Shown here: one piece after another, positions 1 to 64,000 of the stretch
How positions within the stretch are numbered: position 1 is the first letter of the stretch
Layout: every line of letters begins with the position of its first letter
Origin: a virus
Taxonomy: Duplodnaviria > Caudoviricetes
Length of the DNA: 64,000 nucleotides
Virus record (IMG/VR): IMGVR_UViG_3300001528_000378
Coordinates: 64,001-128,000 of that record
Strand: one strand, 5' to 3'
Notes under the pieces: model-generated
Database searches by the model: none
Told to the model about the DNA's origin: nothing
The model's input: the letters and a program-made list of their open reading frames with translations, nothing else
Translations under genes and position numbers: made by a program

Positions 1-627
1 ACATTTTGGAACCAAATATGGTTTTAAGAAAGGAAGTTTATCCACTACCTGCTTACACATCTCGTTTACTAGATTCCTAATTTCCCACTGTGCAAGGCTA
101 CAGATTCTTTCTTGGGCAATATGAATAAGTTGGCGCAAGTTAACAGACATTGTAATACTTGAACAAGTTGCTTCCGGAAGCACATACCTAGCGTCCTCAG
201 CTGGTACACCTGCTTCAATGAGTTTATTATAGGTATCTTTTGCAAATTCCATAAATGAATTATAGATACTACTAATGTTTTCAGACTTATTCACAGTGCT
301 AGGCGTTACATAGCTAAATTTGTCCTCTTTCTTTAACTTGCAATATCTTTGGCTCATCATAGAAAAGTTATTGAGTCTATGCCTAATAAGTTGCATAGAC
401 ATACAGCGACTAACATCAGATATATAGAATGTAAAACTAATATGTTCTAGTACAGACTCGTGATGACTATTTAATACATGTCTAATCAGCTTAAGCATTT
501 CTTCATCTGTTTTATTCAACGATTCCTTAAAAATAATATCTGGGTTCTCATTGGAATAACAAGTTCGTGCAGCCGTATAAATCCTATTAATTGGATGATC
601 AATTAAGTTTGATAATACTACTTTCAT
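1..627 (-). CDS. thyX: FAD-dependent thymidylate synthase (3' end runs off the window)
   Basis: Manual translation from ATG at 627: MKVVLSNL..AARTCYS..HESVLEHISFTF..SRCMSMQLIRHRLNNFSMMSQRY..AEDARYVLP..NLRQL..AQWEIR; ThyX RHR-x7-S motif. Confidence 0.95.
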   Translation of the reverse strand, partial: MKVVLSNLIDHPINRIYTAARTCYSNENPDIIFKESLNKTDEEMLKLIRHVLNSHHESVLEHISFTFYISDVSRCMSMQLIRHRLNNFSMMSQRYCKLKKEDKFSYVTPSTVNKSENISSIYNSFMEFAKDTYNKLIEAGVPAEDARYVLPEATCSSITMSVNLRQLIHIAQERICSLAQWEIRNLVNEMCKQVVDKLPFLKPYLVPKC

Positions 628-927
628 CTATTTATCCTCACTATTAATTAAATTCTGTAATGGGTACTTATCATAAGGGAACTTTGGGTCAAAATCCAAT
701 TCTGCTGTAAAGTTCCATCTATCTTTAACACCAGTAGTTTTTACTTTGCAAAAAACAGTTACTCTTTGGTTCAAGTTTTTAAGTATACCTCTTTCAATAT
801 TTCTAAGAGTAGATTCTGGGATATCAAAAGATGAGGTTATGGTTACTACATTACCATACCTATTGCGCCCCACTAAGGTTGTACAACCATTTGTTAGGGC
901 CTCTACAAACTTTTTTGTATTATTCAT
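628..927 (-). CDS. hypothetical protein
   Basis: ORF track 628..960; ATG at 927 overlapping the upstream stop is the likelier start. Confidence 0.6.
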   Translation of the reverse strand: MNNTKKFVEALTNGCTTLVGRNRYGNVVTITSSFDIPESTLRNIERGILKNLNQRVTVFCKVKTTGVKDRWNFTAELDFDPKFPYDKYPLQNLINSEDK

Positions 928-3061
928 TATTTCTATTCTCCCATTCTTTTCTAAAATCAATTAGAGACATATCACTATAATAGTTATCAAAAGCATATCT
1001 TAAAATTGATTTCATTTTATCGTCATCTTTTAGGTTATTAATATCCTCAATATTTAACTTATTATTAATAATCTTTTCAAGATATGAGCGAACTTTCTTC
1101 CAGAATTTATAATAGGGAAGTTTAATTTTTAACATCCTATTGTTTCTGTCTCTGATAACATATCCTTCAATCATATAATCATTATCTTTTAATTGCCATA
1201 GTACATGATCAATATCGTGGTCACATTCTATACAATACATATATTTTCTACAAATTACAAATTTACTAGTTACTTCACACAATTCATTATAAGAATATGG
1301 TTTAAACTCAAATTCATTTCTGATAATGTCTAATAGGCATACTTGTTTTTCTTCATACTCAATAATATGACTATCATGTTCTGGATCAATAACTTCAAAC
1401 ACAAATGTAACATTATTATCTTTTAAGTATTGTTTTAGCTCATTAGTTAAATAATGTTTATCTTCAAGAATTTGTTTGAACCAATCTTTATAATCACCAT
1501 AATCAACGGACTTGGTAGCAATAAAGAAGTCATCAGTTTTAGGATTATAAGACAACAACCCAAGATACCCATTTTCTTTATAACTGATGTCAAATGGCGG
1601 TTCAAATTTTTGTAATTGCTCCTTCGTTAACTGGTCTTCATTAAAAAATTTGTCATAACTACGTGCTACAATCTTGCCAGTTTCGCTATCAATGAATAGA
1701 CCTCTTGCTTTACAAGTTAATTCGTCCCATTTCTGTTTATAAAAGGCTTCTCTGGTAAAGTTATAGGACACAATACCATTATCAAGATATTTCTTTTTAA
1801 CTAGGTCGCTATTATTTAATTGTTCAATAATCTGTTTTTCGTCTTTCGTATCATTTTTAGGTTCGTTAAACTGCTCAACTCTCGTTTCTTTACCATTAGA
1901 AATTAATACATTTAATGGCTCATTGTACTCAACCTCAGAGTTTAAAGCATAAAAAGTTTCGCCAAATTTAATTTTAGATGCTTTTCTATGTCCACAAACT
2001 TGGATACTACCATTGTTGTCATTAACATACTTGTTAGCCACATAATCGATATCTTCATATTCTCCAACACCTTTAATATAGTTGTTGGCAGAGTGGAACA
2101 AACTAAGTTCATAGTAAGGGATTCCAGCATGATTAATGCAAAAATATTGATTATCTACACTAACAATAAAGTTGGTTTTTAGTTTACTTAAAAACAATTT
2201 AATTTTGTCCTTTGAGATATCCTTAATTTGTTCGTATGTTTTACCTTTAAATTCTTTGGATCTAACGCTGTCTAGACCAAAATAAACATAATCTCTTAAA
2301 TGTCTTTCATGGTTACCTTCACAAAAGTGAAAGTTACTTCTGTCACAGTTATAGATTAGCCATTCAAGTGTTTCTTTGTTGTAACAACCTCTGTCAAGAT
2401 AGTCGCCTACAAAGAAATAATCTGTATGCTCATTATAGGGGTGTTTTTTAAAGTATTCGCCTACTTTATCAATTCTACCATGAATATCAGAAAATATAAC
2501 AATATTTTTTGCAGTAATAAGATTTAAACCATCAATTCCAATATCATGCCAAATATTATCACCATAATTTCCTTTTACTCTATAGTAATCAATATAGTTT
2601 TCACCAAAGGTGTCAATGAACCATTGTTTGGAATTTTCTAAATTTTCACACATTCCTTTAATAACTTCCTCAGAAACAATTTTATAGGAATCTCTTTCTC
2701 TATTTTGTTCAAGTAATTTATCATAAGAAATAGACGAAAAGTCAACACAAACCGCTCTATATTGATAAACCTTAGCCAATTCTAGAAATTTAGTTACAGA
2801 TGACTGCTTGGTATTTGTAGCATCAATAATGGTAGTATCACCATTTTGCATACGGATTTCAAGCAATTTATAAAGAAGTTCAAATACTCTCTTATTAAAT
2901 CTTTGCGTAATATAGCTATTCCCATCCTTATCCATATATATAGATGAGAACATAAGTCTAATTTTATCTGTAGAAAGAGTTAAATCCTCTAATCCATTAT
3001 CTTTAATAAAAGTAGTCTTGCCAGAACCAGGGGCTCCATGAAGAATAACTAATAATTTCAT
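920..3061 (-). CDS. polynucleotide kinase / metallophosphatase / Rnl1-type RNA ligase fusion (RNA repair)
   Basis: P-loop GAPGSGKT with IIDATN; phosphoesterase DIHG, GDYLDRG, GNHE; ligase KENG, FEVI, EGYV, KIK; start at MKLL behind GGAGGG. Confidence 0.9.
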   Translation of the reverse strand: MKLLVILHGAPGSGKTTFIKDNGLEDLTLSTDKIRLMFSSIYMDKDGNSYITQRFNKRVFELLYKLLEIRMQNGDTTIIDATNTKQSSVTKFLELAKVYQYRAVCVDFSSISYDKLLEQNRERDSYKIVSEEVIKGMCENLENSKQWFIDTFGENYIDYYRVKGNYGDNIWHDIGIDGLNLITAKNIVIFSDIHGRIDKVGEYFKKHPYNEHTDYFFVGDYLDRGCYNKETLEWLIYNCDRSNFHFCEGNHERHLRDYVYFGLDSVRSKEFKGKTYEQIKDISKDKIKLFLSKLKTNFIVSVDNQYFCINHAGIPYYELSLFHSANNYIKGVGEYEDIDYVANKYVNDNNGSIQVCGHRKASKIKFGETFYALNSEVEYNEPLNVLISNGKETRVEQFNEPKNDTKDEKQIIEQLNNSDLVKKKYLDNGIVSYNFTREAFYKQKWDELTCKARGLFIDSETGKIVARSYDKFFNEDQLTKEQLQKFEPPFDISYKENGYLGLLSYNPKTDDFFIATKSVDYGDYKDWFKQILEDKHYLTNELKQYLKDNNVTFVFEVIDPEHDSHIIEYEEKQVCLLDIIRNEFEFKPYSYNELCEVTSKFVICRKYMYCIECDHDIDHVLWQLKDNDYMIEGYVIRDRNNRMLKIKLPYYKFWKKVRSYLEKIINNKLNIEDINNLKDDDKMKSILRYAFDNYYSDMSLIDFRKEWENRNNE

Positions 3062-3072
3062 TTTAAACCCTC

Positions 3073-3246
3073 CTATACTCTTGATGTCAAATGATAACCT
3101 AAACATTCTTGACAAAAATAGATTCTCAAATTTACTTTGCGCTTCTTATGGATTCTATTAATAGCTTCTTGCGCAAGTTGTTCAGTTTTATAACGTTTCT
3201 TTTTTAAACAAGAAGAAACTAAACTCTTTAATTGTTCCTCAGACAT
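3073..3246 (-). CDS. 57-aa putative Zn-binding protein (not in ORF track)
   Basis: MSEEQLKSLVSSCLKKKRYKTEQLAQEAINRIHKKRKVNLRIYFCQECLGYHLTSRV; TAATG coupling; paralog at 22333-22512. Confidence 0.8.
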   Translation of the reverse strand: MSEEQLKSLVSSCLKKKRYKTEQLAQEAINRIHKKRKVNLRIYFCQECLGYHLTSRV

Positions 3247-3530
3247 TATTTTACCTCCTCAAACGTATCTTTATCAAGCATATCAACTTCAATTTCTCTA
3301 TAGAATACTTTCGTAGAATTATCAAGAACACTTTTGATATAGTCTGCAAATTCTTTTATAGCTGTATTAGTATTTTCTACTTCACATTCTTTTCGCTTTC
3401 TACATTTTACTTTGATTGTACCCTTATAGTCAGAAATATAACCTAAATATACGTTGTCCCATAAAACTGTAATAACTGAATAATCTTCATAATACTTTCT
3501 AATTCCGAGTAAATATGCTCTATTATTCAT
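3246..3530 (-). CDS. hypothetical protein
   Basis: ORF with AGGAGG RBS. Confidence 0.7.
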   Translation of the reverse strand: MNNRAYLLGIRKYYEDYSVITVLWDNVYLGYISDYKGTIKVKCRKRKECEVENTNTAIKEFADYIKSVLDNSTKVFYREIEVDMLDKDTFEEVK

Positions 3531-3546
3531 AATTATACCTCCTAAG

Positions 3547-3705
3547 TTACCAAACTTTAAACATATAAGGATTACATTTTGTCAACTCTAGTTGTCTAAA
3601 TCTCATTTCTGCTTCTATCTTATCTTCAAAATCTTCAGTGCCAATATCACTTTTAATTCTATACAAATGTTCCCACTCTAACTTATTAACTTTTTTTAAT
3701 TCCAT
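3547..3705 (-). CDS. 52-aa hypothetical protein
   Basis: MELKKVNKLEWEHL..FKVW; GGAGAGG RBS just downstream of a promoter. Confidence 0.6.
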   Translation of the reverse strand: MELKKVNKLEWEHLYRIKSDIGTEDFEDKIEAEMRFRQLELTKCNPYMFKVW

Positions 3706-3736
3706 ATACTCCTCCACTAGTATTTTCTATGAGTAT

Positions 3737-3765
3737 ATTATAGCATATAATTATTTATTTGTCAA
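3737..3765 (-). promoter_or_regulatory. sigma70-type promoter
   Basis: TTGACA-17-TATAAT with extended TG; 22-bp core identical at 5364-5385 and 10245-10266. Confidence 0.85.
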
Positions 3766-3767
3766 CA

Positions 3768-3800
3768 GAAATAATAAAGGGCAGGTATTATCCTGCCCTT
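3768..3800 (-). terminator. intrinsic terminator
   Basis: AAGGGCAGG/CCTGCCCTT hairpin followed by a T-rich tract on the minus strand. Confidence 0.75.
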
Positions 3801-3824
3801 CGGAGTTATATGCTTGGGAGTAAC

Positions 3825-4082
3825 TTACAAAGAGTAAGTTACGAAAGTCTTACCTTTAATCGATTTGGTAGTGGATTCAATTTTCATACCACGATTGCGG
3901 AGTTTATTCACCGCACTAGATACAGAAGTAATGCCCATAGACACAGCCTTGGTGCGGGTAATTTTACCATGTTTGGTAAGGTAGTTAGACAACTTTTCGA
4001 TCTGGGTCAACGGTTTTTTAGTGGTTTTCACAGATTTAGTAGATTTTACTTCTTTTTTGGATTTTACAATTTTCTTGGTCAT
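3825..4082 (-). CDS. winged helix-turn-helix DNA-binding protein
   Basis: Basic tail then QIEKLSNYLTKHGKITRTKAVSMGITSVSSAVNKLRNRGMKIES. Confidence 0.65.
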   Translation of the reverse strand: MTKKIVKSKKEVKSTKSVKTTKKPLTQIEKLSNYLTKHGKITRTKAVSMGITSVSSAVNKLRNRGMKIESTTKSIKGKTFVTYSL

Positions 4083-4096
4083 TTCAGTTCAATTCC

Positions 4097-4627
4097 TTAA
4101 TATTTGCTAATATCACTCTTCATAAATGGGATATTAGTTATGATTTTTCCAACTCTGGTAGAACAATAAATATACTTGTTAGTTACCAGAGATATATTAC
4201 CAGTAAAGCCTTTCATTGGGCCAGAAACACACATAATATGTTCCCCTGGTGTAAATTCTTCTTCCCCAGATTCTATACTATTTTCGGCTACTTTTAACTG
4301 CTCTACTTCTTCTGGTTGTACTTCCAAAGGCTTACCATCTAATCCGTCCATAATAGAAGCGTCTATACCATACGCTTTTAAAGCCTTAATAATAGCCTTG
4401 CTGTGTTTTTCTAAATTACACAGCACAAATATATAATTGGTGAGCAGTACGGTTCTGTCTATTCTAGACGCAAAATAATCATGGTGCTTAACTTTGGACA
4501 TCGCCAATACTGCACACCCTTTGGGAATAATAGACGACACTCTTTTGTAATAAATATGAAAACTATCTGAGGTATTAAGTTCCAGAATATACCATTTGAG
4601 TTCGTCTTGGTGCATTATTCTCTCCAA
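4097..4627 (-). CDS. NusG/RfaH-family transcription elongation factor
   Basis: NGN-like KWYIL..LLTNYIFV..KPLEVQPEEVEQL and KOW FTPGEHIMCVSGPMKGFTGNI. Confidence 0.85.
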   Translation of the reverse strand: MERIMHQDELKWYILELNTSDSFHIYYKRVSSIIPKGCAVLAMSKVKHHDYFASRIDRTVLLTNYIFVLCNLEKHSKAIIKALKAYGIDASIMDGLDGKPLEVQPEEVEQLKVAENSIESGEEEFTPGEHIMCVSGPMKGFTGNISLVTNKYIYCSTRVGKIITNIPFMKSDISKY

Positions 4628-4693
4628 ATTAAGTTTACTGTGTAGTTGCTATTTTTAGAATAGGAGTATGTAAAACCCTCCTTAGTAACAACA

Positions 4694-5335
4694 TCAAAAG
4701 ATGATATTGCCATATTTAGGTTTGCACACTTTACCAGAAACAGCACTACCCTCACCCAACTGCATACAAATGATATCACCCTCTTGTACATAGTCAAGAC
4801 CACAACCAAAAGGAAGTGCATATTTTTCTTTTACATTAGGTTCAATGTTTTTCCCCATTAAACGTTTAAATGCTACTTGGGCACCCTCTTTAAAATCAAA
4901 TGTATCATCGGTGTGGCATTTGGAAGTTTTAATATCTTTAACTACCCCATCAACCTTATAAGAAGCAATGGTGTCTTTCACTCCGTCAGATTCGATGACG
5001 ATTTGGTATTTAACAGGCTTTTTTTCAGCCTCTTTTTTGGAATTACAGGAATTGCACCCACAGCACTTTTTATTTTCTTTATTGGTGAGAATATCCTTAA
5101 TAGGATTTAGAACACAACTTCGGCTATCAAGAGTATCGGAAACTACATACTTTTCGTGAGTATCTTCATCTTCAAGAATATCTCCAGGTCTCACACAGTA
5201 AGCGTCCTTAAAAATAAAACTTTTACCAGTTTTTTCTTCTTTAAGCTTACCAGTAGCATTATCATACAATTCGTAATGTCTAATGCTATATCCACAACAA
5301 TCTAATTTTTTACCAGTTAATTTATTAATAAACAT
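4694..5335 (-). CDS. hypothetical protein
   Basis: 213-aa ORF directly behind promoter 5357-5385. Confidence 0.7.
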   Translation of the reverse strand: MFINKLTGKKLDCCGYSIRHYELYDNATGKLKEEKTGKSFIFKDAYCVRPGDILEDEDTHEKYVVSDTLDSRSCVLNPIKDILTNKENKKCCGCNSCNSKKEAEKKPVKYQIVIESDGVKDTIASYKVDGVVKDIKTSKCHTDDTFDFKEGAQVAFKRLMGKNIEPNVKEKYALPFGCGLDYVQEGDIICMQLGEGSAVSGKVCKPKYGNIIF

Positions 5336-5356
5336 ATTATCCTCTTTACTACATAT

Positions 5357-5385
5357 ATTATAACATATAATTATTTATTTGTCAA
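5357..5385 (-). promoter_or_regulatory. sigma70-type promoter
   Basis: TTGACA-17-TATAAT. Confidence 0.85.
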
Positions 5386-5388
5386 GGG

Positions 5389-5703
5389 CTATTTTAATAA
5401 ACTCTCAACCCATTCTTGTAAGAAATCAATAGACATAGGACCAGCCTTTCTACCTAATTCTTTACCATCTTTAAATACAATAGTAGTGGGAGTTTGCAAG
5501 ATTTTATAATCCTCAACTAAATTTTCACACTCAGTAATATCAGCCATACCTACCATAACTTTATCTGCTAATCTATCAGATAATACATTAAATACTTGCT
5601 TCATAAGCTGGCACGGACCACACCAAGGAGACATAAATTCCACCACATAAACCTTACCATCAATATCTTTTTTAAATGTACTTCCATTAATTTTGTTCAC
5701 CAT
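5389..5703 (-). CDS. trxA: thioredoxin
   Basis: WCGPC active site, cis-Pro TPT, FKDGK. Confidence 0.93.
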   Translation of the reverse strand: MVNKINGSTFKKDIDGKVYVVEFMSPWCGPCQLMKQVFNVLSDRLADKVMVGMADITECENLVEDYKILQTPTTIVFKDGKELGRKAGPMSIDFLQEWVESLLK

Positions 5704-5965
5704 AACTAAAAGCTTCTCCTAGTTTTTTAATAAAATATTTATACGAACAGTCTAATCTAAATACCTTTACTTCATTTCCATACTGATAGTGTAGCTCTAC
5801 ATAGTTATACTTTTCAATAACATCTCTACCTCTACACCAACCAATAATCTTATGTACTTCAAATGTAAATTTTTCTTTGTTTGCACTCAAAATAGGTAGT
5901 TCTACAAATAGCATCTTACACATTAGGCTATTCCTCCCAATCAAAGTAGCCTCTGGCATACTCAA
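5687..5965 (-). CDS. hypothetical protein
   Basis: ORF coupled to neighbours. Confidence 0.55.
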   Translation of the reverse strand: MSMPEATLIGRNSLMCKMLFVELPILSANKEKFTFEVHKIIGWCRGRDVIEKYNYVELHYQYGNEVKVFRLDCSYKYFIKKLGEAFSYGEQN

Positions 5966-6311
5966 CTTTTTTAGTTAATTCGTTAACTAAATCCTCAGAC
6001 GATGGATTTTTACTTTCTTTGAACTGAACCAATGCAATATTAATATCTTTAATGGTATCAACTAACTTATCAAAATTATAGTAGTTCATATCAACCTGAC
6101 TTTGTAAGTTTTCAATTTCTTCATCACACTGGTTTAATTCTTCCTTTAACTTATCAATATAGTCTGTATTGTCTTTACTATTAAGCATCTCTGCAATCTT
6201 ACCAAGAGCGTTCCAGTCTAAGTCTTTGAACTCGTCTACATCTCTTTTAAGAATATAATCTGTATATTTCATATTATTTGTGGTCTGAAGAACCAAAACC
6301 ACACTCCCCAC
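5928..6311 (-). CDS. coiled-coil hypothetical protein
   Basis: ORF; likely start at MKYTDY. Confidence 0.6.
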   Translation of the reverse strand: MGSVVLVLQTTNNMKYTDYILKRDVDEFKDLDWNALGKIAEMLNSKDNTDYIDKLKEELNQCDEEIENLQSQVDMNYYNFDKLVDTIKDINIALVQFKESKNPSSEDLVNELTKKVEYARGYFDWEE

Positions 6312-6786
6312 GGTCTGTATTAATGTCTACTTTTCCCTCTTCAATGTCTACTTCTGGTACGGGAAGTAGCATAGCCTGAATTAATTTTTCACCCGGAAAT
6401 AAGTATTGTGTTTCATTAGATACATTGGTAAGGTTCAAATATAACTGCCCAGAGTATCCAGAATCTACAATACAGGCACCTCTAAACAAATGTTTCTTGC
6501 TTGCCATACCACTTCTATTAAAGAATACCAAAGCATAACCTTTATTAAAGGCCAACCGTACACCCATTGGAATTAATACAGATTCGTGTGGTTCAATGTA
6601 TAAAGCCAATGTTTTAATGGTTTCGTCATTCACTACTTTATCAGCCAACGATACTTTAATACCTTTTCCACCTGCTAGTACATATTCCAAACTTTCCGGC
6701 ATATAGAAATCAATACCAGCGTCAGTTTTATGTGCTTTACAAGGCATTCTCACATCAGTTAGTTTTTCAACAGTTAAATTAATCAT
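6274..6786 (-). CDS. dut: trimeric dUTPase
   Basis: AGIDF, RSGM, IVDSGYSG, KLIQ, RGECGFGSS motifs. Confidence 0.95.
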   Translation of the reverse strand: MINLTVEKLTDVRMPCKAHKTDAGIDFYMPESLEYVLAGGKGIKVSLADKVVNDETIKTLALYIEPHESVLIPMGVRLAFNKGYALVFFNRSGMASKKHLFRGACIVDSGYSGQLYLNLTNVSNETQYLFPGEKLIQAMLLPVPEVDIEEGKVDINTDRGECGFGSSDHK

Positions 6787-7190
6787 TAAAAATTAACCTC
6801 ACACTCATTAACAGAATTACCATCTTCATCTACATAGTGTAACTCTTTATCATTATTATAGCAAATATTTTCATTATTGTCAACAACTTTATTCTCACAA
6901 CTAAGTGCTAATAGTAACAATAAGTAGTTTCTTGCATCTAGAATCCGACTTTCAATATTTTCGTCACTTAAATTCTTTCCACTATTCACATAGCTAATAA
7001 TGCTATTAAAATGTTTTAGTAAAAAGATAGCACATACCTTTTCAGGTGTAATGCTCAGTTTGTTCGCATAGTCTTTAAAGAATTTAAGTCTATCCTCAGT
7101 AATGCAATATTCTTTACCCTTAGTTAAAAGAATATTGGTTTCTTTATTTATAATATCTTTATGTAAATCCTTTAATTCTTCTAGTGTCAT
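6786..7190 (-). CDS. alpha-helical nucleotide pyrophosphatase-like (nucleotide-modification-associated) protein
   Basis: LLTKGKEY..DRLKFF..LLKH..ENIESRILDARNY resembles DUF1599/MazG-like phage proteins. Confidence 0.55.
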   Translation of the reverse strand: MTLEELKDLHKDIINKETNILLTKGKEYCITEDRLKFFKDYANKLSITPEKVCAIFLLKHFNSIISYVNSGKNLSDENIESRILDARNYLLLLLALSCENKVVDNNENICYNNDKELHYVDEDGNSVNECEVNF

Positions 7191-7732
7191 TTAGTCATCT
7201 CCTTTACTCTATTTTTAATCTGCTCGAGTCTTTCAGGTGTCTCACCACTCACAAATAATACTTTTTCTTGTGGGATAAATTTACAAGTAGACTGAAATGC
7301 CTTATCAATGCTTTCTTGAAATTTCTTATCAATAGTTCTTACACCATCATCAAACATTTCAAATTCAATAGGGCAATATACATACAGGTCTATATCATCA
7401 ATATTATCCAAAAAATAGGACTCAATGGTTCTAACACATAATTCAGATACTTTGGAATCTTGCTGTGTACTAATAACCCAAGCATAGATAAAGTTATCCC
7501 ATAGGCATCTATCTGTTACCATATTTTTATAAGTAAGATGTTTTAAATGTAGAGCACACATAGCCAACTGTGAAGCGTCCGTAGCACCCTCATTAATGGG
7601 AAATCCCATCCTGCTTACTTCCCTTACCGCTTCTGGAAAGAACTCATATCCAGAAAATAGAGGGTCAGAATACATCTTACTATATAGTGAAGTCTTACCC
7701 GTATTGTGGCTACCAACCAATGCTATTCTCAT
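7187..7732 (-). CDS. P-loop nucleotide kinase (AAA_28 type)
   Basis: GSHNTGKT, EAVR, TDRCLWD, DDGVR. Confidence 0.8.
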   Translation of the reverse strand: MRIALVGSHNTGKTSLYSKMYSDPLFSGYEFFPEAVREVSRMGFPINEGATDASQLAMCALHLKHLTYKNMVTDRCLWDNFIYAWVISTQQDSKVSELCVRTIESYFLDNIDDIDLYVYCPIEFEMFDDGVRTIDKKFQESIDKAFQSTCKFIPQEKVLFVSGETPERLEQIKNRVKEMTK

Positions 7733-9969
7733 TTTTTGAATCTCTCCCAGTCTTTCTGTGATTTATAATTGCCAAGCGTGATATCACCAAACTCTTTACG
7801 AATTTTGTTTACTTGGGATAGGAACTCCTTTGATTTACTATCATCCATATAGACATTCTTCATAAGATATTCCACCATCTCTACCATTACAGGCTTACAA
7901 GTAGTAATAATTGCATTAGCTTCCTGGGCGGCGTCTTTTAATAACTCTGCTACACCTGTTTGTATACTCTCATCAAACACAGTTAAACTACTACCAGCAG
8001 ATAGTGAACTTTCAGAGGAGTTACTAGATACACCATTTCCACCAGAACCTCTGTACCCGAATTTTCTTGCTAGTGTTAGAGCTAATGAGGTAGCTTCTTG
8101 CAAATCCATATAGCACCCAGCAGATAATAATCTTTCACCAAATACAATGGATTCTGCCTCTCTACCACCCAAAGTCATAGAAATATTGGATAACATATAC
8201 TCGTGCAACATACCAATTTCTTGCTCCACTTCCTCTGGAATATGTGTACTCGTCCATGCACCTGCACTTGTAGATAAAGGAGCCATATCAATGGTGGGGG
8301 CGATACCTACCTTGTACATAAACACCAAAGCGTGTCCGGCTTCATGAATAGCAGCTCTTAATCTAAATCTTCCACCACAGTCCTCTTCCTTTTCGGATAC
8401 TTCCAACAAGAGTTTCTTTTTAATAATATTCTTACCAATAGTAGCTATTAATTCCTTTGACTTCTCATCAATAGTAAAATTAATAGACTTACCTATGTTA
8501 CACCCACAAATTTCATACACAATTCCACCTATCATACTATCTAATAATGACAGTAAGGGTCTGACACCCTGTGTCGGGAATACTCCATTTTTATACACCA
8601 CATTAGTAAACTCTTTGGAAAAGGTAGCAGTACATCCATACTGCTTTTTCACATTAGAGGTTATTTTATCAATATGGTCCTTAATAATTTGATTGTATGC
8701 TTTCTTGGTTAGAGTAGGATAAATCAAGTGAACCATACCCAGCCTAGAAATTTGTTCTGGACGCAAACTATCTAATAATACTTGCTTTAAATCATACCAT
8801 TTTAATTTGCTATTAACTTCGTGCACATAGTCCACATCTTTATAAGAGAACATAAAGTCTTTAGAATTTTTAAATAATGTGTCCTGATTACCTGCAATAA
8901 TAACAAGTAAGTTTTTGGCTTGCAAGGCATTATCGATATCCGTTCTCGCTAGAGTAATTGCTTGTTCTTTTACTTGTTTGATAAGACTTGCATAATTTCC
9001 CTTTTTAAGGGGTTTAAAAAACACCGACTTAAATGTCTTATGTAGCTTTTCTAACTCAAAATCCATATTAATTTTCATGGTCATATAAATGGAATTATCG
9101 TGAGAAATTTCGCACAAGTCTTTAATAAAAGCAAGCATATCTTCAACAGAATAATTTTCATTCCAGTAATGATCATTAACTTGAAACTCAAACATGTTGT
9201 CAATGCTTCCAGTGCTAGATTCAGGATACGCAGAGCGAATAATATAATTGTCATTTTCATTATAAGTATCCATACGGCCCCTCCATAACTTCATTTGGGT
9301 ATACTTCTCTACACCATATACTTGTTCTGCATCTTTAGTCATAAAGGTATCTAATGCCGTAGTGAACTGTCTGTGCATCATAGTCCATAAATCAAAAGCA
9401 GAACTAAACAATGAATCTATCTTTTTGAAGTATTCTTCACGAGTATAGAACCTGCCATCAGATAGTAGAGTCCATAAATCTTGATAGGGAGTGTCCTTAA
9501 TACTGACACCATCCTTATCAATAGTCTGCATATTTTGAAATTCATCAATAAAAATACATAGATTATTTCTTGCCGAATTAACTATGGAGGTCACCTGACC
9601 CAATACAGTATGTTGATACTTATTACTAGAACTTTCATTGGTCATAGTAATTTCAACAAGTTTATCAGATACACCTAGTTCTTGCATTAAAAGTCTAACC
9701 AAGGAAGTTTTACCTAAACCAGTCATAGACCACATATTAACAATGGTGGGTCTATTAGGTATGGTTGTACCTAAATACCATGAACTAATATTGTCAATAA
9801 GAGCATCTATCTGTTTATCAATACCACGATATGCCTTTTTAAGTTTATTCTTTACACTAATAAGGCGTTTCTGCTTTTCTTCATTTGTTAAGTGTGGAGC
9901 AGGATTGGTTGACACACTACTCCCCTGTAATGTCACTTTCTGCTTCCCACATGCAATTCTCACTGGCAT
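7729..9969 (-). CDS. AAA+ ATPase fused to M41 (FtsH-type) zinc peptidase
   Basis: TGLGKT, IFIDEFQ, GVRPL; HEAGH, LGGREAE, GCYMDL; no transmembrane segment. Confidence 0.85.
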   Translation of the reverse strand: MPVRIACGKQKVTLQGSSVSTNPAPHLTNEEKQKRLISVKNKLKKAYRGIDKQIDALIDNISSWYLGTTIPNRPTIVNMWSMTGLGKTSLVRLLMQELGVSDKLVEITMTNESSSNKYQHTVLGQVTSIVNSARNNLCIFIDEFQNMQTIDKDGVSIKDTPYQDLWTLLSDGRFYTREEYFKKIDSLFSSAFDLWTMMHRQFTTALDTFMTKDAEQVYGVEKYTQMKLWRGRMDTYNENDNYIIRSAYPESSTGSIDNMFEFQVNDHYWNENYSVEDMLAFIKDLCEISHDNSIYMTMKINMDFELEKLHKTFKSVFFKPLKKGNYASLIKQVKEQAITLARTDIDNALQAKNLLVIIAGNQDTLFKNSKDFMFSYKDVDYVHEVNSKLKWYDLKQVLLDSLRPEQISRLGMVHLIYPTLTKKAYNQIIKDHIDKITSNVKKQYGCTATFSKEFTNVVYKNGVFPTQGVRPLLSLLDSMIGGIVYEICGCNIGKSINFTIDEKSKELIATIGKNIIKKKLLLEVSEKEEDCGGRFRLRAAIHEAGHALVFMYKVGIAPTIDMAPLSTSAGAWTSTHIPEEVEQEIGMLHEYMLSNISMTLGGREAESIVFGERLLSAGCYMDLQEATSLALTLARKFGYRGSGGNGVSSNSSESSLSAGSSLTVFDESIQTGVAELLKDAAQEANAIITTCKPVMVEMVEYLMKNVYMDDSKSKEFLSQVNKIRKEFGDITLGNYKSQKDWERFKK

Positions 9970-10211
9970 TTTTTAAACTCCTTTACAATTTGATTTTGTG
10001 CATTTAGCACACAAGTTGAAATTGACAAGCTTGTATAATCTGGGTCTACCTTTTTATAATAAGCAATCATACTGTTAAGAAGTTTTTTTGCTCTAGTTAC
10101 TGCTTCTTCTTTTAGCATAATCTGACAATATCTCTGCCTATAATAATCTTCCTGACTAGAAAAAATATTGTGTACGTAATACATTACTCTATAAGGTCCT
10201 TGATATGCCAT
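9960..10211 (-). CDS. hypothetical protein
   Basis: ORF with AGGAG RBS behind promoter. Confidence 0.65.
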   Translation of the reverse strand: MAYQGPYRVMYYVHNIFSSQEDYYRQRYCQIMLKEEAVTRAKKLLNSMIAYYKKVDPDYTSLSISTCVLNAQNQIVKEFKKCQ

Positions 10212-10237
10212 GTTGTATCTCCTGTATAGTTTTAATA

Positions 10238-10266
10238 ATTATACCATATAATTATTTATTTGTCAA
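10238..10266 (-). promoter_or_regulatory. sigma70-type promoter
   Basis: TTGACA-17-TATAAT. Confidence 0.8.
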
Positions 10267-11523
10267 GCCCTCCCATAAAGGGTGTTTTTTAACCATATCG
10301 TTAACAATATCAGTATAATATGTGTCCTCTTTCATATTGCCAAGTACAACATCTGCAATAATGTTTGCTAACACTTTGCAATCACTCTCATTAAAACCAC
10401 GAGTAGTAACAGCTGCCGTTCCAATTCTAAGACCAGAAGTTTCACTCTTAGGTCTTTTATCAAAAGGAACTGCATTTTTATTTGTAATAATACCCAAAGA
10501 AGTAAGTTTATCTTCCACTTCCTTACCACTCTTATTGTATCTTTTTAAATCCAGTAGAATCAAATGATTATCTGAACCACCAGATACCATATCAATTCCA
10601 CGGGAATTAAATACTTCCACCATCGCCCTAACATTGCTAAGTACATTTCTAATATAATCTCTAAACTGAGGTCTTAATACCTCATCCATAGCAATACCTA
10701 CAGCAGAAATCATGTTCTGTAATGGGCCCCCATTTAAACCGGGGAATACAGATTTGTCAACCAATTTTGCCATCTCTTCATCATTTGTGGTAATAATTGC
10801 ATGCCTAGCCCCTCTAAGTGTTTTATGTGTGGTAGAAGTTATAATTACATGTGCTTTTCCCCAGTCATAATCTAATGGATGCTGATGCTCCCCAACCGCA
10901 ATAAGACCCGCTATATGAGATATATCACACAAGACAATAATATTTTTATTAGAAGTCTTAACTATACTAGAAATCATGTCATATCTCAGTTCCCTAGGAT
11001 ATGCACTGAACCCAATAACAAGAACCACAGGACCTGCGACTTTATCAAGGGAGTTCTTGAGTTCACTATAATTGAATAATCCATTATCAGATTCAAAGGT
11101 ATATGTATTAAACCAACTTCCTGTAATTGATGCTATAGACCCATGCGTTAGGTGTGCACCTGAATTTAGTGAGTGTGATATAATAGTTAAGTCGGTAGGT
11201 TTACACTTAAAATACTTGGTTGCTGCAAGATATACTGCTAAATTAGCAGATGATCCACTGTGCGATTGAACATTGCTATACTTGGTATTAAACACCTTAC
11301 AAACTAATTCCCTAGTAATACTCTCTATTTTATCAACTATTTCACACCCACCATAATATCTTCTACCAGGATATCCCTCAGCATATTTATTTTGAATGCA
11401 ACTCCCACATGCTGCCAACACATCATCAGAAGCATAGTTTTCAGACGCAATTAATGAAATTTCATTATTCTGTCTTTCTTTTTCTTCATTTAATAATTTT
11501 TTAATGTAATGAGTATATGTCAT
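10252..11523 (-). CDS. glyA: serine hydroxymethyltransferase
   Basis: LIASEN, NKYAEGYPGRRYYGGCE, HLTHG, SHIAGL, TTHKTLRG, SGLRIGT. Confidence 0.97.
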   Translation of the reverse strand: MTYTHYIKKLLNEEKERQNNEISLIASENYASDDVLAACGSCIQNKYAEGYPGRRYYGGCEIVDKIESITRELVCKVFNTKYSNVQSHSGSSANLAVYLAATKYFKCKPTDLTIISHSLNSGAHLTHGSIASITGSWFNTYTFESDNGLFNYSELKNSLDKVAGPVVLVIGFSAYPRELRYDMISSIVKTSNKNIIVLCDISHIAGLIAVGEHQHPLDYDWGKAHVIITSTTHKTLRGARHAIITTNDEEMAKLVDKSVFPGLNGGPLQNMISAVGIAMDEVLRPQFRDYIRNVLSNVRAMVEVFNSRGIDMVSGGSDNHLILLDLKRYNKSGKEVEDKLTSLGIITNKNAVPFDKRPKSETSGLRIGTAAVTTRGFNESDCKVLANIIADVVLGNMKEDTYYTDIVNDMVKKHPLWEGLTNK

Positions 11524-11608
11524 TTATTTCTCCAATTCAAACTTTAAAGTATTATTTTTTACATCAGTATTCAACTTTAGGCTTCTTTAATTGTGTTACC
11601 TTTGTCTC

Positions 11609-12394
11609 TCATAGACTAATCCTCTTATTAAAATTATAAATATTAATTAATGATTTAAATACTTCAAAGTATTGTAGCATTTGTTCCCTACCAAAGTCAA
11701 TAACTTCATAGTAAGGGTGTGCTTTGTCAAATCTTACTAGATATACATGCTCAATAGGCCCTGGTAAGTTATATTCTTTGGCTCTCTCTTCCAGTGCCAC
11801 CCAGTAGGCGGATAACTGCAATAAATATTTGGAGTGTAAATGACCTGTAGTCTTCCAATCTAGAATATATACCTTCCCATCTTTAATCGCAATATAATCT
11901 ATACAGCCAGCATAATTATATACATTGGACCAAATTAAACACTCAGCTTTAAATGTAGTGTTAGGACCTAAATTCCAGTCATTTACAAACTTAATCATAG
12001 ACTGCCTACAAATAGAAGTATCTGCATAAGGATGTTTGGGAACGTCTTTCATAACACCTGTAGTAAGATACACTTCCAAAAACTCGTGCAACAGAGTTCC
12101 AAACTCCGCAGACTGTTTTGTTATTCTATCTGAGGCGTCATATGAATAATCCCACAGTTCTAATATATTATTCCACCCAGTAGGAAGTGTGTCAGTTTTA
12201 TTATCTATATCAGAAATACCTAACTCAAAGGCCTTTTTTCTTTGTTTTTTCTTCCATCCCTCTAAAATATCATTTCCAAAATTAGCCATAGCCAATATGT
12301 TAGATACACGAGCAAAACTACCAACACCCTTAATATCATATCCAGTAGGTGTGGAGACATATTGAGGTATTAAACTATTATTTATTTGTTCCAT
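11609..12394 (-). CDS. PD-(D/E)XK exonuclease (Cas4/lambda-exo-like)
   Basis: GTLLH..E, YAGCIDY, ILDWKT, QLSAY. Confidence 0.85.
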   Translation of the reverse strand: MEQINNSLIPQYVSTPTGYDIKGVGSFARVSNILAMANFGNDILEGWKKKQRKKAFELGISDIDNKTDTLPTGWNNILELWDYSYDASDRITKQSAEFGTLLHEFLEVYLTTGVMKDVPKHPYADTSICRQSMIKFVNDWNLGPNTTFKAECLIWSNVYNYAGCIDYIAIKDGKVYILDWKTTGHLHSKYLLQLSAYWVALEERAKEYNLPGPIEHVYLVRFDKAHPYYEVIDFGREQMLQYFEVFKSLINIYNFNKRISL

Positions 12395-12732
12395 ACAAAT
12401 TTCCAGTCATCAGTCTCTTTATACTTGTCAAACTGTTTCTGTGTTAAAAAGTCATACTGATCCCCATTAACTTCAACAGTTGGAGATACCTTAAATACAA
12501 TTAACCTATTATACATAACGGACAAATAAAAAGACATACTCTGTTCAATAGAGTAGCATAGTTTATTTGCTTCTTCATTTTCAGTATCAATATCTAATAC
12601 GTGCATCACAACACACTGCACATTAGACTTTTTCTTTTTTTCATATTTATCTATTGATACTTTTAATTTCATTAATTCTGTATAAACTGTTTCTTCAACT
12701 AGCATATTACCTTTTCCATTTTGGGAGTTCAA
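12382..12732 (-). CDS. hypothetical protein
   Basis: ORF in operon. Confidence 0.6.
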   Translation of the reverse strand: MNSQNGKGNMLVEETVYTELMKLKVSIDKYEKKKKSNVQCVVMHVLDIDTENEEANKLCYSIEQSMSFYLSVMYNRLIVFKVSPTVEVNGDQYDFLTQKQFDKYKETDDWKFVWNK

Positions 12733-13387
12733 TGTGTTTAACCATTTCAGACGAAGTATGATTTTTCAAATACTCATCCGGGTCACCTGATATATTCAGC
12801 CTATAAATATTTACCTTATTCTTGTATGTTTTCCAAACCTCATGTATAGATTTAATTCCTGCTCTATCCCCATCTAAACACATGATAATATTATCTGTTA
12901 ATGAAGATAGAATTGCAAAATGATACTGTGAAAAATTAGTACCTAGAATAGATACCGTATTTGGTAATCCTTTTGAAGCACAGGCTACACAATCATAGGC
13001 ACCCTCTACAACAATAACTCTATTTAATTTTGCAATATGTTTATACGCTTTGTCAATACCAAATATACAAGTTGGCTTTGAAACATTTTCAACTAAATAG
13101 GAGTCGTGCTTCTGTTCATTGAATACTCTTATAGATAACCCCTGGAATACACCTTCAATATCCAGTATGGGCATAAATATAGCCTCATAAATACCAGAGG
13201 ATCCATACTTTTCTTTCTTAAATTTACATAAGTGATACACACCCTTTTGTTTTATCCATGAGCACATATCATAGTTTGTAAATCTGCCCCCCTCTAACAA
13301 TAAGCCACCAAAATAGTTTATCTGATCATAGGTCAAACCCTTGGAATCTAAATAATTTTTAACCGTACCACTTGTAATGTGATTCAC
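12707..13387 (-). CDS. DnaG-like TOPRIM primase core
   Basis: VIVVEGAYDC, CLDGDRAG, DPDEY; no N-terminal zinc ribbon. Confidence 0.85.
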   Translation of the reverse strand: MNHITSGTVKNYLDSKGLTYDQINYFGGLLLEGGRFTNYDMCSWIKQKGVYHLCKFKKEKYGSSGIYEAIFMPILDIEGVFQGLSIRVFNEQKHDSYLVENVSKPTCIFGIDKAYKHIAKLNRVIVVEGAYDCVACASKGLPNTVSILGTNFSQYHFAILSSLTDNIIMCLDGDRAGIKSIHEVWKTYKNKVNIYRLNISGDPDEYLKNHTSSEMVKHIELPKWKR

Positions 13388-13833
13388 AGCTTACTCCCCT
13401 CACGCCGTTTATAGGGCACTTTTTCAACCTCTACTCCATAAAGAAATCTCAATTTCTGTATAACTTTATGAAATCTTTTTGAAATAGCCATATGTGATAC
13501 ATTAAATCTAGGGCCAATCTTTCTAAAAGATTCACCTAAATAAACATGCTGGTATGCAATGATATAATCCACTGTATTCTTTCCACCAGATACTTTCTCA
13601 ATATCTGACCATAACCTATCCCTATAATAGGATTCTTCCTCTGTAAGAGATGGTGTGATAATCCGCTCTGCAAGAACCTCTATTAGATTCTCATCATCTA
13701 ATGATATGACAGGACTATAATTATTATATTTAATTGTATCAAAATCTTTTTTTGACTTATAGTCAGTAGAATTGAGTTCCATAATTTCTCCTAAAAAGCC
13801 AATGCCAAGTCTGCATATACTTGTTCTATGCAA
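13384..13833 (-). CDS. sigma70 region-4-like HTH protein
   Basis: GESFRKIGPRFNVSHMAISKRFHKVIQKLR; likely start at MELNS. Confidence 0.6.
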   Translation of the reverse strand: MHRTSICRLGIGFLGEIMELNSTDYKSKKDFDTIKYNNYSPVISLDDENLIEVLAERIITPSLTEEESYYRDRLWSDIEKVSGGKNTVDYIIAYQHVYLGESFRKIGPRFNVSHMAISKRFHKVIQKLRFLYGVEVEKVPYKRREGSKL

Positions 13834-14213
13834 TTAAACTTGGAGGATTCAAGTGTTTTCCCTCTTTTAAATACACCTGTCCAATAGTAGTGATCTCCAT
13901 CTTTTCTAATAAGAATAACTGCACCACCCTTACTCAGTACAGATATAACATTAGACGGAATATTTTTAACTTTAACAGCATCCGCAGAATTATCATTGGT
14001 TCTATTGTATAGGGCTACACAAGACCTAGAACAAAACTTTCTCTTCTGAAAATCGGATTCACTAAGACCATCATGGTACAACTGCCTACCACAAGTCAGA
14101 CACTTCTTCTCAGGATAGTATAACTCATCATATTTATGACTACACTTAACACTACAAAAATAATGATTAACAGTTTTACCACATACTAAGCATTTAGGCA
14201 TACTATACCTCAC
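13791..14213 (-). CDS. Cys-rich zinc-finger protein
   Basis: Two CxxC..FCSxxC repeats. Confidence 0.65.
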   Translation of the reverse strand: MRYSMPKCLVCGKTVNHYFCSVKCSHKYDELYYPEKKCLTCGRQLYHDGLSESDFQKRKFCSRSCVALYNRTNDNSADAVKVKNIPSNVISVLSKGGAVILIRKDGDHYYWTGVFKRGKTLESSKFNCIEQVYADLALAF

Positions 14214-14427
14214 GAATTTTTAACTTATAATAATAGTTGGGAATAAATTTAATTCTATATTTATTATTTACATTACCCTTTTCATCTCTGGACCAGACTT
14301 TAATTTTTCGTCCTTTGGTTTTGATTTTAACTTTATTATTTGTTTGTGCTTCAAAAATACAACCTTCTCTCAAAGCAAACATAATAGAAGTTCCATCTAT
14401 CAAATATTGTTTTTCTGCAATAATCAT
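14203..14427 (-). CDS. hypothetical protein
   Basis: ORF in operon. Confidence 0.55.
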   Translation of the reverse strand: MIIAEKQYLIDGTSIMFALREGCIFEAQTNNKVKIKTKGRKIKVWSRDEKGNVNNKYRIKFIPNYYYKLKIREV

Positions 14428-14434
14428 GATCCTC

Positions 14435-14911
14435 TCACTTTGTAATGTGCACTATTTTAACATCACACTTTTTATTAATTTTCAGACTTTCTTTCCTGTC
14501 AAACAAAAATATATCTATTCTTTTTGTAAACCGTTTATTCATAGTGTCATCTACAATAAACCACCTATCAAAGCAGTTCACATATATTAAATCCCCATAC
14601 GTTACATATGATAAGAAGTCTCTACTAACTGCCACCATACCCTCTCTAACAGGTCTATTTGAAGCAGTTACATTTGGGGTATCATCTGTCTGGTCGATGT
14701 CATTATTGTAGGAAGTAACTACAACATCTTTAATTACCCGTTCTGAGTATTCTGCTTTTGATAAGTCATACTTACTCTCAACCTGGATTATACTACTTGC
14801 ATTATTATCCTTTAATTCTATTTTTTCTGCTCTAGTATCGCTAAAACATACATATCCAAAGAGAAGTCCTGCTAATGCTACATATCCCATTAGTCCGGTT
14901 GTATTCGACAT
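14435..14911 (-). CDS. 3D-domain cell-wall lytic protein with N-terminal anchor
   Basis: VTSY..QTDDTPNVTAS..VAVSRD..VDDTM..RIDIF. Confidence 0.85.
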   Translation of the reverse strand: MSNTTGLMGYVALAGLLFGYVCFSDTRAEKIELKDNNASSIIQVESKYDLSKAEYSERVIKDVVVTSYNNDIDQTDDTPNVTASNRPVREGMVAVSRDFLSYVTYGDLIYVNCFDRWFIVDDTMNKRFTKRIDIFLFDRKESLKINKKCDVKIVHITK

Positions 14912-14969
14912 AAAATCCTCACGAAATAAAAATAGGAGTGGTGTGGATAACCACTCCCTAGATGGCAGA

Positions 14970-15329
14970 CTAAATAGCAGTAGAGGTATATACTACTCTA
15001 TCTGCATCATTGCAAGAATAATAGGTTTTACCACCATCAGCAGAGAATAATCTAGGATCATTGGTATTCTGCCACATACCATCAGAAATCTCACTCCACT
15101 CGTCAGTAGATGTAGTGGGAACATAATCCTGAACTTTAAACAATTCAGTTAACATTTCGATAACTTTTTTCTTAGATTCGTGGTTTTTAATCCGTTCTAA
15201 ATCACGAGCAAGGTTCATAACTGCATTTCCAACTTCAAACCGTTCTTCATCTTCGTCTAAATATCCCATGCTCAAAAGGATATCCCAGCATTCATTTGCA
15301 CTCATCATATTATTTAATCTCCTTAACAT
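14970..15329 (-). CDS. hypothetical phage protein
   Basis: DEWSEISDGMWQN..PRLFSADGGKTYY. Confidence 0.65.
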   Translation of the reverse strand: MLRRLNNMMSANECWDILLSMGYLDEDEERFEVGNAVMNLARDLERIKNHESKKKVIEMLTELFKVQDYVPTTSTDEWSEISDGMWQNTNDPRLFSADGGKTYYSCNDADRVVYTSTAI

Positions 15330-15627
15330 CTGCTTGTTTAATAATCTGTTCCTTCTTCCACTCTTGTGCTTCTTTTACAGAGAGCGTACCTGCTTTCTCT
15401 TCACCACGTTTGGTTCTTACAAAACCAATATGTTTAAAAGAAATAAATGATCCTTTGGGTACATCCACCTTATAAACAGTTCCGTCCCTGTCCTCAAACA
15501 TATAACCAATACCAAGAGCGGTACAAGTCTCTTCCAACTGTTTATCAAGTTCTTCATACTGCTTTTTAAGTTCATCTTTCTTAAAGGATAATTCAACTAA
15601 CTTCTGTTCTAATTCTTTCATAGTCAT
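15310..15627 (-). CDS. hypothetical protein
   Basis: ORF with GGAGAGG RBS. Confidence 0.7.
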   Translation of the reverse strand: MTMKELEQKLVELSFKKDELKKQYEELDKQLEETCTALGIGYMFEDRDGTVYKVDVPKGSFISFKHIGFVRTKRGEEKAGTLSVKEAQEWKKEQIIKQADVKEIK

Positions 15628-15681
15628 AACCTCTCCTTTTCTATTACTATACTAATATGATAGCATATTAATCTGATTTTG

Positions 15682-16161
15682 TCAAGGAGTTTTTAAACCA
15701 ATGGTGAAATTCTTATCTTTAGTTGCCTTATTCATAGCTTTTTCACATTCTTTCTTATTGGTGAAAACATCCCAATAATTTAAAGAATACCCTAGATTAT
15801 ATAGCCTTACCCAACGGCTACTACAACTTGAAACAATACCATTATCTAAGTATAGGTCACCATCATCCGGCTTTAAATCATATCGTTTCTTATGCTTATA
15901 AAACCATACTTTATCACCAATATTAAATTTTGTATTAGTCTTTTTAGACCTCACAAATACTCTACAGTCCTCTCTTGTCCTAAACAGGTTACTGCTAGTG
16001 TATGCTCTATTTTGGTTTTTTAGATAGTAAAATGACCACTGTCTATCAACAATGATATCTCTAACTACACCAAAGATAAATTTACCTTTTTCATAGCCAT
16101 ACCCAACTAACCATACTTTATCACCAATATCAAACATTATTGTTCCTCTTCTTCTCAACAA
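15682..16161 (-). CDS. hypothetical protein with internal duplication
   Basis: FDIGDKVW and FNIGDKVW repeats; likely start MFDIG. Confidence 0.65.
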   Translation of the reverse strand: MLRRRGTIMFDIGDKVWLVGYGYEKGKFIFGVVRDIIVDRQWSFYYLKNQNRAYTSSNLFRTREDCRVFVRSKKTNTKFNIGDKVWFYKHKKRYDLKPDDGDLYLDNGIVSSCSSRWVRLYNLGYSLNYWDVFTNKKECEKAMNKATKDKNFTIGLKTP

Positions 16162-16924
16162 CTTCTTTAATTCTATTAGAAGCTACATCAAAATACTTCT
16201 TATCTAATTCTATACCAATAAAATTTCTATTGGTGTTTACACAAGCAATACCAGTAGTACCGCTCCCCATACAGTTATCCAATACAGTATCATTCTCATT
16301 GGTGTATGTCTTGATTAAGTATTCTAACAAATCAACAGGTTTTTCGTTTGTATGCACTTTCTTATTTGCACACACTTCTGGAAAATTCGTCAATACATCA
16401 GTAGGATAATTTGTATATTCTCTTACAAATTCCTGTTTGTGTGAAGGTCTAACTCCAGCAACTGTACCAAATCTTCCCTTACCCGCTTTAATGGTTTTAT
16501 TACAGGGAACCAAACCTTGTGGGTTATAAGTCATTCTCTTATCACCCAACTGACTTGCATGACCCATAGAACCTTTGCTAAATACCAATAAGTCTTCACT
16601 CTTGGTCATTGGTCTATTCTTTGCGTGAACAAAGTTTGTAGAATTATGCTTCACCCAAACAATACGATACTTGTAATCTTCCAGGTTGGAACACATTACT
16701 CTAGGTGTAAACATACCATTTGCAAAGAAAATAGCCGTTCCATTGGGTGCAAGGATTCTATTATAACACTCCCATAGTTTATCCATAGGAATATACTTAT
16801 CCCAATTTGAAGCAGTAGTGCCATATGGTAAATCAACCAATACCAAATTAACACTATTATCCTGTATATTCTGTTCGTACATTACTTTCAAGCAGTCGTC
16901 ATTATATAATTTAATGCTAGGCAT
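16130..16924 (-). CDS. DNA N4/N6 methyltransferase (beta class)
   Basis: DLPYG, HTNEKP, VLDNCMGSGTTG, FIGIE. Confidence 0.92.
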   Translation of the reverse strand: MPSIKLYNDDCLKVMYEQNIQDNSVNLVLVDLPYGTTASNWDKYIPMDKLWECYNRILAPNGTAIFFANGMFTPRVMCSNLEDYKYRIVWVKHNSTNFVHAKNRPMTKSEDLLVFSKGSMGHASQLGDKRMTYNPQGLVPCNKTIKAGKGRFGTVAGVRPSHKQEFVREYTNYPTDVLTNFPEVCANKKVHTNEKPVDLLEYLIKTYTNENDTVLDNCMGSGTTGIACVNTNRNFIGIELDKKYFDVASNRIKEVVEKKRNNNV

Positions 16925-16933
16925 ATAACACCT

Positions 16934-17785
16934 CTATTGCAACGGATTAGGAATACCGATTAGGCTTACAAGTCCCCATTCCATAAACTTCTCAAAACCA
17001 CCAACTGCTTTAATGGCTTTCAATGAAACACTTACAATTTGGTTAAAGGGAGTGAGGACACCATTGATATTTACAAACTTATCCCCAATAGAACAAATGG
17101 CTTTCTGTTCCTTACCTTCCAACTGTGCTTTTAAGAAACAGTAGATGTTCACAGATACATCCGCTTTGGAGCAGTCCTTGCCCCCCATGTTCCCTCCACC
17201 AAGAGGAAGCTCAATTCCGTAGAAATCACTGGCCAATTTTCTACCAGTTACACCAGTATCCACATTTACACCACCAGTCCAACTTCCCAAAGGATTAATA
17301 AGCGTAGCATTTGGTACAAGTGCTTTAATGTCTTTATCTTCTGCATTAGACCAGCAAATAGTTAATTCTTTTGTATCCTCGTTTAATACAATTTTTCCAT
17401 CGGTGGGATACTTATTGTATAATTTATGACAAATGGAATAGGCTTCTTTATGGATATCTGGCATAATATAACCCGCAAACACACCATTATCGCCACATCT
17501 CAATTCCTTTTGGTTATTCGCAAGGTGAATATCCTGTGGTACTTCTACATAATTAAATGTATTTAACTTTACACCACTAATTCTTTCAGCCGTATCCTTA
17601 ACAAAATCTTTTGGAATAGACACAGAAGTTTCACCTGTGATAAAACAGGCATTATGCCCAATTAATACTTCAAAGGCACATTTTGGATTTTCTTGTTTAC
17701 TATAACAATAATCCACCAATGCACCAGAAACTCTGTCCGCCACCTTATCTGGATGGCTTGGTGACACTTTTTCTGTAATTTTCAT
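16934..17785 (-). CDS. metK: S-adenosylmethionine synthetase (compact)
   Basis: EKVSPSHPDKVADRVS, CGDNG, DTGVTGRK, GGGNMGGKDCSKAD. Confidence 0.88.
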   Translation of the reverse strand: MKITEKVSPSHPDKVADRVSGALVDYCYSKQENPKCAFEVLIGHNACFITGETSVSIPKDFVKDTAERISGVKLNTFNYVEVPQDIHLANNQKELRCGDNGVFAGYIMPDIHKEAYSICHKLYNKYPTDGKIVLNEDTKELTICWSNAEDKDIKALVPNATLINPLGSWTGGVNVDTGVTGRKLASDFYGIELPLGGGNMGGKDCSKADVSVNIYCFLKAQLEGKEQKAICSIGDKFVNINGVLTPFNQIVSVSLKAIKAVGGFEKFMEWGLVSLIGIPNPLQ

Positions 17786-17997
17786 TATTTAGTTCTCCTG
17801 TTATACTCATCAACTAAGGCTTCATACATATTCATCCAATTATCGGGCGGTTCCTGATAACTTTCATCATTATATGCCATCGCTCTATTCATTGCAGTAC
17901 ACATTTGTTTATCCATCATTTTAATGCAGTTTAGAATATGACTTGTTTTCATTTCTGAAATTTTTAATTTTCTACCATCTTTTGTAGTCCAATACAT
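17785..17997 (-). CDS. hypothetical phage protein
   Basis: WTTKDGRKLKISEMKTSHILNC. Confidence 0.7.
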   Translation of the reverse strand: MYWTTKDGRKLKISEMKTSHILNCIKMMDKQMCTAMNRAMAYNDESYQEPPDNWMNMYEALVDEYNRRTK

Positions 17998-18021
17998 ATT
18001 ACTTATCCATTTTATCTTTAA

Positions 18022-18522
18022 TCACCACTTAATTTTTTGATAAATATCCTCTATATGTTTATCCTTATAGTAGTCATAGATTAAAGCATTAGGAATAATG
18101 TTGGTACATGCTTCCATTGGATCATAACTTTCTCTGGTAACCTTCCAAGGAAGAATGCTAGCCGTACTCATAATTAGATCAGATGTGCTAATTTTACCAT
18201 AGATATCTAACACTTCCTGTATAATCATTTTAGTTTTCAAATCTAATAGACTATATTTTCCACCAGGAGCGCGCCACACAGTCTTATCATAAATACTAGT
18301 ACCAACAACATCATAAAGTTCTCGTACCATCGGCCCATTAATCCATGCTTCAATTTTTTCCTTAAATAATGGCATTCCATTGTTTTTAACCATATACCAC
18401 GCTTGACAATAAAACACTAATCGCCATAACTTGGCCTTTGGTATTTCTCCCAAATAATTTACAATGTAGGCTGCTACGTCTAGTACAGAAACAGTAGTTA
18501 CTTTTTTATCTGTCATATTCAA
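18022..18522 (-). CDS. Panacea (DUF4065/SocA-like) antitoxin-domain protein
   Basis: VLDVAAYI..KLWRLVFYCQAW..LFKEKIEAWINGPMVRELY..PW..IPNALIYDYY. Confidence 0.85.
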   Translation of the reverse strand: MNMTDKKVTTVSVLDVAAYIVNYLGEIPKAKLWRLVFYCQAWYMVKNNGMPLFKEKIEAWINGPMVRELYDVVGTSIYDKTVWRAPGGKYSLLDLKTKMIIQEVLDIYGKISTSDLIMSTASILPWKVTRESYDPMEACTNIIPNALIYDYYKDKHIEDIYQKIKW

Positions 18523-19086
18523 TCACCAAGGAAAATCTACCAACATACTTCTAAAATTTCGTAAAATAGCTTGATTGGGCTTTACTCCCCTCACTAAGTT
18601 TTTATCTTCAATAAACCACTTTAAAAAATGTGAACTATTATCCATATCAACTAATGAAGCACAATATTCTTTTCTTACTTTATAGTATTCATTTTCAAAA
18701 AGTGATGGAACCCTATTTTCAAAATCAAAGATGTTACTAGAAAAATTCCACAATATACCCAAAGAAATAGCAGGACTCCTAGAAATTCCAGCATCACAAT
18801 GTACTAAAATGTTTATGTTTGTAGTTCCTTTATCATATATACAATCAGTTACTTTGTCTAGTATGTTACTGCAATCTTCATAAGAAGGAGGTTCGTACTT
18901 TCTAAACTTGTTTTCAAGTGGTTTATCAATATCCCACATTTTAACTACTAGATGATTTTTATTGATTGGTTTTATGGAATCATCATCCGGACAGACAATA
19001 GAAATAATTAGATCAAAATTCCCCATTGTCGTGAAATTTTTCGTTAACATATTAGCAGTTTGTCTATCTGTTTGTGTTAATTTCAT
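18523..19086 (-). CDS. Cys-based protein/nucleotide phosphatase
   Basis: ILVHCDAGISRSPA (CX5R), KPN. Confidence 0.85.
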   Translation of the reverse strand: MKLTQTDRQTANMLTKNFTTMGNFDLIISIVCPDDDSIKPINKNHLVVKMWDIDKPLENKFRKYEPPSYEDCSNILDKVTDCIYDKGTTNINILVHCDAGISRSPAISLGILWNFSSNIFDFENRVPSLFENEYYKVRKEYCASLVDMDNSSHFLKWFIEDKNLVRGVKPNQAILRNFRSMLVDFPW

Positions 19087-19427
19087 TTTTCCGTTTTCCT
19101 TTCCAAAAGTTTTCTACTGTATTCTTGTTCTTCTTTAGGTAAAAACATGTAGAACTTACGTACAGAACCCATTACTTTGTAAGATGTAAAAAACAATCTG
19201 TGAGTTACTTCTACTACTACACAGTTATAGTAGCATGGTGCGCCGTCTTTATCCGTATATGTACCCGCACGATCTTCTTGTTTAAAATTTACAACTTTAT
19301 TGTAACCACCTAAGTAGCCAGCCCACTGAATATGCCTTATATAGTCATTCTTATATGAGATACCATAATAGCATGCCGTACATGTGGTCACAATTAATAA
19401 ATGGCATTCTCTTCCCCACAATTTCAT
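19083..19427 (-). CDS. hypothetical protein
   Basis: ORF in operon. Confidence 0.55.
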   Translation of the reverse strand: MKLWGRECHLLIVTTCTACYYGISYKNDYIRHIQWAGYLGGYNKVVNFKQEDRAGTYTDKDGAPCYYNCVVVEVTHRLFFTSYKVMGSVRKFYMFLPKEEQEYSRKLLERKTEK

Positions 19428-19572
19428 TATTTCCCCTCCAACAGATACAAAACATCACCATCACATTCTACATCTTTTTCGTAATACTTCCCTGCTTTAT
19501 CTTTATATAGTGTCTTCATTGTTCTTCCTCTACGGTGAAAATTTTATATCTAACACTTATACTAAATATTTA

Positions 19573-19773
19573 TCAACCGTGTGTTGGTTTTCCAATATGT
19601 GGGTTTGTACAATTTTTTATAAAGGTAGATATAATAATTGACAGCCTATTATGTTTAATTTTACCTTCTTTGATAGAAAAGTTTTTAAGACTCCAAACTT
19701 GTTTTTCTCCATTAAAGTTGTAATCAACTACAATATCTTTGCCAATGAGATTTTTAAATTCTTCTTCTTTCAT
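19573..19773 (-). CDS. hypothetical protein
   Basis: ORF in operon. Confidence 0.55.
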   Translation of the reverse strand: MKEEEFKNLIGKDIVVDYNFNGEKQVWSLKNFSIKEGKIKHNRLSIIISTFIKNCTNPHIGKPTHG

Positions 19774-19776
19774 AAG

Positions 19777-20034
19777 TTAATCACCATTTTTAACCAAAAA
19801 GTCCGGATTAATTACTTTAAAAGAATCCACTACAAAACCATCTTTGTCTAGTACACGATATACCTTTTCTTCGGCATCAATATTAATAAGACTAGACTTA
19901 AAACGAGAAAGCTCAACCATACTATCCACAGTTTGATTTTTCATAAGAAATTTTGGGAGCATTGGAGCAGTTTTAAGTCCAATAGCTTCACAGTATTTAA
20001 CAACCTTACATCTAAATAGATCTTTTATTCTCAT
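19777..20034 (-). CDS. hypothetical protein
   Basis: ORF in operon. Confidence 0.55.
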   Translation of the reverse strand: MRIKDLFRCKVVKYCEAIGLKTAPMLPKFLMKNQTVDSMVELSRFKSSLINIDAEEKVYRVLDKDGFVVDSFKVINPDFLVKNGD

Positions 20035-20052
20035 TTCCTTCTCTCTAATAGT

Positions 20053-20547
20053 TCAGTTTTCGTGAATATTTCCTAAAATAGTATATTCGTAATCTGCCAT
20101 TGAAAATACCCAATCGTCATCTTCATCGTCAACTGTGATAAATCTACCACTCTTATTATTCCATTTTATTCTTAAAGTTCGGTCTTTCATAAGCTCGTCA
20201 GTAATATTGTGTCTATTTACAATGTCGCCCTCATAAATGAGTTTTCCATTTTTATCTCTAAGTCCGGTACATTGTTCAATAACTTCTGCATCTAGAACAA
20301 ACCATTCATTATCATTACAAAGATTGTTATCAGTAAGATAATTATACACTAAATTTCTTTCTTCAGCATCTAAATTCGTATTTCTAATCGCTTTAACTAA
20401 AATTTCATCAGTTACTCCAATAATGGTAGATGAATAAATAGCTACATTATTAAGTAACAACTTAATGGTTTTATCCTTACCATCATTATCACAATAATTG
20501 GCCTCTACGACCGCCCTAAATAAAAGTCTATTGTTTTCCATAGTCAT
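20053..20547 (-). CDS. YopX-family protein
   Basis: LFRA..EQCTGLRDKNGKLIYEGDIV..ILGNIHEN. Confidence 0.9.
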   Translation of the reverse strand: MTMENNRLLFRAVVEANYCDNDGKDKTIKLLLNNVAIYSSTIIGVTDEILVKAIRNTNLDAEERNLVYNYLTDNNLCNDNEWFVLDAEVIEQCTGLRDKNGKLIYEGDIVNRHNITDELMKDRTLRIKWNNKSGRFITVDDEDDDWVFSMADYEYTILGNIHEN

Positions 20548-20550
20548 GTC

Positions 20551-20937
20551 CTATTTACTTTTATCAGTAGATATGGCTTGAATATACTGTTCGGTTAACT
20601 TTAACAAATCTTCAGAAATATCCAAAGTTTTGCTACCGATATTCTGCACCTTTTCATTGTTTACAATAGCCGGAATCACATAGATAGCGGCCATTTGCTT
20701 TGTGGATGGCAAAAAAACAGTAACAACACTAAAAAAGACAAGACCCATAACGGATAAAAGAAACGCTATACTAGCATACTTTCCAACCTTTTTATTTTCC
20801 TTTTCTATATCTTTTGCATAACAAAATGCAAGTGCTGAAAGAAGTACACATCCTACAAGTAATACGCACATAAGAGCACAACCAGTAATAATATCATCTA
20901 ACTTTAACAACCAGTACATCTGCATAGGGGTAATCAT
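20551..20937 (-). CDS. two-TM membrane protein
   Basis: MYWLLKLD, two hydrophobic helices, FLPSTKQM. Confidence 0.7.
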   Translation of the reverse strand: MITPMQMYWLLKLDDIITGCALMCVLLVGCVLLSALAFCYAKDIEKENKKVGKYASIAFLLSVMGLVFFSVVTVFLPSTKQMAAIYVIPAIVNNEKVQNIGSKTLDISEDLLKLTEQYIQAISTDKSK

Positions 20938-20940
20938 AAT

Positions 20941-21315
20941 TTACTCCTCCCAAGGGGCGACGAGGTTTAATTGCTTTTCACACGCCAATCCCTTATCGTT
21001 CACAAAAAAAGTATTATATTTTCCTATAACAGCCGCAAAAAAAGATTGGTTTTCGTCAACAGCAAGTATTACCGCCTTTTCCCCGTTCCGCGTCCTGTAA
21101 AACTTACCGACTTCCAGTTTTAACGGTTTTGGCTCGTCAATATAAGGAGTAACACTAAAATATAATGCAGGATAAATAATCCAATTTTTATCAGTCTTAC
21201 TAATACCAACAAGTATTCCATTAATAAACTTATATTCAAGACCTTCTGTTTCAACTTTTTTCCCGACCTGTAAAGCGTTAATCACTTCTTCCGGCGTTTT
21301 TAAATATCTTTTCAT
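20941..21315 (-). CDS. hypothetical protein, paralog of 44105-44491
   Basis: MKRYLKTPEE..LKLEVGKFYRTRNGEKA..LVAPW. Confidence 0.75.
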   Translation of the reverse strand: MKRYLKTPEEVINALQVGKKVETEGLEYKFINGILVGISKTDKNWIIYPALYFSVTPYIDEPKPLKLEVGKFYRTRNGEKAVILAVDENQSFFAAVIGKYNTFFVNDKGLACEKQLNLVAPWEE

Positions 21316-21392
21316 TTCTATACCTCCACAATTACCATACCGTTTTACATTTCTCTGCTCCTAGTATTTGACAAATAAACTCTTTTTTATTC

Positions 21393-21596
21393 TTAATCAT
21401 TATTAACCTCTTTCAACGGACAACTCTCAAATTTATTACATATTTCTGAGTTAATAGCTATTGTGCGATCTAAAATTCTGCAAGCATAACTATGGTATTT
21501 TCCGCCCATCACCCCAACATAACGACCGAACGGACACTTATCACAGCTTTTAGGCATATCTACTTCAATTTTTATTGTCATCTTTCTCCTCCGCAC
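21393..21596 (-). CDS. small Cys-rich protein
   Basis: MPKSCDKCP..C..CPLKEV; similar to 29584-29745. Confidence 0.65.
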   Translation of the reverse strand: MRRRKMTIKIEVDMPKSCDKCPFGRYVGVMGGKYHSYACRILDRTIAINSEICNKFESCPLKEVNND

Positions 21597-21765
21597 GGCG
21601 GTTCCACGCTTCTATGGCTCCTTGTTTATCTATGTTTATCGGTCCTCTTGCACCACAAACCTGACAAAACACATAGTGAAAATACATATTAAACCGCCTT
21701 TTAGATTGTACTACTATAAACTCTGCTTCTTCACAAAAGGGACACGGTTTTAATTTAGTTTCCAT
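21565..21765 (-). CDS. Lar-like restriction-alleviation zinc-ribbon protein
   Basis: LKPCPFC..VFCQVCGARGP..AIEAWNRR. Confidence 0.8.
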   Translation of the reverse strand: METKLKPCPFCEEAEFIVVQSKRRFNMYFHYVFCQVCGARGPINIDKQGAIEAWNRRAEEKDDNKN

Positions 21766-21767
21766 TG

Positions 21768-22094
21768 TTATCTCCTAGGAACATACACTTGTTCGTGTTG
21801 CGTATGTTTAAAACTTTCACCAACCTCTTTCGGTAAAGTTGTACTTCCCACTAATGCACAATTCTTTACAGCCAATAGTGTATCAAACACTGTCCAAGTG
21901 TGAAACTTTTCTTTATTCATTAACTCGCAAATGAAGTTAATGGTTTTGTTTAATCTTTCCTCACTAGTTTCCATTATTATATCCTTTATTTTACATCTAA
22001 TCCAAAGAAAACTCTTATAATCCCAACTCGTCCATAATCTGATCATAGAAGGAATCTTTAAAGTCATCATAATCACATTGAACGACATTTCCAT
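21768..22094 (-). CDS. hypothetical protein (true start probably METSEE)
   Basis: ORF track; 5' part overlaps next gene. Confidence 0.5.
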   Translation of the reverse strand: MEMSFNVIMMTLKIPSMIRLWTSWDYKSFLWIRCKIKDIIMETSEERLNKTINFICELMNKEKFHTWTVFDTLLAVKNCALVGSTTLPKEVGESFKHTQHEQVYVPRR

Positions 22095-22278
22095 CTACCT
22101 TTACTTCGGTTACTTCCAAATCTTCATCATCCCCACAGTCGCAGAGTGTATTATCATAGTTATTCATATCCACAGCTGGAGCAGGTCTAGCCGGAGTATA
22201 AAATCCACTTACTTCAAAATCAATTCCACCAAACACAAACTGAACATTAAATTGTACTTTTCTCATAACAGCCTCCAA
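22015..22278 (-). CDS. acidic hypothetical protein
   Basis: ORF behind a promoter at ~22300-22329. Confidence 0.6.
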   Translation of the reverse strand: MEAVMRKVQFNVQFVFGGIDFEVSGFYTPARPAPAVDMNNYDNTLCDCGDDEDLEVTEVKVDGNVVQCDYDDFKDSFYDQIMDELGL

Positions 22279-22332
22279 AATGTAATTTAACTACAAAATT
22301 ATTATACTAAATCAACAACCTATTGTCAATAC

Positions 22333-22512
22333 TTATTTTGCACATTTTTTAGTTAAATGATAACCCAAACATCTCTTGCAAAAATACACCCTCAAAGCAA
22401 CATCACGCTTTTTATGCACCCTATTAACTGCTTCCTGTGCCGTCTGCTCGGTAGGGTACCTATGCTTCTTCCAGCAGGAAGATAACATTGCTAACAATTC
22501 ACTATCACTCAT
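22333..22512 (-). CDS. 59-aa putative Zn-binding protein (not in ORF track)
   Basis: MSDSELLAMLSSCWKKHRYPTEQTAQEAVNRVHKKRDVALRVYFCKRCLGYHLTKKCAK; GGAGG RBS. Confidence 0.8.
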   Translation of the reverse strand: MSDSELLAMLSSCWKKHRYPTEQTAQEAVNRVHKKRDVALRVYFCKRCLGYHLTKKCAK

Positions 22513-22653
22513 ACAACCTCCAAAATTATTTTACAAAAAGGGCAAATATATTTGATAACCATACCCCTTAAAAAATCTGGGGAATTTTTTGGAAAATGTC
22601 CTTTTTTGCTCTCAACAGGTCCTATATGTTTCCTAGGACCTGTCAAGTGTATG

Positions 22654-23613
22654 CTACATCTTACTTACTACATTAACTCTAGTATATTCCACACCATCAT
22701 CTGCCAGAGTTCTACCACGACCACTAAACATAATATAGTTCAATGACAGCAGTCTTGGCTCAATAATGTTTTCTACTTCGTCCTGCGTTAAGCCAGTTCT
22801 CTTACAGATGGCTTTCATACCCATAGGTACTCTTACACCATTAAGTACATTAGTATATAAGCAGTTAAGATACTTATAATCTATCAGGGATAATCCAATT
22901 TTATCTACCCCCTGATAGTTAAGGAAGCCTTGCAGGTCCTTTGTATCAAAAGTATCAATACCCTTTGCAATCGTATAGTTAGCCAAAGACTTAATAAAGG
23001 CATTCATTAATCTGGGAGTACCAAAAGACATACCAGCCAGTTTATCCAGTGCCTCCTTACTTATTTTAGTATTTAACTTGGAAGAAGAATACCCTCCAAT
23101 TTGGGATAATTCTTTAACAGTATAATCTTCCAGCTGAACTTTGTTAACCATACGTTCATATAGAGGCTTTGAAATCATACCAGGATTTGTAGTTGCAAAT
23201 ACCCAAGTCCAGTCTGGGAATTTCCAATTAAACTTTCCGTGCTGAAGTTTACCATCCTCCAAGATAGGCAGTAGCATTACTTGTGCTTGGGGGGATATGG
23301 AATGACACTCGTCCACAAAGATAATAGAACCTCTTTTAATACCTGTTCCATTATTCTTTAATAACTCAAACACATCCTCTTCTTTGCGGAGCATAGGCCC
23401 AAAAGCTTCAACCAAATCTACACCCATAGAGTGTGCAAATGCTCTTACAATGGAGCTTTTACCCATACCAGGTTTGGCAGTTACCAAAATGGGTTCGGGG
23501 ACTTTGCCAGTCTTTTGATAAACACTAATAAGCATATTAAGTTTATCTTTAACTGCATTTTGACCAAAGTAACTTTCCAAACCTTCGGGTCTAATGTTTT
23601 GCATAGTCCCCAC
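22654..23613 (-). CDS. ruvB: RuvB-like Holliday junction helicase
   Basis: RPEGLESYFGQ, PGMGKS, IFVDECH, FATT, GTPR, IIEPRL, GRTL. Confidence 0.9.
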   Translation of the reverse strand: MGTMQNIRPEGLESYFGQNAVKDKLNMLISVYQKTGKVPEPILVTAKPGMGKSSIVRAFAHSMGVDLVEAFGPMLRKEEDVFELLKNNGTGIKRGSIIFVDECHSISPQAQVMLLPILEDGKLQHGKFNWKFPDWTWVFATTNPGMISKPLYERMVNKVQLEDYTVKELSQIGGYSSSKLNTKISKEALDKLAGMSFGTPRLMNAFIKSLANYTIAKGIDTFDTKDLQGFLNYQGVDKIGLSLIDYKYLNCLYTNVLNGVRVPMGMKAICKRTGLTQDEVENIIEPRLLSLNYIMFSGRGRTLADDGVEYTRVNVVSKM

Positions 23614-23622
23614 CCCCCTTTA

Positions 23623-23880
23623 TTATTTAACTTTAATTTCCACAACCATAGAGGATAACTTATTATAGTCATCTTCTGTTAAAACATTCTGCATACTTAC
23701 TTTTCTCAACGCAAGATCTTTTAATTGCTTGATAGTAGTGTAGGACTTCAATGCTTCCATTACTGCGTCCAAAAACAACTTCTTTAAATCATTATCCTTT
23801 GTATTAGTTTTTGCCATTTTTAAATTCCTCCCTAATAAGTAAATACCCAAATACAACAGCCACCAAATAGAACAGAACAT
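23623..23880 (-). CDS. hypothetical protein (likely start MAKTN)
   Basis: GGGAGG RBS inside the ORF. Confidence 0.55.
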   Translation of the reverse strand: MFCSIWWLLYLGIYLLGRNLKMAKTNTKDNDLKKLFLDAVMEALKSYTTIKQLKDLALRKVSMQNVLTEDDYNKLSSMVVEIKVK

Positions 23881-23997
23881 TATACATCATATCACTTTCT
23901 CCTATATTGTTCTACATTGGCACCACACAGGGTACAATACATTTCCCCACTAATCTTGTCAAATACAAAATTAGTTCCACCACATAAGGGACATTCT

Positions 23998-24369
23998 TTA
24001 ATTCTTTTCATTTTCTTTTTCCTCCATCGCTTTTAATTTCCTGCACATAATATCCTTATGTGCTGCATACTGCTTTGCTTTTTGCTTCTTATAATATACA
24101 CTACTTCCACCTCGGTTGTCAAGGGATTTCTTTAATATGGACTTTGTATGTGTGGGGTCCTTAATCATTCTTACCGTCATCATAGATACTTTGTACTTCT
24201 TTGCCAAGTAGTTCATAGATACTCCCCCACGTTCCAACTCTTCCTTAATTGCAACCTTAATACCAGGGTCAACCTTGCAACGCTTGTCTGACAAACCGAG
24301 TTCCTTTAAAGAAGGCATATCGTTAAGATTCATAAATACCTCCCATAGGATCCTCTTCACAGTCCTCAA
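23998..24369 (-). CDS. HTH-like basic protein (likely start MNLND)
   Basis: GVSMNYLAKKYKVSMMTVRMI. Confidence 0.6.
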   Translation of the reverse strand: MRTVKRILWEVFMNLNDMPSLKELGLSDKRCKVDPGIKVAIKEELERGGVSMNYLAKKYKVSMMTVRMIKDPTHTKSILKKSLDNRGGSSVYYKKQKAKQYAAHKDIMCRKLKAMEEKENEKN

Positions 24370-25180
24370 TTTCTTGTAGTGTCTGATCCTTTTTCATATC
24401 AGCTACCAGTCTTTTTAAATGCTTGATAGTTTCTTCCTGCATTCTATACTTGGACTTCAACTCATCATAAGCAAAGTCTTTTTTTCTAACCGCAATTTTG
24501 GTATCTTCCTTTGCTCCGTCCAACTGTCTTTTAAGTAATTTAATATCCTCCTTTAAGCCGTCCATATCTTTGATAAGAGCATAGTTATCTTTCTCACTCT
24601 TGGACAGTTTTCTATTTAACTCACCTACTTTATTATTATAGGTGTCCTCTTTCTTCTTTAATAATTTTTCCAATTTTGCATTTTCATTTTCATAATATGA
24701 CATCTTTTTAAGTGTTTCTTCCACTTTAGGCTTTACTTCCTCGTCTAATACCTTTCTGTATGCCGTTCCAGCCTCAATAGTCTTCTTACATTCTTCTTCA
24801 TACTTCTCTGTAAAATCAGGGCCGTTCAAACTACCTGTAAATATCAGTGTAATAAGACTGCACAAACCAAATACTGCTAATAATACAATACCAAGTGATA
24901 CTAAAATAGATATTCCCATATTATCTCCATTATTATTCATACTTAAAAAATTAAACAATTCTACTTCACTTGCCCCAAAGTAAGTATTGTTCATATACCA
25001 CACAACCAAAAGTGGTACGAAACTAAACCACCCTACAAGGGCTGATAAACCACAAGCAAATAGATTCCTACCTACATTTACATTAACTCCCGGGATTTCC
25101 CCTGTTTCCAAGAAATGTATTCTCTCGTCTGCAATAGCACGAACTTCCTCCTTGGTTAATTCTTTAATTTCTTTATTCAT
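24323..25180 (-). CDS. two-TM membrane protein with long coiled coil
   Basis: Two hydrophobic segments then heptad-rich C-terminus. Confidence 0.75.
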   Translation of the reverse strand: MNKEIKELTKEEVRAIADERIHFLETGEIPGVNVNVGRNLFACGLSALVGWFSFVPLLVVWYMNNTYFGASEVELFNFLSMNNNGDNMGISILVSLGIVLLAVFGLCSLITLIFTGSLNGPDFTEKYEEECKKTIEAGTAYRKVLDEEVKPKVEETLKKMSYYENENAKLEKLLKKKEDTYNNKVGELNRKLSKSEKDNYALIKDMDGLKEDIKLLKRQLDGAKEDTKIAVRKKDFAYDELKSKYRMQEETIKHLKRLVADMKKDQTLQEIEDCEEDPMGGIYES

Positions 25181-25449
25181 AAAGCATCCCCAGTATAAAT
25201 ATCAACCCAATTTTCTTTTTCTTCATCCCACTTTACCATATCTGTAAAGTGATTATTAACATATTCTACAAATGTTTCATAAGACGGATAACGACAGTCC
25301 ATACCAAATTGAAGTGCCAGCTTATACATTAATTGGTCCCTAATATCTTCCACCCTACTTGCAACCTTATATTCTAATTCTCTTCTTGTATGTCCGTCAT
25401 ACTGCCGAAACATATTATCCAACATACACCAGATCAGGACAGTTTTCAT
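25177..25449 (-). CDS. hypothetical protein
   Basis: ORF with GGAGG RBS. Confidence 0.65.
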   Translation of the reverse strand: MKTVLIWCMLDNMFRQYDGHTRRELEYKVASRVEDIRDQLMYKLALQFGMDCRYPSYETFVEYVNNHFTDMVKWDEEKENWVDIYTGDAL

Positions 25450-25452
25450 ATG

Positions 25453-25659
25453 TTAATCCTCCTTGCCATCATTCTCTGCGTTTAATTCCTCACATACTTC
25501 TTTGGCCTCATCATACTCATAGACGACATCATCCCCATAACCATCTTTAACATAGTCTTTTTCTATTTTATCCCAAATAAGAAACTTTCTACCCACACTG
25601 TCTTGTCTTACAATTTCAAATCTTGTTTTCATACTTATCTCCTTTTTGTATACATACAT
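25453..25659 (-). CDS. hypothetical protein (likely start MKTRF)
   Basis: AGGAG RBS; promoter at 25658-25686. Confidence 0.6.
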   Translation of the reverse strand: MYVYKKEISMKTRFEIVRQDSVGRKFLIWDKIEKDYVKDGYGDDVVYEYDEAKEVCEELNAENDGKED

Positions 25660-25709
25660 TATATCAAATATTTAAATAAAAGTCAAGGGGCTTTTTACAC
25701 CCCTTGACT
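25658..25709 (-). promoter_or_regulatory. terminator hairpin overlapping a sigma70 promoter
   Basis: AGTCAAGGGG/CCCCTTGACT stem whose 3' arm is the -35 TTGACT, 17 bp from TATAAT. Confidence 0.7.
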
Positions 25710-25716
25710 AGAGCTA

Positions 25717-26265
25717 CTACCAACTTGCCCGATAGAAAATACCAGCACAGTATTTATCAATATACTTCTTTGCAATACTAATAAATTTAATTGTATCGTG
25801 CAAAGACTGCTCATAATAACTCAAATCATCCTCGTCTTCCAAGGAGTTACTCCCAAAGAAAAAGCCATCACACGGGCACAGATGCTCCTTAATGTAACTA
25901 ATAAGTTCCTTTTTATCTAATCTATGCTCTACAACTTGTAAAAACTTACCCAAGATATCGTGGCAAAGTTCGTCCAAGTCATTTAATTGCTCTTCACTTA
26001 TGGAATATTCCCCACAGTCATCATTGCCGTACTGCACATTATCCACAAACCATTTATGGATCCAATTTGCTTTTCTCCAATACCCAATGTCATAAATGAT
26101 ACTGGAAATATTGCTCGTCGGATATACAACGCATTTTTTAAAATCTGCAGTCTGTTTATCCTCTTCCAGGAAACAACTCTCCTGCACTTCCAAACACCCC
26201 TGCTTTACTGCTGCATACTTTGCTCCCACATACACCTTTGCCGTCAAGTATTGATCTAATCCCAT
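25717..26265 (-). CDS. conserved phage protein (MGLD..YWRKAN family)
   Basis: MGLDQYL..IGYWRKANWIHKWFV..DDC..GFFFG..YRASW. Confidence 0.8.
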   Translation of the reverse strand: MGLDQYLTAKVYVGAKYAAVKQGCLEVQESCFLEEDKQTADFKKCVVYPTSNISSIIYDIGYWRKANWIHKWFVDNVQYGNDDCGEYSISEEQLNDLDELCHDILGKFLQVVEHRLDKKELISYIKEHLCPCDGFFFGSNSLEDEDDLSYYEQSLHDTIKFISIAKKYIDKYCAGIFYRASW

Positions 26266-26278
26266 AATTTATTCCCCC

Positions 26279-26614
26279 TTAAAAATATTTTACAAAACAT
26301 ACTTTTCCAGTTTTGACTGCAATTTTTAGAGCCTCTGCATTTCCAAACTCACTTTTTGGAATTGTCATATTTGGAATAAACTCATCCCACTTATGGTTAC
26401 AATCATACCCGTGGACAGTTACGCCGTAACCATTGCGCAAATCAATCCACACATTTGGTACTACCTTAAAACCTTTTGGAAGTTTATCTGCATAATACAC
26501 TCCAAATTCTCCGTCTCCGATGTCATTCTCAATACCCACACCATTAATAACACAGGTTCCAGCGTCTGCACTATAAGTAGTAATATATTTCATACACCCC
26601 CCTATACAGCCCAC
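26279..26614 (-). CDS. hypothetical protein (likely start MKYIT)
   Basis: ORF in operon. Confidence 0.65.
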   Translation of the reverse strand: MGCIGGCMKYITTYSADAGTCVINGVGIENDIGDGEFGVYYADKLPKGFKVVPNVWIDLRNGYGVTVHGYDCNHKWDEFIPNMTIPKSEFGNAEALKIAVKTGKVCFVKYF

Positions 26615-26862
26615 TCATCCAAGTCAATATCCCATACTTCAAAATTGCTATGGACGATATAATCAAAGAAGGAATCTCTATCTTTGAAACCGGACGCTTC
26701 CATAATTGCATTAGCAATATTTTTTAGTCTGGCACACTCCAAATAGAGAGCGCGAAATCTTTCATCACTAATATTGTGATTGACCATTAATCTATTAAGA
26801 TAGTTAATACGGTTATCTAACCGACACCAAGTATTAATAATTTGTTTTTCATTGATCTGCAT
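26602..26862 (-). CDS. hypothetical protein
   Basis: AGGAGG RBS. Confidence 0.65.
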   Translation of the reverse strand: MQINEKQIINTWCRLDNRINYLNRLMVNHNISDERFRALYLECARLKNIANAIMEASGFKDRDSFFDYIVHSNFEVWDIDLDEWAV

Positions 26863-26871
26863 ACAATACTC

Positions 26872-27201
26872 CTATAAGATAATTTTACCATCTTTGATGC
26901 AAAGGGCACCTGATCCGTCTTGATCTGCCACAACCAAGGTACCATTGGACTTTGGAAAACATTTCACAATCAGTTTTGCCAATTCCAAAGCATCAATTAA
27001 TCCATCATAATCCTGTGTGTCTAACGTGATATGCCCCCTCATATTTCCTTCAGTATAGATAATAGCATACAGGGGCATATCTACATCACCCTTTGCATAC
27101 ATATCATCATACGTTCTAACCATAGATTTAAAACTATCTACCTGTTTTACGTCATCAAATTGTACCCATACATTGCAAGAGTTAAATACTTTATTAATCA
27201 T
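26872..27201 (-). CDS. hypothetical protein
   Basis: AAGGAGG RBS. Confidence 0.7.
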   Translation of the reverse strand: MINKVFNSCNVWVQFDDVKQVDSFKSMVRTYDDMYAKGDVDMPLYAIIYTEGNMRGHITLDTQDYDGLIDALELAKLIVKCFPKSNGTLVVADQDGSGALCIKDGKIIL

Positions 27202-27212
27202 ACTTGCCTCCT

Positions 27213-28010
27213 TTAGAATAAACTACCTGTTTTGGTATCCTTACGTCTAATGACATTATGGACTTTATCATAATACCAATACTCACATAAATCCCAAATA
27301 TCATCCAGCTTTCCATTGACTTCGTCCACCTTACAACCAGGTGCTTCCCCCTGTAACTTACTCAAAAACTCCTTTTGGTAGTCATCGGTTATGAAAGCTG
27401 TCAAGTTTATGCTATCACAAACCTTTATATTTATAGAGTCTAAAATATTATCTAACGTGTCATCCAATGACACTCCGTACTGGTAGTTATTAATAGCTAC
27501 ATACGTAGATATTAATACTCCCATTTCCACCTCGTCTGTACCCCCATTAAGGGCAATTCTTTCCAAGAAGTCTTTGGTATTATCTGCATAAAATGGGATA
27601 AAACCAGAGCAAGGAGTAAACTCTCTTTTTAAGAATGCCTCAAAGTATGGGTGGTCCTTTACTCTATTAATAAGTTCCTGCACGGTAAAGGGCATCTCTG
27701 TCTGGTAGATGATGACATCCGTTTCATAATTATAATACTTTGGAGAATGCACAAAACATCTTACCAAACGGAAATCACTGGGTAAGTATGCGTCAATCCA
27801 ATTATCTGCAACGGCCTGCTGGTAGTCATCACAGTCAAAAGCATCCCACAAAGGGGTATTATCCAATACCCTTTGTATCGTTTCGTCATTTGACCACAAA
27901 TCAAAGTCCTGCTCACTATTTAAAAATACAGACTCATAAAAGCCTGCGAAACCAAAGGACCTAGCTTGCACTTTTTTATCATTTAAATTATTTTTCATAG
28001 ATGCCTCCAC
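27213..28010 (-). CDS. acidic hypothetical phage protein
   Basis: FAGFYES..SPKYYNYETD..SGFIPFY; own promoter at ~28020-28048. Confidence 0.75.
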   Translation of the reverse strand: MEASMKNNLNDKKVQARSFGFAGFYESVFLNSEQDFDLWSNDETIQRVLDNTPLWDAFDCDDYQQAVADNWIDAYLPSDFRLVRCFVHSPKYYNYETDVIIYQTEMPFTVQELINRVKDHPYFEAFLKREFTPCSGFIPFYADNTKDFLERIALNGGTDEVEMGVLISTYVAINNYQYGVSLDDTLDNILDSINIKVCDSINLTAFITDDYQKEFLSKLQGEAPGCKVDEVNGKLDDIWDLCEYWYYDKVHNVIRRKDTKTGSLF

Positions 28011-28051
28011 ATAAATACATTATATCATATTATGGGTATATTGTCAATACT

Positions 28052-28636
28052 CTATTTTACAATTTCCACCATAAAGTTTTCCCTCCAAAAATCGTTCTCT
28101 GTAACCTCTCTAAAAATAGAGGTACTATCAAAAACTTTGGGAGAATATCCCCTAACAAAAGTAGTTCTATTAATTTTGGTAACATACTTACCAGTATTTT
28201 TATCCTTTATGATAAACTTAATAGACGAAGCACCATCCATCAAAGCCTTGTATAATGCTTCCCTACCTTCTTTATAGAAGGCTTGTCTTAAAGCTTCAGC
28301 TCTATTAAGAAAATGTTTCTTATTCCTGCTGGTAGAGGCGTACTTTAACGCTTTATTATATAGCGTATAAATACGATCATACTTTTTTAGGTACCCAAAG
28401 TACCTAGCTAAATTTGCCACGTCCAAATATTTGTTTTTTCCCTTTTGAAACTCTCCGTGCAAATAGTCCAAAAGGATTCTTTTTTCCAATTCCCCCCTAC
28501 TATACCCTTCATTTTTCCCAAGCGTCCACTTATTATAATATTTTGGAAACTCGTTGCTAGAGGCGGACACAACATCTGCCACATACCCATTATCCCCTTT
28601 TCGTACCCTTAAATTTTTTACAATTTCGTAAGACAT
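28052..28636 (-). CDS. hypothetical protein
   Basis: 194-aa ORF, GGGGG RBS. Confidence 0.7.
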   Translation of the reverse strand: MSYEIVKNLRVRKGDNGYVADVVSASSNEFPKYYNKWTLGKNEGYSRGELEKRILLDYLHGEFQKGKNKYLDVANLARYFGYLKKYDRIYTLYNKALKYASTSRNKKHFLNRAEALRQAFYKEGREALYKALMDGASSIKFIIKDKNTGKYVTKINRTTFVRGYSPKVFDSTSIFREVTENDFWRENFMVEIVK

Positions 28637-28644
28637 ATACCCCC

Positions 28645-28905
28645 CTATTTATTAATGTTAATTGTACCCTCTTTGATCAATTTTTCAATCCCCTTTTTAT
28701 TAAGGAATTTATTATCAATGCTACTATATTCTTTTAAAAATAAGTAGAGATGTCTCAATGTCGTACGGGAATAATCCCAGTCTTTATACAAGGTTACTTT
28801 ATTTCTACTAACACTAGCAATTAAAGACTTATAGGATTGGAAATAAACAGTCCCCTCATTTGAAATAATGTATTGATTGTTATGATAATATTTCTTTACA
28901 AGCAT
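28645..28905 (-). CDS. conserved small phage protein
   Basis: NQYII..YFQSY..WDYSRTTLRHLYLFL. Confidence 0.75.
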   Translation of the reverse strand: MLVKKYYHNNQYIISNEGTVYFQSYKSLIASVSRNKVTLYKDWDYSRTTLRHLYLFLKEYSSIDNKFLNKKGIEKLIKEGTININK

Positions 28906-28989
28906 ATTAAACCTCCTTTTTTGGTATATTATTAGATGCTTATCTTAAAACAAGCACAAGCGGATATAGGCGGATAGGATGGGGGGCAG

Positions 28990-29565
28990 TTAGCGGTCCG
29001 CCCAATAGGTAAATGTGTTTAACTTTTCAGCCCCGTATTTTTTCCACCAAACAGAGAGTCTTTTTTCAAAGTCCGCCAAAACTTTTTTATAGGCGGATAT
29101 AATCATTTCCCGCTCCGCTTTATCCAAACATACCACGGGTATAACATCTGGCATTTTTTCGTGCTTTTTTAATCCGTTTTCAATTTCCCCGCAATCCGTT
29201 AAATGATCATAATTCTCCCATACCAATCTAGCAGTTCCGTTGTACAAGTACATCACCCCAAGCACATAGGGGTATTGCATACAATTTTCCCTTTCCAAAG
29301 TCTGCACAATTTTCTGTAATTCTTTGGTATTTCGGTAGATAAAATAATCCTTCATTTTATCCTTATTTTTAAGCAAATCCTTATAAAGCTCAAAGTTTGG
29401 ACCTTCATCATAAAAGCTGAAGTTTTTTTCAATACAGGGCTGATTAATTCCCAATATAGTACCATTAAATTGCACAGCATCGGCGGTATGTTTTTGCAAC
29501 CCTTTGGCCATCCTTTCATTGGTAGGCCAATTTCTTTTGGCATATACTTTTATTAGTTCTTTCAT
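28990..29565 (-). CDS. hypothetical protein
   Basis: 191-aa ORF, GGAGG RBS. Confidence 0.75.
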   Translation of the reverse strand: MKELIKVYAKRNWPTNERMAKGLQKHTADAVQFNGTILGINQPCIEKNFSFYDEGPNFELYKDLLKNKDKMKDYFIYRNTKELQKIVQTLERENCMQYPYVLGVMYLYNGTARLVWENYDHLTDCGEIENGLKKHEKMPDVIPVVCLDKAEREMIISAYKKVLADFEKRLSVWWKKYGAEKLNTFTYWADR

Positions 29566-29583
29566 AAATACCTCCCCCCCCTA

Positions 29584-29745
29584 TTAAGGACGTAGGGGGC
29601 AACCATCTAATTTTCCACAATCCGGAGTTTCCGCGTCAAGGCACGGGCAAATATAAGTAATAAAAGTCTCGTCAAAGCCCCTAGTTTCTGCGCGGATGGG
29701 GCAATCTATACAATTTTTAGGAAATGGGATATTTATCTTTGTCAT
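29584..29745 (-). CDS. 53-aa Cys-rich protein (not in ORF track)
   Basis: MTKINIPFPKNCIDCPIRAETRGFDETFITYICPCLDAETPDCGKLDGCPLRP. Confidence 0.7.
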   Translation of the reverse strand: MTKINIPFPKNCIDCPIRAETRGFDETFITYICPCLDAETPDCGKLDGCPLRP

Positions 29746-29760
29746 AAGTACAACCCCCTA

Positions 29761-29979
29761 TTAGATACCTAAAATAATCTTATAGGTATCTGTCTTTTTT
29801 AGATATTTTATAGATACCACGTAACAATTCCACGATTTAAGTGTATCATCAAAAACGGTTACGTCATCCGCAAGTTCAAAGTGCTCCCTATAAATGACAA
29901 ATACACATTTTTCATTATCATAATAATCTGTATTTTTTAAAATTATGGTAGTCATAGTATACCTCCTTATAAGTCGCAA
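29761..29979 (-). CDS. hypothetical protein (likely start MTTII)
   Basis: AAGGAGG RBS. Confidence 0.6.
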   Translation of the reverse strand: MRLIRRYTMTTIILKNTDYYDNEKCVFVIYREHFELADDVTVFDDTLKSWNCYVVSIKYLKKTDTYKIILGI

Positions 29980-30272
29980 ACCAAAGAATAAACATATCTA
30001 CAAAGTGTATTATATTGTTTATTCTGCCAATAGTCAAGTAAAATATCTTTTTTATCGGCAAGAATTGCGTTCATTTTCTCTAACTTTTTACTAGACTTGC
30101 GCCCCTCTAATAAGGTAAAGTAAAAATTTCCCTCGTCAAAAGGGGAGTACTCCGAAATAGTTATTCCACCAAGTTTGCGCTCCCTTTCTTTCTGGACGTG
30201 TAGGTTATATTCCCCCTCGCTATGTGAAATATGTATATCTAAAACAAAATTATTTTCTAATGCTACTTTCAT
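29967..30272 (-). CDS. hypothetical protein, first gene downstream of the promoter battery
   Basis: GGGAGG RBS. Confidence 0.7.
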   Translation of the reverse strand: MKVALENNFVLDIHISHSEGEYNLHVQKERERKLGGITISEYSPFDEGNFYFTLLEGRKSSKKLEKMNAILADKKDILLDYWQNKQYNTLCRYVYSLVCDL

Positions 30273-30883
30273 AATACTACCTCCCTTGGTACTCCTATTC
30301 CATTATATAATCACACACGCCCCCCCCCATATGGCGGTTTGTGGCGGATATGATTGTATAATGGAGGGGGTATATTTAACTAGGTTAGGTACTTATATTT
30401 TGTACCTTCTATTGTACCCCCCTCCTTTTTTTTTTACATTTATTTCCTTTTTTTAGTGTTTGATTAATTAACAAGGGAAATCACCCCCGCCATCACGGCC
30501 TAGGCCTTTTATTTGGTATCATAGTTCTATTTTTGGTACAAACATAATGCAATATCTTATATGATCTCATATATCCTACCTTCACACTAGTATATTGATC
30601 CTCCCCTATTATTTTTTGCCGTGCAAAAATAAGTTAGGTTATCACTTTATATTAGATGTTGGGAGTTACTTTTTATGTGCCACATATCCCTTTTTACATT
30701 ATTTTTGTATCAATTTTTCCAATAGTTATATTGGTATATTTTTTGATACTTTTCTTAAATTATCAAAGATCCGTATTTTAATTATTTATCATATTTGCTT
30801 ATCAATCCTAATAATTTGATGCTATCTGGTTATCATCCATTGATAAACTCTTTATGACTGGTTTTTAAAATACCACTGTATAC

Positions 30884-31728
30884 ATTATAGCATATTATAA
30901 TATCATTGTCAATAGTCTTTTAATGATACATATGCAAACTAATAAAGATAGATTGTACGACTATATCCGTACCGCTCTCTATATAGGTATACTTGTAAAG
31001 ATCTATGAGCTCCTTTTAACATTAGCCCCTCGTTTCCTTCATACTTATATTATAGCATATTTTACTACTCTTGTCAATACCTTTTTTATTTTAGAGGTGG
31101 TATTTGTTTTCCCCTATACTTATAGCATAGCATATTTGGTTTTGATTGTCAAGGCACTTTTCCAAGTCCGTTTGATCTTTACCATCTGCTTTACTATACT
31201 TATATGTTAGCAAATTTTGATATTGATGTCAAGCCCTATTTTTATTCTTTTAGAGGCACTTGCAAATATCTTTTTTGCTCCCTTCATACTTATATTATAG
31301 CATATTTTGGAACTAATGTCAAGGCGCTTTTTCCAAGCCCTTCAATTAATACCCTTCTGCTATACATATATTATAACAAATAAATTTAACATTGTCAAGG
31401 GCCTTTTTTATCCCCTTATAATTCCTTATCTGCTATACTTATATATTAGCATATTTTACGGATTATGTCAAGGCCTTAATTTTAAAACACTTTTTTAATA
31501 GTGGTATATTATACCATATTATGATGCTTAAGTCAATACCCTTTTTTATGTGTTTATTAGCTTACGGCCTGGGCCTCTAATGATATTTTACAATTTTAAA
31601 AGACAGATGTCAATAGGTATTTTTATTCTATTTTACCCATATCCTATATTTTACCATATTATTAGACAGATGTCAATAGGCTTTTTATCCCATCTTTACA
31701 TTATATCATATTTGAAGCATTTTGTCAA
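30884..31728 (-). promoter_or_regulatory. tandem array of 11 sigma70 promoters
   Basis: -35 hexamers begin (plus coordinates) at 30907, 31072, 31147, 31227, 31317, 31393, 31466, 31531, 31608, 31671, 31723; each exactly 17 bp from TATAAT/TAAAAT/TAATAT/TAACAT/TATGCT. Confidence 0.9.
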
Positions 31729-32165
31729 GTGCAGCTCATAGATTCCATTAATACATACTACCATAAAAACACGGAGAAACCCCTAGCAGAATCGTAACTT
31801 ATCCCTATATTTTAAGGGTTTTTAAAAAGTGCCCGTTTGTCTGTTTTATATCTATTTTAGGTATTTAATGGAGCATTTCATAGGTTAGTCTTATTATATG
31901 TTATCTAATGCAAATTAATTAGATATCTAATACTACAAAAGTTTAGCATCCCCTAGTGATTCCTTAATTTATCCCTATATTATAAGACTTTTCTTATCTA
32001 ATATAAATTAATTAGTATTAATACAATCTGTGCCTAATTATGTAAAACATCCTAAAAGCCTCTATTTCATTTTTACCTATATCTACCTACCAGCTATAAA
32101 TAAAAACCGTTCCTAGGGCATTTTAGGGCCCTTTACGGGCATCCTAGCAAGCATATCTAATAAAT

Positions 32166-32191
32166 AAAAAGGGCACCAATTGGTGCCCTTT
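32166..32191 (-). terminator. intrinsic terminator / perfect palindrome
   Basis: AAAGGGCACCAATTGGTGCCCTTT then T tract on minus strand. Confidence 0.7.
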
Positions 32192-32211
32192 AAATAAAAC
32201 ACAATCATACT

Positions 32212-32373
32212 TTATTTGTCATAAATGATCCAGCTACTTCCCAAATCCCCGGGATCCTTTACCACCAAAACAGAATTATCACAAGTTAGGCCCTTCTTGT
32301 AACATACATCCAGCATCTTATTAATACCTTTACCTCTTGCCAAAACTAGTCTCCCGTGCTTCTCTCCGTTCAT
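32212..32373 (-). CDS. 53-aa protein in its own promoter-gene-terminator cassette
   Basis: MNGEKHGRLVLARGKGINKMLDVCYKKGLTCDNSVLVVKDPGDLGSSWIIYDK; AAAGGAGG RBS. Confidence 0.75.
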   Translation of the reverse strand: MNGEKHGRLVLARGKGINKMLDVCYKKGLTCDNSVLVVKDPGDLGSSWIIYDK

Positions 32374-32400
32374 ACCCTACCTCCTTTATGTATTTATTAT

Positions 32401-32669
32401 ATCCTAGCATATTATTAGATAGATGTCAATATGTATATTTAATAACACAATGTTTTATACCATATCCTACAATGCCCTTTAATTAAGCAAAATTGCCCCT
32501 TCCTGCGACTTTTATTTGTAGCTGGTACCTGTATACCCCTCAAATCGTTATAGAGCGTTTTGATGTGTCTGCATATATATTATACCATATTAAAACTTAT
32601 ATGTCAATATCCTTTTTACATCCCAGATTGGGGGCTTTGCATTATACCATATTATCTCGCACCAGTCAA
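32401..32669 (-). promoter_or_regulatory. three further tandem sigma70 promoters
   Basis: -35 at 32424, 32602, 32664; 17-bp spacers to TAGGAT, TATAAT, TATAAT. Confidence 0.8.
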
Positions 32670-33105
32670 TACCTATTTTTAACATACGCTAACATCTAAA
32701 ACTCTTTACGCCTAATATCACCTCATCACACGCTAGCATTGCTAGTAAAGCTAATTATCCCTATTTTTTAAGCATTTTTGCCCCTTAATGCTATTATATC
32801 CCACTCCACATACCACTGTATAGCCCTTGCTCCAAAAACTTGATATAAAGCATTATAGCACGCTTGGCAGCCACCACAGTTTTCCCTATATGGCCGCTTT
32901 CCCCCGCTTGCCAAAATTAAGAGTAGCGGATATAGACCGATGAAAGTGGGTTATCAGATACCAAAAATTCTATTTTTAAATTTTGGAAAAAATTTTGCAA
33001 TACCAACCACAAAAAAAATTATAAAAAATTTTTTACAACTTTTTCTACAATAATAGGGTCTAACTGAAACTGAATTAGACCTTTAATTATTCATTTTGAG
33101 ATATA

Positions 33106-33792
33106 TTATTTAGGCACTATACTTAACTGTGTTCTAGTTTGTATATCTTCAAGAATTTGTCTACATATGGGAGTTATATCCGACTCACTAACAATCTGCT
33201 GTTTATTAATTCTATTATAAATAGTTGAGTATGTTATACCCGTTTTTCTAGCTATATCACAAACGGGTAATAATTCTCCCAGGTATAGATATTTCTTCCC
33301 CCAAGCATTTCTATTGTTCATATTCTCTTTATGTGAGACCCAATGACAGTTATCTGGTGTATAGTTCCCATTGTTATCGATTCTATCTAATTCTAAGTTA
33401 TCTGAGTAGCCTGTTATTTCTGCCCATGATTTAAACACCTTATATCCATCTACTTTATCTAACCACTCGGAGCAAACCTGTATACCTCTACCGCCATATC
33501 TTTCATAGTTAATATTATTTGGGTTTGTACATCTATCAATCATCTTGTACCAGATTCCGTAAAGCCTTTCGTAACTCTTACCTCGTAGTTTATTACAACC
33601 ACAATTAAGTTTATGTTTTAGATAATAAATACTGGTTGTAAATTTATTCCCGCATTTACATTGGCATAGAACGGTATAATTGACCACATCTACATATAGT
33701 ATTATTACATCTCCAAATTTAGCCCCTATCGTTATATCAGATAGGTAGATTGATTTATATTTCTTTACATTTGTGTTAACTTCACCACTCAT
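33106..33792 (-). CDS. HNH homing endonuclease
   Basis: CQCKCG; YGGRGIQVCSEW; LELDRIDNNGNYTPDNCHWVSHKENMNNR. Confidence 0.88.
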   Translation of the reverse strand: MSGEVNTNVKKYKSIYLSDITIGAKFGDVIILYVDVVNYTVLCQCKCGNKFTTSIYYLKHKLNCGCNKLRGKSYERLYGIWYKMIDRCTNPNNINYERYGGRGIQVCSEWLDKVDGYKVFKSWAEITGYSDNLELDRIDNNGNYTPDNCHWVSHKENMNNRNAWGKKYLYLGELLPVCDIARKTGITYSTIYNRINKQQIVSESDITPICRQILEDIQTRTQLSIVPK

Positions 33793-33986
33793 ATTTTTAT
33801 TCTCTCTTATAACTTATTTACATAATTCTTTAAACTATCTTTAACTTCTTGAATATTTCCTAATAACCTACTATTTTAATACAATTAATTGTTTTATATA
33901 ACCATAGTCTAATGTAATATACAGCATACTTCCTTTATCAACTATGGAAATATTATCAATAGCGCCTTTATACTTATAATTTAGAA

Positions 33987-34499
33987 TCATACATTTAATT
34001 CTTTCTTTACATTTCCTATATAGTTAATTAATTCTTGGTCTGAAATTATCTGATAATCCCACACATCTATGCCTACATTGATGTTTAGTATCTTACTATT
34101 CTTATCATAATAGTGTTTCCATAGATTATGTACATGACCACATATATGTATTGGTAGTTTATTCTGTGAGTTTGTAATTGATGGATAATGAGATGCACTT
34201 ACTTGATATTGTCCCAATGTGGTTATTATTAAATCTGCCACCGAACTTACTTTATTATTTTTATCATGATTTCCTTTTATATTTATAAAAATTGGACTTA
34301 TCTGATTTATATAGTAGTCTTCTTTACACCCAAACACAAAATCACCCAAGTGTATTAGAGTATCATTGGTAGATGTAGTATTGTTAATGGTATCTATTAG
34401 TTCTGCATCCATTTGTTTGGTATCTATAAAGGGTCTATTGCAATACTTTATGATATTTGTGTGATTAAAGTGTAAATCAGATGTCCAAAATCTATTCAT
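33987..34499 (-). CDS. calcineurin-like metallophosphoesterase
   Basis: SDLHFNH, HLGDF, GNHD, SHYP, GHVH, NVGID. Confidence 0.9.
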   Translation of the reverse strand: MNRFWTSDLHFNHTNIIKYCNRPFIDTKQMDAELIDTINNTTSTNDTLIHLGDFVFGCKEDYYINQISPIFINIKGNHDKNNKVSSVADLIITTLGQYQVSASHYPSITNSQNKLPIHICGHVHNLWKHYYDKNSKILNINVGIDVWDYQIISDQELINYIGNVKKELNV

Positions 34500-34512
34500 A
34501 ATATTTAAAATA

Positions 34513-34866
34513 CTACCTATTATATAAACTAGATAGTCTATTGGTAAGTTCTGTTAAAGACTCAAAGAACTCATTATAAGGAAGTAAAGAATCAGATAGA
34601 GGCTCTCTTAAATAGTAGATTTCTTTACCAGAATTGTAATTATGATAGATGTCCAAAATAAGTTCTGGCTTTATGGATTCTTTACTCTCTGTATCATAAG
34701 CATAATACTTACCTATGATACTCACAGTAGATAGTAAGTCCTCATTATGATAAGTAAGATGATTATGGTTATTTGTATAAGAATATAACTCAAACTTATC
34801 TAACTTCTTAACCATCTTACAAATTAATGATTCAATATATTTATAATCAACTTTAGTCTTAGTCAT
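34513..34866 (-). CDS. hypothetical protein
   Basis: ORF in operon. Confidence 0.6.
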   Translation of the reverse strand: MTKTKVDYKYIESLICKMVKKLDKFELYSYTNNHNHLTYHNEDLLSTVSIIGKYYAYDTESKESIKPELILDIYHNYNSGKEIYYLREPLSDSLLPYNEFFESLTELTNRLSSLYNR

Positions 34867-34867
34867 A

Positions 34868-35260
34868 TTATTTTTTCTGTAATAGGCTAATTACTTTGTT
34901 ATTTGCCTCTTCATATGTGCAAAATACTCTGTCTTTTTTGTAAACATCAATATTATTGGCTTTTACATCTCTAAGACAGTAATTATAGTCATCATGTGCA
35001 ACATAGTATTTGGTATCAATAAAGATATTTGGATATTCACCCAATACTACATACATCTTCCACTGTGTATCGTTTACTTCATTATCTGGAGTCATTCTGG
35101 TGAAACAAATAGATTTAATATCATTTAATTTATCACACATTTTTAATGCTCCTGATTTGGTATAGCAGGAATATACTTCCACAGTATCCGCAAATCCAAC
35201 AGTTAAAAACTTATTACTGATGAGACTATAGTACACCTTGTATTTTTTATTCAAAAACAT
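34868..35260 (-). CDS. hypothetical protein
   Basis: AGGAG RBS. Confidence 0.6.
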   Translation of the reverse strand: MFLNKKYKVYYSLISNKFLTVGFADTVEVYSCYTKSGALKMCDKLNDIKSICFTRMTPDNEVNDTQWKMYVVLGEYPNIFIDTKYYVAHDDYNYCLRDVKANNIDVYKKDRVFCTYEEANNKVISLLQKK

Positions 35261-35547
35261 ACACTCTCCTTAAAAAATATTGATAAAAACCATCCCTACA
35301 AACCCAACTAATAAAGATCCTACAACTACAGTTGCTCCAGCTAATAAAAATTCCATATTAAATGCCTACCTTATCCGCCGGAGTAAAGGTAAATAAAGTA
35401 GTACGATATTTACCACGTTTAAGTAATGCTCTGGAAGCTCTGTAAATTCTAGTTTTATTCTTTTTCATATCATATCTCCTTGTTTATAAATATAGTATAG
35501 CAAATATTCGTTCCTTTGTCAAGTCTAAAATTAAATTCCCCTTTTGA

Positions 35548-35808
35548 TTATTTATCATTATATTGGTCTAACAGCCTTTTAAGTTCATTCTTTGCCTTAT
35601 TTATGGCTGATTTCTTGTCCAAAAACAAGTAGGGATGGTCTTTTTCAGTAAAATAGTCCACACAACCATCGTCAAAAATAACTGTTACACCCTTTTTATC
35701 TGTATCTTCCTCTATTATGTCTACTTTTACCTCTGAAATTGAGAAATTTACCCCTAAATAGTACAGTTTTTGACCATTTTTAAGCGTTTTTGCATCATTT
35801 TTTGTCAT
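35548..35808 (-). CDS. hypothetical protein
   Basis: ORF in operon. Confidence 0.6.
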   Translation of the reverse strand: MTKNDAKTLKNGQKLYYLGVNFSISEVKVDIIEEDTDKKGVTVIFDDGCVDYFTEKDHPYLFLDKKSAINKAKNELKRLLDQYNDK

Positions 35809-36649
35809 TTTGGAAGTCCTCCCTATGGCTTGATATATCGTCGTATTTATAGGTTAAACCTTGGAATTTTACCTTATTTTCCTCTAAAAAACACACTTTT
35901 TTCTGTTTTTTACTGTGTTTTTGTATATATTTCCTAACTTCTGGGTCTAAACTATATATGAAGCACTTATTTTTGTTCACCCTATGTCTTATTCTATTAT
36001 ACTTTTCTGGAAATATAAGAGGATAGCAGGTTAATAGCCACTTATTCTTTGGTAATAATCCCATTTTTAGAAATTTATCCCGATTTGACTTAATAAGTTT
36101 TCTTATACGCCCACTTGGAACCAGCCTTCCAGCATAATCAATAAAATTTAATATCCTCACAAGTCTGTAATCTGTCAAATATAACATATATAACTGATAT
36201 ATTGCTATGCTCACCCCCTTAAACTCTGGCATATCTGACTTATCAGTTTTTATTACTGGGGATATGTTAACACACCTATTAACTTTTGTTTTAGAAAATA
36301 CTTCATCCACTAGGGAGTTCACATTTGAAATGGTATCATAAACCGCTTGTGCCCCATACCTTATATACAGACCTGTATGATACAAATGTGCTCCTTCATC
36401 CACCACTACAATCCTTGATTTAGATGATGCTTCTTTGGCTGTTGATATTAAGTCAAAAGTTTCATTTCTTCTTTCTTCTTGAACTACAAATAAAATAACT
36501 TCTGGTTTATATATTTTACAAAATCTAATTAAAGATTCCTTATCACCACAAGAACCTATAAAAAAAAGTTTACTCTTATCAATGTCCATCGTGATAAGAG
36601 TTCTCAATAATTCTTTCTTGCAAACAAGTAATAGCGATTTAGAATCCAT
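35795..36649 (-). CDS. hypothetical protein with receiver-like N-terminal domain
   Basis: YKPEVILF..DLISTAKEASSKSRIVVV..YGAQAVY pattern. Confidence 0.5.
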   Translation of the reverse strand: MDSKSLLLVCKKELLRTLITMDIDKSKLFFIGSCGDKESLIRFCKIYKPEVILFVVQEERRNETFDLISTAKEASSKSRIVVVDEGAHLYHTGLYIRYGAQAVYDTISNVNSLVDEVFSKTKVNRCVNISPVIKTDKSDMPEFKGVSIAIYQLYMLYLTDYRLVRILNFIDYAGRLVPSGRIRKLIKSNRDKFLKMGLLPKNKWLLTCYPLIFPEKYNRIRHRVNKNKCFIYSLDPEVRKYIQKHSKKQKKVCFLEENKVKFQGLTYKYDDISSHREDFQNDKK

Positions 36650-36869
36650 GTGTTTTATTTAATGAAAAATATTTACAGATTTGAATTACATTATAAAAGA
36701 AAATGCTTCCATCATCCTTTAATTTATTTTCTTTTATCAAATTCCAAACAGATATTAAGTTATAGCCACAAGAAGAAAAATAATCCTGAAGTAATTTATG
36801 CACTTCCTCAGACTTCAAAATTAAATCCTCCGATGTAAGTATTTTAGTTTCTAAAATTTCTTGTGTCAT
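36639..36869 (-). CDS. hypothetical protein
   Basis: ORF in operon. Confidence 0.55.
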   Translation of the reverse strand: MTQEILETKILTSEDLILKSEEVHKLLQDYFSSCGYNLISVWNLIKENKLKDDGSIFFYNVIQICKYFSLNKTHGF

Positions 36870-37378
36870 AGTTTTAATTCCTTAATATACATAGATGTCA
36901 ATTCACTAGAACATCTACTAACTGCTCTATCCCAAACTCTCTGTGGAAATCCATGATGAAGTTTTCCTGCTGGTCTTATAACCTTAACTGGATGGTCTAG
37001 ACTATTTGTTACTTCCATAACCCCATAGGGAGTTCCTTCTACAACCCTAAATACGTCTTTAATTAATCTATTTTCTACTGCATAGAATAATCTGTTTGGC
37101 ATCATTTTATAAACTGTGTTTTGCAACTTCTTACCAGGATTAATCAGTTCATTTAAATAAAGTGTATGCTTACTATCTTTTGATTTAAACTCATGCTCAA
37201 AATCTTCTAATGATGTCTTAATTTCCACTTCAATAACGTCATTTGGTGTGGCTGCGACCACATCTGCAAAATAATTAGATAAAACACCAACCTCTGTTGC
37301 TACTAATGGAAAATGACGAATGTACCTATAATAGTACATTACTAAACCTTTTATTTCTATTGAAGTTAGTTTATTCAT
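36866..37378 (-). CDS. PD-(D/E)XK nuclease-fold protein (MmcB-like)
   Basis: TEV..ADVV..IEVEIKTSLEDF..PNRLFYAV..YGV. Confidence 0.75.
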   Translation of the reverse strand: MNKLTSIEIKGLVMYYYRYIRHFPLVATEVGVLSNYFADVVAATPNDVIEVEIKTSLEDFEHEFKSKDSKHTLYLNELINPGKKLQNTVYKMMPNRLFYAVENRLIKDVFRVVEGTPYGVMEVTNSLDHPVKVIRPAGKLHHGFPQRVWDRAVSRCSSELTSMYIKELKL

Positions 37379-37388
37379 AAAATAAAAA

Positions 37389-37462
37389 TGCCCTCGGCGG
37401 GATTTGAACTCACAACCTTCTCCTTAGGACGGAGCTGCTCTATCCAGTTGAGCTACGAGGGC
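37389..37462 (-). tRNA. tRNA-Arg(CCT)
   Basis: GCCCTCG acceptor, GCTC/GAGC D stem, loop GTCCTAA, TTCAAAT T loop. Confidence 0.9.
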
Positions 37463-37472
37463 TTAAATCATA

Positions 37473-37554
37473 TACCCAGAGAGGGACTTGAACCCTCATG
37501 GATTGCTCCATACGCTCCTAAGGCGTACGTGTCTACCAATTCCACCATCCGGGC
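37473..37554 (-). tRNA. tRNA-Leu(TAG)
   Basis: TACGC-CTTAGGA-GCGTA, long variable arm, TTCAAGT. Confidence 0.93.
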
Positions 37555-37626
37555 AAAAATAATTAATATGGTTAAATCCTTATTAATAATATACCATATT
37601 AATTTTAACTTGTCAAGTAATATTTT

Positions 37627-37713
37627 GTGTCGTTGCCAGAATCGAACTGGCTCAATCGTCCTACGTTATAAACATCATCGGACATTTGCGTGCTACCATT
37701 ACACCAAACGACT
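37627..37713 (-). ncRNA. tRNA-like RNA with non-anticodon central arm, copy 1
   Basis: GTCGTT/AACGAC acceptor, GTGT-AATGGTA-GCAC D arm, GCCAG-TTCGATT-CTGGC T arm; centre GTCCGATGATGT..ACGTAGGACG shared with copy 2. Confidence 0.85.
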
Positions 37714-37717
37714 AAAA

Positions 37718-38173
37718 CTATAAAATGTTAATACAGTATGCCAAACAGATATCTAAAAAAAATGCAACAAGATTTGCTGATACTACATCTAATGGCCAGT
37801 GTGCTTTTACATATACTCTAGTCCATGCACAAGCCCAAGCAAGTAATATAAATGGTATGCACACCCATAATGGCTTTACAAAAAATAAAACATAATATGC
37901 TGGTAGGGCTGCACTCATTGCATGCCCAGACAAAAAACTCTCCCCATCTTTATGTGAATATCCATGAATATAAAGTACATGCTCTTTTGAATCACGTGGT
38001 CTTGGTGCGTCAAAAATACCTTTAAGTATTTGTACAATTATATTACCAATAAGATAAACAACTACAAAATAAACTAGCTCTCTTACCCCACGTAAGAAAT
38101 AAATAACTGGGAGTGCAGATACTGGTAATAGTATGGTTAGAACATCACCCAATTTTTTAATAATATTTTTCAT
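37718..38173 (-). CDS. PAP2-family membrane phosphatase
   Basis: K-x5-PRP, SFLSGH, TRVYVKAHWPLDV. Confidence 0.9.
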   Translation of the reverse strand: MKNIIKKLGDVLTILLPVSALPVIYFLRGVRELVYFVVVYLIGNIIVQILKGIFDAPRPRDSKEHVLYIHGYSHKDGESFLSGHAMSAALPAYYVLFFVKPLWVCIPFILLAWACAWTRVYVKAHWPLDVVSANLVAFFLDICLAYCINIL

Positions 38174-38182
38174 AAATTAGAA

Positions 38183-38291
38183 TGCCTGTTTGTGGTCACT
38201 GGAACAGGCAATCCAGCAAATAAGGTATGGAGGTGCTCTACCCTGACCAGTAAGACTCGTACTACCTAGTTTTAAGTAGCGAACGTCCTAC
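38183..38291 (-). ncRNA. candidate pseudoknotted RNA
   Basis: GTAGGAC/GTCTTAC hairpin; TGGTCA/TGACCA enclosing two hairpins; loop TGCCTGT complementary to downstream ACAGGCA. Confidence 0.6.
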
Positions 38292-38298
38292 AAATATA

Positions 38299-38370
38299 TC
38301 AGGAACGTGGGCACTGCCCCCACCCCATTCGGCCCCAAACCGAATATGCTACTGTCAACACCTGTTCCTG
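38299..38370 (-). tRNA. tRNA-Pro(TGG), atypical D/T loops
   Basis: CAGGAAC/GTTCCTG, TTCGG-TTTGGGG-CCGAA, T arm GTGGG-GGCAGTG-CCCAC. Confidence 0.85.
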
Positions 38371-38435
38371 TAAATAAAACAACATATCTTGTAAATCTAT
38401 AACAACATACTACAATATTTTTAGAACATTGTCAA

Positions 38436-39005
38436 CTACTTTTTTATAACTTTAAATCTATCCCAATCAACACGTACTGGAGTTGAATGCTCTTCTGTTG
38501 CCTCAAGAGACTTACGGAGTTTATCTTCTGGGGATAAAGTTTTATCTTTACTCAACCAATACAAAGCACCTTTTGCAAAATCCATACCACAACCAGCTTC
38601 ATCATAGCCTCTTGTATCCTCTAACACAGAGAAGTCTGCTTGTACATGATATAGTTTGCCCTTATAACCCAAAAGGAAATCACCACCGGTTTTCTTACCA
38701 TTCTCACTGTGGGTATGTTCCGTAGACAAAAACCCCGAACAATCAAAGGTTCGCATAATAGATGGTATAACCATCTTAACTAAATATTGTAAATCATCTG
38801 TGCAAGTTTTTGGCCTCTTTGGTTGTTTCCAATCGTATTGCAAAATTTGTCCCATCCTAAATGATCCACAATAACCAACAATAAAGTCACCATTAACAAA
38901 CACTTTTTGATTATTATAGTGTAAATCGGAGTAGCCATCAGAACCCATATGGTCTCCCGCCATATACACGTGTTTCTTTTCAACAAAACCAACTATACAA
39001 GTCAT
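38436..39005 (-). CDS. HslV/proteasome-beta-like Ntn peptidase
   Basis: N-terminal Thr MTCIVG, AGD, KVF, GYCGS, AGCG..AKGAL. Confidence 0.8.
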   Translation of the reverse strand: MTCIVGFVEKKHVYMAGDHMGSDGYSDLHYNNQKVFVNGDFIVGYCGSFRMGQILQYDWKQPKRPKTCTDDLQYLVKMVIPSIMRTFDCSGFLSTEHTHSENGKKTGGDFLLGYKGKLYHVQADFSVLEDTRGYDEAGCGMDFAKGALYWLSKDKTLSPEDKLRKSLEATEEHSTPVRVDWDRFKVIKK

Positions 39006-39008
39006 TTT

Positions 39009-39290
39009 GCACCTCTATTATACGGATTATTCAACACTGACAAATTGTACATTACTATACAGGAGTAAGTCCATGTAACAATATATTCAATAAATAGTTT
39101 TTGTCATAAAGATACTCTGGTTTTTGAAACGTGGTTGCCCAGAAAACACGAAGCCGTAGCTTTAGGATACCGTAGCCTATCGTTGCGTTCACTTAACGAC
39201 CTGATCGCACCTCAGCCCGGGCCGTATGGTGTACCAACCTCTAGAACTAATAAAATTATACGGAAGACGGAGGTGCTAAACAAGCTCTAA
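39009..39290 (-). ncRNA. structured leader/ncRNA between tRNA-Ser and the peptidase gene
   Basis: GCACCTC/GAGGTGC and CCGTAT/ATACGG stems; no ORF. Confidence 0.5.
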
Positions 39291-39315
39291 CTAACTAACT
39301 ATATTCCTATAAATA

Positions 39316-39412
39316 TGGCGGTGAGGGTGGGATTCTAACCCACGAACGAGAGTATTAATCCCGTTGCTGAGGTTCAAGCTCAGTGCGATAAAACAGGCTC
39401 CGCCACCTCACC
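39316..39412 (-). tRNA. tRNA-Ser(TGA)
   Basis: CTGAG-CTTGAAC-CTCAG, long variable arm, G73, encoded CCA. Confidence 0.92.
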
Positions 39413-39415
39413 AAA

Positions 39416-40094
39416 TTAACAATAGTGTCTGCGTTTCTTGTGGTCACTCTTCTTATTTTTACTTTTGTATGTTGGTAATTGACTATCACAGTTTGAACAT
39501 AAATAAAACTTATTTTTATTTTTCCTTCTTTGAAATCTATATAGAGTTTATACCTTTTACATTCTTTGCAAAGTTCGGCCTCTGTATACCTTATTCCACA
39601 TCCTTTGCATAAACGTGTATGATGCCTACATGATTTTGCTGTACTACCTGTATACCATATTCTTTCTTTTTTCGGTTTTGATTTCTTATTTATAACTGAT
39701 ATCAAAACACGGTTTAACTTATTTATATAGAAATCAAACCCTAAATATTCTATACTACGTTTTCTAATAAGGTTTATACTTTCTGGTTTTTGTTTTCTCT
39801 TATGAGCACATTTTTGTGAACAAAACTTACCAGACCCAAACCATTCTGATACCAGTTTTCCACATGACTGGCAAGTATAGGCACAATTCTTTTTCTAAAA
39901 CTAATCAGGTGTGTCTTATAAGACCCACCCTGCGCTGTTACTTCCTTCCCACAACATTCGCATATCCTTGTTCCATACACTACTGGTTTGTGTATACTCT
40001 TAACGTGATTCGCCACATCTGTTGAACGTTCAAATAATATGCCACAATATTTACATTTATACGTATTTACAAAATAAAACCAACATGCTTCCAA
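39416..40094 (-). pseudogene. degenerate zinc-finger/HNH endonuclease
   Basis: Three frames join: YKCKYCG.., TCQSCGK..FGSGKFCSQKCAH.., LCSNCDSQLPTYKSKNK; HNH core missing. Confidence 0.7.
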
Positions 40095-40098
40095 AAAT

Positions 40099-40443
40099 CT
40101 ATTCCTCTACATCGCTGCATATCTCACTGTGCGTTAATTTCATATTATACTTTGCCAAAATTAAATTATAAAAATATATTGGAAAAGTATACTTGTTATT
40201 AAAAACACTATTATTCAGTTCATTAACCGGAATTTCATTCTGAAACTTTTTCAATTCACCCAAAAAATCTTTAGAATAACATGTTTCTAATAAACAATCT
40301 ATATACTCGCATACGTCACCTTTTATATCTTTCTCTTCCATTTTCGTTTTGTCATATTTCCATTCTTTAATAAGAAATTGACAGCCATAATAAGTAGTAT
40401 TAGTTGAATATAACCTAAACGCAAACATAATAAATTTCCTCAC
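40099..40443 (-). CDS. hypothetical protein
   Basis: ORF within tRNA region. Confidence 0.5.
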   Translation of the reverse strand: MRKFIMFAFRLYSTNTTYYGCQFLIKEWKYDKTKMEEKDIKGDVCEYIDCLLETCYSKDFLGELKKFQNEIPVNELNNSVFNNKYTFPIYFYNLILAKYNMKLTHSEICSDVEE

Positions 40444-40455
40444 TTTATTTTTTAT

Positions 40456-40611
40456 TTCAATATGCCAATTAGTTACTCGTGGTTTCCACTGCAGTGTTTG
40501 TTCACTAATCGCTCTTTGCTTGTTGTACTTAACATGTAATTAGTCTGTAGCACTCTATATGTACCTAGCACGTTTCTGACATATAGCAATCAACTTTCGT
40601 TGAATATTGAA
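40456..40611 (-). ncRNA. candidate multi-helix ncRNA
   Basis: TTTCAATAT/ATATTGAAA closing stem with four internal hairpins. Confidence 0.55.
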
Positions 40612-40623
40612 ACAAAATCTATA

Positions 40624-40696
40624 TGGAGCTGATCGGGTTCGAACCGACGACCCCCTGCTTGCAAAGCAGGTGCTCTCCCAACTGAGCTACAGCCCC
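40624..40696 (-). tRNA. tRNA-Ala(TGC)
   Basis: GGGGCTG/CAGCTCC with G3-U70; CCTGC-TTTGCAA-GCAGG. Confidence 0.96.
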
Positions 40697-40705
40697 TAAA
40701 ATCCG

Positions 40706-40792
40706 TGCCCACCCTTGGACTTGAACCAAGACAAGCGTCCTACGTACTAATTACATCATCGGACTTGTGCGTGCTACTTACACCAAGCGGGC
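40706..40792 (-). ncRNA. tRNA-like RNA with non-anticodon central arm, copy 2
   Basis: GCCCGCT/GGTGGGC acceptor, GTGT-AAGTA-GCAC, CTTGG-TTCAAGT-CCAAG; same invariant centre as copy 1. Confidence 0.85.
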
Positions 40793-40796
40793 AAAA

Positions 40797-41445
40797 TCCA
40801 CTGGAAAGTTAAACCCTTATACTCTCATAGCCCTATAAAAGGGCATCATATTTTAGCGATACTGGTCGCAAGGGAATTTAGATCACAGTGGTGTTCCCAG
40901 AAGCAATTTATCTAAGAACAAAGACACACCAACTGTGGTATGTGTGTGCCCCAACCAATAGTTCTTTACACTAGTTTTATAAGTACCACTCTTTCCTTCT
41001 AATGTCCACGGACTATTACGTGAGTCATTCAGACCATAAGCTATCCTTTCGCGGTAGCAGCTAGATCGGTTTCTAAGGCACCTAATCCGGCCCAGGTTGA
41101 GTTTTTAGTGTGGCTCAGCCTCATGTACATGGTTCGGCCTAAAAAGGACCATTCGGTGCATTTTAGGCCCAGGAATGTGTATGGTATTACACACCCTAAC
41201 TGTGCATCTTCTACGGGGTTTAACCGCAATTTCGGTAGCGGTCCTATGGTTCGCCAAGCTCACAGGGGAGCATGGGTTTCCTTGCGGTTCAAGGCATAGG
41301 ATGCGATTGTTCCTGGAAGAACAGGATTTCGTCACCAACGTTTATTTTCCCCTACACAGTTTACTACACTAGGAGGTAGTTTTAGGTCATAACTCCACGG
41401 ACCCCAGCTTCTCTGCTGGAACTGCAAAGCGCACTTCGCAGTATA
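40797..41445 (-). ncRNA. candidate large ornate ncRNA (~650 nt)
   Basis: GC-richer, no credible ORF, at least 12 consecutive hairpins, flanked by tRNA-type genes. Confidence 0.7.
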
Positions 41446-41454
41446 TTTACTAAA

Positions 41455-41528
41455 TGGAGCCGGAGAAGGGAATCAAACCCTTGTTTGATGCTTACAAGGC
41501 AACTATTCTATCATTGAATTACTCCGGC
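41455..41528 (-). tRNA. tRNA-Thr(TGT)
   Basis: GCCGGAG/CTCCGGC, loop CTTGTAA, encoded CCA. Confidence 0.9.
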
Positions 41529-41539
41529 CTTATATTTAT

Positions 41540-41568
41540 ACTATACTAAATTATTTTACTTTTGTCAA
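41540..41568 (-). promoter_or_regulatory. RNA-island promoter
   Basis: TTGACA-17-TATAGT; spacer near-identical to 42253-42281 and 43993-44021. Confidence 0.8.
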
Positions 41569-41922
41569 GCTTTCACCTTTGTAATCATTATAATTACAAT
41601 AGGGTTCAAACTTTACTGGTGGTACATTAGTAGGCCACACAAAAGGTTGAGTAGGAACACTTGGTATAATAGGATTAGTTACTTCTTTGATAGTTACTGG
41701 AAATTCCCCATGAAGTAAAACATTCTCCAATCCTTTCTTTAACCAATTAGTTTTTATATTCTCATAGGCATCTAAAACCAAATCCACTTCTGTAATAGAT
41801 TTTAAGTTTGTTTGTGTTAAAAGTTGCTTAACTAGAATACTATCTAACTTACTAAGGTTAGCATTAGGATGTAGCGAACTAAAGTTTTCAACAATAGTTT
41901 TAATATCGTTAATTGTCAACAT
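41551..41922 (-). CDS. hypothetical protein
   Basis: AAGGAG RBS. Confidence 0.65.
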   Translation of the reverse strand: MLTINDIKTIVENFSSLHPNANLSKLDSILVKQLLTQTNLKSITEVDLVLDAYENIKTNWLKKGLENVLLHGEFPVTIKEVTNPIIPSVPTQPFVWPTNVPPVKFEPYCNYNDYKGESLTKVK

Positions 41923-41944
41923 ATATTCTCCTTAAAAGTATTAA

Positions 41945-41975
41945 CAGTTGTTCTAATCGATTGAGCTATAAGCGC
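41945..41975 (-). pseudogene. 5' half of a tRNA (Arg-like)
   Basis: GCGCTTA TA GCTC AATCGATTA GAAC A ACTG, then breaks off. Confidence 0.6.
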
Positions 41976-42064
41976 GAAATCTTCTTGTGTGGTTTACTTA
42001 TAATACATCAGGAACAACATCCCTCCGTAAATATAAATATAAATAAACAGATATAGATTTTTAC

Positions 42065-42192
42065 ATCAACCGGCTGGTGTCTGCTCCCAACTCATAATAC
42101 ATACCTTATGTTGTATAGGTATTCCCAGACAGGGTAGGGCATAAGGTGTACCAGGTATCTGTACTATACCAAGTGGCAGTTGGCCTATACAC
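42065..42192 (-). ncRNA. candidate multi-pseudoknot RNA
   Basis: Crossing complementary pairs GTATAGG/CCTATAC, ACCTTATG/CATAAGGT, CCAACT/AGTTGG, TGTCTG/CAGACA, CTGGT/ACCAG. Confidence 0.55.
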
Positions 42193-42421
42193 GTCTTACT
42201 CACTTATTCATTTAAGCACACAAAACTTTCAAATATCAATTTACTTCTTATATATATACTAAATTATTTTACTTTTGTAAAGTATAAATCCTGCCAGATT
42301 TCACACCACTCTCCGGCTAAGCGTAGGGCCTATTTAGGTACCTTTTGCCATATCTATAATGTCGCGCTAGGCTTTACCCTATCGTGCGAGAGTGTTATAT
42401 TGACTAACATAACAAATTTAT

Positions 42422-42445
42422 TGCGCCCACAAGGACTTGAACCTA
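42422..42445 (-). pseudogene. 3' part of a tRNA (T arm plus acceptor strand)
   Basis: AGGTTCAAGTCCTTG TGGGCGC A directly after the endonuclease gene. Confidence 0.6.
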
Positions 42446-42454
42446 CCGTAATAT

Positions 42455-43243
42455 TTATTTTGATAATGCTAAATAATTTTTACAATCTTCATCTTTTATT
42501 ATACTATTTATTCCTAATTTTTTCATTACTCTACTATCAACTATATTTATTTTTTTATCTTTTGGAAATTGCGTCCACTTAAAATAATCTTTTATTGTTT
42601 TATATCCTTTAACTTCAACATATTCATTTAATTCTGGCAAATAAAAATCTGGAAAATATTTATGTGTTTTATTTAAATAAAAATAATCAAAACCAATTTT
42701 ATTTCTTAAAAAATTTATATTATTTTTGTCACACCATATAGCAAATTTTAATTCATAAGTTCCTTGTAGTTTTATATTTTTATATATATAAGTTTTTACG
42801 TATCCGCGTTTATAAGTTCCAATATATTTATCGGGATTATTGCTTATATATTTTTTTATACCTATTGATATTTTTTGTTTCCATAACTCTTTATTTTTAG
42901 CAATAGATTTTTTATGTTTTCCCAAACTATGATTTTGTTTATATGTTTTACTTTGTTTTAAAATTCTTTTATCTATTTCTTTTGTTAAACCTTTATTCCA
43001 AGCAACTCTTGTACCATTTTTATAGCCAGCAATACATTTATTACAAAATTCTGCACCTTCTTTAGTATGCTTTCTCCAAATATGTGTAGCAATCCCCATT
43101 TTAGAATATTCTTTATTACATATTGGGCAAATATATTTATTATTTTTAATAATACATTTAGATATAATTTCTAATATTACTTTATTACGTTGTTTTTGTT
43201 TGCCACAATACTTACAAATATACTTATTATCTTCAAGCATCAT
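42455..43243 (-). CDS. putative free-standing homing endonuclease (Zn finger, NUMOD-like, PD-(D/E)XK)
   Basis: CKYC, CPIC..H..H, AWNKGLTKE, YFPDFYLPELNEYVEVKG. Confidence 0.8.
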   Translation of the reverse strand: MMLEDNKYICKYCGKQKQRNKVILEIISKCIIKNNKYICPICNKEYSKMGIATHIWRKHTKEGAEFCNKCIAGYKNGTRVAWNKGLTKEIDKRILKQSKTYKQNHSLGKHKKSIAKNKELWKQKISIGIKKYISNNPDKYIGTYKRGYVKTYIYKNIKLQGTYELKFAIWCDKNNINFLRNKIGFDYFYLNKTHKYFPDFYLPELNEYVEVKGYKTIKDYFKWTQFPKDKKINIVDSRVMKKLGINSIIKDEDCKNYLALSK

Positions 43244-43291
43244 TTAATACCTAGTTTAAATTTAAACAGAGCTATTAACCAAAACTATAAG

Positions 43292-43387
43292 TGGCAGGTA
43301 CTGGACTCGAACCAGTAACACGGTCTTATCTGGGCCGCGCTTTACGGGGTTATAAATCCCGCCCTTTAACCATTAAGCTAACCTGCC
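43292..43387 (-). tRNA. tRNA-Ile(TAT) with long variable arm
   Basis: GGCAGGT/ACCTGCC A, loop TTTATAA, variable arm GCGCGGCCCAGATAAGACCGTGT, TTCGAGT. Confidence 0.85.
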
Positions 43388-43671
43388 ATTAAATCTATAT
43401 GAGATAGTTTTATATCTTGTCTCCAAGGATATTTTTACTACTTATCTCTAGAATCCCTACTCGCATAAGGGTTCCGTTACAACGACTAACTTAGTTAGGC
43501 ATGCGATTGATAGCTTTTTATTCTTAACTCTTTCGCTATTAAACGGGTTAGCCACCTACATTCCCACATCGCGCTTAGAATTTCAATCTTTATAATCATT
43601 ATTCAGCTTATAATTTTGATTGTCTAAGAGTCCGCGATAGAGTGAACTATTTAACGAACTATTTAAATCTT

Positions 43672-43744
43672 TAGCAGGGGCTGGAGTTGAACCAGCTATC
43701 TCTTGGTTATGGGCCAAGCGAGTTAACCGTTTCTCTACCCTGCA
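43672..43744 (-). tRNA. tRNA-Met(CAT), initiator-like
   Basis: U1-U72 mismatch, A11-U24, CTTGG-CCCATAA-CCAAG. Confidence 0.88.
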
Positions 43745-43754
43745 ATAAAAAGAT

Positions 43755-43947
43755 TGTGCTGGAGTGTGATTTGCACACACTAAACGTGCTTTATTTTCTC
43801 TTCCGCTGTAAATAACCACAGAACTCGAATGGGAGTCGCACTTCCCACGTCAATAAATAATTATCGGGTAGAAATTCCTTTCGGTGACTTGTCGGCACTA
43901 TGTTGGCCTATCTATCTGGCTCTAGCTACTTTTAGCTTACTCAGCAC
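43755..43947 (-). ncRNA. ~193-nt RNA with tRNA-like ends
   Basis: GTGCTG/CAGCAC A acceptor-like stem, AGCT-AAAAGT-AGCT D-like arm, GTGTG-TGCAAAT-CACAC T arm, ~130-nt inserted domain. Confidence 0.7.
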
Positions 43948-43961
43948 ACGAATTATTTAAA

Positions 43962-44088
43962 GTTTCAAATAACAATTATTTCTTATATTTATAATATACT
44001 AAATTATTTTACTATTGTCAAGTTATATTTTTATTTTTTTACTATTACTTAACAAATATATTATAGCATATTATTCTAAGTTTGTCAA
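43962..44088 (-). promoter_or_regulatory. tandem promoters plus boxA-like element heading the RNA island
   Basis: TTGACA-17-TATAAT (44060-44088), TTGACA-17-TATATT (43993-44021), then TTGTTATTTGAAAC. Confidence 0.7.
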
Positions 44089-44104
44089 GTGGGTAATTTT
44101 ATAC

Positions 44105-44740
44105 TTAATCATTCCATGGACCAATGATATCCTGCCCACTAACCTCTTTTCGATATCTTGAACCAAACTCATTTACTGTGTAGGTGGAATCCTCACCCTC
44201 AGCAGCTACTAAAAATGGAAAACTACCTCTAGCCTTTTTGATAATCCAAGCCTTTCCGCCATCCCTCGTCTTGTAAAACTTACCTACTTCTAAGTTTAAG
44301 GGTTCAGGCTCAGCAATATAAGGATTATCCTCAGAATACACCACAGCATTTACAGCCCAACTTTTATCAGCCTTGTTAATAGCAATGAGCATTTTCCCAA
44401 CTAATCTATATTCAACTTCGTCTGTTTCAACTCTTTTACCAGTTTGTATAGCCTTGGCGATCTCTTCAGGCGTTTTTAAGTATTTTTTCATTCTTGTTTC
44501 CTCCATAGTACAGGTACAATCTTTTAAGTTAGTTTTAGAGTGTATACCTTGATATAGTGTATACAATGCAAATCCAGATACTAAAAGCAACACTGCTAAT
44601 ACAACACTAATACAAACTTCTATTACTTTATCCCTTTTTAATACCCTTATTAAGGTATATCTACTTAATGTATACCTTATTATATCATAATCCTTTCTTT
44701 TTGTCAACCACTTCTTTAATTCTATTAGAAGCAATATCAA
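44105..44740 (-). CDS. hypothetical protein, paralog of 20941-21315 (start uncertain; conserved part from 44491)
   Basis: MKKYLKTPEE..LNLEVGKFYKTRDGGKA..IIGPW; optional upstream TM segment. Confidence 0.65.
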   Translation of the reverse strand: MILLLIELKKWLTKRKDYDIIRYTLSRYTLIRVLKRDKVIEVCISVVLAVLLLVSGFALYTLYQGIHSKTNLKDCTCTMEETRMKKYLKTPEEIAKAIQTGKRVETDEVEYRLVGKMLIAINKADKSWAVNAVVYSEDNPYIAEPEPLNLEVGKFYKTRDGGKAWIIKKARGSFPFLVAAEGEDSTYTVNEFGSRYRKEVSGQDIIGPWND

Positions 44741-45448
44741 AGTATTGTTTATCTAACTCAATACCGATAAAGTTTCTATTTGTGTTTACACAAGCAATAC
44801 CAGTGGTACCACTACCCATACAGTTATCCAATACAGTATCATTCTCATTGGTGTATGTCTTGATTAAGTATGATAAGCACTCTATACTTTTTCTGTTCTA
44901 TGCTTGGCAATACTTGGGTGCGGTTTACTAAATTTTAAAATACTTGTTGGATATTTATCTGTGCTACCTTTTCTAGAATCATCCATTATATTAAAATGGC
45001 CATAATTCTGATTTTTGGGTTGTTTATCCTTATATCCACTACCCTTACTATGTAATGGTTCACCTACACTAAACTGAGGATTATAGGTAGGTAATTTCTT
45101 ATAAAAAATAGCAATTTGTTCATGCTGTCTTAGTGGCATCCGTTTTGCATTTAAGAACCCAGATGTTAAAACTTTATCCCAAATTAAATCATACCTAAAT
45201 AATTTTCTATTAGAGTTTACTAGGTCTACATAAAATAAACCTTGTGAAAATAGTGCAATACAACCATTATCTTTTATTATCCTGTCATACTGACCCCACA
45301 GTTTATCAAAAGGTATAACTATGTCTAATTTATTATTAGTGAGACCATAGGGTAAATCACATAAGATCATATCTATAGATTTATTTGGTATTTTATTCAT
45401 TATATCTAAGCAGTCACCATTATATAATTCAACTTTACTCATAATCAA
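44685..45448 (-). pseudogene. beta-class DNA methyltransferase interrupted by a -1 frameshift
   Basis: DLPYG..HRTEK then stop; SIECLSYLIKTYTNENDTVLDNCMGSGTTG continues in the -1 frame after an A5 run at 44888-44892. Confidence 0.85.
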
Positions 45449-45968
45449 AATCCCCCATTACAATTTGTTTATCTAGCAAGTTATAGCAGTAATAACTAGA
45501 TGAAAATGTGGTCTTCTTATTTATGGTTCCGTCTGGTTGTATAAAATGCACCCTTTTTTCGAACATAAATAATTGTAAATCCTTATTCTTAAATAATTGT
45601 TTTGGTGCACTATCATTAAGCCAAGTATTTGACATCAACAATGCAAATGGTTTGTTAAATGATAAAGCACGCTCAAATATTTTTCTTTTCCCTGTAAACG
45701 GTGGATTTGAAATTATAATATCAAATTCTGGTTCATATTTATAAAAATCGTATCCGTCGTCTATATGAGAAGAAATAACTTTATATCCAATATTTTCTAA
45801 GTATTGTACAAAATTACTTTCTGACTTGTCAAATGGGCACCATATAATCTGGTCTTTATTAATCAAATTATTTTGTTTTAAGTAATCAATTAGTGGTTTG
45901 ACAGCATACATCGGTGTGTAAAACTCGTCATTTTTACCTTGGCTGTATAAAATATCTTTGCTGTTCAT
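45435..45968 (-). CDS. small adenine methyltransferase
   Basis: DEFYTP, IWCPFD, DFY, IISNPPF. Confidence 0.8.
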   Translation of the reverse strand: MNSKDILYSQGKNDEFYTPMYAVKPLIDYLKQNNLINKDQIIWCPFDKSESNFVQYLENIGYKVISSHIDDGYDFYKYEPEFDIIISNPPFTGKRKIFERALSFNKPFALLMSNTWLNDSAPKQLFKNKDLQLFMFEKRVHFIQPDGTINKKTTFSSSYYCYNLLDKQIVMGDFDYE

Positions 45969-46753
45969 TCTATTCCCTCAATATTATCTTTAAGATATTT
46001 GTATAATCGCATTACAGATATTCTCTTCATTGAAATAGACTTCGTATAACTTCGTATTTTATCAAAAGATAGTAGGTCTAACATTAAGGGTAAAAACGAT
46101 TTCTTATGACAATAAAAGTATACCTCTTGTGCATATTGACCTACATAGTCAGATCTTTTACCTAGGCTACCATTTCCCCAATTACACATAGCATAATCAT
46201 AACCAGGCTGTATTACATACCCGCCACCTCTCCTAAATTCTTTTATAGTTATATCCTTTAGTGTGTAATCTGGCCTATCATTTAATCCATGTTTTGGTCG
46301 TTTATAAATATTAAAGCAACAGTGCAAATCTTTATCAGAGTATGTTCTAATACCCAAATCTTCTGAATATACCAAATCAAATTGATACATTTGTAAATTA
46401 TTATTTAGTTGAGAAATGGGTTGTATAAAAGCAATATAATCACCCAATTCAACGCACTTTCTGTAAAACTTAACAGATAATGAATTATTATTTCCAAAAG
46501 GTGGATTTCCAATAAATAATCTTCCACTCTTATAGGGAATGTTCAAGGATAAAAAATCTTGCTTCATAATACTATCATGCTGTGGTTCTATATCATATGC
46601 CGTGCATTTGACTTGTGTGCTAAATGCTCCATTACCAGCGGAAGGTTCAATAATATCAGTTATATTATTGGTTCCAATTATTTCAATAGTTTTATTGATT
46701 AAATACTTGGCTAAATCTTTTGGCGTATAATATTTATCATTCTTTATTTTCAT
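45965..46753 (-). CDS. N6-adenine DNA methyltransferase (gamma class)
   Basis: DKYYTP, IEPSAGNG, YDIEP, GNPPFG. Confidence 0.88.
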   Translation of the reverse strand: MKIKNDKYYTPKDLAKYLINKTIEIIGTNNITDIIEPSAGNGAFSTQVKCTAYDIEPQHDSIMKQDFLSLNIPYKSGRLFIGNPPFGNNNSLSVKFYRKCVELGDYIAFIQPISQLNNNLQMYQFDLVYSEDLGIRTYSDKDLHCCFNIYKRPKHGLNDRPDYTLKDITIKEFRRGGGYVIQPGYDYAMCNWGNGSLGKRSDYVGQYAQEVYFYCHKKSFLPLMLDLLSFDKIRSYTKSISMKRISVMRLYKYLKDNIEGIE

Positions 46754-46763
46754 TTCATATCCT

Positions 46764-47324
46764 TTACATATAGGGTTCTTGCACCAAATCTAATTTCTCG
46801 AAAATTAATTTTTCTGGTAATAAATTGTGACAAAAATACCCACTTGCAAAGTGATTTCCTGTCTTAATCACACTTAATTCACCACACATATAAAAGCAAA
46901 TCCTACTATCAAAACCCAGATATTCCAACCCATATTTCATAAATAGAGCTGTTCTATACTTAGACTGCAAAGAATTTTGTGGTAATAATATTGCAAATGG
47001 TTTACCTAATTCGTATAATCTGTTTAAAACTTTATCTTTCAAACTAAAAGGTGGATTCGAAATAATTATATCAATATCTTTGATTTCTTCCTTTGTGTAA
47101 GAAAAGAAGTCTTTTGTTTCTTTATGTGAATAAATAACATTGAATCCTTCTCTTTTAAGGACACGTACATATTGAGAATGTTCCTTGTCAAAAGGACATA
47201 GAATATTCTTATATCCTTTTGCTTTAACATACTTAATAATTGGTTCTACTGCATATCTCGGCGTTAATACCTCATCACTAGCAGCATCCGTTCCACAAGT
47301 TAAATAACCTATATTTAATCCCAT
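46764..47324 (-). CDS. small adenine methyltransferase, paralog of 45435-45968
   Basis: DEVLTP, ILCPFD, DFF, IISNPPF. Confidence 0.8.
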   Translation of the reverse strand: MGLNIGYLTCGTDAASDEVLTPRYAVEPIIKYVKAKGYKNILCPFDKEHSQYVRVLKREGFNVIYSHKETKDFFSYTKEEIKDIDIIISNPPFSLKDKVLNRLYELGKPFAILLPQNSLQSKYRTALFMKYGLEYLGFDSRICFYMCGELSVIKTGNHFASGYFCHNLLPEKLIFEKLDLVQEPYM

Positions 47325-47348
47325 TTAATCTCTCCTGTATTTATAAAT

Positions 47349-47396
47349 AGTATACCATAAAATAAAAATCCTGTCAAGTGTTGTTTTGACAGGATT
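47349..47396 (-). promoter_or_regulatory. terminator hairpin overlapping the methyltransferase-cluster promoter
   Basis: AATCCTGTCAA/TTGACAGGATT stem; TTGACA-17-TATACT. Confidence 0.7.
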
Positions 47397-47429
47397 AATT
47401 TTAGCCTTATGCAAATAATTCGGACGAGA

Positions 47430-48677
47430 TTACGCCCCCATACCTTTGGCTTCCCAATTATGGTCAAATCCACTAATATTATCCATTATTACAACCATAT
47501 TTGTAGTTGTTTTCGTTTTTACATAATCAACACCGGATTCCGTCGTAGTAGAATATCCAGATGTTAAAAGTGCTGTATATTTAGTATTTGCAAACGGTTT
47601 TAAAAGTGTAATTGTATATGTAACATTACCAGCAGAAGAAAATACCCCACCCTGTTCCAACCAACCGCTCTTATATTTACGATACCAACTAGGGTCATCT
47701 GCTGTTGGCATTTTGCTTTCTACCACATAATCAATGTTAGCCAACACATTGGACAAATCCGTATTCGCCTTGCCACTTAACGCTCCCGTAAATTCTGCTG
47801 CTTGCGCTGTACTAGCAGGTACCGCAGAGGTAAAAGCGGATATCCAAGGATATAATGTAGTATGCGCAGGAGTTACAGTGTCAGAGGAACCATAGACAGA
47901 GTTACCAAGCGAAGCCTGGGACTCTACATAGGCATAAGCAGTTGCAGCCCCAATACTAGAACCATACATCATTGAGTTCCCATCAGTATTGACAACGGCT
48001 TTTGCATAACTAGGTAGTTTAATCCAAGCAGGTGCATTAGGAGCAGCCGTAGCGCTATATGCTTTAACATCTGGCAACCCAGCACCCTTTTGCGTAATAC
48101 CATCAGCACCAGCCATTTTGATATAGTTGGCTAACTTCGGCAAGCGGAGGGAGGTGCCAGCGATTGTAACTAGGCCAGTTCCAGTGGTAGTTGTACTGTA
48201 CGTACCTGTCCACTCTTTTGTTGGTCCTGAAAAAGTTAGCGTATCATTAGACAAACTTATAACTGTATAATTACTTGCTTGCGTTGTATCTGTTGAACTC
48301 CAAACAGGGGCGCCAGCAACAGGTGTTCTTGTTTTTGTGTAAAAAGTTGAAGCACTTGCTAACCAACCATATACCGTTATTGTTCCAGTTGTCGTTCCAC
48401 TATTTTCATCAACCACATACTTCGGGCACTCACCGTAGGTAGCAATAGCATTATCATATTGTGTCTTGGTTACTTGCAGTTCGCTGTGTGCTTTTACAAA
48501 GTTATACAAGTCGGGGAATAAAGTCTTACCGTTCTCGTAATACTCACCAGTCCAACCAGGCAAAGCACCTGGGTTATCACTAGCCAAGCCGCTCTGCGAA
48601 AAATATACTTCGCCGATACATCTTTTAGTACCGCCAAAGCCTGCTACAATATTAGTTTTTCCTTTAATGATAGACAT
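47430..48677 (-). CDS. tail fibre / receptor-binding protein
   Basis: Collar-like PGWTG..LRLP..AGLPD; C-terminal WYRKYKSGWLEQGG..LLKPF..WEAKG. Confidence 0.85.
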   Translation of the reverse strand: MSIIKGKTNIVAGFGGTKRCIGEVYFSQSGLASDNPGALPGWTGEYYENGKTLFPDLYNFVKAHSELQVTKTQYDNAIATYGECPKYVVDENSGTTTGTITVYGWLASASTFYTKTRTPVAGAPVWSSTDTTQASNYTVISLSNDTLTFSGPTKEWTGTYSTTTTGTGLVTIAGTSLRLPKLANYIKMAGADGITQKGAGLPDVKAYSATAAPNAPAWIKLPSYAKAVVNTDGNSMMYGSSIGAATAYAYVESQASLGNSVYGSSDTVTPAHTTLYPWISAFTSAVPASTAQAAEFTGALSGKANTDLSNVLANIDYVVESKMPTADDPSWYRKYKSGWLEQGGVFSSAGNVTYTITLLKPFANTKYTALLTSGYSTTTESGVDYVKTKTTTNMVVIMDNISGFDHNWEAKGMGA

Positions 48678-48680
48678 AGT

Positions 48681-49466
48681 TTAGTTAGCTCCCAACATTG
48701 GATAAAAGTACAAAAACCCCTGTGAAAAAATGTAGTAGTCAATAACATCTCCTGCTTTAACTGGATGGAATAGGTAAGATGTAACATAGTGTACATATCC
48801 GTTCCAATTAGCCACTTCACTAATTCTATTTCCATTTACCCAAACAACAGCACCTTTACCAGGAGTATCGACACTGGCTACAACATCCGTTGTATTTGTT
48901 CTTTCAAAAAAAGTATAACTTATCCACCCATCATTAGGAGCTATATATTGTTTTTTTACGTTAACCGTACTATCCAAAGTTATAGCAGCATTATAATCAG
49001 GGAAGCGAAGAGCATAATTTGTAAGGCTGTTTTTTAGCTTGGTTTTACCTGTATCACTCAAATTTGTTAAGTTATTTGAATTATTTTCCACCACAGCCAA
49101 GTCCGCTTTCGTTGCAACTGTATCGCCACTCACATCATCAGTAATTAAACTAACACTGTCATCAGTAATAGTTCCAGCAGTAACAGCAGCGTCAAATTCT
49201 GCTTTGGCGCCTTCAAAGTCAAAACCAGAACTGGAAGACTTAATTGTACCATCAGAAGAAACAGAAATAGTTTTACCATCTGGTTTAACTATACCAGCCT
49301 TATTAGTGGTTGCTATTGCTACCTCGTCTACTCCACTACTAGAAATCAAGTTTTTTAGTGATATACTTAATGCTTCCTCCCCACCTGTATCGATAGCCAA
49401 TTTTGAAGAAGTATCCACTTTTGAAACTTCGGTTAATTCATTTATTCTTTTTCCTTCCAATGCCAT
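48681..49466 (-). CDS. tail fibre-associated protein
   Basis: KRINEL, ATTNKAGIVKPDG, FPDY..APNDGW..PVKAGD. Confidence 0.75.
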   Translation of the reverse strand: MALEGKRINELTEVSKVDTSSKLAIDTGGEEALSISLKNLISSSGVDEVAIATTNKAGIVKPDGKTISVSSDGTIKSSSSGFDFEGAKAEFDAAVTAGTITDDSVSLITDDVSGDTVATKADLAVVENNSNNLTNLSDTGKTKLKNSLTNYALRFPDYNAAITLDSTVNVKKQYIAPNDGWISYTFFERTNTTDVVASVDTPGKGAVVWVNGNRISEVANWNGYVHYVTSYLFHPVKAGDVIDYYIFSQGFLYFYPMLGAN

Positions 49467-49528
49467 AGAATCTCCATGCTAATTCTGGCAGGGGATACGC
49501 CCCACTTTAGCCAGAACCGCAGTATTTT

Positions 49529-49630
49529 TTATTTAATCAAACCTTTACTTTTCAACACTATCTCATTGGCTCTAACCAATTCGCTGAAAAAATAATTGGC
49601 TTTCTTAAACATATTCGTCATCTTTTTCAT
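49529..49630 (-). CDS. 33-aa small protein (not in ORF track)
   Basis: MKKMTNMFKKANYFFSELVRANEIVLKSKGLIK; AGGAG RBS. Confidence 0.55.
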   Translation of the reverse strand: MKKMTNMFKKANYFFSELVRANEIVLKSKGLIK

Positions 49631-49670
49631 TTCTATCTCCTAAAACGAAAGGTAGATGACATACCTAAAA

Positions 49671-49904
49671 CTATTTTTTAATATCAAAAGCAAGTTTAAT
49701 CATTGTTGCTACATTTAATACAACAGTTAAGATAGCACCTAGGGGTAAACTATATTTTACCAATAAACCTACTGTTAAACAAGAAAAACAAAATAGCAAT
49801 ACTTTGTTTACAGTATTAAATAATGTGAAAAACTTTTTAATACCAATACCTAAATACTTAAAAATAACTTTTAATACTTCTAATACTTTGTTATACCATT
49901 TCAT
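49671..49904 (-). CDS. small membrane protein (holin-like)
   Basis: Amphipathic N-terminus plus two hydrophobic helices. Confidence 0.5.
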   Translation of the reverse strand: MKWYNKVLEVLKVIFKYLGIGIKKFFTLFNTVNKVLLFCFSCLTVGLLVKYSLPLGAILTVVLNVATMIKLAFDIKK

Positions 49905-49907
49905 AAA

Positions 49908-50642
49908 TTATTCCCACCTACAATTAAATGTATTGCACCACAAGTGTGCTTCCTTATATGTATTTTCTATTACTTCTCTACTAAAAAATCTTACACCCTC
50001 TTTCCTACTAACAATTCTTACATTGTGAAAGAAATCATCAATCACGGCTTTCATCCCGTGGTTAAAATAAAGGTCTACTTGTTTATCCCTGTTATGGAAT
50101 ATATCTTTGTATGTTGGATTTCCATGTAGAATATGAAACACCGCCGGAGCATTATTCTGCATTTCATCCAGTCTTACTTTTCCTTTAAGATTTGCTCTTA
50201 AATAAATCTCTTGTAGTGTGCTCTTATTTACAATATGATGCACACCATTATAAGTCTGTGTCTTATTGATATTTTTCCAAATATGCAAGAAGTTTTTATC
50301 AATGAGTTTATTACGAGACATCCTACTTATAATTTTTAAGTAATTATAGCCACCATAAAGTCTTTCTGGGTAAGTAAGAGGTGCAGTAGCAAACTGATAA
50401 GTAATTCTTATTTCTGGAACACAAACCTTTTTATTTAGATAAGTGTAAGAAGGATTTGTAAGAACTTTTCCACTTTGTATTACTGTTTTTGCTAAATTAA
50501 CGTTTGTTGCTTGTGTAGTAATGGAGCGACATATAATACTCGGCTTAAAAGAATTTTTTGCTGCTCTTACTACATTATATGCACTTTGTGCTAATACATC
50601 TAATGGGAGTAACAACAATAAACCAAGTATTATATGTTTCAT
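49908..50642 (-). CDS. secreted hypothetical protein
   Basis: Signal peptide MKHIILGLLLLLPLDVLA; GVHH..HILH motifs. Confidence 0.7.
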   Translation of the reverse strand: MKHIILGLLLLLPLDVLAQSAYNVVRAAKNSFKPSIICRSITTQATNVNLAKTVIQSGKVLTNPSYTYLNKKVCVPEIRITYQFATAPLTYPERLYGGYNYLKIISRMSRNKLIDKNFLHIWKNINKTQTYNGVHHIVNKSTLQEIYLRANLKGKVRLDEMQNNAPAVFHILHGNPTYKDIFHNRDKQVDLYFNHGMKAVIDDFFHNVRIVSRKEGVRFFSREVIENTYKEAHLWCNTFNCRWE

Positions 50643-50667
50643 AGAAATCTCCTAGAATAATATGTTT

Positions 50668-51354
50668 TTATGCTATAAAACTAATATTAGCATTTTCAAC
50701 CCAAGTCATATTCCATGTTTCAATAGACATATCTATTTTTCCTAAATAAATATTGGTATCTAACTCATTACCTGTAAGACTCCCTGTTTGTATAAGTGTT
50801 GGCGTGGCTGTATCTACATTTATATATAAAGAGCTAACGTCAAAAACACTTAATGCTGTGGTGTCCATTACTTTTACAGAACGCTTTGCTCCATCAAGTT
50901 CAGTATATACACCAGCAGGAATGGTTAATATTTCTTTTTCTTCGGTGTATACTACTGGGTTATTCCCAGTAGTTGGGGTTTCTCCACCAGAATCGCCAGA
51001 TTCCCCCGAAGATTTGCTTGTATATTTAATATATTTATTAGGCGTCCAAGTATATGTTCCTGTATCACTATCAATTGTGACTGTTCCCACAAGTATCATT
51101 GTTTTTTCTTCTTCGCCAGTAAGATCTATTTTTGCAATGTAGGAAACAACGCCTGTATCTGTTGAAATATAGCAACTTCCAGCAAAACCAGCATTTTTAG
51201 TAAATTCGCTATCTACGGTTACAGTACGCTTTAAGTTGGTAGTTTCTTCATATGTGCCTGCGGGCACAACTAACTGCTGAGTAGATGTATCAAATGTAGC
51301 AGGGTTATTACCCTGATCACCTGTTTCTTCTCCACCAGAATCGCCACCAGAAGA
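50668..51354 (-). CDS. two-repeat beta-rich domain, in frame behind the amber stop of 51355-52137
   Basis: Open from 51354; two SGG..GNNP..PAG.Y.E repeats; no RBS at GTG 51267. Confidence 0.75.
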   Translation of the reverse strand, partial: SSGGDSGGEETGDQGNNPATFDTSTQQLVVPAGTYEETTNLKRTVTVDSEFTKNAGFAGSCYISTDTGVVSYIAKIDLTGEEEKTMILVGTVTIDSDTGTYTWTPNKYIKYTSKSSGESGDSGGETPTTGNNPVVYTEEKEILTIPAGVYTELDGAKRSVKVMDTTALSVFDVSSLYINVDTATPTLIQTGSLTGNELDTNIYLGKIDMSIETWNMTWVENANISFIA

Positions 51355-52137
51355 CTAACCACTAAATGTGAATGCTTCTGTTGGTACTGTATAGGTTAAA
51401 TTAGTAGTATCAAAATCCTTTAATGTATTTAATTTACTAATTCTAAATTCATCAACTGCACATGGATAACGTGAAGTAGAGTCACTCTGATTTAATCCTA
51501 TGTAAAACTTATTGTTCCAACTTGGTAAGTTTGTTACTTGTAATAGGGTACCATTTAAGCCAGCAAACATTGTGCCATCTGCTAGCTTTACTAAAGCAAG
51601 GTGAACCCATTCAGCAGATCCAGAGGTAGTCGAATATAGTGTACTACTCGTTACAGCATCTGCATTATTGGCTGTTCTAATACTAGCTGTACCCTTAGTA
51701 TAAGAATACCAAATAGCAAAACCATTATAGACGGCTGAGTCATTTTTGGTCATATTGCTGAATGTTGAGTTATACTTCGTTGCATTACCCTTAATCCAAC
51801 ATTCTGCTGTCCATATACTGGGTTCTGTTTCTGGTAATGTAATAGTGACGTCAGTATAACCCTTATTACCACTAGCCAAACTACCTGTACCAAATTTAAA
51901 ATCTGCTGTATCTATTGTAGCACTTGTATCCGCAACCACACTTACACCTGCTGCTAAATCAGCGGCTGCCACGTTTGTGCTATCATCAAAATGCATCAAC
52001 ACCAAAGTATCAGATGTAGATGGTTCAGGTGTAGGAGTAACAGAAGCAGAATAGACCTCCGTGGTCCCCAAATAAATTTTTGTTACTTCTTCACTTCCAA
52101 AATAAATTTTAGATACATCACTTGTTCCAATTTTCAT
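51355..52137 (-). CDS. LamG/concanavalin-like virion protein
   Basis: KIYFGS..KIYLGTTEVY, LMHFD, WTAECW, WVHLALV, DEFRIS. Confidence 0.85.
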   Translation of the reverse strand: MKIGTSDVSKIYFGSEEVTKIYLGTTEVYSASVTPTPEPSTSDTLVLMHFDDSTNVAAADLAAGVSVVADTSATIDTADFKFGTGSLASGNKGYTDVTITLPETEPSIWTAECWIKGNATKYNSTFSNMTKNDSAVYNGFAIWYSYTKGTASIRTANNADAVTSSTLYSTTSGSAEWVHLALVKLADGTMFAGLNGTLLQVTNLPSWNNKFYIGLNQSDSTSRYPCAVDEFRISKLNTLKDFDTTNLTYTVPTEAFTFSG

Positions 52138-52139
52138 AA

Positions 52140-54428
52140 TTAACCCACAATGTAGTAAAGTGTATTATCATCCTTTGTTTCCAAACTATCATATTCTGAT
52201 TGTGTAAGTTTTTTAATCTTAGTAATTTCTTCGGATACCACTACATTTGATATATTTGAATTTGCATCCTTATGCAACAAACTAGAAGCGTCTAATCTTA
52301 ATACTGCACTTTCACTTCCGATTGCAAAGGAAGAGTTGCCAAGGTTTTGGATCATTGGCCAAGAATCAACAGTTAAGGCCGTTTTACTTGTTCCTGCATT
52401 AATAGCCACTTCGTTTTTAAAAGTTTTTTTACCAGAAATAGTTTGGTCAGAATCAGGTGTGATAGCATATCCACCAATATTTCCAGAATCGATGTTTTCT
52501 AACTCAACACCATTTTTATTAATCTTTAAAGAATCATAAGTTTGTATAGTAACAGGATCACTACTTGAACCTAATAAGATTTTGGAGCCATCATACTTAA
52601 CAATTGTAGAACCATTTGCTACAGTGAGTGCTTTATTAATTGGGAGATCAATTCCACCTGCAAAATGTTTATTTCCAGTAATGGTTTGCTCTGTATCTGT
52701 GGTAACCATGTTGTCAGGTGTAGAACTTCCACCAGAACCAGCTTCACCCTTCAAACCAGTAAAGGCAAAATCAAACGTACGAGCAGACGCAGTACCACCT
52801 AATGTTACTGTTACATTTGGCGTACCTGTTGTGGCATCTACCGTAGCAGTAGCAGAAGTAATAGTAGCATTTGTGCCATTAGTACCATTTGTTCCGTCTT
52901 TTCCTGCAGGACCCTGCTCACCAGTAGCTCCTGTGGCGCCTTTCTCACCAGCAGGTCCTTGAGGACCAGTAGCCCCAGTATCACCTTTATCACCCTTATC
53001 GCCTTTAGGGCCTTTAAGTGCAGCTAATTGTTCTTCTGTAAAATCGGCATATGTAAATGCATCACCTTTTGGACCTTGAGGACCAACTGCACCTGCAGCA
53101 CCTTTTTCTCCGGTTGCACCTGTTTCACCCTTGGGACCTTGTGCTCCTGTTGCTCCTTGTGGAATTGTAAAATCAAGAACCAAAGCAGACTCAGTACCAG
53201 AGTTTGTAACAACAGCTTGAGTACCAGCAGCACCAGTAGTTGTTTTTCCAACTGTTACAGATACAGTAGAGCCACTACCGCCTTCACCTTCTACTAAAAA
53301 TTTCTTACCATCTTTATTTACTACTTTTGCACCATGAATAACAGTAGTAAACTCTGTTTCTGATACACCATCTGTTGCCAAATGGATACCTTCACCATAT
53401 TTACCAGCAGAATCTGCTTCTTTATAGGAAATTAAGTTAATTCCGTCAACAGCGTCTTTACTGTACTTTGTAACACCTCGAATAGCACATTCAGTTTTTA
53501 ATTCCAAATCGCCTACTTTAATGCCTTTTGAAGCAGCAACATATGAATAAGCCTGAATGCCACCAGTAAATCTCTTTACACCAGTAATTGTTTCAAAATC
53601 GTCCAAATGTACAACTTTGGAATTATCTGCTTTTGTAGCCAAACCGCTTGTTACTGCTTCTGTAGTGACATAATCACCCGCGGGTTGTTTAGCGTTCCAA
53701 GAGGAAATATTATCCTGAGTAATAGATTTTACATGTGCAGGTACTGTAGGATCAGTTTCTGTATAGGATTGTAGAGCAGTTGCACCTTTTGCAGCACCAG
53801 AACGGATAGTTTCTAAATCATCAATTTTATCCTGTTTATCTGCTAAGGATGCTTCAACGGCTGATTTATCTGCTTTATTGGTCTGAATATTAGTAACTGT
53901 TGTATTTAACTCATTAAGTGAAGTACCCTGAGCATCTATTGTATTGGTAATAGTTGCTACATCATCTTTTACTTGTTCTACTTCTGCCTTAGTAGCATAG
54001 TTATCTGGTACTTTTGTTAAGAAACCTGAATCATTTTCCAAATCAGATGTTTTAGTAGGAAGTTCAGATTTTAAAGCGTAGTCACCCTTATCTTGCTTAC
54101 CTGTTACTGTAGTATTAATACCCTCTACTTCTTTATTAATATCTACTATATCTGCTTTAATACCAGTAATATCGTTTGAGTTTGCTTCAACTCTAGTATC
54201 TGTTTCATTAAGAGAAGTTTTATCTGCCTTTAAATCAAGTGCTTCTTGTGTTGCTGTACTAATAGGTTTATCAACATCAGAAGTATTATCTACATTACCC
54301 AAACCAATATCTTCTAGTGTAGTATTATCCACCAGTTCATGTTCATTTAAAGTAGGTTTATCTAATAAATCTTTATAATATTTTAAAGGTGTTACCCTTA
54401 CATCTACATTGACATTTTTATAAGCCAT
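52140..54428 (-). CDS. collagen-repeat tail fibre protein
   Basis: [10 protein letters not shown], long Gly-X-Y tract, C-terminal [22 protein letters not shown]. Confidence 0.85.
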
Positions 54429-54430
54429 AT

Positions 54431-54973
54431 TTACTCCACAATAAAATTACTATTTGCATAAATTTCTTTATCACCAGTTTGTGAATAAAACCTTATTTGA
54501 TAATAGTATACCCCTGATGTTTGTGTCACAGTTTCTGGAATATAAAATGTAGCCTCATTACCAGAAAAACCATTCTCTGGATATGGGTCAGTTTCTAATG
54601 GTGTATTAATTTTTATTTCATTATACATTGCATCATCATCTGTAGAATCTGGTTTTGGTAAAATAATAAACTGTACACTACACCCTGTTAAATCCAGAGC
54701 TTCACCTTGTCTATTAGTAAAACTAATATTTATTTTTAGGGGATTATTACTTGATACTACTATAGCCTCTTCTGTATCACCAATATATTCTGTATCTACA
54801 TGGGAAGTTCCTTGTGCATAGCCACAAATTTCCATAACTATAAATGTATTATCAGGAAATAACTCAGACCGTCTAGTAGCTTCTTTTACAGCATCATTAT
54901 ATTCTGTAAATCGCTCATTTAAGTTATTTGGCATATTTGCCACAAATATAGACCAAAACTTTTTCATTAGCAA
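54431..54973 (-). CDS. BppU-like baseplate/fibre adaptor
   Basis: [22 protein letters not shown]. Confidence 0.55.
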
Positions 54974-55209
54974 TTATCCTCACCTGGTACACTATCCACT
55001 TCAGATGGACAGCAAATACATTTTTGATTCAATATTTCTACTATTTCGTCTAAGTCACTATTTGTTAATTTTTCTGAAATAGATAGTTTTTCAGGACAAC
55101 AGTCACCATACTTAAAAATTTTTATAGTATCATCCTCACACAACAAATAATTTATATCTGTGCGCTTTACAATATTAGACGATACTATGGTGTATGTATT
55201 AGATAGCAT
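54967..55209 (-). CDS. hypothetical protein
   Basis: IFKYGDCCP similar to LFRKGDCHP in 58150-58683. Confidence 0.6.
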   Translation of the reverse strand: MLSNTYTIVSSNIVKRTDINYLLCEDDTIKIFKYGDCCPEKLSISEKLTNSDLDEIVEILNQKCICCPSEVDSVPGEDNC

Positions 55210-55226
55210 ATGTTATTATATAGCCC

Positions 55227-57845
55227 CTACCCAACGATAGCATAGAAAGTGCTGTCATCCTTAGTTTTTAATGCGTCATATTCAGCTTGTGTAAGTTTAA
55301 CAATTTTTGTTACATTATCAGAAGTAACGGCTTTTGTTGGAATAAGTGCAGTTACATTATCAATGTCGTGAAATACAGCATCTGCAAGAGCATTCACCGT
55401 TGTAGTAATTTCTTTGCTGTTATAGGTATAGGTTGTTTCAATGTCCGCACCCGTAAGCGTGATAGCACCTGTCTTACCATTAACAGAGATATCATCTACT
55501 GTAGCAATTTGCTTGCCATTTAAGGTTGCCAAACCTTTCCCACCACTGTTAGGGTTTACCGTATTAATGTTAAAATCGCTCGCCTGTATTTCGGTCTTTT
55601 GGTCATAATTACTAAATTGCATAGTTCCTGACGAACTTCCTGCAATTCGCTGATTAGTTGTGCTATATAATGAACTAACCCGAGCGAGGCTAGTAAAATC
55701 AATTTGTTCGGTAAAAGTTTTTCTCGCCGTGATATCTTGGTAAGTGTCCATGGTGACCATGTTAGTAGGAGCAGTACCTGCTTCACCTTTCAAACCAGTA
55801 AAAGCAAAATCAAAAGTCCTTGCTGACGCTGTACCGCCTAATGTCACTGTTACATTTGGAGTTCCCGTGGTTTCATCTACTGTTGCTGTAGCTGCTGTAA
55901 TAGTGGCATTTGTTCCTGGATCACCTTTCGGTCCAGTTTCACCTTGTTTACCTTGTGGTCCTTGTTCACCAGTCTCACCCTTTGGGCCTGTTGCGCCTGT
56001 GGCACCAGTATCACCTTTATCTCCTTTGGCTCCTTTTTCCACCCAATCAGTCCAAGTTTCTGATCCGCTAGCACAAGTGCGAATAAAAACTTTATTTGTT
56101 GAGTTATTTGAAGGTAAACAAATTTGAGCATAATAACCGCTAGCGGTACGCACAACTATTAACCCAAAAGCGTCAACGTTTTCTGGTCCATTTAAACACT
56201 TATTTGACCCGCCCGCATAATATTTACCCTCAGCTTGTACTGTGTTTAAATCAGTACCACCAGCAATTTCTTGAGCATTTGCAGATAAAACACTATTTTT
56301 CAAAACTAATCCATCACCAACCGTGAAAGCGTTTTGTTTAGTTTTTAACCCATTAGTTAAAGCAGTGTTTGTAGCATAATCGCCTTTATCTTGTTTAGAT
56401 TCTACTTCTGTTTTAGTAGCATAATTTTTTGCTGTTAACTCTGTTTCAGTTACATATTCCTCAGGAATAGCAGTTAAGAAGCCAGAATCATTTGTAAGTT
56501 GTGAAGTCTTTGTAATAGCATTGTTAATTGCTACTTTACCAGTAGGCTCTGCTACTGAATACGGTTGTGTTGGTGGTACGAAGTTTTCTGTATAACGAAC
56601 TATGTCGGAAATACGGAGTTCGTCTATATACCATGGTGTGCGTCCATTAAAATTACAAAGGTTAAAATCAGCTAATGGATAATCTGTAGTTCTGTCATCT
56701 ACTTTTATACCATTAAGAAATGCAGAGATCTTCTTTTCATTTACACTGTATGTAAAAGCAACATGATTCCATGTATTATATTCAATCATTGGCGACAAAT
56801 TCAAGTATTTTCCTGAACCGTTAGTTACTGCTACATAGAGCTGACTACTATTGACACCAATGAGTGTTTGAGCACTATGTCCTACAAAATTTCCGTACCA
56901 TGCTAAATTTACATTGACACTTGTAAGTAAAATAAAGAAATCAATAGTGAAATCTTTTGTATGATCTAATGTAAGTAATGTACCAGTGCTGGAAGGCGAA
57001 TTGAATGAATAGCCGTGCGTCCCAAACTTATGGTCCACAATTAACGAACCATTTGGCATATCTAGTGAATTTACAACATCTTTCAAATCTCCATCAAAAT
57101 GCCAGCAAGCCAAAGTATGTTCGTCAATACCGCCTTCGGGTAATACCTCGTCAATAGTAATATTTTTACCAGATACCAAATTTGAAGCAGTATAGACATT
57201 TACTGGCAAATCACTCTTTAACGCGAAAATCTGGTCGTTTAATACCCTATAACCAACGTAATCTACGCGAATAACACCAGTTTCGCTCAAATGAACATCA
57301 GCCAAAGGACCTGCTTTTGTAGGAGTTCTCCAAACATTACCGTCATCGTTTGATTTAAATTGCCACTTACCAACTTCAGGACTAAACCAGGCCAAGTATG
57401 CTTCTTGTCCGTTTTCTGGTTCCTCCTTTTGATAGTAAACTGCTTCTGCTTCTTTAATAACACCATCAGCTAAAAACAAAGTTACATCAGAGGTGCTGTT
57501 AATTGTATACTTGATATCGCTACCAATTTGAGTTTTGGTATCACTACCTGGCATCAGCAATTGAATACCTGCTTTTACTGTTACTTCTTTACTATCAGAA
57601 GCATAAGTAATCAAACCGTTTTGGGCATTAATGATACCATATTTAGAAGCGTAATCACCTTTAATACCATTATTATCAGTATCAGAAGTAATGCCTAAAT
57701 CTTTTTTAGTAGTATCCTTAGTTAAGACCACACCATCAATAGCAGGTTTGTTTGTTAAATCGTCATAATTGGTAGTTCCACCCTTACCACCATTGGAATT
57801 AAATGAGAAGCTACCTAGAAATTTTGTAGTTTTTGTCTTTTCCAT
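55227..57845 (-). CDS. tail fibre with LamG and collagen segments
   Basis: [27 protein letters not shown], Gly-[24 protein letters not shown]. Confidence 0.88.
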
Positions 57846-57847
57846 AG

Positions 57848-58138
57848 TTAACCCTCAATTTCAATATGCAAATCAGTGGAACCTTTTAAGCAACGAGCAA
57901 ACACTTTTCCAGTAGTAAGTTTCAACCCACACTGTTCTTTCGATTCTACTTCCAAACCCTTGGTAACTGTATCTTCTGGTTTTTCAGTAGTATTTAAAAA
58001 TAAAACAGGTAATCCACCACAATTTACTAAATAGTAGTTAGAATCACTCTTAAAAGTGAATGCTTCACCATTCACATTAGAAATTAAATCCTCTAAATTT
58101 ACCCAGTCTTTATTTACTGTAACATTTGCAACGTGCAT
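57848..58138 (-). CDS. hypothetical virion-region protein
   Basis: GGAG RBS. Confidence 0.65.
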
Positions 58139-58149
58139 AATATCTCCAA

Positions 58150-58683
58150 TTAAAAATCACTTAATAAAATTTGTTTCCAAGAAGTACCATCACTAAAAGC
58201 CAAACAATTTTTGTCTGACACATAAACAATACTAAAAGAAAAATCTTCTGGATTTGGTAATTCTTCAAAAGTATAAGAAGTTGGTTTATTGAGTTTTGTT
58301 TCTTCCAAATCGTTTTTATACTTTTCTACATTTTCAATACTTTCTTTTAAATCTAATGCTTCTTGTAATCCAGCAATAGCATCTATTGGGTGTTGCCCCT
58401 CTAAATCAAGATTTATAAGTTTTGAGTGGTCATCTGTAGATAATTCTACTTGTTCACTCCCACAAGTATTTAATTCAAGTAGATATTCTGCAATCTGAGC
58501 CTTTGTTTTCTCAGAATACATTTTATATCTAAATGGATGACAATCACCCTTTCTAAATAAAGTAAGTATATCCCCATTAAATTCCAACTTGGAGATATAC
58601 TTTTTATCAAAAATTAAACCGTCAATCCTCATATACCTTCTTGGAATATAGGTATTAGAGGTTGCTGAACAGGAACAGGACAT
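58150..58683 (-). CDS. fibre-like protein
   Basis: DHSKLINL..QHPIDAIAGLQEALD..LAFSDGTSWK. Confidence 0.65.
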   Translation of the reverse strand: MSCSCSATSNTYIPRRYMRIDGLIFDKKYISKLEFNGDILTLFRKGDCHPFRYKMYSEKTKAQIAEYLLELNTCGSEQVELSTDDHSKLINLDLEGQHPIDAIAGLQEALDLKESIENVEKYKNDLEETKLNKPTSYTFEELPNPEDFSFSIVYVSDKNCLAFSDGTSWKQILLSDF

Positions 58684-58695
58684 TATTCTTCCCCT

Positions 58696-58848
58696 TTAAA
58701 TTTCTTCGATAACAACCCTGTATTTTTTGGTTTTTCTATCTTTGCTTTCTAATTCAGCCGTTTGCTGAAACATATCAAGCAAGGTTTTTACACCTTCTAT
58801 ATCCTCAATACAGTATATTGCTTCGACATCTAAAAATGTTTTTGTCAT
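58696..58848 (-). CDS. 50-aa hypothetical protein
   Basis: MTKTFLDVEAIYC..VIEEI; AGGAG RBS. Confidence 0.55.
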   Translation of the reverse strand: MTKTFLDVEAIYCIEDIEGVKTLLDMFQQTAELESKDRKTKKYRVVIEEI

Positions 58849-58901
58849 GAACTCTCCTAAGGATAATCCTTTTGGTTTCCCGCTTTATATAAAATTAACT
58901 T

Positions 58902-59378
58902 TTACGGGCTTAACATCCCATCGTTCAGACGGTAGTTTTGTTCTCCATACTCTTTTTGTATGGACCTCAATAGAGAGGTGATTTCATCTTTATGCAAATC
59001 CCTCTGATAAATATATAAATGTAAACCTAAATTGTATAATTCTGATATATTTATTGTTGAATCATATATTGTTTTAACTCCCTTATCCAAGAAGGGTTTA
59101 TAATTTAAGGATTCCGTTATGGCAATTTTATACCCACTTAATTTAGGTACTTGTTCCATATCCTCATAATCATCTGTTAAAAATATATAAATATCTTTAT
59201 CTTTTGGTATGTTATCAAAATTACTTATATACACAAAAAAATCTTCCCTATTAGAAAGAAATTTGTATAATAACCTACCAAAATAGGTATTATTATCGAC
59301 AATACAAATAGATACAATACAAGGTTTCATATTAAAATGCCACACTAGGTAGTGGCCAACCGTGCTTTCTTTAGCCAA
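58902..59378 (-). CDS. receiver-like protein (likely start MKPCI)
   Basis: ICIVDNNTYF..DIYIF..KIAIT..KGVK pattern. Confidence 0.5.
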   Translation of the reverse strand: MAKESTVGHYLVWHFNMKPCIVSICIVDNNTYFGRLLYKFLSNREDFFVYISNFDNIPKDKDIYIFLTDDYEDMEQVPKLSGYKIAITESLNYKPFLDKGVKTIYDSTINISELYNLGLHLYIYQRDLHKDEITSLLRSIQKEYGEQNYRLNDGMLSP

Positions 59379-59421
59379 GCATTCAGATAGCTACTGCATC
59401 CAGTCGTGCAGTCGACACAAA

Positions 59422-59685
59422 TTATTTTAACAGCATTAATACATCTTCTTTTTTAAGAACTATGTAATCTTCACCCTCAATAGTGATTTCTACACCAAGC
59501 ATAGCAGGCCAAACAACTTTATCACCCTTTTTAATATCACTTTTAACTTCTTCACTAATTTCAACAACAGTACCAATATAAGGTTTTTTCTTTGCTGTAT
59601 CTGGAATAATTAATCCATTTACTTCTTTCTGTTTCTCATCAGTATCTACTTTAACAATTAAAAAATCATTTAATGGTTTCATCAT
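59422..59685 (-). CDS. groES: co-chaperonin GroES
   Basis: KPLNDFLIV, GLIIPDTAK, GTVV, KKGDKV, GEDYIVLKKEDVL. Confidence 0.93.
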   Translation of the reverse strand: MMKPLNDFLIVKVDTDEKQKEVNGLIIPDTAKKKPYIGTVVEISEEVKSDIKKGDKVVWPAMLGVEITIEGEDYIVLKKEDVLMLLK

Positions 59686-59714
59686 ATCATATACCTTTTC
59701 TAGTAAAACTAATA

Positions 59715-62700
59715 TTATTTTTTATCTGCTTGCTTTAAATCGACAAACTTGCGCCTCTTAAACTCCCAGTCACGACGAACAGGGTTCCAGTCCTCAACTT
59801 TTGTAAAAAATCCAATTACACGAGAATAGTGGTCAAAGGATTTGTTACCACATTTAGGACAAATACTTGCATTTCCAACAACAACATTGTGGCACTCTCT
59901 ACACTGACTATATACTACATTAATAGCAAAGTGTTCACAACCACACTCAACTGCATGTAGAATAATATTTTTAGCCTGAGCGGATGTTACCTTACTATTT
60001 GCTTGAGCATGAACAATACCACCACCAGACAATAATTGGTTATATTTTCCATCTATATCTAACCTTTCATAAATAGTTGCATCATGCCATAACGCACAAA
60101 ATTGGTTTGCATACAAGGGGTCTAAATTATATGGATTACCATAAATTAACTTATCTGCATCAGCCAAACGAACTCCAAAACTTTCAGCAGGGATTTGCTC
60201 CACATTAAAAATAATACCATTTTCTTTAGAGTATTTTCTGCACATCTCATTAAACTTGACTAGAATATCACCCATATAATCAAAGTCATTTTTACCATAC
60301 TTTTGTAAAATAATTTGCTGTGCTTCAACAATACCAAGAACACCAAAAGTGCTAAACATATGACTCATGTTAATCCAACCATTTTTTAAAAATGGTTCTA
60401 ATCCAATAGCACTTAATTTTTTAATTAATACTTTATGTGCCTTTAAAATTTTTGCAGCAGATTCCACACGTTTATCCAATAGTTTCAAGTACTCATCATA
60501 ATTATTGGTTTCATACGCCAAACGAGTAAAATTAATTGTAACAACTCTATGTGATCCAAGAGAAATATTACTACCACCAAAACTATTAACCGAAGCACCC
60601 ATATCCATTAGTTCTGTGTTATTTATCATCCGGCAATTATGCGTAATAATACCATTTGCAATTTGGAACAGGTGATTGTCATTTTCTACTGTAAAATCAT
60701 ACACATGCACACCCTTTTTAGTTTTTATATGTTCAATTTTTTCAATTTGAATACCATAATAGTCACCAAAATCACTTAACACAGTGGATTTAGAAAGAGC
60801 ACCTCTTCCATTTCTCCAATCCTGTAATGGTTTTAATTTAAGTTTATCATTGTGCATAATTGAAATAACACAATCATTTCCATTACTACCATTTCTATAA
60901 CCACATCTAATATTTACAGAGTTTGCAAGAGCAACCAAATCCATACCTAGTTCTTTATTGGCAATATGGATAGATACATAATCACCCCTCATATTATCAC
61001 AAGTATGACCATTACCTTCAATAAAACCCTCTAAAAATCCAATTCTAAAATCATAACTCATATTAAAAATTCTAGAACGTAAACGCTTATCGGTACATAA
61101 GTTCCCAACAAAGAAATCTCTCATTGTAGCATGAGCCATTCTACTATTGATGGATACTCTTGTTGAATTTGGCCAAATGTCAGAAACTGTGACATTGGTT
61201 GTTGCTGCTAATCTATCTTTGGAAAAATTTACTACAAAATCTTGTAGTTCTTTTTCTTCAGTATGAAAGGAAAGTGCAATATCAGTATTACGTCTTATAT
61301 CATACTGACCCTCTGCCCCAAATAACCCTACAAAACGTCCAAAATCGCGGTCACCCCCGAGAATACTATCATAGGAAATATTCTTGGATACAGGAAGCAT
61401 ATCCCCAACTTTTAAGTCATTAGCTTGAACTTCTACCAAAGATCCATTATTTAATACTTTTACAGATGGGTGGTCAAGTGTTGTTGTTATAACTAACCCA
61501 CTTTTCAGAGTCACTTTATTCAAAGTTCTATTTTCATTTAAGATTGAAAATCCATTGGTTATTTTAGTAAAACCATTCGCACCCATAATCTCAATTACTT
61601 TATTTTCTTTGGATTTATCCCATATATCAAATAACTGTTTTACAGTAATATAACGCACATAACCATCCACCCTTGCGATCACTTTTGTTGTTGAAGTTAA
61701 GCAGCAGCTTGCTATTTTCGTACCATAGGAAGTGAAAATATTATACTTGGAAATATCCTTAGTTAGCATATAGGACAGCAACTCATTATCCTTACTTAAC
61801 TCATCTTTTCCTGTCTCTTCATTTTTATGCTTTGAAAAATTTACAGTAACAACAGGAAATCTATAATTAATTCCACCGTTAATTGTATCCCCTTTATCAA
61901 AGAAATCTACAAAGATTTTTTGTAATTCAAACACATAATCTTTTACAAAATTTTTATAGTCTTCATTTGAAAGTTTATATTCTTCCCCACCCAAATTATT
62001 ATCTACACGAACCTGAACTTTATTTGGGAAAAGCCATCCATAGTTTTCATCAGACAAAAATGTATCTAATTTTTCTTTATCAAAAATAGAGATATTTGTA
62101 AATGGGCTTTCATTCCCATTACGAGATAAAAAGTTCACTGAGTGAACAAACTGTTGAAATTCATTCTCAATACGTTTTCTTACTACTTTATCTTCCTTAA
62201 TAGAGGATAAGGGAATACGCTCTTTGTAAATCAATAAGTGAGCACAGTCTGTAAAAAATGAACCAATAGCAACTGCACCAGCCAAATGAGAGGCGAGCTG
62301 GTGCACTGTTTCACACAAGGCAGAAATATAAGAGGATAAACGCTTTGATGGCTTTGAAGGAAGTGTACCAAAATCACGTCCAGTAGTAATTAATTTTGAA
62401 GCATCAATAGCATAGCAATATGGGATCAAAATATTAGAACTATCTGATAGACCCAATGAGAAGTCATACATCTCTCCACATAACCGTTTTGCTTCGTCTT
62501 GGCCATATAATTCTTTCATTGTACGATAAAGCATATCATACCCAATAATTTTATCTGCTGGTAATTCCAAGTCCTTTAAGACACCCTTGATACTCTTCTC
62601 ACCCTTATTAGCATTTGCATCAATAGAGATATCATTGATGTTAGAACTCATATATTTTGAAAACCCATTAATAAAATCAAAATTGTCTTCATGTAATCCA

Positions 62701-62942
62701 TGAATTTTGAGTAAACCGTCAACAATAGATTTTAATTCACCATTTGTTTTACCATATTTTTTCTTTAATGTTTTAACTAATGTTTCTCTGATATTTTTGA
62801 TAGTTCTGGTTGTACCAGCGTCCGCAAATGTTTTATCAGTAATCTTATCTAGTTCTGCTTGATACTGCTTATCATCTAAATCTTGAATATATTTATCATT
62901 ATAATTAACTTTAATAGGCTTTTTTACCAATTCATTTTCCAT
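59715..62942 (-). CDS. nrdD: anaerobic ribonucleoside-triphosphate reductase with intein
   Basis: PYC, ESPFTN, FPVVT, ASC|CR, EQIPAES, CxxC..CxxC, glycyl radical SRVIGF. Confidence 0.96.
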   Translation of the reverse strand: MENELVKKPIKVNYNDKYIQDLDDKQYQAELDKITDKTFADAGTTRTIKNIRETLVKTLKKKYGKTNGELKSIVDGLLKIHGLHEDNFDFINGFSKYMSSNINDISIDANANKGEKSIKGVLKDLELPADKIIGYDMLYRTMKELYGQDEAKRLCGEMYDFSLGLSDSSNILIPYCYAIDASKLITTGRDFGTLPSKPSKRLSSYISALCETVHQLASHLAGAVAIGSFFTDCAHLLIYKERIPLSSIKEDKVVRKRIENEFQQFVHSVNFLSRNGNESPFTNISIFDKEKLDTFLSDENYGWLFPNKVQVRVDNNLGGEEYKLSNEDYKNFVKDYVFELQKIFVDFFDKGDTINGGINYRFPVVTVNFSKHKNEETGKDELSKDNELLSYMLTKDISKYNIFTSYGTKIASCCLTSTTKVIARVDGYVRYITVKQLFDIWDKSKENKVIEIMGANGFTKITNGFSILNENRTLNKVTLKSGLVITTTLDHPSVKVLNNGSLVEVQANDLKVGDMLPVSKNISYDSILGGDRDFGRFVGLFGAEGQYDIRRNTDIALSFHTEEKELQDFVVNFSKDRLAATTNVTVSDIWPNSTRVSINSRMAHATMRDFFVGNLCTDKRLRSRIFNMSYDFRIGFLEGFIEGNGHTCDNMRGDYVSIHIANKELGMDLVALANSVNIRCGYRNGSNGNDCVISIMHNDKLKLKPLQDWRNGRGALSKSTVLSDFGDYYGIQIEKIEHIKTKKGVHVYDFTVENDNHLFQIANGIITHNCRMINNTELMDMGASVNSFGGSNISLGSHRVVTINFTRLAYETNNYDEYLKLLDKRVESAAKILKAHKVLIKKLSAIGLEPFLKNGWINMSHMFSTFGVLGIVEAQQIILQKYGKNDFDYMGDILVKFNEMCRKYSKENGIIFNVEQIPAESFGVRLADADKLIYGNPYNLDPLYANQFCALWHDATIYERLDIDGKYNQLLSGGGIVHAQANSKVTSAQAKNIILHAVECGCEHFAINVVYSQCRECHNVVVGNASICPKCGNKSFDHYSRVIGFFTKVEDWNPVRRDWEFKRRKFVDLKQADKK
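60636..61703 (-). mobile_element. 356-aa intein with LAGLIDADG endonuclease domain
   Basis: Starts CLTSTT, TLDHP block B, VGLFGAEG and LEGFIEGNG, VYDFTV, ends IITHN before Cys. Confidence 0.93.
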
Positions 62943-62953
62943 TTCAATTACCT

Positions 62954-63454
62954 CTAAAAATAATAAATCCCATTATGTGAAACTAACTCTAAAAATTCAT
63001 TATATAACTCTTGATTTGAAGTTGCAAATTGAATATAGGTATCTGTTTTTTTAGAACCAATAAATTTTGTTTTATCAAAAATACCACACTTGATAAACTT
63101 AAATCCACTTAAATTTAATTTTTTTACTTCGTCTAACAGTGCACCTGTATAGATACATATATCAAACTTACTTCCTAAATTATACAAAATTTTTCTTGTT
63201 AAGTCAACATTTTTTTTATAGAGTGGATCTCCCCCACACAAAACAACTTTGTTTGTTTTAAGACGATTACTATAATTAATTATACCATCAATAACAGCAT
63301 TCTCGTCTAATGGTGTGTAATCTTTCAATGAAGTATTCTGACAACCATCACAGTTTCTATCACAACCACTAAAATAGAAAATAGTTGATATACTGCTATT
63401 ATCTGGGTATTCTAGAAAAGTTGATTCTATGTTAAGCATCCAATTTCTCCACAA
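62954..63454 (-). CDS. nrdG: anaerobic RNR activating enzyme (radical SAM)
   Basis: CDRNCDGC, GGDP, IYTG, IKCG, ATSNQ. Confidence 0.92.
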   Translation of the reverse strand: MWRNWMLNIESTFLEYPDNSSISTIFYFSGCDRNCDGCQNTSLKDYTPLDENAVIDGIINYSNRLKTNKVVLCGGDPLYKKNVDLTRKILYNLGSKFDICIYTGALLDEVKKLNLSGFKFIKCGIFDKTKFIGSKKTDTYIQFATSNQELYNEFLELVSHNGIYYF

Positions 63455-63893
63455 TGTTATTGCATGAGTTAACTTTTACATCTAAACCGTCTTCGATGGC
63501 TTGAACCTGATTATCAGATATTTTTACACCAATTCTAGCCTTTAAGTCTTTTGTTTTGATTAAAAACCAGTTTATTTTATCATCATATTTGTATTTTTTC
63601 TTTTTAGGTTTTTTACTAGCTTTGCTAACTTTACTAGCTAAATTAACATCCGATTCAAGTTTTTTTACATAAAGTCTACACTTCTCAACAAACAAGTCAA
63701 TATCAGATAATTTTAATGTTTCGAACCCTTTTTCGTGAAAAAAAGGAAAGCAAGTGCTGTTGAAGGTCAGAGTTATGCTATCATCAGCTCCATAGAGAAC
63801 ATATACACGAGGTTCAATGGTAGAACTCTCACGACCCAACAATACCTTTGCTTTCTTTCCAAGTGTTAAAAATTCCTGTATCTTGTCTTGCAT
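63432..63893 (-). CDS. hypothetical protein
   Basis: 153-aa ORF behind a promoter at ~63950-63976. Confidence 0.6.
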   Translation of the reverse strand: MQDKIQEFLTLGKKAKVLLGRESSTIEPRVYVLYGADDSITLTFNSTCFPFFHEKGFETLKLSDIDLFVEKCRLYVKKLESDVNLASKVSKASKKPKKKKYKYDDKINWFLIKTKDLKARIGVKISDNQVQAIEDGLDVKVNSCNNIVEKLDA

Positions 63894-64000
63894 ATTATAC
63901 CAAAATGTAAACTAAAAATATTTTCCCTATTCAAATCGTCTAAGGATATTGTAACATATTTTTAGAAAAATGTCAAGCCCTAATTTTAGGTTCAAAAAGC

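Follow-up and report, generated by a model that had tools for sequence, protein, structure and literature searches.

Fourteen co-oriented consensus promoters in the leftward gene block of a large phage: a candidate expanded early-promoter battery

The locus and its promoter units

The 64-kb stretch of DNA analyzed here (hereafter the window) corresponds to bases 64001–128000 of a viral contig of 158,131 bp. Its minus strand carries a row of 11 promoter units and, farther upstream, a second group of three, followed in the direction of transcription by a long non-coding leader and a series of small genes (Table 1). The row lies midway along a leftward block of 67 kb on the minus strand (genome positions 60.5–127.9 kb), which contains many small ORFs, six tRNAs, an NrdD gene with an intein, and genes for SHMT, a kinase-phosphatase-RNA ligase fusion, an FtsH-like protease, and a RuvB-like ATPase; the plus strand holds ∼90 kb of structural and replication genes. 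The two contig ends overlap by 75 bp, which represents closure of the assembly. The terminase is a distant relative of that of Bacillus phage G (29% identity), and the contig also encodes a portal, a prohead protease, a tail sheath, and a baseplate wedge protein, the last two of which point to a large myovirus. Host transcription signals are probably of the Firmicute type; the phage SHMT shares 40–42% identity with its counterparts in one Lactobacillales and one Burkholderiales genome and is uninformative as a host clue. Both the host and the timing of expression are read here from sequence signals alone. A blastn search of the promoter region against 50,697 phage records returned no match.

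Table 1. Features of the promoter battery and its surroundings (window coordinates; promoter units are given in plus-strand coordinates, from the end of the −10 box to the start of the −35 box).
Feature	Position	Strand	Description
First gene after leader	29967–30272	−	101 aa; strong Shine-Dalgarno site
Leader downstream of U1	30273–30878	−	606 nt, non-coding; predicted fold z = −6.6 vs. shuffles
boxA-like motif	30760–30772	−	∼107 nt into leader; aligned place kept in relative
11-unit row, U1–U11	30884–31728	−	Sigma-A/sigma-70-type, co-oriented; periods 52–165 bp; no translated ORF
U1–U4	30884–30912, 31049–31077, 31124–31152, 31204–31232	−	
Small hairpin	30955–30972	−	Between U2 and U1; kept in relative with one compensatory G-C to A-T change
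U5–U8	31294–31322, 31370–31398, 31443–31471, 31508–31536	−	
U9–U11	31585–31613, 31648–31676, 31700–31728	−	
Gap	31740–32167	−	No strict promoter match; 48-nt and 22-nt repeats, palindrome
Intrinsic terminator	32168–32191	−	Strong, closes 53-aa unit; 10-bp stem with 6 G-C pairs, then T run
53-aa ORF	32212–32373	−	Sole credible gene in battery, behind U12–U14; Shine-Dalgarno site 7 nt upstream
Upper group, U12–U14	32401–32669	−	Three promoters; −10 box of U12 (TAGGAT) weak
U12–U14	32401–32429, 32579–32607, 32641–32669	−	
Terminator	33057–33081	−	After upstream HNH endonuclease gene

The initial annotation had described 14 co-oriented consensus promoters at this site, 11 in one row and three apart, each with TTGAC(A/T), an exact 17-bp spacer, and a −10 box. 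All 14 were found where it had placed them, each on the minus strand (which it had left unstated), and the periods it had listed for the 11-unit row were correct. From U1 to U11 these periods are 165, 75, 80, 90, 76, 73, 65, 77, 63, and 52 bp; those of the upper group are 178 and 62 bp. Within the window, a strict pattern (TTGACW, 17 bp, TANNNT) matched 35 times, ∼12 times the chance level (2.85 ± 1.47 in shuffles), and every one of these matches is on the minus strand. The whole 158-kb genome holds 45 strict matches, each pointing the same way as the genes around it. A stretch of 1.8 kb contains 14 of them, at ∼39 times the density seen elsewhere in the genome; of the 31 that lie outside the array, 23 fall between genes, usually 6–240 nt ahead of a gene start. 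Since the units have diverged from each other, a mis-assembled repeat appears an unlikely source of the row.

The 14 units were aligned on the −35 box for analysis of information content and pairwise identity. The −35 box is TTGACA or TTGACT and the spacer 17 bp in all 14, and eight have a perfect TATAAT as −10 box, the remaining ones being TATGCT, TAACAT, TAATAT, TAAAAT (twice), and TAGGAT. The claim that most units have an extended TG and upstream A-tracts also held: the TG is present at −15/−14 in every unit except U9 (13 of 14; column consensus AATATG), and an A-tract lies at about −46 to −41 in most, presumably at the place of the proximal UP subsite. We take the AATATG block to be the TRTG extension characteristic of promoters in Gram-positive bacteria. 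The six units reported to continue into ATA(A/T)GTAT proved to be U2–U7, and the transcribed strand of the 11-unit row is 60% purine. The same consensus (TTGACW, 17 bp, TRTGN, TATANT) has been reported for early and middle promoters of staphylococcal Herelleviridae, which were validated by RNA-seq (PMC10383478).

Selection, duplication, and rarity of the units

Information content is limited to the A-tract, the −35 hexamer, the AATATG block, the −10 hexamer, and an ATA discriminator. Pairwise identity is 80% in the promoter elements, vs. 39% in the spacer and 44% downstream, where composition alone predicts 29%. With only the promoter elements conserved between units, purifying selection appears to keep each unit as a promoter. 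One unit, from the UP-like tract to the start site, needs ∼55 bp, and the closely spaced units have periods of 52–90 bp (mean, 72), so that the row consists almost entirely of promoter, with no space left for a payload, be it RNA or peptide. The periods are not multiples of 10.5 bp, and helical phasing of the units was rejected on this ground.

Growth of the array by duplication, as initially proposed, is borne out by 28 identical bases common to U2 and U5 (31036–31063 and 31281–31308), by the sub-families U2–U7 and U10/U12, and by two-unit repeats ∼168 bp apart. A looser sub-family, U8/U13/U14, was judged by eye from the common TGG context of the −10 box. The units would be old duplicates of which only the promoter has been retained. 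At least 113 loci in IMG/VR carry the same promoter together with the same initial transcribed sequence, as single (107), double (five), or triple (one) occurrences, and the version with an 18-bp spacer was five times rarer; the common downstream motif therefore characterizes strong promoters in this host group and does not prove recent duplication.

Rows of three such promoters occur at a minimum of 112 loci in a scan of 2.9 million IMG/VR contigs. Among the matches listed, the longest chains comprise seven (L093), six (L025), and five (L060) units and lie in unrelated genomes. Like the battery, these three consist of co-oriented TTGACA-17-TANNNT units with periods of 62–103 bp, and in the two that were checked (L093 and L025) the row stands between co-oriented genes; the rows among the matches listed are shorter, with three to seven units vs. 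11 + 3 here. The strict pattern does not rise above background in SPO1, phage G, T7, or T5, where its matches are never clustered (SPO1 has three matches in 132 kb and no cluster; in T7 only A3 matches). We found no phage promoter row of this size described in the literature, which is weak evidence from a limited set of papers. The battery is the largest of its kind among everything compared.

A close relative, the leader, and the flanking sequences

IMG/VR contains one close relative of the phage, G001 (170.5 kb), which is collinear and has an 85% identical terminase. Searches of IMG/VR with flanking proteins (a 191-aa ORF and a phosphoesterase) gave no relatives, and a search with the conserved hairpin motif retrieved G001 only. 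The ends of the G001 contig fall in repeat-bearing fiber genes. Its homologous intergenic region has three promoters, one of them with TTGAAA as the −35 box, and retains the U2-hairpin-U1 module; the genes upstream are conserved between the two phages and those downstream are not. Copy-number variation among relatives, one of the checks named in the initial annotation, is thus present, with three units in G001 vs. 11 in the row. The three promoters at the homologous place in G001 suggest that eight or nine units are a lineage-specific expansion, which would comprise U3–U11 and probably also the U12–U14 unit with its small gene. The ancestral state would then have been two or three tandem promoters with a boxA-bearing leader. 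Because G001 manages with three promoters, the extra units are not essential.

The earlier statement that the array has almost no genes holds, with one credible ORF of 53 aa. Its product has no Pfam or PHROG family and no Atlas neighbor, and its AlphaFold model (pLDDT 59.5) is too poor for a fold search. In the 11-unit row, the sole combination of a Shine-Dalgarno site and a start codon opens a 27-aa frame between U2 and U1 that is not kept in the relative; translated peptides in the spacers, which the initial annotation had named as evidence that would speak against its reading, are absent from this row. We do not count as genes the plus-strand ORFs of 59–95 aa along the row, which lack Shine-Dalgarno sites, oppose all neighbors, and are made of reversed promoter repeats.

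The terminator that follows the HNH endonuclease gene would insulate the battery from upstream transcription. No strong terminator was found inside the 11-unit row, and co-oriented promoters that no strong terminator separates would trivially give nested RNAs. A weak terminator or pause site is a possible role for the small hairpin between U2 and U1. An RNA that acts as a CsrA-type or ribosome sponge was rejected, GGA and GGAG not being enriched on the transcribed strand.

The gap between the two promoter groups contains a 48-nt repeat twice (31775–31822 and 31945–31992; its third copy, at 32731–32778, is upstream of U14), a 22-nt repeat, also twice, and a palindrome of 12 bp. Origins of replication in T7 and T4 depend on promoters, and the iteron-like repeats and palindrome, together with an AT-rich stretch at ∼32950–33050 that is conserved in G001, could be read as parts of a DNA-level element in which the row, the gap, and the AT-rich stretch form a replication origin or a transcription-activated site. 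We consider this very unlikely, given that the cumulative GC skew has no inflection at the site, no initiator gene is nearby, and the repeats are absent from the shorter region of G001.

Downstream of U1, two long hairpins (30363–30425 and 30302–30362) lie in the leader just before the first gene. The boxA-like motif, which is also found at the aligned position in G001, matches the B. subtilis rrn boxA consensus at 10 of 13 positions (consensus from PMC13753749). Its putative assignment as boxA draws on this match and on one relative. A metagenome scan with the 20-nt motif of the boxA region gave eight hits in unrelated DNA, the number expected by chance, and rRNA adjoined none of the eight. 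The genes after the 101-aa gene are further small ORFans, none of them conserved in the relative; the genes behind the leader appear to be fast-evolving.

The leader itself might be the product. The locus would then be a unit in the style of an rRNA operon that overproduces the 606-nt folded leader as a functional ncRNA, with the genes secondary. The predicted stability of the leader greatly exceeds that of shuffled sequences (z = −6.6), the G001 leader is of similar length (∼620–650 nt; z = −3.6), conserved patches and hairpins occur at equivalent places in both phages, and the UP-like A-tracts and the boxA-like motif resemble those of rrn operons. Against this, sequence conservation of the leader between the two phages is patchy (∼50%), covariation needs more than the two sequences at hand, and long structured early leaders can be mere processing or attenuation sites. 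Nor is there an Rfam match: at permissive E-values, positions 28000–36000 gave a spurious miRNA hit only. We regard an RNA product as unlikely, deserving about as much weight as the polymerase sponge considered below.

How the row might work

We consider it probable, with some reservation, that the row is an early-promoter battery that has expanded and serves as the main early control region for a leftward transcription unit. Each unit would be a complete and very strong promoter for the housekeeping sigma factor. Host RNA polymerase would load at any of the 11 units, transcribe through the remainder of the row, and enter the folded leader with its boxA-like antitermination motif and then the small early genes, while U12–U14 would drive the 53-aa gene just upstream of the row. 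The row probably arose from two or three ancestral promoters by local duplication, each copy being kept as a promoter. The units would fire early, and we infer that having many of them lets a single incoming genome capture polymerase sooner or more reliably, raises the flux into the leader and operon, or does both.

Spacing limits what such a row can hold. The footprint of an open complex is longer than 52, 63, or 65 bp, so neighbors at these three intervals are presumably not occupied together; from the spacing, ∼8 or 9 polymerases could be on the 11-unit row at once. Tandem promoters engineered in E. coli can yield an output below the sum of their parts, where elongating polymerases collide with polymerases on downstream promoters, and a third promoter can make matters worse (PMC11339919). 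Because of such collision losses, 11 units need not raise output and may not do so.

The row may be a cis device, expandable in copy number, that works by polymerase binding itself, either as a landing pad that captures polymerase within seconds or as a trap for sigma-A holoenzyme after replication; we give this a low but appreciable probability. A sink in the narrower sense would act mainly through holoenzyme binding and not through its transcripts, with hundreds of replicated copies holding a large share of the sigma-A holoenzyme and starving host promoters. The collisions between tandem promoters, which stall or drop polymerases (PMC11339919), are compatible with a sink, as is the expansion of copy number in this lineage. 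With every element close to perfect, the units should bind tightly; hardly any payload lies between them, and no sigma-70 region-2 domain was detected in the phage as an alternative route to host shut-off. However, 14 sites on one incoming genome are negligible relative to the polymerase pool, a cell containing thousands of polymerases, and the other 31 consensus promoters would titrate equally without clustering. The junction of the row to a leader, a boxA-like motif, and genes further suggests that its transcripts matter, and G001 has only three units. A sink is in our view quite unlikely.

The layout also bears on a comparison with T7, whose early region runs A1, A2, A3, boxA, an RNase III site, and then gene 0.3. 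Like the battery, T7 has co-oriented strong host-type promoters with no genes between them and long hairpins before the first early gene; its boxA behind A0–A3, which is genetically defined (PMC3709561), may have a counterpart in the boxA-like motif. T7 is a podovirus with three promoters ∼125 bp apart and at most 750 bp from the genome end, whereas the phage described here, a predicted myovirus, has 11 + 3 units at a spacing of 52–90 bp in the middle of a block. This difference matters for a T7-style entry motor, in which the row would lie near the first-entering genome end and polymerases would pull in the DNA. The units do all point in the same direction, and the order of promoters and boxA-like motif is formally like A1–A3 followed by boxA. 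Even so, we hold such a motor to be extremely improbable. With its tail sheath and baseplate wedge protein, the predicted virion is not short-tailed, and we know of no contractile-tailed phage that requires transcription for DNA entry. A distance of ∼33 kb separates the row from each end of the leftward block, and one of ∼45 kb from the terminase gene; the assemblies of both phages are self-closing, and at the homologous place G001 has three promoters.

Other known arrangements resemble the early-promoter battery in part. Signals in the promoter islands of E. coli overlap and lie on both strands, whereas the units described here are discrete, non-overlapping, full-consensus, and on one strand. 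What the two have in common is an unusual density of promoter signals in AT-rich DNA (PMC3661553; PMC7054387). The islands have many potential start points and are tied to silent, horizontally acquired genes (PMC7054387), and it has been proposed that polymerases interfere with one another there (PMC3661553; PMC7054387). In Herelleviridae (phage K, vB_SauM-515A1) and in the host-takeover module of SPO1, small, fast-evolving early genes likewise lie behind strong host promoters, but there the promoters are spread among the genes and form no dense row. In rRNA operons, tandem P1/P2 promoters with UP elements precede a leader boxA, and A-tracts at the UP place, a boxA-like motif, and a transcript predicted to be highly folded are found here too; those operons have two promoters vs. 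eleven, and the product here is not rRNA.

To our knowledge, tandem early promoters are textbook matter in T7 and in rRNA operons, and always come in two or three copies. Tandem early promoters with a boxA leader are thus a known design, and what is new here is the number of units. If their multiplicity merely boosts the early operon, the battery is an extreme but ordinary case. If instead it serves binding, the phage would have a novel means of competing for the host transcription machinery or of disabling it, and should the row indeed work by polymerase binding itself, the five- to seven-unit rows in unrelated phage contigs would mark a general, undescribed strategy. The units would also supply very strong promoters, ready for use in low-GC Gram-positive hosts, and the battery and its counterpart in G001 form a natural series in which to ask whether added promoters raise output, speed capture, or jam and trap polymerase.

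Folded leader and repeats around the promoter groups

The 606-nt non-coding leader transcribed from the row of eleven promoters (window 30273–30878, minus strand) was predicted to adopt a very stable fold (z = −6.6), and a search of Rfam returned no match. Its counterpart in the close relative G001 is approximately 620–650 nt long, with conserved patches and hairpins at equivalent places. The leader may act as a functional RNA or serve as a site of processing or attenuation.

The 48-nt and 22-nt repeats and the 12-bp palindrome all fall in stretches that lack a strict promoter match (TTGACW, 17-bp spacer, TANNNT), and in each group the first promoter has a copy of the 48-nt repeat 47–62 nt upstream of it. 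These elements could be regulator sites, decayed promoter units or iterons. Between the promoter groups, two short segments (window 32095–32126 and 32478–32527) match G001 29262–29293 and 29199–29248 in an orientation opposite to that of all flanking matches, which suggests a small inversion or rearrangement there. An AT-rich stretch directly past the HNH gene terminator (window ~32950–33050) is kept in both phages (L138 9020–9120 on the relative's side).

Features of the phage genome and of promoter rows in other phage contigs
Feature	Location	Strand
Polynucleotide kinase, phosphatase and T4-type RNA ligase fusion, 731 aa	window 920–3115	minus
48-nt repeat, three copies	window 31775–31822, 31945–31992, 32731–32778	
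22-nt repeat, two copies	window 31901–31922, 31994–32015	
12-bp palindrome	window 31919–31930	
10-bp palindrome inside conserved AT-rich stretch	window 32951–32960	
HNH homing-type endonuclease gene, directly upstream of promoter battery	window 33106–33792	minus
Tandem promoter pair, 67 bp apart, same genome as battery	window 44021/44088	minus
Anaerobic ribonucleotide reductase with intein	window 59715–62942	minus
Tandem promoter pair, 62 bp apart, same genome as battery	genome 32605/32667	plus
Replicative helicase region, match to LAGLIDADG endonuclease family	L010 13761–16349	
Seven co-oriented consensus promoters	L093 ~1946–2440	minus
Six co-oriented consensus promoters	L025 4652–5121	
Five co-oriented consensus promoters	L060 2601–2936	

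Selfish elements and tRNA repair

The phage genome is rich in selfish elements. The relative carries a copy of the HNH endonuclease that is 67% identical, together with a second, diverged copy nearby. The kinase-phosphatase-ligase fusion is a tRNA repair kit, sharing 33–36% identity with genes of SPbeta-like and staphylococcal phages.

Promoter rows and a recurring motif in other phages

Tandem rows with periods of 62–103 bp were found in three unrelated phage contigs; co-oriented genes flank two of them (L093 and L025), and in the third (L060) the spacer is identical in four units. The promoter with a 17-bp spacer, extended TG and TATAAT, followed by the initial transcribed motif ATAWGTAT, recurred at no fewer than 113 loci (L180–L292) in IMG/VR contigs, many supplied by sample 3300045988 alone. 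In IMG/VR, the 17-bp spacer version was five times commoner than the 18-bp version. The contigs that carry it probably share a host group, for which this promoter-plus-ATAWGTAT motif would be the optimal promoter.

Follow-up and report, generated by a model that had tools for sequence, protein, structure and literature searches.

The window analyzed here, a 64,000-nt stretch of DNA, belongs to a large gut phage with a genome of 158 kb (G000) that carries two tRNA-shaped RNA genes. The RNA strand is the minus strand for both, and they lie exactly where a preliminary description of this DNA had placed them, within promoter-headed tRNA runs whose putative promoters are consensus matches only. The features concerned are listed below, with coordinates of the window:

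37627..37713, minus strand: copy 1, 87 nt; tRNA-model score 30.4 bits, cloverleaf as minimum free energy fold, R1 100.7 bits, R2 91.8 bits
37635..37651, minus strand: T arm of copy 1, a 5-bp stem with the 7-nt loop UUCGAUU
37658..37683, minus strand: arm core of copy 1; exact pattern with a chance expectation of 0, its pairs either conserved or compensated
37689..37704, minus strand: D arm of copy 1, with the sequence of the D arm of a phage tRNA-Gln(UUG), L054:7019-7092
37717..37744, minus strand: promoter-like site with 10/12 consensus matches, ending 4 nt before copy 1
40706..40792, minus strand: copy 2, 87 nt; tRNA-model score 25.9 bits, cloverleaf as minimum free energy fold, R1 94.6 bits, R2 92.7 bits
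40737..40764, minus strand: arm core of copy 2, as that of copy 1 except for its loop AAUUAGU; exact pattern and pairwise alignment A1
41540..41568, minus strand: promoter-like site with 11/12 matches, heading tRNA-Thr, a 650-nt ORF-free RNA, copy 2 and tRNA-Ala

Read along the RNA, copy 1 (37713..37627) consists of an acceptor mismatched at A1.A72, then U8, a D arm containing GG, a long arm, a T arm whose loop is canonical, and C as discriminator base. Copy 2 (40792..40706) has a G1-C72 acceptor pair, A as discriminator, the same D stem and arm core as copy 1 and a short D loop without GG, and its acceptor and T stem are unlike those of copy 1. CCA is encoded in neither. In the pairwise alignment of the two copies (A1), the four blocks named in the preliminary description are indeed identical. 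The differences between the stems, which had been called fully compensated, are so in the T stems (GCCAG/CUGGC versus CUUGG/CCAAG) and in the acceptors, with the exception of the mismatch at A1.A72 in copy 1.

The position of the 17-nt anticodon stem-loop is occupied by a hairpin of 40–46 nt. In this arm about nine stacked positions continue the D stem and are followed by an invariant 3-nt bulge and by the pairs G.A, A-U, U.G, G-C and U-A; the core stem has 3–4 bp in the family, is GUCC/GGAC in copy 1 and precedes a GAU bulge there. The apical loops differ, as had been noted (UUAUA in copy 1, AAUUAGU in copy 2), and the apical hairpins of G000 have 3 bp and loops of 5–7 nt, not a 5-bp stem with a 7-nt loop carrying U33 and a purine at 37. 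Anticodon stems of natural decoding tRNAs have 5 bp and at most 6 bp (PMC7609411). A usable anticodon arm is absent from the G000 RNAs, which are almost certainly unable to decode. The further claim that a variable loop is missing is uncertain, as the six nucleotides G-(A/C)-U-U-G-(A/U) found between the arm and the T stem in all members can be read as tRNA positions 43–48; those of copy 1 would also allow pairing with an inserted CAA. In the window the core pattern was counted twice, where 100 shuffles gave an expectation of 0.00, and there is no third occurrence across the 158-kb genome. A likeness of the copy 2 3' strand to the sarcin-ricin loop was dropped because it is not conserved in other members.

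Neither copy was matched by a default Rfam scan or called by ARAGORN with default settings. In sensitive mode the Rfam tRNA model (RF00005, gathering score 29) gave copy 1 30.4 bits and copy 2 25.9 bits, with alignments that in both cases require a 30-nt insert at the position of the anticodon arm core. No Rfam family matched the copies beyond this borderline tRNA score, in agreement with the earlier remark that no described family was known to match them. A blastn search of 50,697 GenBank phage records yielded no homolog, with matches limited to tRNA-Ala and the tRNA-Gln-like 5' part. Screening of IMG/VR with strict and loosened forms of the core pattern, and then with a covariance model (R2), recovered only one other phage (G001) besides that of the window, the remaining pattern matches being in coding DNA or failing R2, and the metagenome and genome scans for the core pattern produced chance matches only. 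Matches in L032 and L052 were rejected as an archaeal intron-containing tRNA, which shares the two short words by chance.

Five further members were found in related phages of 140–180 kb from animal-gut metagenomes, for a total of seven distinct members in four lineages. In the alignment of all seven (A5), 97.1% of the cells are paired and 13 of the 25 modelled pairs have changed on both sides, whereas slid controls for the same alignment were only 23–52% paired. Thirteen nucleotides, GAUGAUGU/ACGUA, are invariant in 7/7 members, and the stem that flanks them shows compensated changes (G-C to A-U and C-G to A-U). The covariance model R2, an approach suggested in the preliminary description, separated the members (73–95 bits) from ordinary tRNAs, none of which was reported at E ≤ 1e-4 in 357 kb. 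In this way the proposal was borne out that a conserved family of tRNA-shaped RNAs carries an invariant internal-loop motif where the anticodon would be. The PAP2 proteins of the four lineages are only ~60–65% identical, and different discriminator bases are found (C, A, U, A). The RNA is distributed unevenly over the relatives: the close relative L038 holds the ortholog of copy 2 (L038:9104-9190), and copy 1 is absent from the same place there, with tRNA-Pro instead. The L054 type has a non-canonical T loop of 10 nt and an arm that ends in a 5-bp stem with the loop CUCUAAA, resembling the anticodon arm of an amber suppressor. The L054 and L063 members lie directly 3' of a tRNA-Gln(UUG)-CCA and encode a CCA of their own.

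The 5' acceptor strand and D arm are nearly identical to those of phage tRNA-Gln genes, and on this sequence likeness the tRNA-like body derives from phage tRNA-Gln. With bacterial and phage tRNAs, especially tRNA-Gln(UUG), the RNAs have in common the 7-bp acceptor, U8, A14, A21, the 4-bp D stem and location in tRNA operons; the G000 copies additionally match tRNA in their 5-bp T stem and UUCRANU loop. They differ from tRNA in the lack of a 5-bp anticodon stem with a 7-nt loop, in about four extra nucleotides past the D stem, in an arm of 40–46 nt with a bulge and non-Watson-Crick pairs, and in the loss of G18G19 or of the T-loop consensus in some members.

All seven members have the GAU bulge followed by G opposite A and A opposite U, in keeping with the sequence pattern of kink-turns (k-turns). 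The k-turn likeness pointed out earlier fits the non-standard pattern, with G.A at 1b.1n and A.U at 2b.2n. Among Kt-23 sequences, G.A and then A.U (U at 2n) is the most frequent pattern, and such non-standard k-turns are bound by L7Ae (PMC3985660). The arm motif is probably a non-standard kink-turn of the Kt-23 type. With Kt-23-type kink-turns and the box C strand (PMC3985660, PMC5061560) it shares a canonical stem, a 3-nt bulge ending in U, G.A, and A opposite U. AUGAUGU, the bulged strand, departs from box C (RUGAUGA) at a single letter, whereas the opposite strand, CGUA, differs from the box D CUGA of C/D RNAs and no guide region accompanies it, so that neither copy combines RUGAUGA with CUGA and a guide as box C/D RNAs do. 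The NC stem is sequence-invariant here, which it is not in ordinary k-turns. The k-turn itself is predicted solely by sequence rules, and the repeated GAU GAU also permits a second register, with the bulge three pairs further on, which RNAfold favours in copy 1.

Copy 1 starts 4 nt past the stop codon of a PAP2 gene and, given the promoter-like site 4 nt before it, could have its own start or be reached by read-through from that gene. Copy 2 follows immediately on the 650-nt ORF-free RNA and ends 9 nt before tRNA-Ala, and this block of three is kept in relatives, including contigs from four animal-gut sequencing runs. Both complete phages (G000 and G001) encode a fused polynucleotide kinase/phosphoesterase/RNA ligase. 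Relatives encode ribosomal protein S21 and have group I introns in their neighbouring tRNA regions. No RNA-binding candidate was detected among 30 neighbouring proteins (PHROGs and Pfam), nor an L7Ae-family protein in either complete phage genome. No codon-specific gain resulted from read-through of TAG, TGA or TAA, whether in G000 or in the loci of relatives; an in-frame TAG in the G001 ligase gene was apparent only, being upstream of the start codon.

We propose that these RNAs are non-decoding tRNA mimics derived from phage tRNA-Gln, processed like tRNAs and presenting a kink-turn-like module to a partner as a decoy or adaptor, a reading that in our judgment stands about an even chance of being right. 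The RNAs would be transcribed within the phage tRNA operons, a location that makes tRNA-type processing plausible, and host RNase P and 3'-end enzymes would release tRNA-sized RNAs. The CCA, which G000 does not encode, would have to be added by the host CCA enzyme. The Kt-23-type motif would then bend the arm sharply, and the RNA would present two surfaces, namely a tRNA-like acceptor/T/D body and a sequence-specific kinked module at a fixed distance below the D stem. The RNA most likely binds a protein, for which a host protein that binds k-turns, an enzyme that handles tRNAs, a defence nuclease directed at tRNAs and a phage factor are candidates, and it would work as a decoy or adaptor and not as a codon reader. 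The roles put forward in the preliminary description, as a decoy for anticodon nucleases, a ligand of tRNA sensors or a ribosome ligand, are likewise candidates. Recognition of the whole L shape by a partner is doubtful, since copy 2 lacks G18G19 and the T loop of the L054 type is non-canonical. The tRNA regions of phages are battlegrounds with tRNA-cleaving defences (PMC13096335). The amber-type CUCUAAA arm of the L054 type is left unexplained by the mimic model.

Other readings of these genes were weighed against the same data. The position of copy 2 between the 650-nt RNA and tRNA-Ala, the retention of that block in relatives and the short distance from the PAP2 stop codon to copy 1 would all suit pure processing punctuation, in which the tRNA body merely guides the RNase P and RNase Z cuts that define the ends of neighbouring RNAs, such as the 3' end of the 650-nt RNA. 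This is unlikely, as an ordinary tRNA would do equally well, no large RNA adjoins the G001 and L054 members, and the invariance of 13 arm nucleotides is left unexplained while acceptor and T stems diverged across lineages. That the RNAs are instead aminoacylated for a purpose outside the ribosome, or are ligands of the ribosome or of a translation factor, is suggested by the intact acceptor stem, the CCA encoded in one lineage and a 1-72 pair that, like those of tRNA-Gln and initiator tRNA, is weak or mismatched, as well as by the S21 genes of relatives, which indicate that these phages act on translation. We consider this quite unlikely, because the anticodon read by the Gln and Glu synthetases is absent, there is neither a G3.U70 pair nor a long variable arm that would permit anticodon-independent charging, and the discriminator differs between members. 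Decay into tRNA pseudogenes with a chance insert, with which the patchy membership and the tRNA-Pro found in place of copy 1 in L038 would agree, is scarcely credible given compensatory changes in every helix, the retention of two copies by G000 and a core that is invariant across four lineages despite their PAP2 divergence.

The RNAs could also be pre-tRNAs with a small protein-spliced insert, cut by an endonuclease in or near the GAU bulge and resealed by the phage kinase-phosphatase-ligase to give a working tRNA, for instance a suppressor or tRNA-Arg(CCG). Besides the fused repair enzyme of both complete phages and the group I introns of relatives, the canonical-looking CUCUAAA arm of the L054 type points this way, and in copy 1 GUCCGA with the following C can be read as a loop with anticodon CCG, U33 and A37, as called by ARAGORN in permissive mode. 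In archaeal and eukaryal intron-containing pre-tRNAs, too, the anticodon region holds the insert and a 4-bp helix adjoins a 3-nt bulge. Nevertheless, a scan of 6591 single-deletion variants, the in silico form of a refutation that the preliminary description had itself proposed, gave no anticodon consistent across members and no tRNA call for 4/7. The CCG product depends on a 5-bp stem absent from copy 2, and the L054 product would take two separate excisions. The single 3-nt bulge does not make a bulge-helix-bulge motif, which has two bulges on opposite strands 4 bp apart. Moreover, the promoters are of bacterial type, neither the splicing endonuclease (PF01974) nor RtcB was found in G000 or G001, control genomes being positive for PF01974, and G000 has no stop-codon recoding. 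An invariant core is unusual for introns, and fusions of this ligase are widespread among Firmicutes phages without the RNA. Splicing is very unlikely on these grounds. Finally, from the similarity of GUCCGA to the Ro60-binding helix, the RNAs had been linked to Y RNAs, that is, to ligands of the Ro60/Rsr (TROVE) protein. A TROVE-domain protein is in fact encoded in L054, L063 and L055, 5–8 kb upstream of the tRNA island (scores of 29 and 26 bits, cut-off 23), and YrlA-type Y RNAs resemble our RNAs in combining a tRNA-like module with a protein-binding helix, in occurring in phages and in their link to RNA repair genes. The topology is, however, opposite, as YrlA has both termini in the long stem and its acceptor capped, and the partner strand GGAC is unlike that of Y RNA. 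G000 and G001 have the RNA and no detectable TROVE protein, whereas L055 has TROVE and no member within the 20 kb examined. TROVE-bearing relatives have their own YrlA-like RNA elsewhere, that of L054 showing the usual permuted topology near the TROVE gene, and neither copy matched YrlA (RF02553, threshold 69 bits) at E ≤ 5. The Ro60 connection is thus not supported, and such a role is most improbable.

If the RNAs are non-decoding tRNA mimics, they may also represent a broader, undescribed class of phage RNAs for counter-defence or host takeover, in which the tRNA body would provide processing, stability and access to tRNA-binding proteins and the swapped-in kinked arm would capture a partner, for example a host protein of the k-turn-binding kind or a defence nuclease that cleaves tRNAs; in this scheme the L054 type would be an intermediate with an off-axis anticodon loop as bait. 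This extension is possible, though on the whole we are inclined to doubt it. Phage tRNA clusters are now known as weapons against host tRNA-cutting nucleases, and, if the mimic reading is true, an RNA decoy or adaptor joins this phage-host contest. It would also make these genes a natural case of a tRNA scaffold that displays a functional RNA module, a design hitherto mainly that of engineers. Genes of this kind are missed or mislabeled by tRNA finders and could be annotated with a covariance model like R2.

The T4 species 1 and 2 RNAs are small stable tRNA-like RNAs of obscure function from a phage tRNA cluster. Though no sequence relation to them was found, the RNAs described here resemble them in lying among phage tRNA genes, in being tRNA-sized and in having no known decoding role.

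The two tRNA-shaped RNA genes lie in a complete phage genome of 158,131 bp with terminal repeats, whose bases 64001-128000 form the window. Pairwise alignment confirmed the blocks reported as identical between them in the preliminary description, as well as acceptor and T stems that differ between the copies with pairing kept, and the proposed cloverleaf body was predicted for both copies alike. The core pattern of the kink-turn-like arm occurs twice in the window, against none expected by chance, with no third occurrence elsewhere in the whole genome. Neither copy was called by ARAGORN or by a default Rfam scan. In a sensitive Rfam scan the tRNA model aligned them at 30.4 and 25.9 bits, with a 30 nt insert replacing the anticodon arm core in both alignments; none of the other Rfam models was matched.

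Pattern scans of IMG/VR revealed one homolog, in the related 170.5-kb phage G001, and core-pattern scans of metagenomes and prokaryote genomes gave chance matches only. Further relatives were reached through the nearby HslV-like and PAP2 genes, whose homologs led to four more sequences and so to a family of seven:

37713..37627, minus strand: copy 1, inside tRNA island
40792..40706, minus strand: copy 2, inside tRNA island
L007:3001-3092: G001 homolog
L038:9104-9190: copy 2 ortholog
L057:8814-8905: G001-type variant
L054:7096-7195 and L063:6196-6295: divergent type, two phages

A search with the family covariance model (R2) found no member in several other relatives (20 kb examined). Throughout this group of phages the tRNA island consistently includes the PAP2-family membrane phosphatase gene (window 37718-38173, minus strand), whose 46 homologs lie mostly on phage-sized contigs. 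Relatives' tRNA islands also contain group I introns (L007:3124-3312 and L038:11090-11275; Rfam 59 and 56 bits), one of them immediately after the G001 member.

The family is real, conserved and derived from tRNA-Gln. In the seven-sequence alignment, 97.1% of cells pair and both sides have changed in 13 of 25 pairs; sliding the partners by 1-3 columns as a control lowered pairing to 23-52%. T and acceptor stems are mostly re-written between members, the D stem shows a G-C to A-U substitution, and the stem below the bulge carries compensated changes (G-C to A-U and C-G to A-U). The GAU bulge, the GAUGU after it and the ACGUA opposite are invariant across all seven. R2 scored the members at 73-95 bits and, over 357 kb, returned zero ordinary tRNAs at E <= 1e-4. 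By sequence, the family looks like a duplicated tRNA-Gln with a rebuilt anticodon arm, because the 5' acceptor strand and D arm of copy 1 share 96% identity, across 23 nt, with the tRNA-Gln of an Acinetobacter phage, the L054 tRNA-Gln(UUG) has the same D arm as copy 1, and the L054 and L063 members lie 0-3 nt after tRNA-Gln(UUG)-CCA and have the U1-A72 pair of tRNA-Gln. These two members encode their own CCA.

The D stem is followed by a single nucleotide and a stack of about nine positions, made up of 3 bp, a short internal loop and 3-4 bp, then by the 3-nt bulge, G.A, A-U, U.G, G-C, U-A and a variable cap; D stem-to-bulge spacing is constant to within one nucleotide. The mimic displays an invariant module that is k-turn-like by sequence rules. 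The earlier k-turn reading holds insofar as these rules are obeyed, with U at 2n, and the kink geometry itself is a prediction from them. In ribosomal Kt-23, U is the base seen most often at 2n, and variants of this kind are bound by L7Ae (PMC3985660). In fold prediction, the GAU GAU repeat permits an alternative register of the bulge.

The mimic is almost certainly unable to decode. Anticodon stems of natural tRNAs have 5 bp, at most 6 bp (PMC7609411); the caps in the window's phage are too short for anticodon arms, and no stop-codon recoding was seen in its genome. One feature does not fit easily: the L054 type has a terminal 5-bp stem with a CUCUAAA loop resembling an amber-suppressor arm, but it lies past the predicted kink, where the usual codon contact could not occur. 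Splicing of the insert to yield a normal tRNA was also considered. Deletion in silico of every 6-44 nt segment from every member gave 6591 variants, for which ARAGORN returned inconsistent anticodons in three members and no call in four, arguing against this possibility; no splicing endonuclease, RtcB or CCA enzyme was found in this genome or G001, both complete. The phage RNA repair fusion also occurs commonly in phages that lack the mimic. A link to Ro60 and Y RNAs had been suggested, and some relatives encode a TROVE (Ro60-like) protein:

L054:626-2278, L055:1857-3485 and L063:342-1976: TROVE genes
L054:2930-2999: YrlA-like tRNA-mimic RNA, adjoining the TROVE gene

This link was rejected, since the window's phage and G001 both carry the mimic and lack TROVE protein, and L054 has its separate YrlA-like RNA. 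Our best inference is that the mimic would act by binding a partner, serving as decoy or adaptor, which fits the contest between phages and defence nucleases over tRNAs (PMC13096335).

The window has about 33% G+C, with genes all on the minus strand in this part, and also encodes:

920-3115, minus strand: polynucleotide kinase/metallophosphoesterase/T4-type RNA ligase fusion, 731 aa, an RNA repair enzyme (G001:49059-51260)
59715-62942, minus strand: anaerobic ribonucleotide reductase with intein
7729-9969, minus strand: FtsH-like AAA/M41 protease
38436-39005, minus strand: HslV-like peptidase
10252-11523, minus strand: serine hydroxymethyltransferase

Several features point to a Firmicutes-like host: strong sigma-70-like promoters, by sequence match; a tRNA-Ala similar to that of Enterococcus phages; the repair fusion (41% identity to G001), widespread in Firmicutes phages and common to those of Bacillus, Staphylococcus and Lactobacillus; and relatives on contigs of gut sequencing runs (pig, bovine and rat).

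The tRNA island holds other oddities. Between tRNA-Thr and copy 2 lies an ORF-free 650-nt stretch of 45% G+C (window 40793-41454, minus strand), which relatives also keep (at L038:8447-9103 and in four gut runs), with zero Rfam matches even under permissive filters. One tRNA bears the anticodon UAU (for the Ile codon AUA; window 43292-43387, minus strand; L055:7732-7825; L056:6416-6510) and a long variable arm, the latter unusual for tRNA-Ile; the window gene was detected by Rfam and missed by ARAGORN. A tRNA-Pro(UGG)-like gene (38299-38370, minus strand), called by ARAGORN in mitochondrial mode only, has a non-canonical T loop and a D loop without GG. Finally, a tRNA 3'-half-like piece (42420-42445, minus strand) and a 5'-half-like piece (41940-41977, minus strand) adjoin small endonuclease-like ORFs; mobile endonuclease genes may have disrupted or duplicated tRNA genes here.

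Follow-up and report, generated by a model that had tools for sequence, protein, structure and literature searches.

What does a stretch of some 650 nt that carries no apparent gene do between two tRNA-type elements of a large phage? The question is raised by the 64 kb of DNA analysed here (the window), which corresponds to bases 64001-128000 of an IMG/VR virus record of 158,131 bp with terminal repeats. Judging from its predicted proteins, which include a tail sheath, a baseplate protein, a portal and a terminase, the source is an uncultured phage of the myovirus type. The nearest cultured counterpart of the terminase is that of Bacillus phage G (29% identity), and contigs related to the phage originate from gut metagenomes. 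An earlier, sequence-only reading of the window had described the stretch as an ornate non-coding RNA candidate, GC-richer than its surroundings and holding only short ORFs. It had further suggested that this was either a divergent member of the GOLLD or ROOL RNAs or a new class, released by processing of the flanking tRNAs.

The element within its tRNA island

Coordinates and content of the stretch had been given correctly, and we place the RNA on the minus strand, which also holds all genes around it. The features of the unit are listed below from its 5' side.

about 41540..41568, minus strand: sigma-70-type promoter TTGACA-17-TATAGT, just upstream of tRNA-Thr
41528-41455, minus strand: tRNA-Thr(UGU), called by ARAGORN and Rfam, CCA encoded; the RNA element begins at the next base
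41454->40797, minus strand: RNA element, 658 nt between tRNA-Thr and the tRNA-like element; its core, 41454->40915, is about 540 nt
41362..41454, minus strand: 5' module, with a 12-nt AU-rich leader, a 9-bp hairpin with a UGCG loop, a 5-bp hairpin and a hairpin of the GGAG/CUCC type
41197..41361, minus strand: domain B, multi-branched, with a 13-bp closing helix (41361-41349 with 41218-41198) that holds five helices
41080..41196, minus strand: middle hairpins, namely GGGUGUGUA/UACACAUUC, a long GGCCUAAAA...UUUUUAGGCC hairpin and GGCUGAG/CUCAACC
40915..41079, minus strand: domain D and a terminal hairpin with a U-rich tail, the end of the core common to all copies
40797..40914, minus strand: optional 3' module of about 118 nt with three small hairpins
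40792-40706, minus strand: tRNA-like element, the downstream boundary, scoring 25.9 bits with the Rfam tRNA model, under the 29-bit cut-off
40696-40624, minus strand: tRNA-Ala(UGC), called by ARAGORN and Rfam, the next gene after the tRNA-like element in the same unit

The element is sharply bounded, starting one base after the CCA of tRNA-Thr and ending 4 nt before the tRNA-like element; in every copy described below, it ends 1-4 nt ahead of the next tRNA or tRNA-like element. Since its ends coincide with tRNA boundaries, release by tRNA processing, as had been proposed, is the natural reading. A consensus sigma-70-type promoter precedes tRNA-Thr at every RNA-bearing locus, and at the six such loci other than the window it takes the form TTGACA / TG-TATAAT, some 70-80 nt upstream of tRNA-Thr. 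The promoter core with the word ACAAAAGTAAAATAATTTAGTATA was found twice in the window, both times on the minus strand. The first copy (42250-42277) precedes an ORF-free stretch of about 270 nt (42240-41976), and the second (~41540-41565) is the one ahead of tRNA-Thr and the RNA element.

The claim that the stretch is GC-richer was borne out by comparison with the genome as a whole. The core has a G+C content of 46.5%, against a genome mean of 34% (sd 3.6% in 500-nt windows), and the 500-nt window with the highest G+C content of the entire 158-kb genome (0.48) falls inside it. All six reading frames are broken by mixed stop codons, with the three stops frequent in each. The ORFs that do exist are indeed short (31-77 aa, mostly with TTG starts) and are not conserved, being shifted in length or lost in homologs. 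We therefore rejected a coding reading, alternative genetic codes included, on the grounds that all three stops are frequent in each frame and no ORF is conserved. Taken at the level of its sequence, the stretch is thus supported as a structure-rich, non-coding RNA-type element within a tRNA transcription unit.

In the tRNA-like element, a conserved UCCGAUGAUG...ACGUAGGA centre replaces the anticodon loop, and a second copy is present in the window at 37653-37710. More broadly, tRNA-shaped elements in which a UCCGAUGAUGU...ACGUAGGA centre replaces the anticodon arm were observed at 40706-40792 and 37627-37715 (minus strand) of the window and at L016:13622-13720, on a contig of the relative G002. 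The tRNA-like element is 100% identical between the window and contig L027, and an exact-pattern scan of IMG/VR with its core returned matches only in this phage clade (relative G002). The 3' half of tRNA-Ala matches more than 120 GTDB genomes of many phyla and is uninformative on the host.

Further unusual tRNA-type sequences were observed in the island. A tRNA with the anticodon UAU (43292-43387, minus strand; 96 nt) carries an extra arm of about 30 nt; it scores 53 bits with Rfam and is called by ARAGORN in intron mode only. In its leader (43395-43430) is a hairpin of the form GGAG...CUCC, kept in many relatives upstream of this tRNA and similar to the third one in the RNA element's 5' module. 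The word ACCUCC, which resembles an anti-Shine-Dalgarno sequence, occurs nine times on the minus strand of the 158-kb genome, and three of these occurrences (41372, 39269 and 38229, minus strand) sit in non-coding RNAs of the 3-kb island, that at 41372 being in the 5' module; this clustering may be due to chance.

A tRNA-Met-like gene is present in two halves, in reversed order and about 450 nt apart (42420-42446 and 41949-41975, minus strand). Its 3' half, with T-arm and acceptor, directly follows an endonuclease ORF (43243-42455), and its 5' half, with acceptor and D-arm, lies just ahead of an ORF of 123 aa. In the relative G002 (L016:12836-13621), the same tRNA-Met is complete but split by a 712-nt group I intron with an HNH endonuclease ORF. 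The two halves in the window may have been left behind by intron or endonuclease traffic, or they may represent a permuted gene.

Copies in related phages and the tRNA-Thr junction

Exact-word scans for the element gave two chance matches in IMG/VR with a 17-mer and none there with an invariant 20-mer; none were obtained in JGI metagenomes (20-mer) or in GTDB genomes (21-mer). Homologs were instead reached via the gene of the 123-aa protein just upstream (41922-41551, minus strand), which has 82 homolog clusters in the ENA and Logan assemblies. Contigs were fetched for 12 of these clusters. They yielded six further full copies of the core on gut-metagenome contigs (L027, L040 with the identical L041, L030, L032, L044 and L045) and one copy interrupted by the contig end (L029). 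The seven full copies, the window included, are 540-548 nt long, 92-98% identical and 43-46% in G+C content, and the indels among them are of 1-3 nt each. Homologs less than 92% identical were not found in any collection searched, and a covariance model of domain D revealed no distant homolog in 330 kb of related DNA.

The element does not accompany every island of this type. Protein-profile searches for related islands returned one locus each from JGI metagenomes and IMG/VR, both without the RNA. It is also absent from the IMG/VR relatives G001 and G002, whose tRNA islands are intact, and from the loci P0003, P0063, P0077, P0079 and P0056. Short forms, in L033 and L048, retain only the first ~88 nt, such that the 5' module stands alone and is then followed by a terminator-like hairpin, the same one that directly follows tRNA-Thr in the empty loci L003, L034 and L042. 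The 3' module was seen in the window, L027 and L040/L041 only, and in each of these it is accompanied by the tRNA-like element and tRNA-Ala. It is absent from L030, L032, L044 and L045, where a tRNA-Asp begins about two bases after the core. Domain B, the middle hairpins and domain D (~450 nt) were always found together and never separately in ~25 related tRNA islands. The element is thus known from only one clade of uncultured gut phages, is patchily distributed over the tree of the flanking protein and, because relatives lack it or keep only 88 nt, is dispensable as far as these genomes indicate.

One association was invariable. The core always abuts tRNA-Thr(UGU), starting at the base after the encoded CCA, and tRNA-Thr is found at this position in each of the seven full copies as well as in the short forms L033 and L048. 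The tRNA-Thr genes concerned belong to three sequence types that are only 46-54% identical to each other. In L027 and L040, conservation extends to the promoter-leader upstream and to the RNA downstream, but the tRNA-Thr between the two has been exchanged. The exchange junction falls exactly at the first base of the RNA, which marks that base as a recombination or unit boundary. The type of tRNA-Thr found at L030:7096-7171, and also in L032, L040, L044 and L045, has an unusual T-arm (GCCGAGAGCAUAGCUCGG) and D-loop; ARAGORN calls it a tRNA, yet it is far from the consensus.

Predicted fold and sequence constraint

The RNAalifold consensus of the seven sequences comprises 147 pairs in 24 helices, among them two long closing helices that span 165 and 144 nt. 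All ten helices named in the sequence-only reading are present on the sequence, and eight of them recur in this consensus. As to the other two, GGCACAC/GTGTGTC is replaced in the consensus by an overlapping ACATACC/GGTGTGT helix, and GCCCT/AGGGC lies in the 3' module, beyond the consensus alignment, and pairs in the single-sequence fold. Little variation was seen in several of the modules: the 5' module is near-invariant (7 of the first 94 alignment columns vary in the seven copies), and the closing helix of domain B is invariant but for one G-C to G-U change. The middle hairpins show a 2-nt indel in an apical loop and G-C/G-U alternation at the base of the long hairpin. The terminal hairpin of domain D, with its U-rich tail near 40920, scores as terminator-like.

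Compared with dinucleotide shuffles, the core folds with a z-score of -3.0 on the RNA strand (none of 60 shuffles as good) and of -1.5 on the opposite strand. This signal is uneven along the element and is concentrated in the 165-nt domain B (41361-41197), where z reaches -3.7 on the RNA strand (none of 150 shuffles as good) against -1.6 on the opposite one; domain D (41079-40915) folds no better than its shuffles (z = -0.8). The alignment itself is too shallow to test conservation of the fold, since the copies are 92-98% identical. No pair is changed on both sides in the seven copies and covariation measures equal those of their shuffles, and the predicted folding of the whole 650 nt as one single large structure is thus unproven. 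Ten stem pairs alternate between G-C and G-U or A-U and G-U, each by a one-sided, wobble-compatible change, and 11 are broken in at least one copy. Variable columns make up 21 of 294 stem and 54 of 258 unpaired positions of the consensus fold, which is itself biased against pairing variable columns; with single-sequence folds they are also rarer in stems, albeit weakly (odds ratio 0.5-0.7, p = 0.008-0.22). In L030, a sub-hairpin of domain D with ~7 changes still folds as a 7-bp hairpin, in which an inserted A pairs with an opposite A-to-U change. A 10-nt palindrome, CAUGUACAUG, was considered as a dimerisation site and rejected; it is the sole long palindrome of the element and no better than expected by chance (P = 0.38).

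Such an uneven profile, with a strong energy signal only in domain B, would be expected if the element were a series of small, mutually independent RNA modules and spacer hairpins in a tRNA precursor, acting in processing, stability or protein binding and recombining as cassettes. The solitary 88-nt 5' part in L033 and L048 and the optional 118-nt 3' part suit this explanation, as do the hairpin similar to the GGAG one that precedes another tRNA in many relatives and the helix joining the 5' module to the remainder, which differs between the 5- and the 7-sequence consensus folds. We nevertheless regard it as rather unlikely, given that the central ~450 nt were never split, that the two long closing helices bridge large parts of the core, and that the length is constant among the full copies.

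The possibility that the tract has no function, being a transcribed spacer or what is left of a decaying intron, mobile insert or the like, and that it looks conserved only through recent ancestry and segment exchange, bears on how its identity among relatives is to be read. At the DNA level, identity is 65-91% for the adjacent 123-aa gene and 92-98% for the RNA, and between the window and L030 or L044 the RNA is 94% identical and the 2.3-kb coding flank 84%. Between L044 and L030, however, identity is lower in the RNA (92%) than in its flanks (95-100%), so that the RNA enjoys no special protection in this pair, and its high identity elsewhere could result from mosaic recombination. Because the genomes are mosaic, comparison with neighbouring genes cannot gauge constraint, and we discarded the neighbouring gene as a yardstick. 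This pair, the lack of covariation in the seven-copy alignment, the presence, absence and truncation of the element among close relatives, and the abundance of group I introns, endonuclease genes and tRNA fragments in these islands all speak for a neutral tract. A neutral tract of 540 nt, though, should drift toward 34% G+C and accumulate larger indels, which the seven copies, at 43-46% and with indels of 1-3 nt, do not display. The retained high G+C content, the tight length, the strand-specific folding signal and the sharp boundaries, with a well-defined start of the unit, are harder to reconcile with neutrality, as are the avoidance of stems by substitutions and the L030 hairpin that was rebuilt rather than lost. 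On balance, we consider neutrality unlikely.

Known RNA families and a proposed origin

Searches with Rfam 15 were run at gathering and E<=10 thresholds on the 64-kb window, on a 1.3-kb segment (1301 nt) and, with lax filters, on the 658 nt. Within the element, there was nothing but noise at E<=10; the only matches at the gathering threshold were tRNAs. The ROOL model (RF03087, gathering score 99.1 bits) had no match at E<=10 in the whole phage, the 1301 nt or the 658 nt. The whole-phage search with this model scored eight candidates and was without a positive control, as the control genomes were also empty. The GOLLD model (RF02032, gathering score 150 bits) likewise had no match at E<=10 in any of the three, with 31 candidates scored. 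Of the two options left by the sequence-only reading, detectable membership in GOLLD or ROOL did not hold up, and the part that stands is that no known family was matched. By these searches, the element probably represents a family uncatalogued in Rfam.

Introns deserved particular attention in this setting, because group I-type introns interrupt tRNA genes of relatives (tRNA-Met and tRNA-Leu in L016, tRNA-Leu in L032 and L037). In ARAGORN intron mode, the introns of these tRNA-Leu(UAA)/(UAG) genes measure 210-595 nt (L016:13730-14025, L032:5417-6096 and L037:5554-5839), and that in L016 matches Rfam Intron_gpI with 59.4 bits. An intron in a split tRNA was rejected for the element, as ARAGORN found none here, with introns of up to 1200 nt allowed, and did find them in relatives. 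A group I intron was rejected because the element sits between a complete tRNA-Thr and the next tRNA, has its 5' junction after ...UCCA and has no conserved terminal G. The group I model RF00028 detected two introns in L016 (59.4 and 42.2 bits) as a positive control and gave nothing at E<=10 on the element. These introns resemble the element in being structured, G+C-richer inserts that are patchily distributed in the same tRNA islands; unlike them, the element lies between genes and has no detectable group I core or splice-site features.

The same observations bear on a selfish mobile RNA-type element, such as an intron-like ribozyme or homing-endonuclease cargo, that would land specifically behind tRNA-Thr genes. 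Patchy distribution over the flanking-protein tree, the same position behind three tRNA-Thr genes that are 46-54% alike, near-identical RNA in divergent backbones and the splitting of relatives' tRNA genes by group I introns are all as such an element would have it. We find it improbable, since the model that finds both L016 introns is silent here at E<=10, and the element is not within a gene, has its 5' junction after the A of CCA rather than after a U and carries no ORF. Alignments of filled with empty sites moreover revealed no sign of terminal repeats or of target duplications, and the swap of tRNA-Thr can equally be read as replacement of a tRNA cassette beside a resident RNA. A very divergent ROOL or GOLLD RNA, finally, is highly improbable: a phage-borne RNA beside tRNAs with a ~540-nt core close to ROOL's 574 model positions would qualify, but RF03087 and RF02032 found no match at E<=10 even with lax filters on the 658 nt, and blastn of the element found none in the cultured phages of INPHARED or the plasmids of PLSDB.

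The element resembles GOLLD and ROOL only in its setting, that of a large ORF-free RNA in a phage tRNA island. GOLLD and ROOL were recently found to assemble into cages made solely of RNA; what they do is still unknown. GOLLD is a large phage-borne RNA in or next to tRNA arrays, at times directly downstream of a tRNA, as is the case here; it is typically longer than 800 nt and has a universally conserved 3' domain, whereas the core described here has 540-548 nt (at most 658 nt with the 3' module) and leaves the model of that domain unmatched. ROOL is a large ORF-free RNA of ~580 nt that occurs in phages and prophages, in many cases next to tRNA islands; it is non-essential, and its function is unknown (doi 10.1101/2024.12.08.627333). 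Location near phage tRNA genes, a similar length and the absence of an ORF are shared with the element, which differs in having neither a covariance-model match (E<=10) nor sequence similarity to ROOL; in addition, ROOL forms a homo-oligomeric nanocage, and the element is known only from the single clade of uncultured gut phages described above. A third case is Staphylococcus phage K (Kayvirus), a large myovirus with two long non-coding RNAs beside its tRNA genes (PMC9241854), which their authors compared with GOLLD and ROOL by position only (PMC9241854). The placement beside tRNA genes of a large myovirus is common to both, the phage K RNAs being of an abundant type, but the element has no blastn similarity to INPHARED phages and the present phage is unrelated to phage K.

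Two observations in relatives concern other parts of these islands. L016:9340-10710, in the relative G002, is an ORF-free stretch of 1.4 kb between the tRNA array and a promoter cluster with a weak tRNA-like element, within an ORF-free gap of 2.6 kb (tRNAs included) of ~40% G+C. It has no similarity to the RNA element and no Rfam match, and is a candidate for another large RNA region. In L027, the closest RNA-bearing relative, an ORF of 116 aa lies downstream of the cassette (L027:7877-8227). Its sole match is to the N-terminal HTH of IS605 OrfB/TnpB (27.4 bits), and it looks like a transposase fragment; nothing corresponding to it is present in the window.

Our preferred explanation, to which we assign a probability of roughly 0.55, is that the RNA 41454->40915 (extending to 40797 in the window) belongs to an uncatalogued family and is an accessory non-coding RNA made together with the tRNAs. 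We infer that the strong sigma-70-type promoter ahead of tRNA-Thr would drive a single precursor comprising tRNA-Thr, the RNA, the tRNA-like element and tRNA-Ala, from which the enzymes maturing the flanking tRNAs would excise the RNA. Its 3' end would result from RNase P cutting where the next tRNA or tRNA-like element begins. CCA-encoding tRNA precursors are poorly processed by RNase Z, and for this reason we propose that the 12-nt AU-rich leader behind the CCA would be cut by an endonuclease and then trimmed, which would set the 5' end before the stable 9-bp hairpin. The freed RNA would measure ~535 nt (~655 nt with the 3' module) and is predicted to fold into two multi-branched domains and several long hairpins behind the hairpins of its 5' module. 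By analogy with what is thought of GOLLD and ROOL, it may act in trans during infection as a dispensable fitness factor.

A more far-reaching version of this explanation, which we put forward only tentatively, is that the element constitutes a third class of large phage RNA beside GOLLD and ROOL: a trans-acting RNA of ~535 nt with a single fold, functionally coupled to tRNA-Thr. Such an RNA would always arise from a precursor in which it is fused to tRNA-Thr, regardless of which tRNA-Thr gene the locus has. The RNA carries a GUCCGUGGA motif twice, in which UGGA(G) is complementary to the (C)UCCA that the tRNAs share at their 3' end, and this motif might be the means of coupling. Were this version true, the RNA would have a role such as that of a self-assembling scaffold or of a decoy for a host factor.

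Should the RNA prove to be a neutral spacer, it would be a caution for scans that rank G+C-rich, ORF-free phage DNA highly. As it stands, the naturally occurring full, short and absent forms of the element, with their sharply defined ends, provide a ready-made comparison for function; that the element is strictly linked to tRNA-Thr, even though the tRNA gene itself has been replaced, offers a tangible lead that can be tested. If the element is indeed a further, unrelated family in the niche occupied by GOLLD and ROOL, this would suggest that phage tRNA islands generally carry large RNAs as accessories and that the two known families are not isolated curiosities.
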